Assembly (NCBI GenBank): GCA_030756715.1
Contig: JAVBJD010000005.1
Location: 1-50,833 of the forward strand
Direction of reading: 5' to 3'
DNA length: 50,833 nucleotides
Origin: Conexivisphaerales archaeon
Lineage (GTDB): Archaea; Thermoproteota; Nitrososphaeria; Conexivisphaerales; UBA164
The notes under the pieces: generated by a model
What the model saw: only the letters and a program-made list of their open reading frames with translations
Told to the model about the DNA's origin: nothing
Database searches by the model: none
In this document: positions 1 through 50,833 of the stretch, piece after piece
How positions within the stretch are numbered: the first letter of the stretch is position 1
Layout of the letters: every line of letters starts with the position of its first letter
Program-made: the position numbers and the translations under genes

Positions 1-269
1 TATACTATAAAGAGTTACACTAAATTGCATACAAAGTTTGGTTGTTTATTTAACGTAAATGTACTGCGGGTTTAAAAAAGTTTATCGACCGTTAAAAATT
101 TTATTATAAACTTGATGTGCTAAGGGCTAACAATCCTGTTATCTTTAAAAAAATTGCTTTTAAAAGGGGTTTTTAAGTTCGGGTGAAACTTAGGGAATTT
201 ATTACCTGCGTGATCAAGAATTATAGGTTTTTTAATAACCGATAAACCTGAACCTTAAAGTCCGGTAGT

Positions 270-938
270 TCACATCAATTTTGATTGGTTTTTTTCGTTT
301 TCTATCTGTTCTTCAAATTTACTTTCAAGCAACTGCTTTACCTTTTGCGCTTTTGCATAACCAATAACTTCGGCAAGAGCTGTTTGCGAAGCGTTAAATG
401 CTTTTATTGGCGTTCCAAAATGTTTTAAAAGCTTTTCAGCTAGTTTTTCACCAACGCCTGGAAGGGATGCCATAAGGTTAAGCTGCTGTTCCCTTATGCT
501 CTGTCCTTTCTCCTTGACTATGTTATGAGGCCTTTGTTCTTTATTAAGGTTATAGACTAGTCGCTCTATGAAAATTGCGCTTTCGTTTAGCGACGGGACA
601 AAAATCAACTTAATCGGAAAATTGATTGTAAGTGAAGCAAGCGCTCCATAATAAACTTTCACATTGTTCACTAGGCTAGGTATAATTGTTATGTCGCCCT
701 CTACTAAAAGCACTGGTTGCCTGTAAACACTCGTTAAATCGCTAACCTGTCTGAATAACCTTCCATCAAAGAGAGACGATATAAAATCATTAATGGTCTT
801 TCTTTCTATAGCTATTTCATCTGAAAGAATGTAATCTCCAACAGCTAACTGTTCAAATCTAACGTTTAAACCAAGCTCTTTTAAAAGAGCAGGAAGATTA
901 GATGCGGCTTCTCGGTTGTCAGCTATTATTTCATACAT
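270..938 (-). CDS. xpf: Short (crenarchaeal-type) XPF/ERCC4 structure-specific endonuclease
   Basis: ERCC4 motifs ADNRE, VGDY, IERKT..DF..S..DGRL..Q, VEGD; C-terminal HhH (LPGVGEKLAEKLL); PIP-like tail QSKLM; no helicase domain. Confidence 0.92.
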   Translation of the reverse strand: MYEIIADNREAASNLPALLKELGLNVRFEQLAVGDYILSDEIAIERKTINDFISSLFDGRLFRQVSDLTSVYRQPVLLVEGDITIIPSLVNNVKVYYGALASLTINFPIKLIFVPSLNESAIFIERLVYNLNKEQRPHNIVKEKGQSIREQQLNLMASLPGVGEKLAEKLLKHFGTPIKAFNASQTALAEVIGYAKAQKVKQLLESKFEEQIENEKNQSKLM

Positions 939-981
939 AGTTGTCGATAATGGTTTCTTAAAATAAAAGTTTGTACATATT

Positions 982-1368
982 TTAAGAATTCTGTTTTGAA
1001 ATGTAACTGATTATAGCCATCTTTAAAACCTTTACTGGAAGGGCTACGCACTTTATCCTGTTTGGTCCAAGCTCTTTAATTCCCAACTCATTCATAAGAT
1101 CTTTTTCGCTTATTTTTAACGCATTGTCCAAGCTTTCTCCATCAACCATTTCGGTCATTAAAGATGCTGAAGCCATTGAAAGCGCACAACCGTTCCCTTC
1201 AAATCCTATCTTTTTTATTCTGTTTGCTTCAATTTTAATGTAAATTTTTACATTATCCCCGCAGGTTGGATTGCTATCTCCGTATTCTGTATCATAAGAG
1301 TCTGGTTTGCCCTTGTTCCTCGGGTTCTTATAATGATCCATTACGTTTTCATAAAAGAAATAGCTCAT
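982..1368 (-). CDS. sufU: SufU/IscU-family Fe-S assembly scaffold / sulfur-transfer protein
   Basis: DHYKNPRN, NPTCGD, GCALS.AS, RIKC (three conserved Cys plus Asp); overlaps the sufS stop. Confidence 0.92.
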   Translation of the reverse strand: MSYFFYENVMDHYKNPRNKGKPDSYDTEYGDSNPTCGDNVKIYIKIEANRIKKIGFEGNGCALSMASASLMTEMVDGESLDNALKISEKDLMNELGIKELGPNRIKCVALPVKVLKMAIISYISKQNS

Positions 1369-2579
1369 ACAATATTCACTAATTCTTCTAATGCGGTCCT
1401 TAACTTATCTATTTCTGAAAAAGTGTTGTAAAAATAAAGGCTAGCTCTTGTTGTTCCATTCGAAAAACCAAGCTCTTCTTGCAACGGCTGTGCACAGTGC
1501 CATCCTGACCTAACCGCTATGCCTTTCATATCTAGATATGCTGCAACGTCGTGAGGATGAACCCCTTTTATTTCAAATGCCAATAAAGCGGCCCTGTTAT
1601 TTTTTGGACCTGCGTATCTAAGTCCTTTAATGTTTCCAACGTTTTCTAACAGGTATTCTGAAAGCTTTTTTTCGTAAGTTTCTATCTGATCTATCCCTAT
1701 TTTCTTAATATATCTTACAGCTTCAGCAAGGCCTATAGATCCAACATAATTAGGAGTCCCAGGTTCGAACTTCCAAGGAACGTCATTCCACGATTGCCCA
1801 TCCTTATGAACTTCCTTGACCATTTCTCCACCAGTAAAAGGAGGTTCAAGTTCTTCAAGAAGATCCTTTTTCCCATAAAGAACTCCGATGCCTGTAGGTC
1901 CTAGCATTTTATGTCCCGAAAAAACATAAAAGTCGACTGCAAGGTTAGATACGTCTACTTTCATATGGGGCGTTGCCTGAGCTCCGTCTATAAGAACAAA
2001 GGCCCCTCTTTCTTTAGCTTTTCTGGCAAGCCTTTTAACATCAACTATGGTTCCTGCAACATTAGATACATGAGTAAAAGCTACAACCTTTGCGTTTTCT
2101 ATCTTTTTTTCAAAATCTTCTTCATCTATCAAAGCTTCGGATGTAACTTTAACGAGCTCAAGGTTCAACCCTGCAATCTTTGCGATCTTCTTCCACGGCA
2201 AAAAGTTACTGTGGTGTTCAAGAAGAGTTGTAACTATTCTGTCTCCTCTTTTTAATTTCTGAAGCAACATATAAGCCGCTAAATTGATGGATTCCGTTGT
2301 ATTTCTAGTAAATACTATTTCACTTTCAGAAGCGTTTATAAAACCCGAAATCTCTTTTCTTGATCGCTCATATTCTTCTGTAATATCTTCAGCTATCTTG
2401 TATATTCCTCTATGAACGTTTGCGTTCAAATTTTTATAAACCCAATCCATCTTTTCAAGAACTACAAAAGGTTTTTGCGATGTAGCTGCACTGTCAAGGT
2501 AAATAAAACCTGGACGCGATAAAATAGGGAAATCTTCCCTTATATCTTTAATATTTTTTTCAATATAACCCATTTTCAA
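1365..2579 (-). CDS. sufS: Cysteine desulfurase, SufS (group II)
   Basis: YLDSAATSQKP, ANVHRG, EHHSN, FSGHKMLGPTGIG (PLP Lys), RSGWHCAQP. Confidence 0.96.
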   Translation of the reverse strand: MKMGYIEKNIKDIREDFPILSRPGFIYLDSAATSQKPFVVLEKMDWVYKNLNANVHRGIYKIAEDITEEYERSRKEISGFINASESEIVFTRNTTESINLAAYMLLQKLKRGDRIVTTLLEHHSNFLPWKKIAKIAGLNLELVKVTSEALIDEEDFEKKIENAKVVAFTHVSNVAGTIVDVKRLARKAKERGAFVLIDGAQATPHMKVDVSNLAVDFYVFSGHKMLGPTGIGVLYGKKDLLEELEPPFTGGEMVKEVHKDGQSWNDVPWKFEPGTPNYVGSIGLAEAVRYIKKIGIDQIETYEKKLSEYLLENVGNIKGLRYAGPKNNRAALLAFEIKGVHPHDVAAYLDMKGIAVRSGWHCAQPLQEELGFSNGTTRASLYFYNTFSEIDKLRTALEELVNIV

Positions 2580-3552
2580 ACCCCAAAGCTTCCCTTATAT
2601 CTCTCAACAGATTTTTTGCTAAAAGAGTTACAGAATCATCTCTAGAAAGACCTCTAGACATGAGGTAAAACATCTGATCTTCATCGACGGGAAATACTGC
2701 CGCCGAGTGCTTCGCAAATATGTCGTTTATCTCAAGTTCCATACCAGGTATGTTCTGTACACTCGCGTCTTTGCTTAATAGCAAAGCTTTCTGCTCTATG
2801 TACGAGTTTCCTTCTACTCCGTTAGATGTATTTATAACTAAACCCTTGTGAATGGTTTTTGAATATTTTCTCACAACGCTCTTTTGGTAAGATGTAGCGG
2901 AAGATTTTGGTGAAATAAGTTTGGTTATTACTGTGGAATCCGTTGAAGAAGCTTCTTCTAAATCGTACCCAATTTTTGCGTTAAAAGAACTCATGTTGCC
3001 CCTGTTAAACGAATAAATTCTTTCCCTTACATACATTTTTCCCGAAGCTAGCGAATAGATGTTTACAGAAGAGTAATCTTCTAAATAATAATATACATTA
3101 TAAAGGAAATTCCCACTTCCTTCCACCTTTTTTAGGTGATTAAATTTTACGCCTTTGTTTACGTGGAAAATAACGACTTCTGATGCTAAATCTGCTGAGG
3201 AAAGTGAAAATGAGTCGTATAGCGTTAAATCTTTTTCTATATCTATTATTTTACTTAAGAATCCACGACCAGACTCGTATTTTCTTTCAAATTTTGAATC
3301 TTTATTTAAAACAAACTTTTTTGCGCCCTGTGAAAAGAATAAGTTCAGGAAAGCGTTTTTATCAAACATGTCTTCCTCGAGTCTTATTTCGTCGTTTACA
3401 TAATCAGCTGAATAAGTCTCTGAAACTTTAGATTCATTAAGCGAAAAAGGATCCACAGTTATTGGGATATAGTTTCTTAAAAAAAGCTGATGTGTCTCAT
3501 AAGGGAATTTTTCAAAAGCCTCTTTTAGCTTCTCCTTTATTGTTACGCTCAT
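2560..3552 (-). CDS. sufD: Fe-S cluster assembly protein SufD (divergent)
   Basis: C-terminal P.MELEINDI.AKHSAAV and FYLMSRGL motifs; lies between sufB and sufS. Confidence 0.85.
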   Translation of the reverse strand: MSVTIKEKLKEAFEKFPYETHQLFLRNYIPITVDPFSLNESKVSETYSADYVNDEIRLEEDMFDKNAFLNLFFSQGAKKFVLNKDSKFERKYESGRGFLSKIIDIEKDLTLYDSFSLSSADLASEVVIFHVNKGVKFNHLKKVEGSGNFLYNVYYYLEDYSSVNIYSLASGKMYVRERIYSFNRGNMSSFNAKIGYDLEEASSTDSTVITKLISPKSSATSYQKSVVRKYSKTIHKGLVINTSNGVEGNSYIEQKALLLSKDASVQNIPGMELEINDIFAKHSAAVFPVDEDQMFYLMSRGLSRDDSVTLLAKNLLRDIREALGFENGLY

Positions 3553-4937
3553 CCAACAGCCCCTGTTAACTCTAGCTCAATTAATTTATATAGCTCTATT
3601 GCAAAATCAGGCGGTATCTCTTTTGTGAAATCTCCGAGGTATCCAGAAACTATCAGAGATTGGGCCTGTTGTTCCTTTATTCCTCTGCTTTGCAAGTAAA
3701 ACAGTTGCTGTTTTCCTATTTTTCCTGCGGTTGCTTCATGAACAATCGATGAATCTTCTTCATATACGTATTCATAGGGATAAGTAGTAGAAGTTGACTT
3801 ATCATCGATCATAAGAGAGTCGCACTTTACCGCAGATTTTGCCTTTTCGGCGCCTTTTCCAACCCAGATCATACCTCTGTAAATTGTTTTGCCTCCTTTC
3901 ATTGAAACCCCTTTTGATGATATCAAGGAGCTCGTTTCCTTGTTAAGATGGTAAACTTTACCGCCGGAATCTATTATTTGGTTGTTTGTTGCCAAGCTTA
4001 AAGAGTTTATGAATCCTTGGGATCCCTTTCCAAAAAGATATATTGAAGGATATTTCATCGTAACTTTGCTTCCTATGTTACCATCTATCCATTCCATTTT
4101 GCCATCATCATAAACATGAGCTCTTTGGGTTACGAGGTTGTAAACATTCTTAGACCAGTTCTGAATAGTAGTGTACCGGACGTGCGCGCCCTTCTTTACT
4201 ACGATTTCCACAACGCCTCCGTGAAGCGTGTTCTGAGAATAAACTGGTGCTGTGCATCCTTCTATATAATGAACGTCGGAATCCTCATCAGCTATTATCA
4301 ACGTTCTTTCAAAGTTACCAACGTCAGGAGCGTTTAACCTAAAATAAGCGTATATAGGCTTTTCAAGCTTAACTCCTTTAGGTACATATACAAAGCTACC
4401 TCCGCTCCAAGCCGCATATGTAAGCGCGGCAAATTTATTATCACCTATCGGTATCACTTTCCCAAAATACTCTTTAACAAGATCTGGGTATTCTTTAACT
4501 GCAGTATCCATGTCCGTGAATATTACTCCCTGTTTTTCCAGTTCGTTTTGAATGTTATGATAAACTACTTCCGATTCAAATTGCGCTCCAACCCCAGCAA
4601 GAAACTTTTTTTCGGCTTCTGGTACCCCTAGCCTTTCAAATGTTTCTCTTATTGAAGGAGGAAGATCCTCCCAACTTCTGGCTTTAGATGAGGTGGGCTT
4701 TGCATAATATATAACATTGCTTAGATCTAATCCAGAAAGGTCGGGTCCCCATCGAGGCATGGGAAGCTTGTAAAATTCTTTGAGGGCTTTTAACCGCATT
4801 TCTTCAACCCAGGTTGGCTCATTTTTTATAGAAGAAATTTCCTTTATGAGTTCTTCGTTCAAGCCCTTTTCCGCTATATACTTATAATCAATTTGAACAG
4901 AAAAGTTGTACTTACTGTAATCTATCTCAAGATCCAT
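3549..4937 (-). CDS. sufB: Fe-S cluster assembly protein SufB
   Basis: WSGGSFVYVP, FERTLII, YIEGCTAP, TTIQNWS, HEATAGKI, FYLQSRG. Confidence 0.97.
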   Translation of the reverse strand: MDLEIDYSKYNFSVQIDYKYIAEKGLNEELIKEISSIKNEPTWVEEMRLKALKEFYKLPMPRWGPDLSGLDLSNVIYYAKPTSSKARSWEDLPPSIRETFERLGVPEAEKKFLAGVGAQFESEVVYHNIQNELEKQGVIFTDMDTAVKEYPDLVKEYFGKVIPIGDNKFAALTYAAWSGGSFVYVPKGVKLEKPIYAYFRLNAPDVGNFERTLIIADEDSDVHYIEGCTAPVYSQNTLHGGVVEIVVKKGAHVRYTTIQNWSKNVYNLVTQRAHVYDDGKMEWIDGNIGSKVTMKYPSIYLFGKGSQGFINSLSLATNNQIIDSGGKVYHLNKETSSLISSKGVSMKGGKTIYRGMIWVGKGAEKAKSAVKCDSLMIDDKSTSTTYPYEYVYEEDSSIVHEATAGKIGKQQLFYLQSRGIKEQQAQSLIVSGYLGDFTKEIPPDFAIELYKLIELELTGAVG

Positions 4938-4957
4938 AAATTGTGTTTATGCCTATC

Positions 4958-4972
4958 TTATAAAAGCTTTTA
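4958..4972 (-). promoter_or_regulatory. BRE/TATA of a probably leaderless sufB transcript
   Basis: Minus strand reads AAAAGCTTTTATAAG about 21-28 nt upstream of the ATG at 4937. Confidence 0.55.
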
Positions 4973-5024
4973 TTAAAAATTATAACAGTGTTATAATTAA
5001 AAAATAAAAAGAAAGATTGTTTAT

Positions 5025-6077
5025 TTACGGCAAAATCATCGACATTATGGCTTTTTCTGTATGAAGCCTGTTCTCCGCTTCATCGAAGTAGAGTGAGTTT
5101 TCATATGAGTCAAGTACGGCGTCTTCTACTTCTTGTCCTCTGTCTGCAGGACCACAATGCATGTAATATGGATTACCAGATTTCTCAAGTAGATCTACTG
5201 TAACTTTCCAATCTTTGAACTTTGCTTGGTACTGCTTTGCGGCTTCTGGATCTGTCTTTGGACCGTACGGCTCCATGAAACCTTTAGGAGACCATGCCTT
5301 TGGATATACGAATGTAGCACCTTCAAAAGCGGTCTTCATGTCATATTCTACTCTAAAGCCCCCTCCATATCTGTCAGCGTTCTCCTTTGCTTGTTGCAGA
5401 ACTCTATCATCTAGCTCGAACCCTTTAGGATGCGCTAGCACTACGTCCATTCCCATCTGGGTTGCTGCCAAGACAACGCTCTGTGGAACAGCTAAAGGTT
5501 TTAAACCACCGGAATAAGCATATGACATAACAAACTTCTTTCCTTTAAGTTTTGGTTTTACGGTTCTAGCCGCTTGCATATCTGCGAGGGCTTGAAGCGG
5601 ATGGTACATGTCGTCTTCCATGTTTATAACTGGTATTGTTGCGTACTGCGCAAACAGATTTATTATTTTATTGGCTCTTCCGATTATCCACTTTGCTGCA
5701 TCTGCGTACATTCTTATTGCAATAGCCTGTCCAAATCTACTCAAAACTCTTGCAACATCAGAAATGTCTTCTGTTTTATATGGAACCCTATCTTCTGGCA
5801 ATGTTGGCGTGTATACATCTGAAGCCCTGATAAAGTGAGCGTGTCCTCCCAGCTGGAAAATTCCAGCTTCCATACTGTTCCTTGTTCTTAAACTTTCGTT
5901 GTAAAACATCAGGAATACTGTTCTTCCAGGGAGATAAGGTGTTGGAACTCCAGACCTAAACTTGTTCCTTAGGTCATCTGCCGCGTCGAGAATCATATTT
6001 ATTTCTTCTTGAGTGTAGTCTTGGGTGTTCAGGAAGTCTCTGCCTTTCCAAATCCCTACATAACTCGGTAAGCTCAT
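5025..6077 (-). CDS. Carbamoyltransferase of the ATCase/OTCase superfamily, YgeW/AOTCase-like
   Basis: NESLRTR, HPLQALAD, YAYSGGLKPLAVPQS, LAHPKGF, VYPKAW, YMHCGPAD, EAENR. Confidence 0.85.
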   Translation of the reverse strand: MSLPSYVGIWKGRDFLNTQDYTQEEINMILDAADDLRNKFRSGVPTPYLPGRTVFLMFYNESLRTRNSMEAGIFQLGGHAHFIRASDVYTPTLPEDRVPYKTEDISDVARVLSRFGQAIAIRMYADAAKWIIGRANKIINLFAQYATIPVINMEDDMYHPLQALADMQAARTVKPKLKGKKFVMSYAYSGGLKPLAVPQSVVLAATQMGMDVVLAHPKGFELDDRVLQQAKENADRYGGGFRVEYDMKTAFEGATFVYPKAWSPKGFMEPYGPKTDPEAAKQYQAKFKDWKVTVDLLEKSGNPYYMHCGPADRGQEVEDAVLDSYENSLYFDEAENRLHTEKAIMSMILP

Positions 6078-6214
6078 TTTCGCTCGTTTTATCCTTGTCC
6101 AGTTAGTTTAAAAGCATATCGGTTGAAAGGATATAATTTTTTTAGCTCTTATAAATAGTTTATAATACTGTTTTTTGACCTTTAATTACTTAGAAACAAA
6201 AATTGTTATTAATC

Positions 6215-7495
6215 TCAGAACTCCCGTTCGTGAACTTTATAGAACCATTCTAGTATAATAGCAGAAAACATGAAAAATAAACCGGCAACAAAGAATGTAA
6301 AGCTATACCCTCCATAATAAGATATATAACCAGAAAACAAAGAACCTAAGAAAAGACTAAGATTAACAAAAGAGCTATAGACCCCAAGAGTTGCCCCTTG
6401 ATTTATGGTTGGTAAGTTATAGTAAAGAAGCGAGCTCAAACCAACATAAATTGGTGTATAAGCTAATCCTAATATTGTAAAGATTAGAAAAGTGATATAA
6501 AAGCTGCCCATTCCGTATACATATGAAGCAACTACTGAAGCACTTATTGCCCCTATGACCCTTATCAGCAACATGTCAACTATAAATGCGACATCTGCTT
6601 TCTGAGCTCTTTGTCTTATTTTCGGCAACATGCCGATCGAGTTTACTATAAGAATGTAAGTGCTTACGGTTAATACCATCCAGTAAGGTATTTTATTATA
6701 AACCAGATAAGGAGAATAAGAAGTAAAGAAAAGGTTTGTTGCTAAAAAGAACATGGAGCTTGCTGCTATTATTACGGGAAGCTGAAGTGCAACCGAACTT
6801 TTCATGCTTTTGAGTATCTTAAAATCGCTAAGCCTAGGAGCTCTGAGCGTCATTGCCGGCCACTTTAATATTCTGTGAAGAAAAAGGTTAAAGTTCCTGA
6901 CTTCGCTTCTTCTTTCAAAAGCTATGGGAGGATCTTTTACATAAAGATAATTAAACAGAAACGCTAGCATTAAGTACATAATTATTATATAAAGCCCGTA
7001 AAATATAGGAAATTTTATAGAGACTATTATTGTGGGTATCATACCAGCTATGTAGCCTGTAAGCATGAACATAAAAGACCATGAGTTCCCTTGTCCCCAC
7101 ATGTTTTTTGGTAACGTTTCGGTCAAAAGTAATCCTATTACCGGTATTGCAAAAGAAAAACCAAACGAGAAAAGGGTTGTAGCTATTATGACTCCTGCTA
7201 TTGTTTTCACGAAATACATTATTAAAAAGGCGATCAGCGTTATGCCCAGACTTATCGTTATTAAGTTTCTTCGCATGCCAGTAACGTCAGACAGTCTGCC
7301 ACTTAATATAGAAGTAAAAATGGGAACTATGTTGTAAAGAGCCAATGCATAACCAACCTCAATTACGTTGCCTCCTAAGTAGAGTATATAAAGTGGTACA
7401 ATGTTTACGACGATTTCTTGCGCAGCATAATAAGGTATGAGGAAATTAAACCAAGCTGGTCGCTTTGGAGATGGTTGCATTATTTGGCACCCCAC
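6215..7495 (-). CDS. MFS transporter
   Basis: About 12 hydrophobic segments; motif A GRLSDVTGMRR; start may be the ATG at 7480. Confidence 0.85.
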   Translation of the reverse strand: MGCQIMQPSPKRPAWFNFLIPYYAAQEIVVNIVPLYILYLGGNVIEVGYALALYNIVPIFTSILSGRLSDVTGMRRNLITISLGITLIAFLIMYFVKTIAGVIIATTLFSFGFSFAIPVIGLLLTETLPKNMWGQGNSWSFMFMLTGYIAGMIPTIIVSIKFPIFYGLYIIIMYLMLAFLFNYLYVKDPPIAFERRSEVRNFNLFLHRILKWPAMTLRAPRLSDFKILKSMKSSVALQLPVIIAASSMFFLATNLFFTSYSPYLVYNKIPYWMVLTVSTYILIVNSIGMLPKIRQRAQKADVAFIVDMLLIRVIGAISASVVASYVYGMGSFYITFLIFTILGLAYTPIYVGLSSLLYYNLPTINQGATLGVYSSFVNLSLFLGSLFSGYISYYGGYSFTFFVAGLFFMFSAIILEWFYKVHEREF

Positions 7496-7516
7496 AAAAT
7501 TTCTTTATATTTCATT

Positions 7517-9187
7517 TTAAGATACCACCCTTAGTAAGTAGCGTATTATATCAACTTCTGTAATAACACCAGCTAATTCCCATTTTTCGTTTATAACGAA
7601 GATGTGGTCTTCATCTGACCTAAGCATCAGCTCTATCGCATCTTTTAGCTTTGATTTTTCGCTTATGATTAGGCCTTTTTTGATCTCAAGTTCGGCAAGA
7701 GGGAGCGATCTGTAACGTTCTGGAAGCGATGCTAGGTATTCTATAGAAATATAACCCAGAAAAGCTTTTTCTTCGTTAACAACTGGTAAAGTCTTTATTG
7801 TTTTTTGCCTTAAAAGGTTAAACGCGTCTGAAACCGTCTTGGTGTGTTCAATATAAACTGGTTCTTTATTCATTATCTCACGCACGCTTGTTTCCAACAC
7901 TTCGGGGGAAGTTTTTAACGCTTTTGTATAGAATCTTTCTAGCGCAAAAGTTCCTTTGTCTAATTTGTTAGATGGCTGGTACTCATAGATAGTAAACTTA
8001 TAGCTTATAAAATAACTTGTAATTGATGCTATAAGGAGAGGTATAGCTATACTTCCTCCAATAAGCTCCAGCATAAACGTAACCGGCACAAGCACAAGCT
8101 TGTTAACGCCAGCCGCCATTGTTGCCATCCCAAGCAGGACGAAAACCACCAAGTACTTTGGGTAAATTAAATAACCGGTTATGTATCCAAACAAAGCGCC
8201 TATTTCTATGCTTGGAAGCAGGAGGCCCCCACTTGCTCCAAAGTTTATAACAGACGAAACGCTTACTAGTCTTGCAATTAAAATTAATATTGCAGCTAAG
8301 ACGCTTAATTTCATGTAAATGGTGTTATTAAGTAGTAAAAAGCCGGGTCCGATCGATGGCTGAATAATATAACCCAAAAAGCCCACCAGTAAACCGCCTA
8401 TAAGTATAAGCATGGGAAAACTGGCCAGCTTCATTAAACGCTGAGCTAAATAAGTAAACCCTTTGTAGATGCTTATAAAAGCTATTGAAAAAATTCCAGA
8501 AAGTACTCCAAAACCTAAGGATATTGCTATCAAAGTCATAGAAACTCCTGGAATTTGTATGTTTTGTACAAATATTATTGATGGAGTTTTCAGAACAAAC
8601 GACGTAAGATATGCTGTAGCTGATGCCAAAGCCGAAGGTAAAAATGGGTCTTTTTCCAGATCTCCTTTATAAGGCAATTCTAGAGCTAATAAAAAGCCAC
8701 TTATAGGAGCCTTAAATAAAGCTGTAAAACCAGCAGCTAAACCAGTCAAAAGAATGGTGTTGCTTTCTATGTTTACCTTAAATATGTCTTTTATCTTTTT
8801 TGCTATGCCGCTTCCCAGCATCGCTGCGCCACCTTCTGGACCCACTGGAGCGCCAAACGCAAAAGACAAAAACGAAGATAGAGAGTAAATAAGTGACTCT
8901 TTAAATGAAAGCGATGCCGGAGAAGTATGGTAGTACTCGAGTATTATATCAAAAGAATCCTTTGGCCTCCTTTTTAAAAACATTCTCAAAGGGAGGCTGG
9001 ACAGAATTATACTTAGAAAGATAAATGAGAAAGAAAGCTTCGGGATTTTAACCAGAGCTTCTTCAAATATCTTCCAAATGCCATAGAATATATAAAAAGA
9101 AATTGAAACAGCAAGACCGATTAAGATTCCCATCATCAGCGGAGCTATCCAGACATTTATTTCTTCCCAGCGGAATTTTGATGTCAT
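7517..9187 (-). CDS. ClC-family anion channel/antiporter with C-terminal CBS pair
   Basis: GPEGG, GLAAGFTALFKAP..G..LALE, GGLLLP; CBS repeats (VREIMNKEP, GVITEVDI). Confidence 0.9.
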   Translation of the reverse strand: MTSKFRWEEINVWIAPLMMGILIGLAVSISFYIFYGIWKIFEEALVKIPKLSFSFIFLSIILSSLPLRMFLKRRPKDSFDIILEYYHTSPASLSFKESLIYSLSSFLSFAFGAPVGPEGGAAMLGSGIAKKIKDIFKVNIESNTILLTGLAAGFTALFKAPISGFLLALELPYKGDLEKDPFLPSALASATAYLTSFVLKTPSIIFVQNIQIPGVSMTLIAISLGFGVLSGIFSIAFISIYKGFTYLAQRLMKLASFPMLILIGGLLVGFLGYIIQPSIGPGFLLLNNTIYMKLSVLAAILILIARLVSVSSVINFGASGGLLLPSIEIGALFGYITGYLIYPKYLVVFVLLGMATMAAGVNKLVLVPVTFMLELIGGSIAIPLLIASITSYFISYKFTIYEYQPSNKLDKGTFALERFYTKALKTSPEVLETSVREIMNKEPVYIEHTKTVSDAFNLLRQKTIKTLPVVNEEKAFLGYISIEYLASLPERYRSLPLAELEIKKGLIISEKSKLKDAIELMLRSDEDHIFVINEKWELAGVITEVDIIRYLLRVVS

Positions 9188-9256
9188 TTTAACATATGCT
9201 AACCTATTTATCTTCCTTTTATTTAAATTTCAAAAAAATCATAAAAATATAGATTG

Positions 9257-9400
9257 CTACTTCCCCAGTATTCTGTATAGGGTTGTTCCACAAACTGGGC
9301 AAACTCCTTTTATAGCTTTCCTGCCGTTCTTCAGAGTTATTTCTTGTGGGTTTTTGATTTCCCTTTTTGCCCTGCATTTAACGCAATATGCTTCTACCAT
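9257..9400 (-). CDS. 47-aa basic Zn-ribbon protein (DUF5679-like), below the ORF-track cutoff
   Basis: Hand translation MVEAYCVKCRAKREIKNPQEITLKNGRKAIKGVCPVCGTTLYRILGK*; two CxxC pairs; ATG at 9400, TAG at 9257; upstream TTTAAATA box near 9433-9440. Confidence 0.85.
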   Translation of the reverse strand: MVEAYCVKCRAKREIKNPQEITLKNGRKAIKGVCPVCGTTLYRILGK

Positions 9401-9480
9401 TTTTGATCCTTACACATAAATATCTAATCCTCTATTTAAAAACGTTAGCATAATAAAGTTAGATTTTTTGTAAATTTATT

Positions 9481-11523
9481 TTAAATAGCGCAATACTTAC
9501 GCCAAGCTTTTTCATAAATTTGCCCGTTCCTCAGCATTACCATTATTATTCTTACTGCGTCTTCGTCAGTGAACTTTCCTGTTTTAACCAGTTCTTCTAT
9601 CAATGTTTTTTCATCAACTGGTTCGTTGTTTGGGCCGCATAGCTTTTTTATTGTCTCAAGCGCTATCTGCAATTTGTTTCTTTCGCTCGCGGGTTTTCCT
9701 TGTAAAATGCCTCCTATGTCTATTTTTTTGCTTCTCACATCCAAGCCGACCGTTTCGAGCATGTTTTTAACTAAAGCTATTGCTCTATCTGCGTCTTCTT
9801 CATCCGCAACACTTTTTAACAATAGCCTTGCCCTTGCTAATGCAAGCCTTATTAGAGTTTCTAACTGTCTTGCGGTTATCGTTATGGTTCCTTCTTGGCT
9901 TAAAGATCTCATCTGAAGATAGAAATCTTTTATTTTCTTAGAAGCATCTTCACTAAGAGATGGGTTTACTCTTTTTGTGTAAGCTATATATTTTCTTAAA
10001 AGCATAAAATCTATAGGGGGCGCAATTTTATAGGAGCTTTTCCTTCTTATTTCAAGTATGTGTTCTGCAAGCTTTTCGTCGCCTTCTTTGTCTGGAACGT
10101 CTCTTACTACATATATAAGGTCGAACCTCGTTAAAAGGGGTATGGGGAGGTTTACGTTTTCATAAAGGTTTTTGTAAGGATCATACCTACCAAAAATTGG
10201 GTTTGCGGCAGCTAGTATTGAGGTTCTTGCATTTAGCATTGCAACAATTCCTCCCTTTGCAACACTGACCGTTTGTTGCTCCATAACTTCATGCAGAACG
10301 CTTCTATCTTCGGGTTTCATTTTATCAAATTCATCAATACATGCAATGCCTTGGTCTGCAAGAACTACTGCTCCAGCCTCAAGCATCATCATGCCATTGG
10401 TTTCCTTAACTACTGCGGCAGTAAGCCCTGCTGCCGTGGAACCTCTACCGCTAGTGTAAAGAGCCCTAGGCGCTAATCTAGAAACGTATTTTAAAAACTC
10501 CGATTTTGCAGTTCCAGGATCTCCTACAAGCAATATATTTATGTCCCCTCGTAAGGTTTGTCCATCTGGAAGCGTTACTTGGGGGGATCCTACAGCTAAA
10601 AGCAAAAGAGCTTCTTTGATGTCTTCGTGGCCATAAATTCCAGGCGCTATAGAGTTTTTTAAAATCTCATACGCGTTTGGGTTTCTTGCTATTTCTAATA
10701 TCTTTATTTCGTCTTCGGGTGTTATTTCTATTTTTTCGTTTCCTCTGGCGAGTTCTTCGATCCAAAGCCCTTGTAGTTTGATTTTAAATAGGCTCTGTTG
10801 TACGATCCTTCTTCCCTTTTCTTGATCAGCCCTTATTATTCCAGTTACTACTATTCTGTCTCCTGGTCTTGATATATTTACAAGATCGCCTTCTATTTCA
10901 ATATCTATGTACTGTGGCAGTTGGCCAGCCGGAAGTTCTTCTGGCAATTCTTGTATTCTTATAACTTGATAATCAGTAAACGTGCTTTTTGTTTTGTCCA
11001 GCTCTAGATTTTTCTCGCCGCACTCCGCGCATTTTGCAGGTTTTCTTAAAATGGTGTCTGATTGCGGTACATAATTTATATGTCCAAGCGGGCATACAAA
11101 TGCCGCGACCTTCATCAGCGGCATAACTTCCGATGTCCTTACTACCATTCCGCCTATTGAAATAAGTTTATCAATGTATTTTGAACTCACGTTTCTTAAA
11201 TTGAGCCTATCTGTAAGACCTCTAATTCTTACTCTGAATTCATCCTTTATTTCTTCTGCATAAGCCGGATTTTCAACTTTTAATGTGTCAAAAGCAGCTT
11301 TATTAAGCTCTTCAATTGTTGCATCCGGAGTTTCAATCAACATTATCGCCAGATCTGGGTCGAACTTGAGTATGTCTTGATAATCTATTACTATAGATTT
11401 TTTATCAAGGGATGCTAACTTCGCAATCTGTTCCCTGTACTTATATTTTCCATCAGGAGTAGTTATGCTCTTTAAAAATAGTTCAAACTGATCATAAAGT
11501 TTTGATTGTGTGTACACCATCAC
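9481..11523 (-). CDS. mcm: MCM replicative helicase
   Basis: Zn finger CPLGH...CAEC; GDPGTAKS, IDEFDKM, LHEVMEQQTVSVAKGG, AAANP, LLTRFDL, TARQLE; no intein. Confidence 0.98.
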   Translation of the reverse strand: MMVYTQSKLYDQFELFLKSITTPDGKYKYREQIAKLASLDKKSIVIDYQDILKFDPDLAIMLIETPDATIEELNKAAFDTLKVENPAYAEEIKDEFRVRIRGLTDRLNLRNVSSKYIDKLISIGGMVVRTSEVMPLMKVAAFVCPLGHINYVPQSDTILRKPAKCAECGEKNLELDKTKSTFTDYQVIRIQELPEELPAGQLPQYIDIEIEGDLVNISRPGDRIVVTGIIRADQEKGRRIVQQSLFKIKLQGLWIEELARGNEKIEITPEDEIKILEIARNPNAYEILKNSIAPGIYGHEDIKEALLLLAVGSPQVTLPDGQTLRGDINILLVGDPGTAKSEFLKYVSRLAPRALYTSGRGSTAAGLTAAVVKETNGMMMLEAGAVVLADQGIACIDEFDKMKPEDRSVLHEVMEQQTVSVAKGGIVAMLNARTSILAAANPIFGRYDPYKNLYENVNLPIPLLTRFDLIYVVRDVPDKEGDEKLAEHILEIRRKSSYKIAPPIDFMLLRKYIAYTKRVNPSLSEDASKKIKDFYLQMRSLSQEGTITITARQLETLIRLALARARLLLKSVADEEDADRAIALVKNMLETVGLDVRSKKIDIGGILQGKPASERNKLQIALETIKKLCGPNNEPVDEKTLIEELVKTGKFTDEDAVRIIMVMLRNGQIYEKAWRKYCAI

Positions 11524-12038
11524 CCATCACTGAAAACGCTTGAGTACCAATCTTCCAAATCGTTCTTAACTTTCTCGTAGAGAACCGTTTCTTCGGGCGT
11601 AAGTAATGTCATTAATTTATCAAGTTCTATACCTTGAAAGGCCATCTGAATTATTTTGTTTATCCTCATTTTAATCAAATCATAAACATACATTTTTATC
11701 TTTTGGTCATCTTTTTTTAACCTAACATAAAGGTTAAATTTTTGGTAAAAATCTTGGGGGAGAGGCCCCAATTGGTGCTGGCCTAATATTTTTTCTTTAT
11801 TTATTGCATTGAAAACCTCTGCTTCAAAATCTTCCAATCCTACCTTTATCAGGCCTCTTTCGGCCAGCGTCGGAGCAAGCCAAAGCCCTATATCTATTAT
11901 CTCGCCTTCTTTCGGTCCATTCATTTTAATATAATCAAACTTAAAATCGGTTTTATCTTTTGTAAACTGCGCCTTAATAGAATTAAGCGCTCCTAGCATT
12001 TTGATCATAGAAAGTCTTTCTTTTAACTCAGTTGACAT
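11520..12038 (-). CDS. GINS subunit (Gins23-like)
   Basis: LWLA..L, LPQDFY, RINKI, LTPEE..LY; 4-nt overlap with mcm (conserved gins-mcm pairing). Confidence 0.8.
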   Translation of the reverse strand: MSTELKERLSMIKMLGALNSIKAQFTKDKTDFKFDYIKMNGPKEGEIIDIGLWLAPTLAERGLIKVGLEDFEAEVFNAINKEKILGQHQLGPLPQDFYQKFNLYVRLKKDDQKIKMYVYDLIKMRINKIIQMAFQGIELDKLMTLLTPEETVLYEKVKNDLEDWYSSVFSDG

Positions 12039-12138
12039 TTCATTAAATTAACGTAAAAAGTAGAATATATTTATTTAGTTAAAACCACAGTTAGCAACAT
12101 TATGTTTATAAGCAAATTTGTATTTGCTAAATAATGAA

Positions 12139-12507
12139 ATGTTCAGAATGAATAGGGACATGAGAAGGATGCTCGAAAAAATGGGTGTTGAGATAAAGGA
12201 ACTTGAAAACGTAAAAGAAGTTATAATAAAGACCGATAAAGAAGAATACCTAATAAAACAGCCCGCGGTTAACATTGTAAAGATGCAGGGCGCACTCAGT
12301 TTTGAAATAATGGGCGGAGAATTGACAAAAACCCAGCTCGAGTCTAAAGAAACAACAACTTATGAAATAAAAGAAGACGACGTGCTTTTAGTGGCTAGAG
12401 AAACCGGAGTGAGCAAAGAAGAAGCTGAACAGGTTTTACGGGAATCAAACGGTGATATAGCGCTTGCAATTTTAAAGATACAAGAAAGGAAAAGCCATAA
12501 CCTTTAA
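12139..12507 (+). CDS. nac: Nascent polypeptide-associated complex protein (aNAC)
   Basis: RRMLEKMG, V.EVII, C-terminal UBA-like EDDVLLVA..TGVS.EEA..L..NGDIALAI; ATG at 12139 preferred over TTG at 12118. Confidence 0.92.
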   Translation: MFRMNRDMRRMLEKMGVEIKELENVKEVIIKTDKEEYLIKQPAVNIVKMQGALSFEIMGGELTKTQLESKETTTYEIKEDDVLLVARETGVSKEEAEQVLRESNGDIALAILKIQERKSHNL

Positions 12508-12517
12508 ATCATCTAAT

Positions 12518-12844
12518 TTACTTTTTAGATTTAGTTGTTTTAAAATCTATTTCTATACTTACAGATTGAGGTATACTTAGCTTTGTTATTTGCGCCATAA
12601 CTCTGTCATTATAAGGAACTTCTATCAACCTTCTGTGCAATCGTAATTCCCATTTATCGAAAGTATGTGTACCCTCACCTGAAGGTGCCTTTCTAGTTAC
12701 AATGAGCAATTTTTTTGTTGGTAATGGAATAGGCCCACTAACTTTAACCCCTATTTTTTCAGCCATATCTTTTATAGAATTGCTTACGTTTTCTAAGTCC
12801 TCTAAATTGTTTGACATCAGTTTTATTCTAGCTATTTGTTCCAT
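12518..12844 (-). CDS. rps10: Ribosomal protein uS10
   Basis: SGPIPLPT, RKAPSGEGT.TFDKWELRLHRRLI. Confidence 0.97.
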   Translation of the reverse strand: MEQIARIKLMSNNLEDLENVSNSIKDMAEKIGVKVSGPIPLPTKKLLIVTRKAPSGEGTHTFDKWELRLHRRLIEVPYNDRVMAQITKLSIPQSVSIEIDFKTTKSKK

Positions 12845-12896
12845 CCTAATATACCAAAAGACATCTATTATATTTATTTTACGCGTTTCTTGAAAT

Positions 12897-13127
12897 TTAG
12901 CCTATCTTTCCAGCGTTGAAAGCATCAACAAACTCGTTATAAACGTCTATATATTCTTGGGATGTAACTGGTTTTTCGTACCTTAAACCACAGTTACCAC
13001 ACACTACAACCCACTTATCGTCTTGCTTTTTTACTATTACTGAAATTGCTCCACACCTTGGGCAGCGTAAGATCTTAGGTAAGACCTTTTTAACGGGCTT
13101 AATCACTCTTCTCTTTTTTCTTGTCAT
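12897..13127 (-). CDS. elf1: Transcription elongation factor Elf1
   Basis: Basic N-terminus RKKRR, LPK..RCPRC...CGNCG, IDVYNEFVD. Confidence 0.88.
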   Translation of the reverse strand: MTRKKRRVIKPVKKVLPKILRCPRCGAISVIVKKQDDKWVVVCGNCGLRYEKPVTSQEYIDVYNEFVDAFNAGKIG

Positions 13128-13211
13128 GATTTCCTTTTTAAAAAAGGGACTATTAAATTTTCTTTTTAAGCATTGAAAAAACCAATTTAAAATTTAGAAA
13201 AAAGAAGAATT

Positions 13212-13625
13212 TTACCTGTATGATTTTTGTTCTCTTCTTCTTGCTCCAGGTCCACCGAACTTCTTTGGCTCTTTCTGTCTTTTATCTCCTATGAGCAGAT
13301 GACGATCGTAACTCAAAATCTTTTCTTTAAGACCTTTCTCGTCTTTAAAGTAATCTACAACAGCGCGCGAAACTGCTATTGCAGCCGCATATGCTTGTCC
13401 TATTGGCCCTCCGCCCTTTGTCCTTATCTTTACGTTAACTGAAAACCTCTTATCCCCTATTAGTTTTATTGGAACACTAACTACCGCCTGAAGGTATTCA
13501 GGTAGCGTCTCTAAAAGCATACCGTTATATCTTACTACTCCAGTTCCTGGCTCAATTCTTGCAAACGCCTTTGCTTTTTTTCTTGAACCTGAACGTATCT
13601 TTGCTAATTTGGTTTTAGTTGACAT
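13212..13625 (-). CDS. rps9: Ribosomal protein uS9
   Basis: GSRKKAKA, GGG..GQA, YDRHLL.GD.R.KEPKKFGGPGARR..QKSYR. Confidence 0.97.
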   Translation of the reverse strand: MSTKTKLAKIRSGSRKKAKAFARIEPGTGVVRYNGMLLETLPEYLQAVVSVPIKLIGDKRFSVNVKIRTKGGGPIGQAYAAAIAVSRAVVDYFKDEKGLKEKILSYDRHLLIGDKRQKEPKKFGGPGARRREQKSYR

Positions 13626-14064
13626 CTCCGCTCCACCCTAACTCTCTAGCTAGTTCTCCTAGCATTATATAATCTGTTGGGAAACCTTTAGCTATGGCAT
13701 CTTCAGGTTTATCAAACTTAACAGCATTAAGTTCTTGAGGAACACCATGAAAAACCATCAAATTTTTAAAAGCGTTTCTCCCTTTTGGTTTCCTGTAGGG
13801 TAGCATTCCTCTTACAACTCTTCTGAAAATTCTATCAGGCCTCCTATAGTGAATTGGGTTATGCTTAGGGTTTATAAGACTGTTTATCTCGAGTTTTTTC
13901 TTCCATTCTTCGATTATTGCGCGTCTATCGCCTGAAATCAGTATTTTTTCTGCGTTCACAACGTATACTTTTTTTCCTTGCAAAAGCATTTTGACTATTT
14001 CACTTGCCAGTCTTCCCATTACAAGTCCAGCGCCATCTATATAAATTACATCATTACTTGACAA
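13615..14064 (-). CDS. rpl13: Ribosomal protein uL13
   Basis: GRLAS, VVNAEK..ISG, PDRIFRRVVRGMLP. Confidence 0.97.
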   Translation of the reverse strand: MSSNDVIYIDGAGLVMGRLASEIVKMLLQGKKVYVVNAEKILISGDRRAIIEEWKKKLEINSLINPKHNPIHYRRPDRIFRRVVRGMLPYRKPKGRNAFKNLMVFHGVPQELNAVKFDKPEDAIAKGFPTDYIMLGELARELGWSGDVN

Positions 14065-14392
14065 TTATTATACCACCTTGATCTTTATATTTTTCAGCAA
14101 ACGCGTCTATTAAAAGCGCTTCTCCACCCGCTTTATTTATTTTTTCTCTTCCTGTTTTTGAATATGAAAATGCGCCTACATGAATTTTTTTGGTTAAAGA
14201 TCCTCCGCCAAGAACCCGGCCAAGCACTATGACGTATGCTCCATCTGGTACAAGCCTCTCTAACTTAGATACATTTACTACGTGGCTGGGTTTGTTTTTT
14301 TCTCTCACTTTATATACAGCCCTCCATATTGGTCTTTTTGTTTCTCTATAAGCGTTTTTGAGGACTTTTAAAGTTTTCATTTTTTCAATCAT
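14054..14392 (-). CDS. rpl18e: Ribosomal protein eL18
   Basis: IWRAV, VNVSKL, GRVLGGG, KINKAGG; position between rpoD and uL13. Confidence 0.92.
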   Translation of the reverse strand: MIEKMKTLKVLKNAYRETKRPIWRAVYKVREKNKPSHVVNVSKLERLVPDGAYVIVLGRVLGGGSLTKKIHVGAFSYSKTGREKINKAGGEALLIDAFAEKYKDQGGIIIVK

Positions 14393-15156
14393 AATGAATC
14401 TAGCCTCTTTTCTATTTCATCTAAATCTTTAATTATTAAATTTGCACTTTCGATAACAATGTCTTTAGCTTCGAGCTGCCCTATGCTTTCCACCCCAAAA
14501 ATATAACTTCCTGGTTTTTCTGTTATTTCCAAGCTTTCTTTATCGACTTTAAGGCATTCTTCACAATATGTACACGAATATGGGTTTTTCGCTATGAGAT
14601 TTCCGTCCGTTATTTCGAAAACATTTCTGGGGCATGAATCTACTATTTTTTTAGCGTTTTCAGTTTTCGGATTCTTAATGTTTATTACTGGCGTAGGTTT
14701 AACAATTGCCTTTGAAGTTGGACTATACTTGCTGTGTTTTTTGCCTTTTCCAAGCCTAGCATATGCTTCAAGCTTTATGTTTTGTTTGGGGGCCAATTTT
14801 AAAATCGGTATCTCATTAGAAACTGGTTTTACTTCTTTATCTTCAACCGGAACTAAATCGCCTGAATAAACTGTTCTTACAGAATCTTCTGCACTTGCGT
14901 CAAGAACCAGCATTAACTGCGCATCTTCCATATCTAAGTATTTCTTTGGGGTTTTAAGCGGTACTAGCCCTAATCGCTGAGCTAAACTTTCGTCATAAAC
15001 AAGGGAACTATTTTCAATAAAAACTACATCTTCTATAGCTAATGTAGGTACCTCTGACATAGCGTACCTTCTTAAACCGTTCACTAAGTCTAATGGGTAT
15101 CCTTCTACTTTAATAGTTAAGTTTAATTTATCTTTTTCAAGAACTTCAACAGTCAT
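14389..15156 (-). CDS. rpoD: RNA polymerase subunit D (Rpo3) with ferredoxin-like Fe-S domain
   Basis: NGLRR..SEVPTLAI, DESLAQRLGLVP, GKKHSKYSP, CPRNVF...CTYCEEC, ESIGQL. Confidence 0.96.
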   Translation of the reverse strand: MTVEVLEKDKLNLTIKVEGYPLDLVNGLRRYAMSEVPTLAIEDVVFIENSSLVYDESLAQRLGLVPLKTPKKYLDMEDAQLMLVLDASAEDSVRTVYSGDLVPVEDKEVKPVSNEIPILKLAPKQNIKLEAYARLGKGKKHSKYSPTSKAIVKPTPVINIKNPKTENAKKIVDSCPRNVFEITDGNLIAKNPYSCTYCEECLKVDKESLEITEKPGSYIFGVESIGQLEAKDIVIESANLIIKDLDEIEKRLDSL

Positions 15157-15618
15157 TTACGTTCTCCTTCCTCTCCTGCCGCCTGGCGGTCTTGTGCTAT
15201 CATGAGGAATTGGTGTCACGTCTTCAATTCTCCCGATTTTAAACCCCGCTCTTACAAGCGCTCTAATAGCAGCTTGTGCCCCAGGACCGGGTGTCTTTGA
15301 TCCTGTGCCTCCTTCTCCACGTACATAAATATGAAGTGCCGTTATGCCTTTTTCTTTAGCGACGGCCGCTGCGGCTGATGCGGCCTTCATTGCAGCGTAA
15401 GGAGACCCCTCAAGTCTATCAGCCTTAACGTGCTGTCCGCCGCTGCTGAAAGATATGGTTTCCGCGCCCGAAAGATCTGTAATATGAACTATTGTGTTAT
15501 TAAAGCTACTGTAAATATGGGCTATCCCCCATTTGTCTTCCTGTGTACTTTGCTTTACGCTTTCACTTTCTTCTTCTTTTTTAGATAATTTTTCTTCTGG
15601 AGCTTTTTCTTCACTCAT
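15157..15618 (-). CDS. rps11: Ribosomal protein uS11
   Basis: [41 protein letters not shown]. Confidence 0.98.
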
Positions 15619-16091
15619 TCTTCTTTCACCTTTATAAGGTTCTCTTCTTTTCTGCTGACCAAATAACTTGGTCTGTTGATTATTCTATCCCCAACTATTA
15701 CTTTTTTGTGCGCTACTATTTGTCTAGCATTATGCACGGTTTTAGCTAAGCCTTTTTTATAGACCATTGTCTGTAGCCTTCTTTCTAAAAGATCTTTGAC
15801 AGTAAGATTGAGAATGCTATCTAAATTAAGCTCGCCTTCTTCTAAAAGACCCATTTCATAAAGCCTATTTATAAGCATTTTTTCGCGAGATTTTCTAATT
15901 TCTTCTGGAGCACCAAGCAACATTCTTGCTTGCCTTCTTATGTTAGAAATAATTGTAGCGGCTTTCCAGAGCTCTTTTTTATTTTTTAATCCATACTCTC
16001 CTACAAGCATAAGTTCTTGCTGTAGTGTTGCCCTATCCCATGGGTTACGGGGTGTTGTATAAGTTTTTTTAGGTTTTTTAGGGTCTCCCAT
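15615..16091 (-). CDS. rps4: Ribosomal protein uS4
   Basis: [31 protein letters not shown]. Confidence 0.97.
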
Positions 16092-16616
16092 TTACTTTCC
16101 CTCCTTTTCTTTCTCTTTTTCAGGAGCGGTCTGTTGGGCCGCTTGCTGGGCTTGTGCTGCTTGCACGGCTTTCTTTCTAACCCCAACGGTGAGTCCTTTT
16201 CTTCCAGTCGTACGCGTCCTCTGTCCTCTAACCTTTAAGCCGAGTGAGTGCCTGAACCCACGCCAACTGTTCATAAGCTTCTCTCTTTCAATATCATCTT
16301 TTACCTTTAGCATTAGGTCACTTTCAAGCAAATGCAAATCTTGCCCTGTCTCTAAATCCTTTCTTCTGTTCAAAAGCCATCCCGGTAGGTTAAGCGACCT
16401 TGGGTTCAGTATAGCCCTTTCGAGTGTTTGAAGCTGAGCGTCGTTAAGTCGACCTAATCTTATTGATGGATCGAGCCTTAACGCCCTTATTATTGCCAAA
16501 GCTAACGTGAAATTTAGACCCTTAATGTCGCGCAAGGCTACAAGTAATGGTTTGTTTCCATTAAGATCCCTTCCTGCCATCCTAATAATTGCCCTAACCT
16601 GAGTTTGTGAAGACAT
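16092..16616 (-). CDS. rps13: Ribosomal protein uS13
   Basis: WLLNRRKD.ETG, SWRGFRH.LGLKVRGQRTRTTGR; Ala/Gln/Lys/Glu-rich C-terminal tail. Confidence 0.98.
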   Translation of the reverse strand: MSSQTQVRAIIRMAGRDLNGNKPLLVALRDIKGLNFTLALAIIRALRLDPSIRLGRLNDAQLQTLERAILNPRSLNLPGWLLNRRKDLETGQDLHLLESDLMLKVKDDIEREKLMNSWRGFRHSLGLKVRGQRTRTTGRKGLTVGVRKKAVQAAQAQQAAQQTAPEKEKEKEGK

Positions 16617-16668
16617 CCGCTTTCGTTAATACGCACGATATTTATAAATCTGACTATGAACTTATGAA

Positions 16669-17808
16669 GTGATGGCAGAATCTTATGATTATGAAGTTAT
16701 TGTCATAGGTGCCGGGCCCGCTGGATCGCTTGCGGCAGCAGAAGCTGCTCGCGCAGGCAAAAAGGTCTTGATTGTAGAAAAAGATACAGAAGTCGGAATT
16801 CCAGAAACCTGCGGCGGGCTGGTAAGCGCAAGCGGGCTAAGCAACATAATTGAGGATACAAGCGTAATAAAACGTAAAATAAACAAGGGCTCTTTAATTG
16901 TTAAGGACGCATTGTTTGAGTTTTCGTTTGAAAAGAGTAACTTAGTTGAAATAGAAAGACAACTTCTGGATAAAAAGCTTGCGGGTATTGCTGTTAGAGA
17001 GGGCTCTGAACTAATTTTAGGATCGTATGCGTTTTACAAAAAAGAAAACGGCGTAAATTTGGTTTACATAAAAGGAAAAAAGCTCACGGCCAAATACATA
17101 ATAAACGCAGGAGGAAGCAGTTATTATTTAAAAAAAGAGGGAAAGGTTCTAGCAACTCAGTACATGTTTGCGTTAAAAAATGGATATTATGATGGGATTG
17201 CGGTCTACATAAACAAGGAATTATATCCAAAAATGTTTGGATGGTACATTCCTTATGATGAGGGGCTTGCTAAAGTTGGAGCTCCAGGAAGCCCAGACGT
17301 TGCAATGCTGGCCGTTAAAAAAATATTTGAAAAACTAAAGTTAAATGGTAAGGCGGTAAAAATGTTAAGCGCTTATTTGATAAACGGAGGGCCTTTTTAT
17401 CAATATAATACGCGTGATTACGTTATGGTAGGAGATGCTGGGGGACAAACTAAACCCACGACCGGTGGCGGTATAATTTTTGGAGGTGTTGGAGGTAAAA
17501 TTGCGGGAAAACTGGCAGGAAAAGACGCCCTTGGAACCTACAATAACGAGTACTATGAACACGGCCCAGGCAAGGATTTAATAAAACAGGTTAAAATTAA
17601 GGATGTCTATGAAATGTTAAGCGATTCTGCAATATTTAAAATTGCAAGTGTTTTACATGAAAGAAACATAAGTTTTGTGGAAGATGAATTCGATTACCAT
17701 TCTAAGCTAATTAAAAAAGTGCTGCAAGATCCAACGCTAGCTTTTAAGTTAGCAGAGGTTATGCCATCCGTTGCTTTTAGTTATTTAAAGTCATTACTGC
17801 TTAGTTGA
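16669..17808 (+). CDS. Geranylgeranyl reductase-family FAD oxidoreductase
   Basis: VIGAGPAGS, CGG, R..LDK.LA, FGWYIP, VGDAGGQTKPTTGGGI. Confidence 0.85.
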   Translation: MMAESYDYEVIVIGAGPAGSLAAAEAARAGKKVLIVEKDTEVGIPETCGGLVSASGLSNIIEDTSVIKRKINKGSLIVKDALFEFSFEKSNLVEIERQLLDKKLAGIAVREGSELILGSYAFYKKENGVNLVYIKGKKLTAKYIINAGGSSYYLKKEGKVLATQYMFALKNGYYDGIAVYINKELYPKMFGWYIPYDEGLAKVGAPGSPDVAMLAVKKIFEKLKLNGKAVKMLSAYLINGGPFYQYNTRDYVMVGDAGGQTKPTTGGGIIFGGVGGKIAGKLAGKDALGTYNNEYYEHGPGKDLIKQVKIKDVYEMLSDSAIFKIASVLHERNISFVEDEFDYHSKLIKKVLQDPTLAFKLAEVMPSVAFSYLKSLLLS

Positions 17809-18326
17809 ATTATCTTCTTTCCCTTTTCCTGCGGCATAATTTTTAATTTTGCGTTTTCGAATTCTCTATAAAATTCTGAACCGTCAAAAACACGATCCAA
17901 AAAAATCGCCAGTGCCGCAACTTCTGAATGAGGCTGGTTTCCTATAGATATATTGTAATCAGAATGCATATATACATCAATGGGCACCTTTTCAGATCCT
18001 ACAATAACCAAAAGATCCTTGTTTTCTGTTTTTAGTCTGTCTAGAACTTTAGGTAGTGGTATTCCATACATAGTTAGATTTACGATTGTTTTACCGTTTT
18101 GTTGAGCCTCTTTAATTAGGCTTTTCCAGCTATCAACGAACACAACAAAAAAATCACCTCCCCATGTTTCGTTTACTTTTTTAATCGAAGACGCTACTTT
18201 TTCATCTTTATCGCCATATATATACATACCAGAGGCACCAAAAGCTCTTCCTACAAGACCACAATGGGTGGTAACTCTTTTATCCCTCTCGGCTCTGTGA
18301 AAGAGCCTCAAAATTTCAACCTTCAT
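17781..18326 (-). CDS. trm56: tRNA (cytidine-56-2'-O)-methyltransferase aTrm56
   Basis: HRAERDKRVTTH..LV.RAFGA, WGG.F, LTMYG, VGSEKVP, GNQPHSEVAALAIFLD. Confidence 0.96.
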   Translation of the reverse strand: MKVEILRLFHRAERDKRVTTHCGLVGRAFGASGMYIYGDKDEKVASSIKKVNETWGGDFFVVFVDSWKSLIKEAQQNGKTIVNLTMYGIPLPKVLDRLKTENKDLLVIVGSEKVPIDVYMHSDYNISIGNQPHSEVAALAIFLDRVFDGSEFYREFENAKLKIMPQEKGKKIIQLSSNDFK

Positions 18327-18651
18327 TTTTGGTTTTCATTTCCCTTAAAACCTTTAAAGCGTTAATATAATTTAATGTTATAATTGATGTTTTTTCATCA
18401 TCCGTTTGTTGTTTTAAAACGTTAAGAAGCCTTTTTAAAATTAGATCGTCTATTTCTTGTAGCCCAGCAGGTTTTGTCTCACTTGCGCCCTCTAGTTCTT
18501 CTATGCTGTTTACGTTGTCACAGTTTGGACAGAATGTTTTACCTTTATACTTTAGCATTATTCCTCCGCATTTAGGACATGGTTCAGCTAATAAGGTTCC
18601 TCCTCTTCGCATTACCTCAGCAACTAAAGCTCTTTTTTCTTTTGAAAGCAT
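18316..18651 (-). CDS. UPF0148 / autoantigen-p27-like Zn-ribbon protein
   Basis: AEVMRRGGTLLAEPCPKCGG...FCPNC. Confidence 0.8.
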   Translation of the reverse strand: MLSKEKRALVAEVMRRGGTLLAEPCPKCGGIMLKYKGKTFCPNCDNVNSIEELEGASETKPAGLQEIDDLILKRLLNVLKQQTDDEKTSIITLNYINALKVLREMKTKNEG

Positions 18652-18854
18652 AAAGTAATTTATTTTTAGTTCAATTTAGCTTTAACTTTAATTACTAATT
18701 ATAAAAATTATAAAGAATATTTACTAAGACACGTTTTATAAAATAATATTAGTTCCATACAACAAAATTCAACTTGATAGTTTCATTTTATCTTTACAAA
18801 ATGATTATAACGCTTAAAAATACGTTTTTGCTTTCTTTGATCAGGTGCAAAAAG

Positions 18855-19673
18855 ATGCAAATTGAGACGATCTTTAACGAGTTAATTTCTAACGTTATGC
18901 CTAATTTTGATGATGAATTCAAGAAAAAATTACTGAATTATGATAATGAAACGCTTGTTAAAATGGTAAATTATGCTCTTGGGGGTGGGAAAAGAATAAG
19001 GCCCCTTATACTTATTTTAATAAACAAAAATCTTGGCGAACGATTTGATATTTCAAACGCTAGTTATTCTGTTGAACTTATGCACAGCTTATCATTAATT
19101 CATGATGACTTTATAGATAAAGAAGAAAAGAGAAGAGACCGCGTACCGTTTTATAAAATTTTTGGTTACGATAGTGCTTTACTTATTACTGATTATGTGT
19201 TTGGTATTGTTATAGACCTTATAAATCAATACAAGATACCAGAGGCTACCGATACGCTGGCAAAAACTAGTCTTAAAATGAGTGAGGGTGAGTTCGAGGA
19301 ACTTAATCTTTTTAATAAAAAGGATAGCGTCAGTTTAGATGAATATTTAAAAGTTATAAATTATAAAACCGCGTCCCTGTTTGCTGCATCTGCAAAGCTG
19401 GGAGCACTGCTTTCTCAGAACCCTCAGTTTGCTGAAAAAGCTTATTACTTTGGAGAGAACCTCGGTATCATATATCAGGTAAAAGATGATTTAAAAGATA
19501 GAAAACACGTATTTAATGAGCTTATAAACAAACTTCCGCAAGAAGAGCAGAGATTTTTAGATAAACTATTAGAAGAAAAATATCTTTCCGCATTAAAATA
19601 TTTGAAGGAGTTCCCTCAGACCGAGTACAATAAAAAGTTATACGAACTTACTGACCTGCTTTTTAAGGCTTAA
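18855..19673 (+). CDS. Polyprenyl (GGPP) synthase
   Basis: GGKRIRP, ELMHSLSLIHDDFID..EKRR, YKTASLF, YQVKDD; ATG at 18855 after AGGTG preferred over 18774. Confidence 0.9.
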   Translation: MQIETIFNELISNVMPNFDDEFKKKLLNYDNETLVKMVNYALGGGKRIRPLILILINKNLGERFDISNASYSVELMHSLSLIHDDFIDKEEKRRDRVPFYKIFGYDSALLITDYVFGIVIDLINQYKIPEATDTLAKTSLKMSEGEFEELNLFNKKDSVSLDEYLKVINYKTASLFAASAKLGALLSQNPQFAEKAYYFGENLGIIYQVKDDLKDRKHVFNELINKLPQEEQRFLDKLLEEKYLSALKYLKEFPQTEYNKKLYELTDLLFKA

Positions 19674-19675
19674 AA

Positions 19676-20086
19676 TTGAACTTTACAGTAGAATTTAAGG
19701 GGCATCCCAACGTAACAGCTAAACATAAAACTACTTTAGAAATAACAAAAGAATCGCATCTTACCTTAAGGGGTGATTGTATTATTGGAGTTAGCAGTTC
19801 TGCTAGCGTTAAAGATCTACCTGAAATTATGAAAAACAAAATAAAAAGCGGTAGTCGTATAGATTTCTATTTAATTGTAGGAAATTTGGGTTTCAAATTT
19901 TTTGGCTATGGTCATAGTGACTTAAGTTTGTCTCACCCTACTGATATAGTAATAAGAAAGAGTTCTTTTACATCTGAAAGAACACTAGCAATAAAAAGCT
20001 CTGCCGCGGCAATTGATGTTCCAAGAAATATTATAGAACTTTTACAAAAAGAATCACGTGGAGAATTAATCATTTCAATTGAATAA
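19676..20086 (+). CDS. DUF371 family protein
   Basis: GHPNV.AKH.TTLEITKE.HLT.RGDCIIGV, DIVIRKS.F...RTLAI. Confidence 0.9.
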   Translation: MNFTVEFKGHPNVTAKHKTTLEITKESHLTLRGDCIIGVSSSASVKDLPEIMKNKIKSGSRIDFYLIVGNLGFKFFGYGHSDLSLSHPTDIVIRKSSFTSERTLAIKSSAAAIDVPRNIIELLQKESRGELIISIE

Positions 20087-20148
20087 GATTATTAGCATTT
20101 CTCGTTCTCAATTTTTAAATAAAAATGATTTTAGTTTACGCTCAAAAG

Positions 20149-21156
20149 TTATTCCCATTTAATATTTTCGCCTAAAAACCGCAACGCGTCGATCAAACCT
20201 TCAGCATATGAAGCCTGCATTAAAGCAGTTATGAAGTCTCCTTTCTGTTTAGCGTCTTCTGCGTCTTCGGTATATAAAATTGCGTTTTCAAATATTTCTT
20301 TATACCTTTCAGTTAGGCCGCTAGTTTCTGCGTTTTTTATAGCAACTCTGCATTTGTCAATAACTTTCTGAACCCTTATTTCTATTGTAGATGGCTTAAC
20401 GTTTTGAATGGGTTTTATATTGAAAACCTTTTTTAAAACTTCTTCTTCGCTAAAATGTAACAAACCTGGGACTATAAGGGTAAAAGGCTCATCGAGTTTG
20501 GTCTTTGTTTTAAATAGATCTTTTATTGTTCCTCCTAAGACTTTTTCTTCATCCGTACCAGCTCTACTTATAAAAATTAGAAATCTATCATCAGGAAAAG
20601 TTTCTTCCTTAAAATTAAGCTCGGCCTGTTTTAATTCTGATAAAAGAGAACTTGTGTCCCCCTCATATCCTGTCGGAATTATTATAGAGTGTTTTTTTGA
20701 TTCAAGCGCTGTTCCAACTTGTTTGTAAATATAGTTCCTCGAATTTATATCATTTTTTATTAAAGACCCAACAAATCCTATTTTATAAATGTGTAATCCG
20801 GTTTCTCCAAATATTGCGTTTATAAAGCTAGAAGAGTAAACTGTCTTCACTTTAATTTTTTGTTCGGTTGCATAGATTCGTAACGATTGATGTGTTGTTG
20901 CAACATATGGATCACCATAAACATATAGACATACATTCTTATCTTTGGCTTCTTCAACAAAATTTTTTATATCTTCAAGCAAATCCCTGTTCGCCGGAAC
21001 CGCTTTAAGCTCTTTTTTTATCCAATTTAAGTAATCATTTGCAATAAAAGTGGTATATATATCAATGTAGCTTTTTTCGCAAAGATTGGCCGTACTTTTT
21101 ATAAATGCCGGTGCGGTATTTTTGGGGTCGACACCTAAACCTATGATGTATAGCAT
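20149..21156 (-). CDS. dph5: Diphthine synthase Dph5 (divergent) fused to a C-terminal DUF357 domain
   Basis: MLYIIGLG, GDPYVATTH, GLHIYK.G, LIVPG.LHFSE; tail NA.LY..DA......GD..TAL...SYAEGLIDALR. Confidence 0.8.
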   Translation of the reverse strand: MLYIIGLGVDPKNTAPAFIKSTANLCEKSYIDIYTTFIANDYLNWIKKELKAVPANRDLLEDIKNFVEEAKDKNVCLYVYGDPYVATTHQSLRIYATEQKIKVKTVYSSSFINAIFGETGLHIYKIGFVGSLIKNDINSRNYIYKQVGTALESKKHSIIIPTGYEGDTSSLLSELKQAELNFKEETFPDDRFLIFISRAGTDEEKVLGGTIKDLFKTKTKLDEPFTLIVPGLLHFSEEEVLKKVFNIKPIQNVKPSTIEIRVQKVIDKCRVAIKNAETSGLTERYKEIFENAILYTEDAEDAKQKGDFITALMQASYAEGLIDALRFLGENIKWE

Positions 21157-21246
21157 GTAATTTATATTAAGTAACGCCCCTTTAAAATTTAATTTTATAA
21201 ACGCTTAATTAAAAACCCAGTATAATATTAAGTAAAGATATCTTTT

Positions 21247-21477
21247 TTATTCCATTACTATCATTGAGAGCGTTGATCTTACTTTTTCTAGCCTTCTTAT
21301 TTTCCATGTTATTATTTCTTTTACCTGTTCCATAGTATCGGCTTCAATTTTTGCTATTATATCATAAACGCCGTAGACTAGATAAACTTCTTTTACTCCT
21401 TGCATATCCTTAAGTTGCTTTAAAACATCTCCTTCGTAACCCATATCTGTATTTATTAATACATACGCAGTTGCCAT
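21247..21477 (-). CDS. Stand-alone Lrp/AsnC ligand-binding (RAM) domain protein
   Basis: AYVLIN, VYGVYDIIAKIEA, IRRLEKVRSTLSMIV; 76 aa, no HTH. Confidence 0.9.
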   Translation of the reverse strand: MATAYVLINTDMGYEGDVLKQLKDMQGVKEVYLVYGVYDIIAKIEADTMEQVKEIITWKIRRLEKVRSTLSMIVME

Positions 21478-21610
21478 AGAAAATAATTATAAAACAGTCG
21501 TTATAAATTTTACCATTAATAAAAACGCAATTCAAGAAGAAAAGTGAGATTTTTTCGCAAAAACAGCATTCAGATAAATTTTTATTGTTCAAAAAATCAC
21601 GCAAATATGT

Positions 21611-22141
21611 ATGTTTATTAAAAGCAAAATGATCAAAGAAGCAGATTTTTATGTTAAGCTGGTCGATGCAGAATTTTTAAAATTAAGTAAAATTAGTGGT
21701 ATTAAAATTATTTTAACGGAGGGATTTAGTAGAGAATTAAACACAGCGGAAATTAATATATACAGGTATAAATATGACCCTACAAAAGATTTTAAAGGAC
21801 CTTTAATAGTTGCAAACACAAATAATTATAAACCGGCGTTAGAATATATCAAAAAGCATCCGAACAGAGTTTTTGCTATAATCGCTGACCTTAATAGTTT
21901 TGTGAGCGATGAGATATCTCATTTGAATTTTGTAAAATCGCTTAGTAAAATTTATTCTATACCACTACTTTATGGAAGCGGAGCAAAAAACGGATTTGGG
22001 TTTGTTCCGCCGATTGTTTTAAATTACGCACTAGAGTTTTTTTATGGAGAAATAAACGTTGAACGTAAGAAGCTATATAAGGCTTTATCTGAACGTTTTT
22101 ACCGCTTATTAGGAGATGAAAGATATTTTGAGAAAATATAG
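21611..22141 (+). CDS. Probable RNase P subunit Rpp30 (short, divergent)
   Basis: LLYGSGA.N.F...PP resembles the Rpp30 SSGA...lrsP motif; overlaps the Pop5 gene. Confidence 0.5.
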   Translation: MFIKSKMIKEADFYVKLVDAEFLKLSKISGIKIILTEGFSRELNTAEINIYRYKYDPTKDFKGPLIVANTNNYKPALEYIKKHPNRVFAIIADLNSFVSDEISHLNFVKSLSKIYSIPLLYGSGAKNGFGFVPPIVLNYALEFFYGEINVERKKLYKALSERFYRLLGDERYFEKI

Positions 22142-22439
22142 AACTAGATACGTTTTAGTTAAGGTAGATCCTGAAAGGGCCAGCCCTATAAAAATAACTG
22201 AAGATATAATGGCAGCTATAAAGGAGCTTATGGGGGATTTTGCAATTTTTAGAGTGGAAATAAAAATTGTTGATTTGAATAAAAAAGGATATGTTCTTTT
22301 AAAATGCAGATATTATGATATTAATCCTCAATTTTTGTATCTTGCAATAAGTTATGCAAGAAAATTCGATCTGGCTATAGTACCAATAAAAGCTTATGGA
22401 ACGATAAAATCTGCGAAATCGGCATTTGAGTTTTTATGA
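22116..22439 (+). CDS. RNase P subunit Pop5/Rpp14
   Basis: RTRYVLV N-terminus, L.GD, GYVLLKC, GTIKSA. Confidence 0.75.
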   Translation: MKDILRKYRTRYVLVKVDPERASPIKITEDIMAAIKELMGDFAIFRVEIKIVDLNKKGYVLLKCRYYDINPQFLYLAISYARKFDLAIVPIKAYGTIKSAKSAFEFL

Positions 22440-22507
22440 GTATATGTTAATGCCCTTCTTTTTAGGTAAGCTTTTATAATATACCGTTTTTATCTTATAT
22501 TAGAAAA

Positions 22508-23074
22508 TTGCAAACACAACAGAAAAAATATGAGAGCGTAGCATATGTTTTAGATTTTAAACCTAACTCTGAATCATTAACGATAAAAGGTAAAAGAGGC
22601 ACTATAGTACAAGCAATAGGTAAAGATTATTTTATGTTGCTTGAACTTTTAGGTATACCGGGAGCAAATTTCGTAATACTGGAAAAAGTGAATATTAGCA
22701 AGGATAAAAGAGAAAAAGTACTAAGCGTTCTTGGAAAGCTAAAGTATGAGAATCTTTCATCTATAGCTAAAAATGCGTTGCCTCAAGCCGTTGAAACGAT
22801 AGTTTTAGAAAGCGAACAACGATTCGTTAATTTTTTTAATGCGGCCATGCCAGTAACACCGAGATTAAATTCTTTAGAACTAATACCTGGAATAGGTAAA
22901 ACTCTTATGAATATAATTATAAAAGAAAAAGAGAAAAGACCTTTTACAAGTTTTAAAGACATAGAAGACAGGGTAGGTTTAAAGGATCCGGCAAAGAAAA
23001 TCGCTGAGCGCATTTTGGAAGAATTAAAAGGTAATCAGCAAATTTACCTTTTTGTTAAACAATTCAAAGAATAG
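22508..23074 (+). CDS. DUF655 HhH nucleic-acid-binding protein
   Basis: YE..AYVLDF, QAIG..YF.LLE, FV.FFN.A.P.TPRL.SLELIPGIGK, F.SF.DI..RV; TTG start. Confidence 0.9.
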   Translation: MQTQQKKYESVAYVLDFKPNSESLTIKGKRGTIVQAIGKDYFMLLELLGIPGANFVILEKVNISKDKREKVLSVLGKLKYENLSSIAKNALPQAVETIVLESEQRFVNFFNAAMPVTPRLNSLELIPGIGKTLMNIIIKEKEKRPFTSFKDIEDRVGLKDPAKKIAERILEELKGNQQIYLFVKQFKE

Positions 23075-23140
23075 CTGTTGATTTTAAATAAATATTTTAT
23101 ATTTGCGCGAAGTTCTTTCTATCTAGCTTAGGTGATATAA

Positions 23141-24076
23141 TTGAACGAGTTAGAGATCATCGAAATAATTCGAAAAATGTTTGAGGTGCGTGAATATCCT
23201 TTAACAGATGATGTGGCTTATTTGCCAAATGGCTGGGCATATAAAGTCGATATGCTAGTTAAAAGCACAGATGTACCAGAAGGCATGAATGGTTTTCAGG
23301 TAGGAAGGAAATCGGTTGCTGCGGTTCTTTCTGATTTATCGACCAAGGGCGTTAAACCAATATTTATGATGCTGAGTTTCGCATTCCAAACGGGGATAAC
23401 AAACGCGTATATTACAGAGATTCTTAACGGAATAAAACAATTGGCTTCTAAATATAAAATGATTTTAGTCGGCGGTGACGTAAATAAAGCCAATGATACA
23501 GTCATAGATTGCATTATAGCAGGCAAATACAAAAAAAAGGTTTTAAGAAGCGGAGCACGTATTGGTGATAGCGTTTATGTAGCAGGCGATTTTGGATTAA
23601 CAACTATAGGGCTAGATTATCTGCTTAACAAAAAACCAATAGTTAATGAAAAATTAAAAAGTTATGCTTTAAAGGCCGTTTATGAACCTGATCCACCTGT
23701 TAACTTTAATATCGAAGTAATAAACACAGGTTATGTGAGTGCTTCTATGGACTCAAGCGATGGTTTGGCTTATACACTTAATGAAATTGCACAACAAAGT
23801 AACGTGAAAATTGTGATAAATAATTTCCCAATGAGTGAAGAAATTAAAAAATTAATTGAATCTGAAGGTAGAGATCCTTTAAATGATTCGCTCTATGGGG
23901 GAGAAGAGTATCAAATGGTATTTACGTTTAATCAAGAAAAAGATTTTCTTTTGAATAAACTTGCTAAGAAACACAACGTAAAGGTTTTTAAAATAGGCAA
24001 GGTAGAAAATGGAAACGGTGTATTTTTGAGCAACGGTAAAAAAATAGAAAAGAAAGGATGGGTTTTTAATTTTTAG
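23141..24076 (+). CDS. thiL: Thiamine-monophosphate kinase
   Basis: ELEII, DDVA, VDMLV, LSDL..KG, GGDVN, RSGA..GD, MDSSDGL, GGEEY. Confidence 0.93.
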   Translation: MNELEIIEIIRKMFEVREYPLTDDVAYLPNGWAYKVDMLVKSTDVPEGMNGFQVGRKSVAAVLSDLSTKGVKPIFMMLSFAFQTGITNAYITEILNGIKQLASKYKMILVGGDVNKANDTVIDCIIAGKYKKKVLRSGARIGDSVYVAGDFGLTTIGLDYLLNKKPIVNEKLKSYALKAVYEPDPPVNFNIEVINTGYVSASMDSSDGLAYTLNEIAQQSNVKIVINNFPMSEEIKKLIESEGRDPLNDSLYGGEEYQMVFTFNQEKDFLLNKLAKKHNVKVFKIGKVENGNGVFLSNGKKIEKKGWVFNF

Positions 24077-24485
24077 CTCTTTTGTCTTTTAAAATAATCT
24101 TTTCTATCTTCTTATAGAAATAAACCCATTCTCTACCAACTTTTTTTCTCGAGAGCTCTCCCTTATCATACATTCTTCTTAAATAAGTTGAGATTATAGG
24201 TAACTTAACGCTTGTTTTAAAGCGATCTTCTAACGCGTTTTGAACATCTTTTGAAGTAAACCCATTTAGAGGCATGTCTTTAACTAACGATCTTATTTTG
24301 TCGTATAGATCTTTTTCAGAATTATCTTTCAGATTACCTTCGTTTGAATTATCTGACGATGATAAAAGATCGTATAGTTCCAGAAGCCGCAATACTTTAC
24401 TTTTTTCTATATCCCCCTCTACTTTAAAAGAATATCTTGCACCATTCTCATCTTCAAATTCTAGTTTTATGGCTTTCTTTGGCAA
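24066..24485 (-). CDS. Uncharacterised protein with C-terminal winged-helix DNA-binding domain, divergent from oriC/cdc6
   Basis: FTSKDVQ..LEDRF, ISTYLRRMYDKGELSRKKVGREWVY (HTH plus wing); beta-rich N-terminal domain; TTG start. Confidence 0.75.
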   Translation of the reverse strand: MPKKAIKLEFEDENGARYSFKVEGDIEKSKVLRLLELYDLLSSSDNSNEGNLKDNSEKDLYDKIRSLVKDMPLNGFTSKDVQNALEDRFKTSVKLPIISTYLRRMYDKGELSRKKVGREWVYFYKKIEKIILKDKRAKN

Positions 24486-24496
24486 GCCTCTTTGAT

Positions 24497-24546
24497 TTTG
24501 TTAACAAATTTAAATAATAAACATATTTAGTAATTTTTGTTAACAA
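24497..24546. promoter_or_regulatory. Twin TTGTTAACAA palindromes flanking the TATA of the wHTH gene
   Basis: TTTGTTAACAAA at 24497-24508 and TTGTTAACAA at 24537-24546; minus-strand TTATTTAAA between them. Confidence 0.6.
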
Positions 24547-24634
24547 GTTATCAAAGATTCTAAGAATGGTCTATGACCTTAATTAATTATTAACTTATAA
24601 TTGTTTATTTTTAGTTATATAAAAAATTATAGTG

Positions 24635-24656
24635 GCTCCAGTGGAAACAGAGGGGT
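24635..24656 (+). repeat. ORB1
   Basis: GCTCCAGTGGAAACAGAGGGGT matches the archaeal ORB (TCCAGTGGAAAC..AGGGG). Confidence 0.95.
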
Positions 24657-24693
24657 TAATTTACAGTTAATGATTGATAATAAGGCTGCATTT

Positions 24694-24715
24694 GCTCCAG
24701 TGGAAATAAAGGGGT
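24694..24715 (+). repeat. ORB2
   Basis: GCTCCAGTGGAAATAAAGGGGT. Confidence 0.95.
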
Positions 24716-24781
24716 TCGATATCTATATAGTTAAAATATCATATTAACAAAAAATTAACAATTTAAATAATAAACCGCTCC
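24716..24781. other. Candidate duplex-unwinding element
   Basis: 66-bp AT-rich spacer between inward-facing G-strings of ORB2 and ORB3. Confidence 0.65.
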
Positions 24782-24803
24782 ACCCCTGTATTTCATCTGT
24801 ATC
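24782..24803 (-). repeat. ORB3 (inverted, degenerate)
   Basis: Reverse complement GATACAGATGAAATACAGGGGT. Confidence 0.8.
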
Positions 24804-24939
24804 TATTATTTTTATTAATCAATCATTGTTTTTATTTTTAAAATAATTAAATATCGTTTAAAAAAATTAACTAATAGTAAAATTATCTTTATTTTTACCT
24901 TTTTAATTTCTTTTTTACTTTATTATTTTTGTTAAAAAA

Positions 24940-24961
24940 GATGCAATGGAAATTAAGGGGT
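24940..24961 (+). repeat. ORB4 (degenerate), 10 nt before the cdc6 start
   Basis: GATGCAATGGAAATTAAGGGGT. Confidence 0.75.
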
Positions 24962-24971
24962 GTAGGGGACT

Positions 24972-26189
24972 TTGTCTGAATTTTTAGATGATATATTTAA
25001 TAAAATATCTTCCGGGAAATCAATATTTAAAAATCGCGAAGTTTTAAACATAGATTACATACCAAAAAGAATACTTTTTAGAGAAGACCAAATAAAAAAG
25101 ATAGGAGAAACGCTTTCACCAATTATTAAAGGTGCTAAACCATCAAATCTTTTACTTTACGGCAAAACTGGAACAGGTAAAACCATGGTAGCTAGATATG
25201 TTATAAATAAGCTTAACGATTATATAAAAGATCAAAACACGATTTTTGTTTATCTTAATTGTAGAATAGATGGAACATTATACAGAGTTCTAAGCGAAAT
25301 TGGAGAGTATATAGGATTAAAAATTCCTTTTACTGGTTTATCCTTAAGCGAAGTAGAAAAAAGAATATTTAACCACCTTGTAGATAAAGGCATAAAACTC
25401 GTTTTGGTTTTAGACGAAATAGATTTTTTGGTTAACAATCCAGCTAAAAGGGATATAGGAAACGATGTACTTTACGATTTTACAAGATATGACAGCATAT
25501 ATAATAAAAGCGGTTCTAACAGCTTCATTACAATAGTAGGTATTTCAAACGATTTAAAATTCATGGAATATCTTGAAGGTAGGGTTCAAAGCAGCCTTAG
25601 ATCAGAAGAGATATTATTTCCGCCTTATACAGTAGAAGAAATAAAAGAAATTTTAAAGGACAGGGTAAAAGAGGCATTTGTAGAAAATTCAGTAAATGAT
25701 GAAATAATAAACCTTATTGCAGCTTATTCAGGCAGTGAACACGGTGATGCAAGGCGAGCCGTAGATCTCCTTAGAGTATCAGGCGAGTTGGCTGAAAGAG
25801 AAGGACGGGATAAAATTTACGAAAAAGACGTGCAGGAAGCATTAAAAAATATAGAGAAGGACAAAGTACAAGAAGCCATTTCATCTTTACCTATACATGA
25901 AAAAGCAGTTATATTTTCTATCGCTACTTTTCCAAACGGCGAGACTACAGGCCATGTTTATTTAAAATACCAAGAAATTTGCAATCAATTAGGTTTGCAG
26001 CCTTTAACGCAAAGAAGAATAAGCGCAATAATAAACGAACTTGACATGTTAGGTTTAGTAACGGCACCTATTATAAATAGAGGTAGGCACGGTAGATCAA
26101 AAAAAGTTCAGCTAACTGTGGATAAGAACCAAATAGTTGGAACGTTAAAAAATGATGAAATATTTAAATTACTTTTTAACTCCATTTAA
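24972..26189 (+). CDS. cdc6: Orc1/Cdc6 replication initiator
   Basis: IFKNREVL..DYIP, GKTGTGKT, VLDEID, FPPY, GDARRA.DLLR, wHTH with ELDMLG and RGRHGR; TTG start. Confidence 0.98.
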   Translation: MSEFLDDIFNKISSGKSIFKNREVLNIDYIPKRILFREDQIKKIGETLSPIIKGAKPSNLLLYGKTGTGKTMVARYVINKLNDYIKDQNTIFVYLNCRIDGTLYRVLSEIGEYIGLKIPFTGLSLSEVEKRIFNHLVDKGIKLVLVLDEIDFLVNNPAKRDIGNDVLYDFTRYDSIYNKSGSNSFITIVGISNDLKFMEYLEGRVQSSLRSEEILFPPYTVEEIKEILKDRVKEAFVENSVNDEIINLIAAYSGSEHGDARRAVDLLRVSGELAEREGRDKIYEKDVQEALKNIEKDKVQEAISSLPIHEKAVIFSIATFPNGETTGHVYLKYQEICNQLGLQPLTQRRISAIINELDMLGLVTAPIINRGRHGRSKKVQLTVDKNQIVGTLKNDEIFKLLFNSI

Positions 26190-26492
26190 AATTTCGTTTA
26201 TTTTAAAAAGTGTCTCAGTAGGAACTATTTTTTTCCAGCCAAGCAAGTAAGTTCTTATTTCTTCAGGTGTTTTAGGCATAATATTAACAAGTTGTATTGC
26301 GTATTCTTCTTCTAGACCAATTTCTCTTTCCAGCGCCTCTACAATCTTTTTTGCGTTTTCGCCGCTTATTTTTGAAAAAACGTTAACATAGTCAAAAGTT
26401 CTTCTTTGTAATTCGTCCATTTCACCAGATGACTGAGACAGTATATCTTTAGCTTCATGGATTGTTATTTTTTTGCTCTTTACCATCTTCAT
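26169..26492 (-). CDS. rpoF: RNA polymerase subunit F (Rpo4)
   Basis: ITIHEAK.IL, QRRTFDY..FSK, A.QLVNIMP.T.EEIR; follows eL21. Confidence 0.9.
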   Translation of the reverse strand: MKMVKSKKITIHEAKDILSQSSGEMDELQRRTFDYVNVFSKISGENAKKIVEALEREIGLEEEYAIQLVNIMPKTPEEIRTYLLGWKKIVPTETLFKINEILNGVKK

Positions 26493-26781
26493 CTATAGAT
26501 TCACCCTGAAACGGTAATACATGATCTGGTCTTGTATAAAGCAGTTTTTTCTTATTACCTACTTGAACTTCTACAACTAAAGATCTTTTTCTTACTTCAA
26601 CAACTGTACCAACACGTCCGTGAAACCTTCTGTGAGGCATACCCTTGGGTTGCGACGGATCGATCTTTATAACTACCTTATCTCCAGGTTTAAATTCATT
26701 TAAAAGATAAGAAAGCCCTCTCTTGCTTTCCAATGTTAATAACTTTCGCGTCTTTCTTCTATAACCTTTATAATGTGGCAT
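26455..26781 (-). CDS. rpl21e: Ribosomal protein eL21
   Basis: GYRRKTR.LL, GDKV.I.IDPS..KGMPHRRFHGRVG. Confidence 0.96.
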   Translation of the reverse strand: MPHYKGYRRKTRKLLTLESKRGLSYLLNEFKPGDKVVIKIDPSQPKGMPHRRFHGRVGTVVEVRKRSLVVEVQVGNKKKLLYTRPDHVLPFQGESIDEDGKEQKNNNP

Positions 26782-26898
26782 ATGTCGAAAGATAATAAGT
26801 TTATCTATTTAAAAATTTACCTGAATATATTGAATTTTATCTATTCTCCATAAACATCTCAAAACAGCAGATGGTAGAGAATCAAATAATAAAATATA

Positions 26899-28944
26899 TC
26901 ATAAAACCATTATCAATATACCTATTAACTTAATAGCTAGAAACGGAAGTATTACACCACCTAATCCGTAGATAAGAACATTTTCTAAAAAAACTCTTTT
27001 TGGTGATCTGGGTTTGAAAGAAATGCCTTTAATGGCTATAGGCATTAATATTGGAATTATTAACGCATTATAAATAAGCGCCGCAATAACAGCAACGTGT
27101 AGTGGTAAATGCAAAACATTAAGTGTTTTTGCAACGCTTAAAAAACTAAGTAGCGCGGGCAACACTACAAAATACTTTGATACATCATTAGCAATGGAAA
27201 ATGTAGCCAAGGACCCTCGCGTAATTAGTAATTGCTTACCTAATTTTATTACATCGATAATTTTGGATGGATCCGATTCTAGATCTATCATGTTAGCGGC
27301 CTCTTTGGCTACTTCAGTGCCTGAATACATAGCTAGTCCAACGTTTGCTCTTGCAAGAGCTGGAGCGTCATTAGTACCATCACCAACCATAGCTATAGTT
27401 TTTCCTTTACTTTGTTCCTCAATAACTTTTTTGTATTTATCTTCAGGTTTTGCCTGCGATATAACGTTGTTAATACCAACTTCAGAAGCTATAATTTGTG
27501 CAGTTATAGGGTGGTCGCCAGTGACCATGTACGGCTCTATTCCCATGGATTTTAATGCTTCAATCTGTTCTTTCACACCCTCTTTTAAAACGTCTTTAAG
27601 CTCAACTAGTCCAATTATTTCGTCGCCTACAGCAACAGCTAATGGGGTGCCTCCTTCTTTCGCAATCTCCTCTAACTTTTCGTCGAAATCAGGAGGGGCT
27701 CTAAAAATAGACTTCATTACATCTGGAGCCCCTTTAAAGATAGGCATCTTTTCATTTAAGTACACGCCATAAAAATCCGATTTTCTTATTAACCTCATCT
27801 CTTTATAAATTTCTTTTCCAGGTAATCGTATAGATTTATAATAAATACCGCTTTTTCTGGTTTTCGCAGAAAATTCCTCGTATGATGATATAATCGCTTG
27901 ATCTATCTCGCTTGGCAGATAGTTTTTGCTTTGAAGATATCTCAAAATGGCTTTTCCCTCTTGGGTGTCGTCTTGAACAGAAGACAAAAAAAGGGCCTTA
28001 GCTACTTCTTCTTCTGTATGTGAACCAAGTGGAATTATTTTTACTGGTTCTCGTTTACCCACAGTTATAGTGCCCGTTTTGTCTAACAAAACAACATCTA
28101 TATCGCCTGCTGCCTCTATTGCCTTCCCAGATTTTGATACTACATTTATGTTCCAAAGACGAGTCAATCCTGAAATACCTATAGCTTCTTCTAGCGCGCC
28201 AATCGTAGTAGGCAACAAACAAACGTAAAAGCCCAACAGAATTGGCAGATTTAAAGAATAACCTAAAAGATTGATGGTTATGCCTAAAGAAAAAACAACA
28301 AAGCTTAACAACAACGTTAGACCATAAATTAAAATATCCAACTGCTTTTCGCTTTCGCCTTTGGGTCTTTTAGTTTTTTCAATCATTCCAGCAATTCTAT
28401 AAACATAAGATTCTTTTAGTGTCTTAGTTACCCTTACTTTGATCCAGTCGCTTACTACTTTACTGCCTGAAATAACTTCATCATTAACAGATTTAATAAC
28501 GGGCAACGATTCACCGGTAACTAGTGATTCATCTATTGCGGCAACACCTTCTACGATAACGCCGTCTAGAGGTATAATCTCGTTTTCCTTGACTAAAATA
28601 ACATCTTCTGCTGATACCGCATCTGGAGGCACATAAACTTCAGAACCATTCGGTAATATTTTTCTTACAGAAAGGTTTGAAGTTACTTTCAAAAGCGATG
28701 AGGCCGTTATTTTAGCCTGATGTTCAGAATAAGAATCTGCAAAAGTGCCGAACCAAACAGTTGCAAATATAAGAACTGTTATAGAAACGTAGAAAAAGCT
28801 AAACTCTTTTATAAAAAACATATACATTAAAGACAGCAAGAAAGAAATTTCTGTAAGGAACATAACAGGGTTCTTTTTAAGATAAATTGGAGATAGACGT
28901 ATTATGGAATTTTTTATTATTTGAAAATAATCTTTTAATTCCAC
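26899..28944 (-). CDS. kdpB: K+-transporting P-type ATPase subunit B
   Basis: KNPVMF, TGES, CLLPTTIG, DKTGT, KGAP, GDGTND, TFSIANDVSKYF (Asp/Lys coupling pair). Confidence 0.95.
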   Translation of the reverse strand: MELKDYFQIIKNSIIRLSPIYLKKNPVMFLTEISFLLSLMYMFFIKEFSFFYVSITVLIFATVWFGTFADSYSEHQAKITASSLLKVTSNLSVRKILPNGSEVYVPPDAVSAEDVILVKENEIIPLDGVIVEGVAAIDESLVTGESLPVIKSVNDEVISGSKVVSDWIKVRVTKTLKESYVYRIAGMIEKTKRPKGESEKQLDILIYGLTLLLSFVVFSLGITINLLGYSLNLPILLGFYVCLLPTTIGALEEAIGISGLTRLWNINVVSKSGKAIEAAGDIDVVLLDKTGTITVGKREPVKIIPLGSHTEEEVAKALFLSSVQDDTQEGKAILRYLQSKNYLPSEIDQAIISSYEEFSAKTRKSGIYYKSIRLPGKEIYKEMRLIRKSDFYGVYLNEKMPIFKGAPDVMKSIFRAPPDFDEKLEEIAKEGGTPLAVAVGDEIIGLVELKDVLKEGVKEQIEALKSMGIEPYMVTGDHPITAQIIASEVGINNVISQAKPEDKYKKVIEEQSKGKTIAMVGDGTNDAPALARANVGLAMYSGTEVAKEAANMIDLESDPSKIIDVIKLGKQLLITRGSLATFSIANDVSKYFVVLPALLSFLSVAKTLNVLHLPLHVAVIAALIYNALIIPILMPIAIKGISFKPRSPKRVFLENVLIYGLGGVILPFLAIKLIGILIMVL

Positions 28945-28950
28945 CTTTTA

Positions 28951-30474
28951 TCACCCCATTGAAAGAGGCCCTAAAGCCAATAAAGGCAATAATGAAATTA
29001 TAACTAGCAAAAATATAAAGAAAACTAATGAAAAGGAAAAGTATAAAGAATCTAGCTTTAAATCTGATTTTGTAAAACTTTTATCTTTATTTATAAATGA
29101 CTCAGTCATTTTTATCCCAAAATAGAATGGTACATAACGCCCTAACAGCATTAACATGCCTGTAATAATATTAAGAGCGCTTATATTGCCGTTTACGCCA
29201 TAAAAATCTGAACCGTTATTTACGCTAGCTGAAACAACCTCCCAAAGAAGTTTAGTAAAATCATACCCAGGCGAAAAGTTGAACTGGTGCAAAGTAAAAA
29301 TAATTAATGGTATAGCAGTAAGAACCAAAGCAAAATGAAATATATAGCCGAGAACTGCATATTTAATTTCTCTGTATTCTAACTTGTAACCAAAAAGCTT
29401 AGGCATCCTCCCGCTCATTAAAGCCGAAAAAAAGATTGTTATAACGATAATAAATATTAGTGAAATAAAACCGCTGCCTACGCTTCCTGGCAGAGAATCG
29501 CTTAGCATCAATGTGATAAAAGCGGCTAATTGAACCGGAGATAAAGCATTTAATGGAAAAACAGCCGCACCGGTATTTGTAGATATGGAAGAATAAAACA
29601 GGCTTAATGAAGAATATTCATTTAGATCAGCTGGTATCAATGAGTTGAGTATTACATAAGTTTTATCTAAAATGATTAAATTAAAAACAAAAAAGAACGT
29701 CAAAATTGCTATTAACAATGAAACGCTCAATTTAATATTTTTTGTTACTATGCCGATTAGAAAAATTAATGAAAAAGGCAGCACATTTAAAACTATTATA
29801 TCTAAAAACGCGGTTAGAGAATTTGGCATTAGCGGTCCAGCAGCTATACCTTCTGTAATATATGAACCGCCGTTATTGCCAAGCAACGTTATTGCATTAT
29901 AAAGACTTAATGGGGCATTTTTGATGCCTGCCATAAAAGAAAAAGAATAACCGAAGGACAAGCCAAGTAAATTAAATAAAATTGTTACAACAAATGTTAA
30001 GGCTGAGAGCAATAATATACTCATAATAAAGTCTCGATAAAAATTACCATATTTTTTTAAAAAAATTGATCTAAACATAGATAAAGAGACCGATAATCCA
30101 GTGGCTGGAGCCACAAATTGCAGATAATAGAGGCTAGTGGTTTGAGTGAAATAAGTAAGCTGTTGGTTAATAAAATGCTGCAAGTTGGTATTTGTTATGT
30201 ATGATGTGATGATATTAAACCATAAAAATTGATCATGTGATATTAAATATGTGATCCATAAAATCACAAAAGCTATTATAACTGAAAAGACATTAACAAT
30301 AATAACGCTTGTTAAATATTCGTTTGCGCTCATATCCCAGTTAAAAGGCTTTTGTAAATAATTTTTGTCGAAGAAAATTTTATGCATTATTATGGCAATA
30401 ACAAAAGAGAACAAAATAGCAACAAAATAAACAAATATGAACCAAACGATATATTGAACTATAGCTATACTCAA
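28951..30474 (-). CDS. kdpA: K+-transporting ATPase subunit A (divergent)
   Basis: Filter motifs TNTNLQH, LGNNGGS, NTGA, NNGS; LMSGR.P; LGRY; LALGP. Confidence 0.9.
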   Translation of the reverse strand: MSIAIVQYIVWFIFVYFVAILFSFVIAIIMHKIFFDKNYLQKPFNWDMSANEYLTSVIIVNVFSVIIAFVILWITYLISHDQFLWFNIITSYITNTNLQHFINQQLTYFTQTTSLYYLQFVAPATGLSVSLSMFRSIFLKKYGNFYRDFIMSILLLSALTFVVTILFNLLGLSFGYSFSFMAGIKNAPLSLYNAITLLGNNGGSYITEGIAAGPLMPNSLTAFLDIIVLNVLPFSLIFLIGIVTKNIKLSVSLLIAILTFFFVFNLIILDKTYVILNSLIPADLNEYSSLSLFYSSISTNTGAAVFPLNALSPVQLAAFITLMLSDSLPGSVGSGFISLIFIIVITIFFSALMSGRMPKLFGYKLEYREIKYAVLGYIFHFALVLTAIPLIIFTLHQFNFSPGYDFTKLLWEVVSASVNNGSDFYGVNGNISALNIITGMLMLLGRYVPFYFGIKMTESFINKDKSFTKSDLKLDSLYFSFSLVFFIFLLVIISLLPLLALGPLSMG

Positions 30475-30941
30475 TTCTACTCACTCAAGTACATTTTTCC
30501 TTTTTCATCGATTATGTATTTATAAGGTTTACTATTATTAACTCGTTTTAAATAACCTTGATTGGCTAAAGCAGATAAAAGCCTAGATGCATGTTCTCTT
30601 GTGATATTAAATTGTTGTATCACATCACGCGTTGTGATTTCTGATTTATAAGCCAATTTTATGATCTCTATCTGTGTGCTATTAAGATCCCCTTTTTCAA
30701 CATTCCTTTTTTTAGTTTTTATAACATTCTCAGCCGTCATTTCATTTAGATCAGTCTCGATTTTTTTGTTTATTATTAGTTCTTTTGATATATCTTGGAA
30801 TAATTTATAATTTTCATCAATTTTTTTAATTTTTAAAAACAAATAAAATAAAGTAGATAGTGACAATGATATAGATGCTAGTGAGATTATCACAATCAGC
30901 GTTGTGATGTTCATATATTGATTAAAATATTATCATGTGAT
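30201..30941. repeat. Cluster of ten TGTGAT/ATCACA hexamers, including two ATCACA-N8-TGTGAT palindromes
   Basis: Copies start at 30205, 30236, 30250, 30263, 30600, 30619, 30633, 30889, 30903, 30936. Confidence 0.8.
30477..30914 (-). CDS. Membrane-anchored winged-helix protein (N-terminal TM helix, charged linker, wHTH)
   Basis: Hydrophobic residues ~6-27 followed by KIKK; LNSTQIEII, ITTRDV..QFNITREHASRLLS.L...GYL.R....PY.Y.I.EKG. Confidence 0.8.
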   Translation of the reverse strand: MNITTLIVIISLASISLSLSTLFYLFLKIKKIDENYKLFQDISKELIINKKIETDLNEMTAENVIKTKKRNVEKGDLNSTQIEIIKLAYKSEITTRDVIQQFNITREHASRLLSALANQGYLKRVNNSKPYKYIIDEKGKMYLSE

Positions 30942-31026
30942 TATATAAACATTGTACTATCCCTTTTAATTTGTTATGACCGAGTATTTTATTTAGCTTT
31001 AATCATAATATCATAAAAACATTTAA

Positions 31027-31046
31027 ACTATACAAACATGTATAGT
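31027..31046. promoter_or_regulatory. Perfect inverted repeat ACTATACA-N4-TGTATAGT between TATA and start codon
   Basis: TTTAAA at 31022-31027, palindrome at 31027-31046, GTG at 31052. Confidence 0.6.
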
Positions 31047-31051
31047 ATAGC

Positions 31052-31441
31052 GTGTCCGTTCCTAACAAAAATGAAGTAAAATCGCTTATAAAACAAATCA
31101 TAGAAAATTCATGTATAACAGAATTAGAATTTTTATCGTTAATTAATCAAAAAAGTGGAAGATTTCAAAATGAATCGAGTAATATTTCTAATATATACAT
31201 AAAATTTTTAAAAAAATCTTCAGGAGAAAGGTCAACAATCAAAAGGCGAGCAAGACAAAACGTTAAATCCTGCTTTATGACGTTAATTTTGTTTATGTCA
31301 CTAAATTTAATAACAGATAAAAACCTAATTCAGTTAAAAGAAATAAGTGATATGATAACAAGAATAATAAACGTTGAAAATGAAGAGCTTTATAAAAAAT
31401 TAGATGAGTTGTTGGAGACGATGATTAAAGAACTTTTTTAA
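31052..31441 (+). CDS. Hypothetical helical protein, weak Tfx-like HTH resemblance
   Basis: 129-aa ORF filling the gap; ITELE and STIKRRARQNVKSCFMTL recall Tfx LTERQ / EKRA..NI..A..TL. Confidence 0.6.
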   Translation: MSVPNKNEVKSLIKQIIENSCITELEFLSLINQKSGRFQNESSNISNIYIKFLKKSSGERSTIKRRARQNVKSCFMTLILFMSLNLITDKNLIQLKEISDMITRIINVENEELYKKLDELLETMIKELF

Positions 31442-32174
31442 TCTCTTTACAAATCTGATTAAATTTTTCTCCCCCGCCTTCTTTTTCTAATAAATTTCCT
31501 ATCACTAAACCATCTGCTCCCGCTTTAGCGATTTCATTTGCTTTGTTTATATCTGTAATGCCTCCTCCTACCAAAAGCAGGCCTTGATACAGCCTTTTAC
31601 TCAAAGCGACGGCCTCTGAAGTTATTGGCGTAGAAGTTCCCGAACCGCCTTCTAAATAAACAATTTTAAACCCAAAATGTTTTGCTGCCAAGACATAAAG
31701 CGATATGAGCTCAGGAATAGAAGGTATAGGTCTAACATGACCTATATGAGATACTGCGCTATCTGAATTTACTACTATATATCCAGTTGGTATTGTTTCT
31801 AATTTATATCTTTCTATTAAAGGTGAAGCAAGCACCTGTGCGTCAATTATATAATAAGTTAAAGCCGAATTCATTAACATCATATAAAAAATCGCATCTG
31901 CCTTTTTAGAAATAGCATTAATGTTATTTGGAAATATAATTACCGGCAGGTCAACGCTCTTTTTAATGCATTCAATAGTTCTATCAAGGTCTTCCTGAGC
32001 TATTAGAGTTGAACCCCCAACTAGAAAGGCATCTATCATGCTCGTATCTACCTCTTTCAGTTTTTTTGCTATTTTTGAAGTATCGGGGAAATTCACAGGA
32101 TCTAAAAGAGGAAGGCACAGCCTGCTACTTTCTCTACTATTAAGTAATTTCTGATACACAGATATTTTACTCAT
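31425..32174 (-). CDS. Geranylgeranylglyceryl phosphate synthase
   Basis: LLDP, FLVGGS, PVIIFP, ADAI, PTGYIVV, YLEGGSG, VGGGI, GADGLVIGN. Confidence 0.95.
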   Translation of the reverse strand: MSKISVYQKLLNSRESSRLCLPLLDPVNFPDTSKIAKKLKEVDTSMIDAFLVGGSTLIAQEDLDRTIECIKKSVDLPVIIFPNNINAISKKADAIFYMMLMNSALTYYIIDAQVLASPLIERYKLETIPTGYIVVNSDSAVSHIGHVRPIPSIPELISLYVLAAKHFGFKIVYLEGGSGTSTPITSEAVALSKRLYQGLLLVGGGITDINKANEIAKAGADGLVIGNLLEKEGGGEKFNQICKEIKKVL

Positions 32175-32217
32175 CTGTACTTAAATAACATAATAATAGG
32201 TATAAAAACACTTATGA

Positions 32218-34062
32218 TTATAGTTCTTTTAATTCAGGTAAACCAAGAACATTCATGGCATCTAAAATTATTTGCTTATAAGCATAAACTAAAGCTATTC
32301 TCATTTTCTTTAATTCTGAATCCTTTTCATCTAGAACCCTTTTCTTTTCATAAAACACATTAAAAGCGAACGCAAGTTCATGCACATAATTGGCAAGTGC
32401 AGTGACGGATGTTGAAGAATAAGCTTTAAACAAATAGTAATCATATTTGCTCATTTGAAGTAAAAGACGTTTTTCTTCTTCACTGAGTTTTATTTGATTT
32501 AATAAACTAACTTCATTGTTACTTTTTTCAAGTATCTTGGATGCCCTTGCGTAGGTATATTGTATATATGGCCCCGTGTCTCCTTCAAGCTTTAGGGCAT
32601 CGTTTATATCAAAAACGATCTGTTTGTCAAGATCGGGCCTCATAAGCGAATATCTAATTGCAGCTACCGCAATTTTAGAAGCAACTTCTTCTTTTTCTGG
32701 CAACGTTGGATTTCTCTCGTTTATTAACTTAAGCGCAACCTGTTTTATAGCTTCCATAAGATCATCTAAATTGTAATATATACCACTTCTTCCAGACATA
32801 TGGACTATCTCTTTTTCAACTTTACCCTTTACTATTTTTTCAGCTGTATTTTTTGAAAGCGCCACTAAACCATAAGCTATGACTTTATAATCTTTAGAAG
32901 CAGACAAAGCCTTCAATGCATCTTTTATCAAATTTTGCAAAGGCAACTGTCTTTGATCTATCAATATATAAGCCTCGTCTGCAGGTTTATAAAGACCCTT
33001 TAGCCCACCATCAAGGGAGGTCGAATATAATTCCGAGCCATCAGGTTGCTTAGTGAATACGGAATAATAAAACTCATCTGGTATTAAACCCAATTTCCAA
33101 GCCGCATATGTAAGATCCTTGGCAGTATAAACAGCTGTGCCATCGCTTCGTACAAGTACCTTCTTATCTAAAAGAACCCAACAATTTTTATGTTTGCCTT
33201 CGGTTACAAACTTTATAAGTCCTTTTTCTTTTAAAACTTCAAACATTTTTTTCCAATAACCACCATGCACAAAATGACTTTCCCAATTAAGCAAATCGTA
33301 TCTTGCTCCAATATTCCACGCACTTTTCAGCTGCTCTTTTACAATTTTCTCTATAATGGGCCTTGCGTATCTATATATTTCGCCACCTTGCTCTAGATCT
33401 TTTAAAACTTCCCCCCTTTTTTTCTTTAACGCTTCGCTTTCTTCAATAGCTTTATTAGCATTGACATATACAACGTCACCGCAATAATGATCATATTTTT
33501 CATCACTTTCAAGTGGGTATCCTAGATATTTAAATCCAACAATAAGATCTGCAACTTGTACCCCAGTATCGTCTATATAGTTTAATACTGTAACTTGATG
33601 CCCTAATCTCTTAAAAAGTCTATAAAACGTGTCACCCAAAACAACGTTCCTAGCATGGCCAACATGTAATGCTTTATTAGGGTTTACGCTCGTATGTTCA
33701 ATAATTATTTTTTTCTTTTCTGGAACGGTTATTTTCCCATAACCTTGATTTTTTATTATTTGATTAAGAAACTTTAGATAAAAAAGATCGGTCAGTCTAA
33801 AGTTAATAAATCCGCTAGAGTGTAACTCCACAGCAATATCTTCTTCAGAAAACTCAATTTTTTCTATAAGATCTTTTGCCACCTCATAAGGAGATTTTCT
33901 AAGAGTTTTAGACAATACAAAAGCAGCATTTGTAGTAATGTCCCCAAAACTCGTTTCAGTCGGTTCTCCTACATAAATAGCCGAAGTGGCTATTCCGTAT
34001 TCTTTTATGGCTTTGTTTATTGATTCAGAAAGCTTATTTAGTTCTGTAAGGTATGAGATCAT
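32218..34062 (-). CDS. argS: Arginine--tRNA ligase
   Basis: EHTSVNPNKALHVGHARN, RSDGTAVY..KD, MSGRSG, GDTGPYIQYTYARA. Confidence 0.97.
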   Translation of the reverse strand: MISYLTELNKLSESINKAIKEYGIATSAIYVGEPTETSFGDITTNAAFVLSKTLRKSPYEVAKDLIEKIEFSEEDIAVELHSSGFINFRLTDLFYLKFLNQIIKNQGYGKITVPEKKKIIIEHTSVNPNKALHVGHARNVVLGDTFYRLFKRLGHQVTVLNYIDDTGVQVADLIVGFKYLGYPLESDEKYDHYCGDVVYVNANKAIEESEALKKKRGEVLKDLEQGGEIYRYARPIIEKIVKEQLKSAWNIGARYDLLNWESHFVHGGYWKKMFEVLKEKGLIKFVTEGKHKNCWVLLDKKVLVRSDGTAVYTAKDLTYAAWKLGLIPDEFYYSVFTKQPDGSELYSTSLDGGLKGLYKPADEAYILIDQRQLPLQNLIKDALKALSASKDYKVIAYGLVALSKNTAEKIVKGKVEKEIVHMSGRSGIYYNLDDLMEAIKQVALKLINERNPTLPEKEEVASKIAVAAIRYSLMRPDLDKQIVFDINDALKLEGDTGPYIQYTYARASKILEKSNNEVSLLNQIKLSEEEKRLLLQMSKYDYYLFKAYSSTSVTALANYVHELAFAFNVFYEKKRVLDEKDSELKKMRIALVYAYKQIILDAMNVLGLPELKEL

Positions 34063-34759
34063 TGTTTATCAACCACTCTATGGCTTCTATTATACCCATA
34101 GGTCCCTGTCTTTCAGTTATAATAAGTTTTGTGGTTTCTTCAACCTCATTGGTTTTTATTCTATAGTTTTTGTTAACTAAAAAAGAAAACCCAGATTCTG
34201 CAAACATAGGTTCGTCAACTTCGCTGTCTCCGATGCTAGCAATCTCCTCTTTTTTTAAATTCATTTTTTCTGCAACATATTTTAAAGCAACCCCTTTATT
34301 TACATTAACGCTTGATAGGTGATATGCCACACCGCTGTCAAGTATTTTTGCTTTATACCCGTTTTCTTTAAGTATCCTGTTTGCAGCATTTATATCAAAA
34401 TTTCTTTCAAGCAAAATTTCTGTAAGCCTTGGCATCCTTTGATTTATATTTATTTTTTCAATGTTTTTTGACAGAAACTCATAAGCCAGTAAAGAATCAG
34501 CATAGTCACCAAAAATCTTTATTTTTGTTGGTTCATTAAAAAATATCACTCCGCCATTTTCACTTATACCGAACTTAGCAAAACCTAAAAACTTTGAAAG
34601 AGTATACGTTTCAAAAACGCTGCGTCCTGTAGCTAGAACAACTTGCAAACCATCCTCTTGCAGTTTTCTTAGCAAAAAAGTCGCATCGAGGTTGATACGA
34701 CCATCTTTTTCAGTCAAAGTTCCATCTATATCGATCGCTAATAATTTGATCACGCGCAA
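34034..34759 (-). CDS. HAD IIB hydrolase (archaeal phosphoglycolate phosphatase-like)
   Basis: DIDGTLT, ATGR, SENGG, DSG, VNKG.AL, IGDSEVD. Confidence 0.9.
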   Translation of the reverse strand: MRVIKLLAIDIDGTLTEKDGRINLDATFLLRKLQEDGLQVVLATGRSVFETYTLSKFLGFAKFGISENGGVIFFNEPTKIKIFGDYADSLLAYEFLSKNIEKININQRMPRLTEILLERNFDINAANRILKENGYKAKILDSGVAYHLSSVNVNKGVALKYVAEKMNLKKEEIASIGDSEVDEPMFAESGFSFLVNKNYRIKTNEVEETTKLIITERQGPMGIIEAIEWLINNDLIPYRTK

Positions 34760-34823
34760 TACTATTTTATATTAATATTTATTGATAACTAATAAAAGCT
34801 CACGTTTTTAACTCGCAATTGGT

Positions 34824-34839
34824 CAGAAAAATTTATAAA
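34824..34839 (+). promoter_or_regulatory. BRE/TATA of the 5S rRNA gene
   Basis: CAGAAAAA-TTTATAAA about 23-30 nt upstream of the 5S 5' end. Confidence 0.65.
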
Positions 34840-34861
34840 AACAAGATGCTTATCAAAATAA

Positions 34862-34973
34862 GCCGGCCATAGGGGTAGGGTCCTACCCGGTCTCACCCGA
34901 ACCCGGAAGTAAAACCTACCACCGCCGCTGTGTTAGTGAGGTGCGCAAGCCCTCGCGAAGCAGTGGTGCCGGC
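34862..34973 (+). rRNA. rrf: 5S rRNA (stand-alone); ends approximate
   Basis: GC-rich island: GGCCATAG, CCCGGTCTC..CCGAACCCGGAAGT, GAGG.GCGCAAGC.CCTC.CGAA; terminal GCCGGC/GCCGGC helix. Confidence 0.92.
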
Positions 34974-34985
34974 GCCCTATAATTT

Positions 34986-35744
34986 TCAAGGTTTTAAATG
35001 GCTTTCCATTTTTGAATAAATTGAGTCCACGATGTTACCCTTAATTGTTCTCCTGTCAAATTCTTGTAGAATCTTAATCGTTATCCCTGAGGGCGTGGTA
35101 ACTTTTTTTATTAAAGCGTGTAAATCTATGTTGTTTTTAAGTATATAATCTGATGTTGAATAAGCTACAAAACTGACAATTTTATCCGCAAGATCTTTTT
35201 CTATGCCAGCAAGGACCATGTATTGAGATAAAGAATCTAGAAAATACGCAAACAAAGCAGGACCACTTCCGGCTATTGGCACAAGAGCATCAACGACTCT
35301 TTCATCAAATAGGTAAGGCTCTCCTATTCTCTTCAATATATCCTTAAGGTTCTCAAAAACTTCCTTGGGACAATATGCGAGTACAGGTGCCTTTCTCGTT
35401 TCGGCCGCTACGCTGGTCATAATTTTACATATCTTAGCGTTTGGAATTTTTTGTGAAATCTCTTTGTAAGGATAAAGCGCAACTAGAGAAACTAGGATTT
35501 TACCCTTTACATTTAACGATATTTCATCGAAGAGTTTTTCTGCATCAGCTGGTTTCACGGCTACAAAAATTATGTCTGAACTTTTAACGAGATCTAGTAC
35601 GTTATTTACGCGACTTATATTTTTGGATTTTGGTATTTTGTATTTACCTCTGTCATAAACAATTATACTGTCATCTCCCTTTTTTGAAAGCGCTGCGCTT
35701 AATGCATACCCCATATTACCTATTCCTATTATGCCTATATTCAT
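34986..35744 (-). CDS. proC: Pyrroline-5-carboxylate reductase
   Basis: GIIGIGNMG, VAVKP, GSGPA, VTTPSGIT. Confidence 0.92.
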   Translation of the reverse strand: MNIGIIGIGNMGYALSAALSKKGDDSIIVYDRGKYKIPKSKNISRVNNVLDLVKSSDIIFVAVKPADAEKLFDEISLNVKGKILVSLVALYPYKEISQKIPNAKICKIMTSVAAETRKAPVLAYCPKEVFENLKDILKRIGEPYLFDERVVDALVPIAGSGPALFAYFLDSLSQYMVLAGIEKDLADKIVSFVAYSTSDYILKNNIDLHALIKKVTTPSGITIKILQEFDRRTIKGNIVDSIYSKMESHLKP

Positions 35745-35803
35745 CCGATTGATCTAGCCTAAATATAGGCAACTTTTAAATCGTGCTGTTATATGTATAG
35801 ATT

Positions 35804-36424
35804 ATGACTTCTGGTATTGCGGAATCCGAATTTGCATTTATAGTTCTAGCTGCAGGCGAGTCTACAAGATTTGGTGAAAACAAGCTTTTGTATAAAATAG
35901 AAGGCAGATCAATTATAAGAAGGGTTGTACAAGAATGTTCGTTAGAAAATTTTAAAACTGTAGTGGTTATAGGTCATGAAAAGGATCGAATTATAAGAGA
36001 ACTAGAAGGACTTAACGTATTTTTTGTTATAAACCCAGAATATAAAAACGGAGGTATGAGCTCTTCAATAAGAATCGGAGTATCGAGCGTAAAACCCTCA
36101 AAAGCATATTTAATCACGCCAGGGGATATGCCTTATTTACAGAGATGGATATGTGAAAAAATAATTGATTTTTATATGAAATCTGGAGCAAAGATTGTTG
36201 TTCCTAGTTACGAGGGTAAAGGGGGACATCCAATACTTTTTGACGCTTCATTAAGAGAAGAACTTTTAGCTATTAATGAGGCAACAAAAGGATTAAAGGG
36301 CATTTTAAGCAAACATACCAACGACGTTTCAAAGTTTGAAATAGGTACTTCAAGGGTACTTATAGACATAGATTACAAAAAAGACATTGATACAAGAAAA
36401 CCCGTGGATCGATTTTTAACATGA
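35804..36424 (+). CDS. mocA: Molybdenum cofactor cytidylyltransferase (MocA-like)
   Basis: LAAGESTRFG.NKLL, NP.Y..GMSSS, GDMP, GHPILF, DID; precedes a molybdenum hydroxylase operon. Confidence 0.85.
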   Translation: MTSGIAESEFAFIVLAAGESTRFGENKLLYKIEGRSIIRRVVQECSLENFKTVVVIGHEKDRIIRELEGLNVFFVINPEYKNGGMSSSIRIGVSSVKPSKAYLITPGDMPYLQRWICEKIIDFYMKSGAKIVVPSYEGKGGHPILFDASLREELLAINEATKGLKGILSKHTNDVSKFEIGTSRVLIDIDYKKDIDTRKPVDRFLT

Positions 36425-36512
36425 TGATAATATATCTCTAAATTATATTTTAAACTCAAAAGAAATAATAAGGTAGAAAAATTTTATATTCTAACTTTTC
36501 AAAGTTAAGGCA

Positions 36513-36983
36513 ATGGAGGCAAATGTGTCGTTCTTCTTAAATGGTAAAAAAGTAAGCGTAAAAGCGCCTCCCGCCAAGAGTCTTCTCCGTGTTTTAAGGG
36601 AGGATCTAGGTGTAACGAGCGTTAAGCCAGGGTGCGAAGCGGGTGAATGTGGTGCCTGTAGCGTATTGCTTGATGGTCAAGTTGTAACATCTTGTTTGGT
36701 GATGATATCACAAGTTGAAGGGAAAAGCGTTATTACCGTTGAAGGTTTGGAAAAGGACGGGGAACTCGATCCTCTGCAAAAAGCTTTTGTTGAAGAAGGG
36801 GCCACACAGTGCGGTTACTGCACCCCAGGTTTCATAATTTCTGCGAAAGCGCTTCTAAATGAAAACCCAAATCCAACCGATGAAGAAATACTAGAAGGGG
36901 TAAGCGGCAACATCTGCAGATGTGGCGCTTATCCAAGAATATACAACGCTATCAAAAAAGTGGTGAAAAAAGATGGCGTATGA
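36513..36983 (+). CDS. Xanthine dehydrogenase-family 2Fe-2S subunit
   Basis: GCEAGECGACSV, SC, QCGYCTPG, GNICRCG. Confidence 0.95.
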   Translation: MEANVSFFLNGKKVSVKAPPAKSLLRVLREDLGVTSVKPGCEAGECGACSVLLDGQVVTSCLVMISQVEGKSVITVEGLEKDGELDPLQKAFVEEGATQCGYCTPGFIISAKALLNENPNPTDEEILEGVSGNICRCGAYPRIYNAIKKVVKKDGV

Positions 36984-37872
36984 AAAAGTAGAAGTTTATT
37001 CACCCCGTAGCCTAGCTGAAGCGTTAGAGCTATTATCACAAAAAAGAGAACTGATAAAACCAGTCGCTGGCGGCACTGATATAATGGTTATGCTAAAAGA
37101 CGGCGTTCTGAAAGAAAAAGAGCTTCTAAATTTGTCTTTTATACCTGAGTTAAGTTATATAAAAGAAAGCGAAAATAGGGTCTTAATTGGCGCAGCTACA
37201 AAATACAGGGAAATAAGGAGATCACCTCTTATTAACGCTTATTCGCCTATTCTTATAGAGGCAATACGACAGATAGGATCCCCTCAAATTCAGAATTTGG
37301 GAACAATTGGAGGTAACCTTGGCACTGCGAGCCCAGCAGGAGACAGCATACCACCTCTTTATATTCTTAATTCTAGAGTCAAGCTACAGAAGCTGGGTAG
37401 TTCAAGAGAAGTCCAGATAGATAAATTTTTCTTGGGGCCGAGAAAAACGGTGAGGGAGTCAGACGAGCTGATAACCGAAATATCGATTGAAAAGATGGAC
37501 CCTGGATCTTATTATTTTTTTGAAAAACTGGGTTTACGCAGCGCTAATGCTATATCGATAGTTAGCGCAGCAGCAATACTCAGCTTAGAAAACAACACTG
37601 TAAAGTATTTGAGGCTATCTTTGGGAGCCGTTGCACCAACCGTTATTAGGGCTGTTGAGGCTGAAGAATTAGCCAAAGACAAAGAGCTAAATGAAGAATT
37701 AATAGACAGGATAGCTAAGCTTGCCGCCGAATCTACGAAACCTATAACCGACATAAGGGGGACTGCAGAGTACAGGAAAAAAGCAACATATGGAATAATT
37801 TACGAGGCCTTATATAAAATAATGAAAGGTTATGGGAAAAAAGTAGAATATGGTTTTGAAAACACAAGCTGA
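36973..37872 (+). CDS. Xanthine dehydrogenase-family FAD-binding subunit
   Basis: AGGTD, QIQNLGTIGGN..TASPAGD, PITDIRGTAEYR. Confidence 0.95.
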   Translation: MAYEKVEVYSPRSLAEALELLSQKRELIKPVAGGTDIMVMLKDGVLKEKELLNLSFIPELSYIKESENRVLIGAATKYREIRRSPLINAYSPILIEAIRQIGSPQIQNLGTIGGNLGTASPAGDSIPPLYILNSRVKLQKLGSSREVQIDKFFLGPRKTVRESDELITEISIEKMDPGSYYFFEKLGLRSANAISIVSAAAILSLENNTVKYLRLSLGAVAPTVIRAVEAEELAKDKELNEELIDRIAKLAAESTKPITDIRGTAEYRKKATYGIIYEALYKIMKGYGKKVEYGFENTS

Positions 37873-38020
37873 TGTATTATGAAGAACCATTTTGTTGGAT
37901 CAATTAGCATTACACCAAGCGTTAAAGACGTCTTAAAAAATTATAGTAGAAAATTAGCATGTTTAAAAACGAGCGTTTTAATCAAATTGTTTTTAATTTA
38001 TATAAAACAGGTGAAAAACG

Positions 38021-40258
38021 ATGATTACTGAAGCTGTTTCAAAATATAGTTACATAAATAAGTCAATTCCAAGGATAGATTCTAATGACAAAGTAAGGGG
38101 CACTCTGCAATTTTTAACAGATATAAAGTTAGAAAACGCGCTTTATGCCTATACTTTCAGGAGTAAAGTTGCGCATGGTAAAATAAACGGGATATATACT
38201 GAAGACGCTGAAAAGGTAAACGGCGTTAAAGCCGTGCTTACATATAAAGACATACCTGCGTTAAACGGTTATGGCGCGATTGTACCTGAAATTCCGGTAT
38301 TGGCTTACGATAAAGTCAGATACTATGGAGAGCCACTGGCTCTTGTAGCGGCTGAAACACAAGAAGCAGCAATAGAAGCCCTTGGCAGAATAAAAGCGGA
38401 TATAACGCCTTTACCAGTAGTACATTCTATTGATGAAGCGCTTGAAGAGAATGCTCCAAAAATACACGATAAGGGGAATATAGCTCGGCACACCATTGTT
38501 AGGAAAGGAGACGTTGAGAAAGCAAGGTCATCGGCTTACATTGTGCTCGAAAGAGTATACGAAACGCCCATGCAAAAACACATGTTCTTGGAACCAGAAG
38601 GAGGAGTTGCCTATATAGATGAAGAAGGGGTTTTAAACGTTTTAGCTGGAGGCCAAACGCCATATAGGGACAAGATTCAAATATCGAGGGTTCTTGGCAT
38701 ACCCCCTGAAAAAATTAGAGTAAAGAACACTCCTACTGGAGGCGCCTTCGGTGGTAAAGACGACATAACGGTACAGATACACTTGGCTTTACTTGCATAT
38801 AAAACTAAAAGGCCAGTAAAGCTCGTTTGGTCCAGAGAAGAAAGCGGAGTAGCCGGTTTTCACAGAACCGGTTCTAAGATTAAGCTGAGAACTTCAGCAA
38901 ACAAGGATGGAGCCTTGTTGTCAAATGAGGCAATAATATACCTTGATTCTGGTGCTTATCAGAGCTTTGGCCCCACAATTCTTGATGTAAGCATAGAAAC
39001 AATAAATGGGCCTTACAGAATTCCAAATTATATAATAGACGCTAACCTAGTTTATACAAATAATGGCATAGCTTCAGCTTTTAGAGGATTTGGCGCTCCG
39101 GAGAGCAATTTTGCCATCGAGAGTATGATGAACGAACTTGCTGATGAACTTAAAATAGATCCTATTGAAATCAGGTTAAAGAACATACTTAAGAGCGGCG
39201 AAATAGGACCATTTAATAACGAAATAAGGCACTCTAAAGGTTTAGAAGAAGCTCTCAACAGAGCAAAAGAACTTTTCTACAGGCTCGATCCTTCGGGCCC
39301 CTTTCAGAGAACCGGTGTTGGGATAGCTGTGTCTGTTAAAGGTGTTGGGTTTGGTACTCTTCCGGAGTTTCCCGCAGCTGCAATCGAGATTATTCCAGAG
39401 GGGAAGGTAAGAATTATGTTCAGTAATGTGGATTACGGTCAAGGAATAAACACCGGCAACGCGCAGCTTGTTGCAGAAAAACTACAGGTACCTTTATCCC
39501 AGATAGAAGTTTTGCATTCAGACACGAAGTTTGCACCTGATACAGGAGGTTCAAGCGCTTCAAGGTCAACATTTAATGGAGGAGGAGCCCTTCTTCTGGC
39601 TTGTGATAAGGCGTTATCTGAGCTCAAAACAGAAGCGGCGTCTTTCTTTATGACAAAAAGCGATTCCTTGAGCTACAAAGACGGACATTTCTATTATAAA
39701 GACAAGTCGGTCTCAATATATGAAGTTGCCAAAAGGCTAAGAGTTAGAGGCAAATCAACCCGCTTTGAAGCAACGTTTGAGGTACCTAGATATTCAGAGG
39801 CGGTAGAAGGAACGCTTGAAGTTCCCCACATGGTATACATGTACGGGGTTATAATAACAAAGGTAGAAGTAGATGAGCTCTTGGGTAAGGTAAAGCCGCG
39901 TGAAGTTGACTTTATAGCAGATATAGGAAACGTTATTAACCCGGCAATAGCGGCAGGTCAGATAGAAGGCGGTATAATTCAAGGGCTAGGATACTCTTTG
40001 ATTGAAGAACTTAATTATGATAAAGACGGCAGACCTTTAAACATAAATTATACAACGTACCCAGTTCCTATAATAGCTGATTCACCCTTAATTAATGTAG
40101 AGTTCATAAGAAGCTATGAAGAGCTCGGTCCTTTTGGCGCAAAAGGTGTTGGAGAAGTAAGCATAATACCTGTAGGAGCGTCTGTAGCGGATGCAGTAGC
40201 AGACGCTATAGGTAAGAGAAATTACAAGCTTCCACTTTTGCCTTGGAAAATAGTTTGA
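38021..40258 (+). CDS. Xanthine dehydrogenase-family molybdopterin-binding subunit
   Basis: GGAFGGK, SAFRGFG, GQG..T, ASRS, GQIEGG..QG.G, GAKGVGE. Confidence 0.95.
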   Translation: MITEAVSKYSYINKSIPRIDSNDKVRGTLQFLTDIKLENALYAYTFRSKVAHGKINGIYTEDAEKVNGVKAVLTYKDIPALNGYGAIVPEIPVLAYDKVRYYGEPLALVAAETQEAAIEALGRIKADITPLPVVHSIDEALEENAPKIHDKGNIARHTIVRKGDVEKARSSAYIVLERVYETPMQKHMFLEPEGGVAYIDEEGVLNVLAGGQTPYRDKIQISRVLGIPPEKIRVKNTPTGGAFGGKDDITVQIHLALLAYKTKRPVKLVWSREESGVAGFHRTGSKIKLRTSANKDGALLSNEAIIYLDSGAYQSFGPTILDVSIETINGPYRIPNYIIDANLVYTNNGIASAFRGFGAPESNFAIESMMNELADELKIDPIEIRLKNILKSGEIGPFNNEIRHSKGLEEALNRAKELFYRLDPSGPFQRTGVGIAVSVKGVGFGTLPEFPAAAIEIIPEGKVRIMFSNVDYGQGINTGNAQLVAEKLQVPLSQIEVLHSDTKFAPDTGGSSASRSTFNGGGALLLACDKALSELKTEAASFFMTKSDSLSYKDGHFYYKDKSVSIYEVAKRLRVRGKSTRFEATFEVPRYSEAVEGTLEVPHMVYMYGVIITKVEVDELLGKVKPREVDFIADIGNVINPAIAAGQIEGGIIQGLGYSLIEELNYDKDGRPLNINYTTYPVPIIADSPLINVEFIRSYEELGPFGAKGVGEVSIIPVGASVADAVADAIGKRNYKLPLLPWKIV

Positions 40259-40409
40259 ACAATCAATTTATTTTTTAACTAAAAATTATTTATTTTTAAA
40301 CAAGAACTAACTTAATTGATAGATTTTTTATAAGTAAATTCATATTTTTATCAAATTTTATAATAATAACACTTATAAGTATACTATTTTTATATATTTT
40401 GATGCGAAA

Positions 40410-41678
40410 TTGACAAATTCAAATTCTTCTCAAAAAGCATCTCCATGGGAAATGGCTCTCCAACAGTTAAAGAAAGCTGCAGATTTGATAAACCTTGAGG
40501 ACGATCTGAGAGAGGTCCTTTCACATCCACAAAGGGAAGTACAGGTTTCGCTCCCAGTAAGAATGGATAACGGAAAAGTCAAAGTTTTCACTGGTTACAG
40601 GGTTCAGCATAATAACGCAAGAGGTCCTTATAAAGGAGGAATAAGATATCATCCTAACGTCTCTCTGGATGAAGTTAGAGCTCTTGCAATGTGGATGACC
40701 TGGAAAACCGCAGTTCTTGACCTTCCATTAGGTGGTGCGAAAGGAGGTATTATCTGTGATCCAAAAACTCTTTCTCCAAGTGAAATGGAAAGACTTACAA
40801 GAAGGTACGCTTATGCAATATCTGGAATAATAGGTCCCTATGAGGACGTGCCGGCCCCAGATGTTTATACTGGACCGCAGCACATGGCTTGGATAATGGA
40901 TACATATAGCGCTTTAAAGGGCCACTTAGAACCAGGAGTTATAACAGGTAAACCAGTAGAGATAGGAGGAAGCTTAGGAAGGAACGAATCTACTTCAAGA
41001 GGCTTGGCGATAGCCGTAGCTGAAGCTGCAAAGAAATTAAACATAAACGTAAAAGGAGCTACGGTCGCCATACAGGGCTTTGGAAACGTAGGCTCAAACG
41101 CAGCAGTTATAATGGCCAAAGAATATGGCATGAAGATAGTTGCTGTGAGCGACTCAAAAGGAGGCATTTACAACAAGAACGGGCTGAATGTTGACAAGGT
41201 TCTTACTGAAAAAGAAAAGTCTGGGACAGTAACCACATATAAGGACGCAGAAAAAATATCTAACGAAGAGCTCCTTACGCTAAACGTTGATATTCTTGTG
41301 CCTGCCGCTCTAGAACAGGTTATTACAAAGGACAATGCGGGTAAGATAAAGGCAAAGATAGTGGGAGAAGGAGCAAATGGGCCAACGACTCCTGAGGCTG
41401 ACGAAATACTTTATCAAAAAGGAACAGTAGTAATACCTGACATACTAGCTAACAGTGGAGGCGTAACAGTAAGCTATTTTGAATGGGTACAAGACCTTGA
41501 GAGGCTGCAGTGGTCTTTAGAGCAAGTAAACAAGATGCTTGAGGAAAAGATGGTTAAGGCATTTAATGACGTATACGAGACAAGCAAGAAATACAAGACT
41601 GACATGAGAACAGCGGCTTTAACTTTAGCTGTATCAAGAGTTTCTCAGGCCATTAAGCTTCGTGGTATATGGCCATAA
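40410..41678 (+). CDS. gdhA: Glutamate dehydrogenase
   Basis: RGPYKGGIRY, MTWK, GGAKGG, DVPAPD, GFGNVG, EGANGP, GGVTVSYFEWVQ. Confidence 0.97.
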   Translation: MTNSNSSQKASPWEMALQQLKKAADLINLEDDLREVLSHPQREVQVSLPVRMDNGKVKVFTGYRVQHNNARGPYKGGIRYHPNVSLDEVRALAMWMTWKTAVLDLPLGGAKGGIICDPKTLSPSEMERLTRRYAYAISGIIGPYEDVPAPDVYTGPQHMAWIMDTYSALKGHLEPGVITGKPVEIGGSLGRNESTSRGLAIAVAEAAKKLNINVKGATVAIQGFGNVGSNAAVIMAKEYGMKIVAVSDSKGGIYNKNGLNVDKVLTEKEKSGTVTTYKDAEKISNEELLTLNVDILVPAALEQVITKDNAGKIKAKIVGEGANGPTTPEADEILYQKGTVVIPDILANSGGVTVSYFEWVQDLERLQWSLEQVNKMLEEKMVKAFNDVYETSKKYKTDMRTAALTLAVSRVSQAIKLRGIWP

Positions 41679-41689
41679 ACATTAATTAA

Positions 41690-41704
41690 TTTTTACATTT
41701 TTTT
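41690..41704 (+). terminator. T-tract, possible archaeal terminator after gdhA
   Basis: TTTTTACATTTTTTT about 12 nt after the stop codon. Confidence 0.4.
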
Positions 41705-41752
41705 GTTCAATTGTAAAAAATGTTTTTAAATAAGTCCTTTTAATGCAAAATT

Positions 41753-43411
41753 ATGGTATTAGTAGAACAAAAGCAGCAAGAGTTTCAAAAGCCAAAAGTG
41801 AGATTCATAAGAAAGACAAGAAGCATATGTCCAGAATGTAACAGAGTTATTGATGCAGAAATATTTGAAAGAGATGGGGTTGTTTACATCGGCAAAACAT
41901 GTCCCAAACACGGGTATTTTGAAGATGTTTATTTTGGATCGTATGAAATGTATGAACGGTTTTCAAAGTATGCTAGAGACGGCATAGGAATATCGAACCC
42001 AAAAACACTCGTTAACAACATAACATGTCCTGCAAGCTGCGGGCTATGTAGCAACCACCTTAGTCATACAGCCTTAGCCAATTTGGTGGTAACAAACAGA
42101 TGCGACCTGAATTGTTGGTACTGCTTCTTTTATGCTGAAAAAGCAGGATACATTTACGAGCCTAGCATAGACCAGATAAGAAGGATGATAAGAAATTTGC
42201 TTAACGAAAAACCGATACATGGTGTCGCTGTTCAGATAACAGGTGGAGAACCTACAGTAAGAGATGATATAATAGATGTGATTAAAGCAATAAAAGAAGA
42301 AGGAATAACGCACATTCAGCTAAACTCAGACGGCATAAACCTCTCAAGAAAACCAGATCTTTGTAAGCAAGTAAGAGAAGCAGGAGTTAACACGCTTTAT
42401 GTAAGCTTTGACGGTGTAACTCCAGAAACTAATCCAAAGAACTACTGGGAAGTCCCGGATCTATTAAACAACTGCAGAAAAGCTGGACTGGGAATGGTTC
42501 TGGTTCCTACAGTAATTAAAACTGTTAACGATCATGAAGTAGGTGACATGCTAAAGTTTGCTTTTTATAACATGGATATAGTTCGAGGGATTAATTATCA
42601 GCCAGTTTCGCTTGTCGGAAGGGTTCCAAAGCATGAAAGGGACAGGTTCAGAATAACTATACCGGAAGTTATTGAAAGGATAGAAGAACAGACTGACGGT
42701 GAAGTAAAGCAGGAAGATTGGTTCCCTGTTCCCGCGGCTATGCCATTATCCCGCTTTATAGAAGCGTGGACTGGAGAGCTTAAGTACGAACTAACGACGC
42801 ATTTTGCATGCGGGGCTGCGACATATATTTTTAACGATGATGGAAAGATGGTACCCATAACAAGGTTTGTAGATGTTGACGGACTTTTAAAATTCTTTGA
42901 AGATAAAGCAGAAAAAATAGAAAGAGGCGAAAATAAGTTACTCGTAGGCTTATCAGTAATATCCAACCTGCCCCGCTTTATTAATAGAAGCAAAATGCCC
43001 TCAGGTCTAAACCTAACTAGGTTGTTAATTAACATCATAATAAACCACGATTACAGTTCTTTAGGACAGCTTCAGATGAAGTCCCTATTCGTTGGCATGA
43101 TGCATTTCCAGGACAAGTACAATCATGACGAAGAAAGGGTAAGAAGGTGTGACATCCATTACCTTACACCAGATGACAGAATAATACCTTTCTGCACCTT
43201 TAACGTTATACCTGAATGGTATAGAGATAGAATACAGAAGAAATACTCTATAAGTATTGAGGAATGGGAAAAAAGGACAGGAAGAAAGCTTAAGAGCGAT
43301 TATTATGTAAGGCCAAGCTCGTACTATCATTACCCTAAAGACGAGAATCTTTTTAAGAGAATGGGAATAAATTATACGCCAAAAAGTTTGTTAACAAAAG
43401 AAATCTCATAA
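41753..43411 (+). CDS. tes: Radical SAM tetraether lipid synthase (Tes / GDGT-MAS, MJ0619 family)
   Basis: SICPEC...K.CPKHG, CPASCGLC.NH, TNRCDLNCWYCF, YEPS, GGEPT, YQPVS..GR, MHFQD.YN.D.ERV.RC.IHY..PD..IIPFC. Confidence 0.9.
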   Translation: MVLVEQKQQEFQKPKVRFIRKTRSICPECNRVIDAEIFERDGVVYIGKTCPKHGYFEDVYFGSYEMYERFSKYARDGIGISNPKTLVNNITCPASCGLCSNHLSHTALANLVVTNRCDLNCWYCFFYAEKAGYIYEPSIDQIRRMIRNLLNEKPIHGVAVQITGGEPTVRDDIIDVIKAIKEEGITHIQLNSDGINLSRKPDLCKQVREAGVNTLYVSFDGVTPETNPKNYWEVPDLLNNCRKAGLGMVLVPTVIKTVNDHEVGDMLKFAFYNMDIVRGINYQPVSLVGRVPKHERDRFRITIPEVIERIEEQTDGEVKQEDWFPVPAAMPLSRFIEAWTGELKYELTTHFACGAATYIFNDDGKMVPITRFVDVDGLLKFFEDKAEKIERGENKLLVGLSVISNLPRFINRSKMPSGLNLTRLLINIIINHDYSSLGQLQMKSLFVGMMHFQDKYNHDEERVRRCDIHYLTPDDRIIPFCTFNVIPEWYRDRIQKKYSISIEEWEKRTGRKLKSDYYVRPSSYYHYPKDENLFKRMGINYTPKSLLTKEIS

Positions 43412-43482
43412 AAGGATTTTAATAAAAATAATTTAATTTGTAGATAACCTTTTTAATATCCTATCAATAGGATTAAAACGTC

Positions 43483-43851
43483 ATGGGCGATTTACAGTTA
43501 GTATTATCAGATCCGAAGACTAGAACAGCTAAGAAGATAGAGATCAAGGGTAACCTGAGTTCCGTCCTGATAGGAAGAAAAATAGGGGAAGTAATTGACG
43601 GTAGTGCTCTAGGCTTGGGCAACGTAAAATTTAAGATAACTGGAGGTACGGACAAGTCCGGAATTCCGCACGTTCCAGATATAGAGGGACCTGTTAAGAA
43701 ATACGTTCTACTTTCTGGGCCTCCCGGATTTAGGCCAAAGAGAGAAGGTGAAAAGAAAAGAAAGCTCGTTAGGGGCAACACTATAGCTGATGATACATAT
43801 CAGGTAAATGCAGTTATAGTTGAGGGTGAAATAAAGGATGCCAAGGTTTAA
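43483..43851 (+). CDS. rps6e: Ribosomal protein eS6
   Basis: SDPKT, G.KIGE, ITGGTDKSG.P, GEKKRK.VRGN. Confidence 0.95.
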   Translation: MGDLQLVLSDPKTRTAKKIEIKGNLSSVLIGRKIGEVIDGSALGLGNVKFKITGGTDKSGIPHVPDIEGPVKKYVLLSGPPGFRPKREGEKKRKLVRGNTIADDTYQVNAVIVEGEIKDAKV

Positions 43852-46030
43852 GACTACAGCGGAAGCTCTAAAAGTTATTTCAAATAAAGAACAGATAAGG
43901 AACTTTGGTATTATAGCTCACGTTGACCACGGAAAAACAACGACATCAGATTCTCTGCTTGCTGCTGCCGGGATGCTGAGCCCTACGGTTGCAGGTCAGG
44001 CACTTGCTCTTGATTATATGGAACTTGAACAAAAAAGGCAAATGACAATCAAGGCAGCTAACGTCACGCTATATTATGAATATGAAGGAAGGCCTTACGT
44101 ATTTAACATGATAGATACACCTGGCCATATAGACTTTACAGGAAAAGTTACAAGGTCTTTAAGGGCTCTTGATGGGGCTGTTGTAGTAGTTGATGCTGTA
44201 GAAGGAGTGATGACTCAGACAGAAACAGTTTTAAGACAGGCACTGGATGAAAGGGTAAGACCCGTCCTTTATATAAACAAAATTGACAGATTAATAAAAG
44301 AACTTAGGTTGACTCCTGAAAAGATGCAGGCATGGCTTTCTAATATAATAAGCGACGTAAATAGGCTTATAGATATTTATGCTGAGCCTGAGTTTAAGGA
44401 AAAATTCAAGATAAGCATAACAAATGATAGCGTGGCGTTTGGCAGCTCAAAGGATAGGTGGGGATTTACTCTCAGCATGGCCAAGTCAAAGAACATGGGT
44501 TTTAAGGATGTTTATGAGGGTTACAGCAGCGGTAATATTTCGCCATTAGTTGAGAATTTCCAGCTTCATGAAGCTATACTCTCTATGGTAATAAGGCACA
44601 TACCGCCTCCTAATGTAGCTCAAAGGTACAGAATACCAAAAATATGGAAGGGTGACCCGGCGAGCGAGATATATAAGGCGATGATTGAATGTGACGATAA
44701 CGGTCCTACAGTAATGATGGTAACAAACGTAGTAGTTGACCCTCAAGCTGGACCTGTTGCCGTTGGGAGGCTTTTTAGCGGTACAGTAAGAGATGGAGAC
44801 TTGCTATATCTTATAAACGCAAAAAGGCAGGAAAGGGTTCAAAGCGTAAGCATGTTCATGGGACCCTTTAGAGAGATAGTTGGATATCTGCCTGCAGGCA
44901 ACGTGCCAGCTTTGCTTGGTCTTCAGCATGCGTCTGCAGGAGAAACTCTTTCAAGCGTTAAAGACATAGTACCTTTTGAAAGCATAAAGTACGTTAGTGA
45001 ACCAGTTGTTACTATAGCGGTAGAGCCCAAAAACCCGAGAGATCTTCCAAAACTTATAGAAGCCCTCCAGAACATGCACCTAGAAGATCCTAACCTTGTT
45101 GTGACGATAAACCAAGAAACCGGAGAAACGCTTCTATCTGGAATGGGCGTTCTTCATCTAGAGATAGCTACAACCCTGATTCAGGAACAGGGTATAGAAA
45201 TAATAACAAGTAAACCGCTCATAAACTATAGGGAAGCTATAACTACCAAGGCAGGTCCTGTAATGGCTAAAAGTCCCAACAAGCACAACAAAGTTTACAT
45301 AAGAGTGGAGCCACTTGACGAAGAAACTATTAACCTGATAATAACAGGGCAGATAAACGAAAACATGGACAGAAAGCAGATAGCAAAAGTACTTAGGGAT
45401 CACGGATGGGACGCTGATGAAGCGAAAGGCGTTGTAGCCATAGACGAACGCGGAAACGTGTTTGTTGATGAAACAAAAGGCGTTCAGTTCCTTCAGGAAA
45501 GTATGGACAGCTTAAGGGCTGGATTTGTAGACGCGATGACGAATGGACCGCTAGCTTATGAGTATGTCAGGGGAGCAAAAGTAATATTGCACCACTTCGT
45601 TCCGCATGAAGACCCAGCGCACAGAACGTACGCGCAGCTTATGCCGGCATCAAGAAGGGCTATCTTGGGCGCCATGCTTTTAGCAAAACCCACACTTCTT
45701 GAGCCTATACTTTCTATAGAGGTAAAAGGCGTTGCCGATATACTCGGTCCTGCGATAGGCGTCATTACTAGTAAACGTGGAAAAATAATCAACATGACGC
45801 AAAAAGACGTTTTTGCTGTTGTGCAGGGAGAAATCCCCGCAGCCGAAACTTTTGACCTTGCAGAAGTAATGAGAGGTGCAACAGCAGGTAAAGCCGTATG
45901 GAACACAAGCTTCAAGGGATGGGCACCAGTACCTGCTAACATGCTCGGACAACTCATCGCGTCAATAAGAAAGAGAAAAGGTTTGCCACCTGAAGTGCCA
46001 AAGCCAGAAGAATTCATAGATGAGGAATAA
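43838..46030 (+). CDS. fusA: Translation elongation factor EF-2
   Basis: AHVDHGKTT, DTPGH, NKID, GMGVLHLE, SPNKHN, HEDPAHR. Confidence 0.98.
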   Translation: MPRFKTTAEALKVISNKEQIRNFGIIAHVDHGKTTTSDSLLAAAGMLSPTVAGQALALDYMELEQKRQMTIKAANVTLYYEYEGRPYVFNMIDTPGHIDFTGKVTRSLRALDGAVVVVDAVEGVMTQTETVLRQALDERVRPVLYINKIDRLIKELRLTPEKMQAWLSNIISDVNRLIDIYAEPEFKEKFKISITNDSVAFGSSKDRWGFTLSMAKSKNMGFKDVYEGYSSGNISPLVENFQLHEAILSMVIRHIPPPNVAQRYRIPKIWKGDPASEIYKAMIECDDNGPTVMMVTNVVVDPQAGPVAVGRLFSGTVRDGDLLYLINAKRQERVQSVSMFMGPFREIVGYLPAGNVPALLGLQHASAGETLSSVKDIVPFESIKYVSEPVVTIAVEPKNPRDLPKLIEALQNMHLEDPNLVVTINQETGETLLSGMGVLHLEIATTLIQEQGIEIITSKPLINYREAITTKAGPVMAKSPNKHNKVYIRVEPLDEETINLIITGQINENMDRKQIAKVLRDHGWDADEAKGVVAIDERGNVFVDETKGVQFLQESMDSLRAGFVDAMTNGPLAYEYVRGAKVILHHFVPHEDPAHRTYAQLMPASRRAILGAMLLAKPTLLEPILSIEVKGVADILGPAIGVITSKRGKIINMTQKDVFAVVQGEIPAAETFDLAEVMRGATAGKAVWNTSFKGWAPVPANMLGQLIASIRKRKGLPPEVPKPEEFIDEE

Positions 46031-46032
46031 AG

Positions 46033-46605
46033 TTGAGTTATTATTATGGTACGGGGCCTAGCAGAAGAGAGGCTTTAAACCTTATAATAGGATCTTTTAT
46101 AGTCTGGGTGGTAGGAATAACTTGGATAAGCGCGATATCAACTTCAGGGCTTATAATAAACAGCATCCTTTTCATTCTTGCTTTTATACTTCATGAATAT
46201 GCGCACAAGCTATCTGCAATAAGGAATGGCTTGTACGCGGAATTCAGGATACAGTGGATGTGGGCAATATTAACTTTAATAACCGCAATCCTTCCATTCA
46301 AAATAATAGCCCCTGGGGCAACCGTAATTTATGGAATGGCAGACGAGAAAACTATGGGGAAAATATCAGCGTGGGGACCACTGGTAAACGTAATAATGGC
46401 TCTTATAATTTTACCCTTAGCATTATCTGGATTTTATTTCCTGATAACAGCAGTTTATTTTAACTCATTCATAGCGCTCTTTAATTTGCTTCCAATAGCT
46501 ATACTTGATGGCAGGAAAATTTTTGCTTGGAACAAAAAGATCTGGGGGATACTCTTTTTGGTTTCAGTACTGCTATTTATAATTTCTCTACTTGGCTTTT
46601 ATTGA
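46033..46605 (+). CDS. Site-2 (M50) intramembrane metalloprotease
   Basis: LHEYAH, GPLVN, FNLLP...LDG in hydrophobic context. Confidence 0.9.
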   Translation: MSYYYGTGPSRREALNLIIGSFIVWVVGITWISAISTSGLIINSILFILAFILHEYAHKLSAIRNGLYAEFRIQWMWAILTLITAILPFKIIAPGATVIYGMADEKTMGKISAWGPLVNVIMALIILPLALSGFYFLITAVYFNSFIALFNLLPIAILDGRKIFAWNKKIWGILFLVSVLLFIISLLGFY

Positions 46606-46654
46606 TAATTGAGCAGCAAGCAGTTTAATAAAACCATTTTTTAATATTGTCTGG

Positions 46655-48769
46655 ATGCAGGTAAAGGATCTCAACATACCGACCATAATAAAGGATAGAC
46701 TTATATCAAAAGGTTATGAAGAACTATGGCCCCCTCAGGAAAAAGCCGTAAAGAAAGGGTTGCTTGAAGGCAAAAGTTTGCTTGTAGTGACTCCAACAGC
46801 GAGCGGTAAAACGCTGATAGCTTTGCTTGCTACAGCTAAAACTGTTATAGAAAGTAGGGAAAAGGCAATATACATAACCCCACTTAAGGCATTAGCAAAC
46901 GAAAAGTATGAAGAATTTAAAGATTTTTTTGAAGGGGTGTATCTCGGCAAAGGCAAGCAGCTTAGCGTGGGCATAAGCACTGGCGATGACCTAAATGTAG
47001 ACCCATCTTATTTAAGCAGATACGATGTTATTATTACTACAAACGAAAGATTAGATTCTATTATAAGGCATAAGGTTAAGTGGCTCAAAGAAGTCGGGCT
47101 TTTTGTATTTGACGAAGTCCATCTTTTGGACGATGAGACTAGAGGAGGAACGCTTGAATTTGTACTGACTGAAATAATGTCATGGTTCAGCAACACCCAA
47201 GTTCTGGCTCTTTCTGCAACGGTAAAAAATTATAAGGAAATTGCCTCTTGGCTAAACATGCAGGTCGTTTATGATGACTGGAGACCTGTAAAACTTTTAG
47301 AAGGCGTTGCTTATGATGATAAGCTTGTTTATAAAAGCGGAGAAGTAGACATCATTGAAAGAAAAGGAACCTTATTGCAGGACGTTGTATACAAAGAATT
47401 AAAAGAGGGAGGCCAATGTCTTGTCTTTGCAGAGACTAGGAAAAAGGCGCTTGAACTGGCTAAGACTCTAGCTTACGTAGCAAGAAGATATTCTCAGGTT
47501 CCTATTGAGCAGGTTTACCCAGAAGAGGAAGAAGATACAACTTTAACAAAGACATTAAGGGGGTTGATACCGCTAGGAGTAGCATTTCACCATGCAGGGT
47601 TAACTGCAAGTTACAGACGGTTTGTTGAAAACCTTTTCAGAGAAAACAAAATAAAGGTTATATGTAGTACTCCAACTCTAGCTGCAGGGGTAAACCTGCC
47701 TGCAAGAACAGTTATAATAAACTCCGTTTACAGATTTAATGACGAGGGCAGAGAACCTATTAAAGTTATTGAATACAAACAAATGGCAGGCAGAGCTGGG
47801 AGGCCCAAATATGATAAAATAGGTAAGTGTATAATACTTGCTCAAGATGAATACCAAGTTGACGTTTACCTTGAAAGGTACGCTTCAGGAGAACCAGAAC
47901 CAATAACTTCAAAGCTCTTGCTTAAAGGTCCTTCGTCAATGGTACTTGCTTTGATATCTGTCTTTGGATATGCAGCAGCGGATGAAATAAAGGATTTTTT
48001 CAAAAAAACTCTTTATTTTAAACAGAAAGGCAACCTCGAGTTACAGGTTTCTGAAGCTTTAGAATTTTTACATAATAACGGGTTCGTAATGCATGCTAAG
48101 AACGGGAAGTACAAGACTACGCCTTTAGGTGATATGACAGCGAAGGTTTACATCTCTCCTCATACAGCCCTTTCTTTTATAAAGGTGGCAGAAGAGCTCA
48201 AAAAGTGGAAAGATCCCACTCTGCCTATACTGTGTTTACTTTCTGCTTCAGAAGATATGGAACCAAAGCTTTCTTCGCGTAAGAAAGATGATATCGAGTT
48301 AACTCAGTTTCTTAACGCAAACTTTGAGCTTGAACCTTTTTTTGATGAAGATTGTTCTTCAAGGACTTTTCTTGCCCTTTATGGATGGGTAAATGAGTTT
48401 TCTGAACAAGAGCTCTTGGACAGGTTTGGGGTTGAGCCTGGGGATCTTTACAGAATAATAGAATCAGCTAGATGGATCGTATATTCTTACTCGAAGCTAG
48501 CAAGGATAATTGGAATAAGCAGCGAAGCGTTCAATCTTCCATTTATAAGGATATATAAGGGGGTAAGGGAAGACGTTGCCAGCATAGCAAGCTTGAGTGG
48601 GATAGGCAGAAAGAGGGCCAGAGCCTTGTTCGATGCCGGTTATCATAATCTGTTAGAGCTTTCCCAAGCAAGAGAAGAAGAATTGGCTTCAAAAGTAAAA
48701 AGCATAAGCTCGATTACAGCTAAAAAGATAATAAGGGAAGCGAGGGAAAAACTTGGGCTCCAATCTTAA
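46655..48769 (+). CDS. hel308: Hel308 (Ski2-like) SF2 helicase
   Basis: PTASGKT, PLKALA.EK, DEVH, LSAT, WRPV.L, FHHAGL, TLAAGVNLPA, QMAGRAGRP, RARAL. Confidence 0.95.
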   Translation: MQVKDLNIPTIIKDRLISKGYEELWPPQEKAVKKGLLEGKSLLVVTPTASGKTLIALLATAKTVIESREKAIYITPLKALANEKYEEFKDFFEGVYLGKGKQLSVGISTGDDLNVDPSYLSRYDVIITTNERLDSIIRHKVKWLKEVGLFVFDEVHLLDDETRGGTLEFVLTEIMSWFSNTQVLALSATVKNYKEIASWLNMQVVYDDWRPVKLLEGVAYDDKLVYKSGEVDIIERKGTLLQDVVYKELKEGGQCLVFAETRKKALELAKTLAYVARRYSQVPIEQVYPEEEEDTTLTKTLRGLIPLGVAFHHAGLTASYRRFVENLFRENKIKVICSTPTLAAGVNLPARTVIINSVYRFNDEGREPIKVIEYKQMAGRAGRPKYDKIGKCIILAQDEYQVDVYLERYASGEPEPITSKLLLKGPSSMVLALISVFGYAAADEIKDFFKKTLYFKQKGNLELQVSEALEFLHNNGFVMHAKNGKYKTTPLGDMTAKVYISPHTALSFIKVAEELKKWKDPTLPILCLLSASEDMEPKLSSRKKDDIELTQFLNANFELEPFFDEDCSSRTFLALYGWVNEFSEQELLDRFGVEPGDLYRIIESARWIVYSYSKLARIIGISSEAFNLPFIRIYKGVREDVASIASLSGIGRKRARALFDAGYHNLLELSQAREEELASKVKSISSITAKKIIREAREKLGLQS

Positions 48770-49748
48770 AGTTGAAAAGGTCAGGGGGGGCTATTTTAAA
48801 TTAAAAAGCCTTGAAGAACATGAGATTAATGAAGAAGATATTCTAAAGAAGATAGAGGAAGAAGAATCCCAATTTTTTGTAAAAGCCAGAGGAGATTGCG
48901 AAGAGCTTGTTAGCTTTGACTACACTGGTATATTTAAAGAAAGGAGGTACCTTTACCCTGAAAGCGTTTTTGAAGAAACAGAAATAAAAAATAATTATAG
49001 AATAAAATTATACAGCAGCAAAATTGCTCCATCAAAGCAGGCTTCTTTGGAAGAACTGGCGAAAACGCTCAAAGCATATTCAAATTTAGGTCATAACAAG
49101 AAGATAGCTATAGCATACTCAGGAGGGTTAGACAGTTCTCTGTTAGCATGGATCTTTAGAGAAAGAGAACCTTTATTGATTACGGTTGGTTTTGAAGAAA
49201 GCGAAGACATTAAAGTCTCAAAAGAAAGGGCAAAGTTATTAGGGTTAGAACAAACAGTGCACAAAATCGAAGTTAAAGAACTCAAGGATTCGCTGAGACA
49301 AGTTTACGATCTTGGTTATACCATAATGGATCTAGCCTTAGCGGCTGGCTTTTATCTAGTTGGCAAAATAGCTCGAGAAAATGGCGCAGATATCATTGTT
49401 GTGGGGCAGCTTGCAGACGAGCTGTTTGGGGGTTATAGAAAATATCATAGTATACCAATTGATATGCTCGAAAATGTTCTTTATCAAGATATAAATAAAG
49501 CAATAGCTGGCATGAGAAGAGATAGTAAGGCGATAACAGCCGCAGGCGTTGAGCCAGTTTATCCCTACGCATTTAAGTCATTCTTTAGAATGGCTAGAGC
49601 GCTACCATCTATGTATAAGGTTAATAAGCTTGGTTTGAGAAAGATCGGAGAAATTCTTGGCCTACCTAATGAAATTATAAATGCCAGAAAAAAGGCTTTC
49701 CAATATGGTAGCAGAATTGAAAAAGAAATAAAAAACCTTTTGCATTAA
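48753..49748 (+). CDS. Asparagine synthase-like ATP pyrophosphatase lacking an intact glutaminase domain
   Basis: AYSGGLDSS, GQLADELFGGY, K..LR, KKAFQYGS; short N-terminus with no Ntn Cys. Confidence 0.85.
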   Translation: MGSNLKVEKVRGGYFKLKSLEEHEINEEDILKKIEEEESQFFVKARGDCEELVSFDYTGIFKERRYLYPESVFEETEIKNNYRIKLYSSKIAPSKQASLEELAKTLKAYSNLGHNKKIAIAYSGGLDSSLLAWIFREREPLLITVGFEESEDIKVSKERAKLLGLEQTVHKIEVKELKDSLRQVYDLGYTIMDLALAAGFYLVGKIARENGADIIVVGQLADELFGGYRKYHSIPIDMLENVLYQDINKAIAGMRRDSKAITAAGVEPVYPYAFKSFFRMARALPSMYKVNKLGLRKIGEILGLPNEIINARKKAFQYGSRIEKEIKNLLH

Positions 49749-49803
49749 AATAAGTTAAAAGATAAAAAAAGATTATAAACTTCTAGCTGTATCTAACTTA
49801 AGA

Positions 49804-49879
49804 AGCGGGGTGGGGGAGCCAGGTCTACCCCGCCGGGCTCATAACCCGGAGATCGGTGGTTCAAATCCACCCCCCGCTA
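49804..49879 (+). tRNA. Initiator tRNA-Met (CAT), intronless, CCA not encoded
   Basis: Acceptor AGCGGGG/CCCCGCT (A1:U72), D stem GGGG/CCCC, anticodon arm CCGGG-CTCATAA-CCCGG, T arm GGTGG-TTCAAAT-CCACC; ATTATAAA at 49772-49779. Confidence 0.97.
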
Positions 49880-49891
49880 AAGCTTTCTATA

Positions 49892-50509
49892 CTATTCCGG
49901 CGGAGGCAGCGATATCTGTAACAGTTTAACGTGCTCATCTGTGAGTTTTTCTTCCTTAAACTTTGATAGCTTTGGCGTTTCTTCAATCTTAATTTTGTGA
50001 AAGAGAAAGAGTTTGTTTTGTAGATCAGCTGTAAAAACGCGAATTTCCTTTAAAGATAGCAAATAGTCTTTAAGTTCTTTTTCTGCAAGAATATTGGAAA
50101 GCTGTTTTGTTGCAAGCCATGCTCTGACGTGTATTGCTAAAGCACCATTAAAGCCAGATCTTCTTAGCGCTTCTATAATTTTCTTGGTTGTTTCAGAAAC
50201 ATAAGACATCTTCTGTTCCCCTCCAAGCGAAATATAAACAGCGTCGAAACCGCCTCTAGATATCTTTTCTGACATTTCATTTAACTTATTCTCTTCATAA
50301 GCAAAGACCATACCTGCCTCGTTTTTATAACCGTAAACGCTCATATAACTTGAAAGAAGAGCTGCGCTCATAGCTGAACATATCCTGTCTGGATATGTTA
50401 TTACGGCTATTTTTTTGAAACCGTCAAGAAGGTTTTTACCTACAAGATACCCTGTTAGGGATCTTAGATAAATTTCTTCTTCTAAGGAAGCTCTACTAAT
50501 TGTGCTCAT
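49892..50509 (-). CDS. Hypothetical alpha/beta protein
   Basis: Long ORF; ATG at 50509 lies about 25 nt below an ATTATAAT box (the track gives TTG at 50527); family not recognised. Confidence 0.7.
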   Translation of the reverse strand: MSTISRASLEEEIYLRSLTGYLVGKNLLDGFKKIAVITYPDRICSAMSAALLSSYMSVYGYKNEAGMVFAYEENKLNEMSEKISRGGFDAVYISLGGEQKMSYVSETTKKIIEALRRSGFNGALAIHVRAWLATKQLSNILAEKELKDYLLSLKEIRVFTADLQNKLFLFHKIKIEETPKLSKFKEEKLTDEHVKLLQISLPPPE

Positions 50510-50833
50510 AAAAAACAATACAGTCAACGCATATTATAATTTTTCTATGATTATTTAACTAAATAATAAGTTTTATTTTATAAAACGAAAAAATTCTAGG
50601 AATATTGTTAAAAATAGAAAAGGATCTTTAAATGTGAAATAAAGTTTGTTTAATATTCAATGTATTTATCTGAAGCATATTATGCTCAAAAGTAGCAACC
50701 TCTGCTAACTAATTAATTTTTGCATATGAGAGCTTTAGCTAAGAACAAAATTCAACGCAAAAAGTTTATGCTCTATTAGAAAAGCAACATATAAAATTTG
50801 TTTAATATAACTCTAAAATCAATTAGATACATC

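Follow-up and report, generated by a model that had tools for sequence, protein, structure and literature searches.

The locus examined here raises the question of why the gene of a small membrane-anchored winged-helix protein (TM-wHTH) lies within a dense array of TGTGAT/ATCACA hexamers (boxes) close to a likely replication origin. The initial annotation of the window, by which we mean the whole 50,833-nucleotide stretch of Conexivisphaerales DNA that was analyzed, proposed a system that tethers the origin region to the membrane, with regulation of the adjoining kdpAB genes as the alternative.

Rescanning the window returned the ten boxes within 741 bp (30201-30941) and the extra copy at 29512 at identical positions (Table 1). 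Taken over its full length, the window shows no enrichment (17 hexamers observed vs 16.8 expected from shuffles), but 10 of the 17 fall within the 741-bp span (binomial P = 7.7e-15). First-order Markov simulation of this region yielded 0.76 hexamers on average and never more than 6, in keeping with the earlier estimate of less than one expected copy, and none of 5000 simulations reached ten. Genome-wide, 336 hexamers are present in 1.26 Mb; copies elsewhere are scattered, as had been supposed, and the second-densest 750-bp stretch holds only three. The array is thus single in this genome. When five complete genomes were scanned, six of the seven triple-box matches fell at the wHTH locus, and two genomes contained no match. 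Longer repeated strings were also confirmed, namely ATCATGTGAT at 30232 and 30932 and TGTGATATTAAAT at 30236 and 30600. The reported ATCACA-N8-TGTGAT pairs stood in part: two are present in the window, but none of the eight other orthologous loci listed has N8 pairing. The conserved unit is the single hexamer and not the N8 pair.

Table 1. Features of the origin-side locus, in window coordinates.
Feature	Position	Strand	Basis or remark
p139, small protein, C-terminal winged-helix-like part	24066..24485	-	always adjoins the gap upstream of cdc6
AT-rich gap with ORB-like repeats, likely oriC	24486..24971	.	ctccagtggaaa...ggggt repeats
cdc6/orc1	24972..26189	+	Pfam Cdc6_C, Cdc6_lid
kdpB (P-type ATPase)	26899..28944	-	Pfam E1-E2_ATPase, Hydrolase
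kdpA	28951..30474	-	Pfam KdpA, E 3e-68; start 2 nt past wHTH stop
TGTGAT/ATCACA boxes	30205, 30236, 30250, 30263(-), 30600, 30619(-), 30633, 30889(-), 30903, 30936; extra copy 29512		motif scan
Box subcluster, kdpA first 270 nt	30205..30268	.	TGTGAT 30205, 30236, 30250; ATCACA 30263
TM-wHTH gene, 145 aa, membrane-anchored winged-helix protein	30477..30914	-	ORF
Box subcluster within wHTH CDS	30600..30638	.	TGTGAT 30600, ATCACA 30619, TGTGAT 30633
Box subcluster at wHTH promoter and first codons	30889..30941	.	ATCACA 30889, TGTGAT 30903, TGTGAT 30936
TATA-like element TTTATATA of wHTH-kdpAB promoter	30942..30949	-	TATA call inferred from position and consensus
Perfect palindrome CTATACA-N4-TGTATAG	31028..31045	.	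between TTTAAA element and p129 start; unique in genome
p129, 129 aa, all-helical, divergent, conserved partner gene	31052..31441	+	ORF; AF2 pLDDT 77
GGGP synthase (GGGPS; PcrB family), conserved module flank	31425..32174	-	Pfam PcrB, E 3e-48

Most of these boxes lie in coding DNA, where they draw on rare codons, and the suggestion that they reflect selection on the DNA itself agrees with codon shuffling. Across the wHTH gene and nt 1-330 of kdpA, nine boxes are observed; within-gene synonymous permutation gives a mean of 1.94 (maximum 7) and resampling from window codon usage a mean of 0.71 (maximum 4), with 0/2000 reaching nine under either null. In the window, ATC accounts for 8% of Ile codons and GTG for 10% of Val codons. 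The intragenic wHTH boxes are written by the codons for I-T (ATC ACA), D-V-I (GAT GTG ATA), and the I-T of N-I-T-R-E-H. The D-V-(I/M) box is kept in eight of nine listed loci, L009 being the one without it. In the window's family, f1, box numbers also exceed the codon null at 12 of 13 loci (0-5/1000 permutations reach the observed number), the exception again being L009 (21/1000). Among 63 wHTH genes of Nitrosopumilaceae, the two in-box Ile codons are ATC in 63/63 and 54/54 sequences, whereas ATC makes up 9% of Ile codons outside the boxes of these same genes. The array is therefore real and under DNA-level selection.

The encoded protein has the architecture initially proposed, as its AF2 model (pLDDT 84) contains a helix (3-61), a low-confidence linker (63-74), and a winged-helix domain (79-144). 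This domain (pLDDT about 90) consists of three helices (79-90, 95-102, 106-118) and a beta wing (122-124, 133-135), in agreement with the winged-helix fold, and behind the wing there is just a single short C-terminal helix (137-144). Its top Foldseek matches in the PDB are of MarR/ArsR type (AdcR, HsmR, HlyU, and CzrA, E 7e-5 to 3e-4), with BldR likewise among them. Membership of MarR/TrmB was judged on the curated Pfam cut-offs of PF01047, PF13463, and PF01978. The window protein falls below every Pfam cut-off (HTH_Crp_2, 22 bits vs 27; TrmB, 18.9 vs 25.6), while its orthologue in L018 passes HTH_27 (35.7, cut-off 22.2) and MarR (32.6, cut-off 24.6), and a relative in L209 passes MarR (31.6 bits, cut-off 24.6). 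Pfam and NCBIfam searches matched no family besides generic MarR/TrmB. Orthologues retain an N-terminal hydrophobic helix, beginning within about 1-16 residues of the N terminus, and an invariant R-E-H-x-x-R motif. In the model nothing precedes the TM helix and only a few residues lie outside, so that no sensor domain is visible beyond the membrane.

Three familiar designs were considered for this protein and rejected. Canonical MarR dimerization through flanking N- and C-terminal helices does not fit a model with a single long helix (3-61) and a linker instead. A KdpF-wHTH fusion is contradicted by a genome-wide search for PF09604 (Potass_KdpF), which gave weak matches elsewhere (E 0.1 and 1.0) and none at the wHTH gene, and by relatives that have the membrane helix without kdp. 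Finally, neither the orthologue N termini nor the model contain the far-side sensor domain of a ToxR/CadC-like regulator.

On the origin side, the gap upstream of cdc6 carries repeats that we take to resemble archaeal ORB elements, and CCAGTGGAAA occurs genome-wide only at 24638 and 24697. The gap lies about 5.2-6.3 kb away, consistent with the distance of about 5.5 kb to oriC given in the initial annotation. The gene adjoining it encodes p139, which is 39% identical (E 2e-29) to the corresponding Nitrosopumilaceae neighbor and has weak matches to Penicillinase_R (22.0 bits, cut-off 22.6) and CopY. The divergent p129 has no match in Pfam, NCBIfam, or PDB folds, but is homologous to a 120-aa Nitrosopumilaceae neighbor (hhalign probability 97.2%, E 3e-11). 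Together, p129, TM-wHTH, and the box array form a module situated between the GGGPS gene and p139-oriC-cdc6.

This module recurs well beyond the window. It was found in 34/34 Nitrosopumilaceae genomes of the phylum sample, and the order GGGPS, p129, TM-wHTH, p139, cdc6 holds in 64/64 full-length loci of this family, none of which has kdp. Between -350 and +50 relative to the wHTH start, these 64 loci contain 5-11 boxes (mean 8.2), whereas their flanks average 0.36 per 400 bp. Across the remaining families of the class, 27/29 loci have the module with cdc6 within about 1.3 kb, the two misses being at contig ends, and kdp is absent from 29/29; at phylum level cdc6 is within 5 kb in 14/20 loci. 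Bathyarchaeia-type genomes contain the module as well, again without kdp at the locus, and box clusters occur both there and in the other families of the class. In contrast, no wHTH match was found in the genomes of family f3 (0/8), and both f3 loci examined retain GGGPS-p139-cdc6 but have no wHTH gene, no p129, and no boxes. Because boxes, partner gene, and cdc6 proximity persist without kdp, regulation of kdp is not the ancestral role that had been offered as an alternative, and the link to the origin is real. The p129 gene, TM-wHTH, and the array appear to be ancestral to Nitrososphaeria and Bathyarchaeia.

At least part of what the array does can be read from its position at the promoter. 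Read on the coding strand, TTTATATA runs straight into the box at 30936-30941, while the two remaining promoter-side boxes occupy codons 3-9. The element TTTATAT(A/G) stands at the same distance in L001-L005, and a box separates TATA and wHTH start in every lineage read. With boxes placed immediately behind the TATA box and across the start codon, self-repression of the wHTH gene is very likely, and an operator role would be at least part of the function. In the window such repression would extend to kdpAB, as the 2-nt gap between wHTH stop and kdpA start was confirmed from the sequence and ORFs. This self-controlled promoter ahead of kdpAB would explain how the window's kdpAB do without a KdpDE-type regulator. 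A second conserved, putative operator lies ahead of the divergent gene. The sequence TATACAGATTTGTATA lies 4 nt ahead of the ATG of the p129 homologue in 57/64 Nitrosopumilaceae loci and is also found upstream of this gene in L209, L216, L218, and L223.

We infer that the membrane-anchored MarR-type protein encoded among the hexamers recognizes them as its binding boxes. TM-wHTH would expose a few residues outside the cell, cross the membrane with one helix that runs into a long helix, and end, after a linker of about 17 residues, in a winged helix on the cytoplasmic side whose recognition helix is the invariant R-E-H-x-x-R. Given the flexibility of the linker, every winged helix could contact a single hexamer, which would account for an invariant hexamer at variable spacing and orientation. 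An occupied array would then shut off the wHTH promoter, and in f1 its occupancy would also set the level of kdpAB, which belong to the same transcription unit. As TM-wHTH cannot leave the membrane, binding would hold origin-flanking DNA there. On balance, we lean slightly towards this reading, in which TM-wHTH binds the boxes around its own gene, represses itself, and also keeps origin-flanking DNA at the membrane. It is suggested by the invariance of both hexamer and R-E-H-x-x-R, against a p129 basic segment that differs among families, and by an array that travels with the wHTH gene and is missing where the gene is missing (f3). Against it, the window protein stays below every Pfam cut-off, the N8 palindromes are not conserved, and a few membrane-anchored members have hardly any boxes close to their gene (L212, 0; L219, 0; L215, 1).

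A stronger version, in which the array is a centromere-like landing pad and TM-wHTH pins origin DNA to the membrane for segregation, positioning, or replication control, would reduce autorepression to a side effect. ParB sites located in or near parB offer a parallel for such a side effect. With 8-12 boxes over about 750 bp of coding DNA, the array is larger than autorepression needs, so that repression may be a by-product. The box number, the synonymous-site constraint, the single array per genome, and the oriC-adjacent position, which is kept from family to family and between classes even though the genes do not form one operon, together exceed what a simple operator requires and keep the candidate membrane-tether idea alive. 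Moreover, with p129 inverted and kdpA inserted in f1, the boxes have not been lost but turn up in the DNA that is now downstream. The lack of a sensor domain outside the membrane points the same way, and the number of boxes within 450 bp of the gene start is on average 4.7 in members that have a membrane helix (n = 14) and 1.0 in members that lack one (n = 6), in a small sample of related loci. A bacterial analogue, RicO/ricS, can also be cited from the available part of its report. However, promoter overlap alone accounts for at least part of the array, which is moreover under 1 kb and confined to a single locus, whereas parS, ram, and ricS sites spread over tens to hundreds of kilobases. In addition, no ParA/SegA-type partner was seen in the module. 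Two f1 genera (g3 and g4) keep the module with no cdc6 within 7-10 kb. The origin-linked interpretation of the initial annotation thus holds insofar as the link survives without kdp, and is qualified by these genera and by the operator role. We therefore regard the landing pad as possible but doubtful.

It is unlikely that TM-wHTH is instead a membrane-bound one-component regulator of kdpAB that senses K+ or turgor and uses the kdpA boxes as extra operators or roadblocks. The close spacing of the two genes, which overlap in L003-L005, would suit such a regulator, as would the 2-5 boxes within nt 1-330 of kdpA in 13/13 f1 loci. The 31/12-nt spacing of the window's kdpA boxes recurs in same-genus orthologues. 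Other families place Lrp/AsnC or RAM-domain genes in the same slot upstream of kdpA. However, kdpAB lie downstream of the wHTH gene only in f1; elsewhere TM-wHTH, p129, and boxes occur without kdp, and kdpA, if present, is on another contig or far from the wHTH gene. Among 12 correctly anchored loci of other families, kdpA has no box in nt 1-330, the nearest being at +341 (L053). The few residues outside the membrane provide no obvious sensor, and the kdpC-like gene is unlinked and free of a box cluster. With linkage limited to f1, kdpAB are a later passenger of the module, and their control is at most a secondary, family-specific use.

The preferred assignment of the boxes to TM-wHTH must also be weighed against p129 and p139, other DNA-binding candidates that are always nearby and could be the readers, leaving TM-wHTH to bind something else, such as the TATACA-N4-TGTATA palindrome. 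Both are conserved neighbors, a second conserved operator does exist in that palindrome, and f3 has lost p129 together with the boxes, a co-loss that cannot separate p129 from TM-wHTH. Against p139, it stays in f3 loci that have no boxes. Against p129, its basic segment shows little conservation from one family to another, in contrast to the invariant hexamer, it has no recognizable DNA-binding fold, and the boxes center on the wHTH gene and not on the p129 promoter. We consider this reassignment improbable.

Even less credible is an anchor that keeps the factor inactive until regulated proteolysis frees the winged helix for the array and for scattered boxes, in the manner of SREBP or anti-sigma factors. 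The flexible and poorly conserved linker between long helix and winged helix would suit this idea, and some of the other 326 single boxes in the genome could be real targets, but the module shows no protease gene, the window as a whole has no more boxes than chance predicts, and no second box cluster exists. Action of the hexamers in RNA, as hairpin arms or protein-binding sites on the operon mRNA, is very improbable, for although three pairs in the window (ATCACA-N8-TGTGAT twice and TGTGAT-N7-ATCACA once) could form 6-bp stems, they are not conserved, their invariant arms provide no covariation in support of pairing, and the upstream boxes of Nitrosopumilaceae are unidirectional, 30-50 nt apart, without inverted partner, and in several cases upstream of the TATA region.

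Taken more widely, membrane tethering by TM-wHTH could mean that Nitrososphaeria, including the ammonia-oxidizing Nitrosopumilaceae, and Bathyarchaeia share an ancestral origin-anchoring device, in which a TM protein holds a TGTGAT array about 1 kb from oriC at the membrane to position or segregate newly replicated origins or to gate initiation. This is a tentative idea that we rate as rather unlikely. If true, archaea without known segregation machinery would gain their first described chromosome-membrane attachment system. The accessible portion of a 2016 review of archaeal genome segregation treats Nitrosopumilus maritimus for cell-cycle timing only and names no segregation machinery for Thaumarchaea; our literature searches found the module described nowhere. 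The module offers a concrete protein and a concrete DNA site that can be tested in cultured Nitrosopumilus. If autoregulation is all that it performs, it would still be an unusual membrane-fixed MarR-type factor with an array of 5-12 boxes kept by synonymous-site selection.

Among known systems, the module resembles KdpD/KdpE-kdpFABC in that a regulator gene adjoins kdp genes. It differs in that the regulator gene precedes the kdp genes within one transcription unit and the linkage is found in one family only; two-component control of this kind was rejected, as neither TM-wHTH nor p129 has a histidine kinase or receiver match in Pfam. ToxR and CadC of bacteria and ArnR/ArnR1 of Sulfolobus hold a DNA-binding domain by their own TM helix and have a sensor outside or near the membrane; TM-wHTH shares the membrane-fixed domain, but has no visible sensor. 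With MarR-family autoregulators it shares the winged-helix fold (Foldseek E about 1e-4) and sites that overlap its own promoter. Unlike them, it has a membrane helix and a long helix in place of the two-helix dimerization/ligand domain, and where MarR autoregulators typically use one or two palindromes, it is associated with arrays of 5-12 copies of a bare hexamer, which extend into coding DNA. ParB/parS, RacA/ram, and archaeal SegB bind specific sites that are grouped near the origin, some of them within or next to the genes of the binders themselves, and this binding also represses the operon. The module likewise has an origin-side site cluster partly in its own gene. A ParB/parS partition system, which would comprise a CTP-binding N-terminal ParB domain with an HTH and a ParA partner, was nevertheless rejected: Pfam scans of the window protein and its relatives gave no ParB-family match, the site is a hexamer and not a 16-bp palindrome, the gene lists at the loci show no ParA-like ORF among the module neighbors, and the membrane anchor is within the binder itself. 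A further architectural comparison is RicO of Staphylococcus aureus which, in the available part of the report, combines a DNA-binding domain, a coiled coil, and a membrane-binding helix, binds nine 18-bp ricS sites around oriC over about 700 kb, and is proposed to anchor origins at the membrane (10.64898/2026.03.06.710092). Compared by architecture only, and within what that part describes, both proteins join a DNA-binding domain to a membrane helix and have sites near oriC; RicO is bacterial and carries a C-terminal amphipathic helix, whereas TM-wHTH has an N-terminal transmembrane helix and a sub-kilobase array at its own gene.

All ten TGTGAT/ATCACA hexamers (hereafter boxes) that the initial annotation had reported between 30201 and 30941 were recovered, and the array observation is confirmed. 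The whole window contains 17 such hexamers against 16.8 expected by chance, and 10 of the 17 fall within these 741 bp (binomial P = 7.7e-15). Markov simulations of this 741-bp stretch gave a mean of 0.76 and never more than 6 in 5000 runs, while every other 750-bp stretch of the genome, which carries 336 hexamers in total, holds three or fewer. Nine of the ten boxes lie in coding sequence, and they are composed of ATC and GTG, codons that make up 8% of isoleucine and 10% of valine codons, respectively. With the proteins held fixed, nine boxes were reached in 0/2000 synonymous permutations (mean 1.94, maximum 7) and in 0/2000 resamplings from the codon usage of the window (mean 0.71, maximum 4). 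Since both nulls stay below the observed nine, the motif density survives comparison with a codon-shuffled background, on which the initial annotation had staked its refutation.

The genes and sites surrounding the array are collected in the table. The kdp operon of the window (26899-30474) consists of kdpA and kdpB alone and is followed on the minus strand by genes for ribosomal protein L21e and an Rpb4-like RNA polymerase subunit. Beyond p129, a 129-aa helical protein, lie the genes for a PcrB-family GGGP synthase (GGGPS) and arginyl-tRNA synthetase. The core CCAGTGGAAA of the ORB-like repeats occurs at 24638 and 24697 only in the entire 1.26-Mb genome. Around the divergent promoter (30400-31400), G+C content dips to 0.23-0.26, against a genome value of 0.41 and roughly 0.33 in neighbouring genes. 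DNA of the window is present in hot-spring metagenome runs, and no RNA run was among those listed for 29000-32000.

Features around the box array in the window
Feature	Position	Strand	Remarks
p139, 139-aa ORF	24066-24485	-	far side of the cdc6-upstream gap
cdc6-upstream AT-rich gap, 486 bp	24486-24971		ORB-like ctccagtggaaa...ggggt repeats at 24636 and 24695; further degenerate copies
cdc6	24972-26189	+	
kdpB	26899-28944	-	downstream of kdpA
kdpA	28951-30474	-	Pfam E 3e-68
TM-wHTH gene (membrane-anchored winged-helix protein), 145 aa	30477-30914	-	ORF
Perfect 18-bp palindrome	31028-31045		CTATACA-N4-TGTATAG, CTATACAAACATGTATAG; between TTTAAA element and p129 start
p129, 129-aa ORF	31052-31441	+	divergent from the TM-wHTH gene

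Most other families of the class also have homologues of the TM-wHTH gene, there in a context without kdp. The gene order in these families is GGGPS, p129 homologue, TM-wHTH, p139 homologue, gap and cdc6, and 27 of 29 loci have cdc6 no more than about 1.3 kb from the TM-wHTH gene, both misses being at contig ends; three weak matches without synteny (L092, L093 and L094) were excluded as orthologues. Among species-representative genomes, the Nitrosopumilaceae form has at least 547 relatives. From 80 Nitrosopumilaceae loci we kept 64, omitting 16 shorter than 5.5 kb, and in every one of these 64 full-length loci the same five genes agree in order and orientation, with the cdc6 start about 1.2 kb past the wHTH stop. 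The 120-aa Nitrosopumilaceae counterpart of p129 is homologous to it (hhalign probability 97.2%, E 3e-11), and p139 is 39% identical to its counterpart. The core CCAGTGGAAA is absent from the cdc6-upstream gap of the 64 loci, and we infer the position of oriC in Nitrosopumilaceae from the gap between cdc6 and p139.

The boxes are present in these relatives too. The 64 loci carry 5-11 boxes (mean 8.2) between -350 and +50 of the wHTH start, and their flanks carry 0.36 boxes per 400 bp. About twelve box positions are shared by many loci (38-60 of the 64 for each): five TGTGAT within the spacer and the 3'-terminal part of the p129 homologue, an ATCACA about 30 nt before the wHTH start, a TGTGAT overlapping the GTG or ATG start, one box at +36, and ATCACA boxes at about +126, +402 and +438. 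The positions flanking the boxes hold almost no information, and therefore the unit is the bare hexamer. The two isoleucine codons of the wHTH gene that lie inside boxes are ATC in 63/63 and 54/54 sequences, compared with 9% of the other isoleucine codons of the same genes (63 genes, one further locus having been removed by a length filter), and ACA and GTG within boxes of these wHTH genes behave in the same way. When a triple-box pattern was sought in five complete genomes, 6 of 7 matches fell at the TM-wHTH locus, and two genomes had no match. At one locus (L065, in G019:C1), three overlapping TGTGAT with a 5-nt GTGAT period stand just past the wHTH stop, where on the other strand they fall within the 3'-terminal codons of the convergent p139 homologue.

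The initial annotation had offered a membrane-bound regulator of kdpAB as the alternative to an origin-membrane tether. Within the family of the window (f1), the TM-wHTH gene lies directly 5' of kdpA in 8/8 genomes of the window's genus and in 4/4 and 1/1 genomes of two further genera, g3 and g4, with GGGPS and p129 on its other side in the same 13 loci. At each of these loci, the wHTH gene and nucleotides 1-330 of kdpA together hold 3-9 boxes, and the remaining ~1.2 kb of kdpA holds 0-1; in pooled synonymous permutation, 0-5 of 1000 runs attained the observed count at 12 loci, and 21 of 1000 did so at the other (L009). In other families, the stretch of kdpA matching the f1 5' end holds no box (one mis-anchored locus, L046, was left out of this count), and an Lrp/AsnC-type or RAM-domain gene stands upstream of kdpA instead. 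Judged by eye, a divergent full-length Lrp/AsnC gene precedes kdpA at L048 and L051, and a stand-alone protein of ~100 aa resembling the Lrp/AsnC ligand-binding (RAM) domain does so at L055-L060. Box clusters, the partner gene and proximity to cdc6 all persist in homologous loci without kdp, as the tether proposal anticipated, and the linkage is thus to the origin-side module of p129, TM-wHTH and boxes rather than to kdp. The f1 loci have an inverted p129 and an inserted kdpA, and boxes occupy the new downstream DNA; kdpAB would here be attached to the TM-wHTH transcription unit and may inherit any autorepression.

Other parts of a Kdp system were found elsewhere or not at all. A short KdpC-like gene (159 aa) lies on another contig of the same genome (C23, 6705-7184) with no box cluster near it, and no match to KdpF was found. 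A fusion of KdpF with the winged helix was rejected because PF09604 has no match at the TM-wHTH gene and the membrane helix is older than the kdp linkage. At one locus of the window's genus (L025/L045; G007:C34, ~6425-7878), which contains a run of 100 N, kdpA is split into three fragments, and its match includes 3 TGA and 2 TAA; either the gene is broken or the assembly is at fault.

Across the phylum, 143 of 251 sampled genomes have a match (E <= 1e-6), and source names assign the other-class form, which is matched by 4522 protein clusters (E <= 1e-10), to Bathyarchaeia. Twenty loci were fetched from other classes; 14 code for a protein that has a membrane helix and, in many cases, a longer coiled coil, and 14 have cdc6 within 5 kb. 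Their boxes are doublets (TGTGATnTGTGAT) and TGTGATATCACA palindromes, again between TATA and start, and number 0-10 near genes with a membrane helix (mean 4.7, n=14) versus 0-3 near those without (n=6), in what are few and related loci. Within the class, no wHTH match was found in the eight genomes of another family, f3. Both f3 loci examined keep GGGPS, p139 and cdc6, and in both the wHTH gene, p129, boxes and palindrome are all absent. Therefore, the unit of gain and loss is p129 together with TM-wHTH and the boxes.

Databases name the TM-wHTH protein only generically: its family members are called 'hypothetical', 'MarR family', 'winged helix DNA-binding', 'predicted transcriptional regulator' or 'CsgD family', and one 'chromosome segregation ATPase'; one homologue carries the source name Nitrososphaeria archaeon. 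All Pfam matches of the window protein fall below the cut-off, relatives exceed it for MarR, HTH_27 or TrmB, and no NCBIfam family fits. AlphaFold2 (13-sequence alignment, pLDDT 84) predicts a helix at residues 3-61, the first ~25 of which are hydrophobic, a low-confidence linker and a winged helix at 79-144. Foldseek groups the winged helix with MarR- and ArsR-type regulators (E ~1e-4), and a profile search of PDB sequences retrieved AdcR (E 1.7e-5). The usual dimerisation helices of MarR regulators are missing. More distant homologues, of 150-215 aa, have the hydrophobic helix at the N terminus, and the R-E-H-x-x-R of their recognition helix is invariant. In the literature found, mainly titles and abstract openings with parts of PMC5120986 and of the RicO preprint, neither this family nor a TGTGAT array is described, and no membrane-anchored DNA binder beside archaeal origins is mentioned.

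Searches with the partner p129 found no match in Pfam or NCBIfam, none below E 0.25 among PDB sequences and none below E 5 with Foldseek. Its Atlas matches are unnamed Nitrososphaerota clusters and one cluster with Sigma70_r4 in 14% of members, and its conserved segment may resemble the helix-turn-helix of GerE or sigma region 4. Complex prediction from TM-wHTH and p129 alignments scored 0.00 against a mark of 0.32 and gave no answer either way. The palindrome before p129 is unique in the genome and recurs ahead of p129 homologues, at 57/64 Nitrosopumilaceae loci and at four of Bathyarchaeia type. Operators of the BlaI/CopY type have TACA...TGTA cores, and p139 shows weak Penicillinase_R and CopY matches; p139 as the reader of this palindrome is only a lead. 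This small protein, with a C-terminal winged-helix-like part and no curated family, is encoded first beside the cdc6-upstream gap in 64/64 Nitrosopumilaceae loci and is kept in the module-less f3, and it is a candidate origin-associated factor.

As read from sequence, the TM-wHTH protein is the best candidate for the box binder, because an unchanging recognition helix accompanies the hexamer wherever it occurs, because the array centres on its gene, and because p139 persists without boxes and the basic segment of p129 is not conserved. In every lineage read, a box follows a TATA-like element and others cover the start; on the coding strand of the window, TTTATATA is joined to ATCACA, with the ATG 21 nt further on. 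Protein bound at these boxes should block transcription, and autorepression would be the minimal reading of the array, given where the boxes stand. The tether interpretation of the initial annotation, which had favoured centromere-like sites over a simple operator, is partly supported by the origin-side linkage, and this evident operator role limits that support. The number of boxes and their retention in coding DNA against codon preference exceed the needs of an operator, as do the presence of one array per genome and the oriC-side position kept across classes by genes that are not one operon. Anchored in the membrane, the TM-wHTH protein would bring the DNA of the array there whenever it binds, and a membrane-held array may serve origin positioning or segregation. 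In g3 and g4 the module is kept with no cdc6 within 7-10 kb, which speaks against a role tied strictly to the origin. In bacteria, RicO/ricS, described in a 2026 preprint (10.64898/2026.03.06.710092), offers a precedent that follows the same logic.
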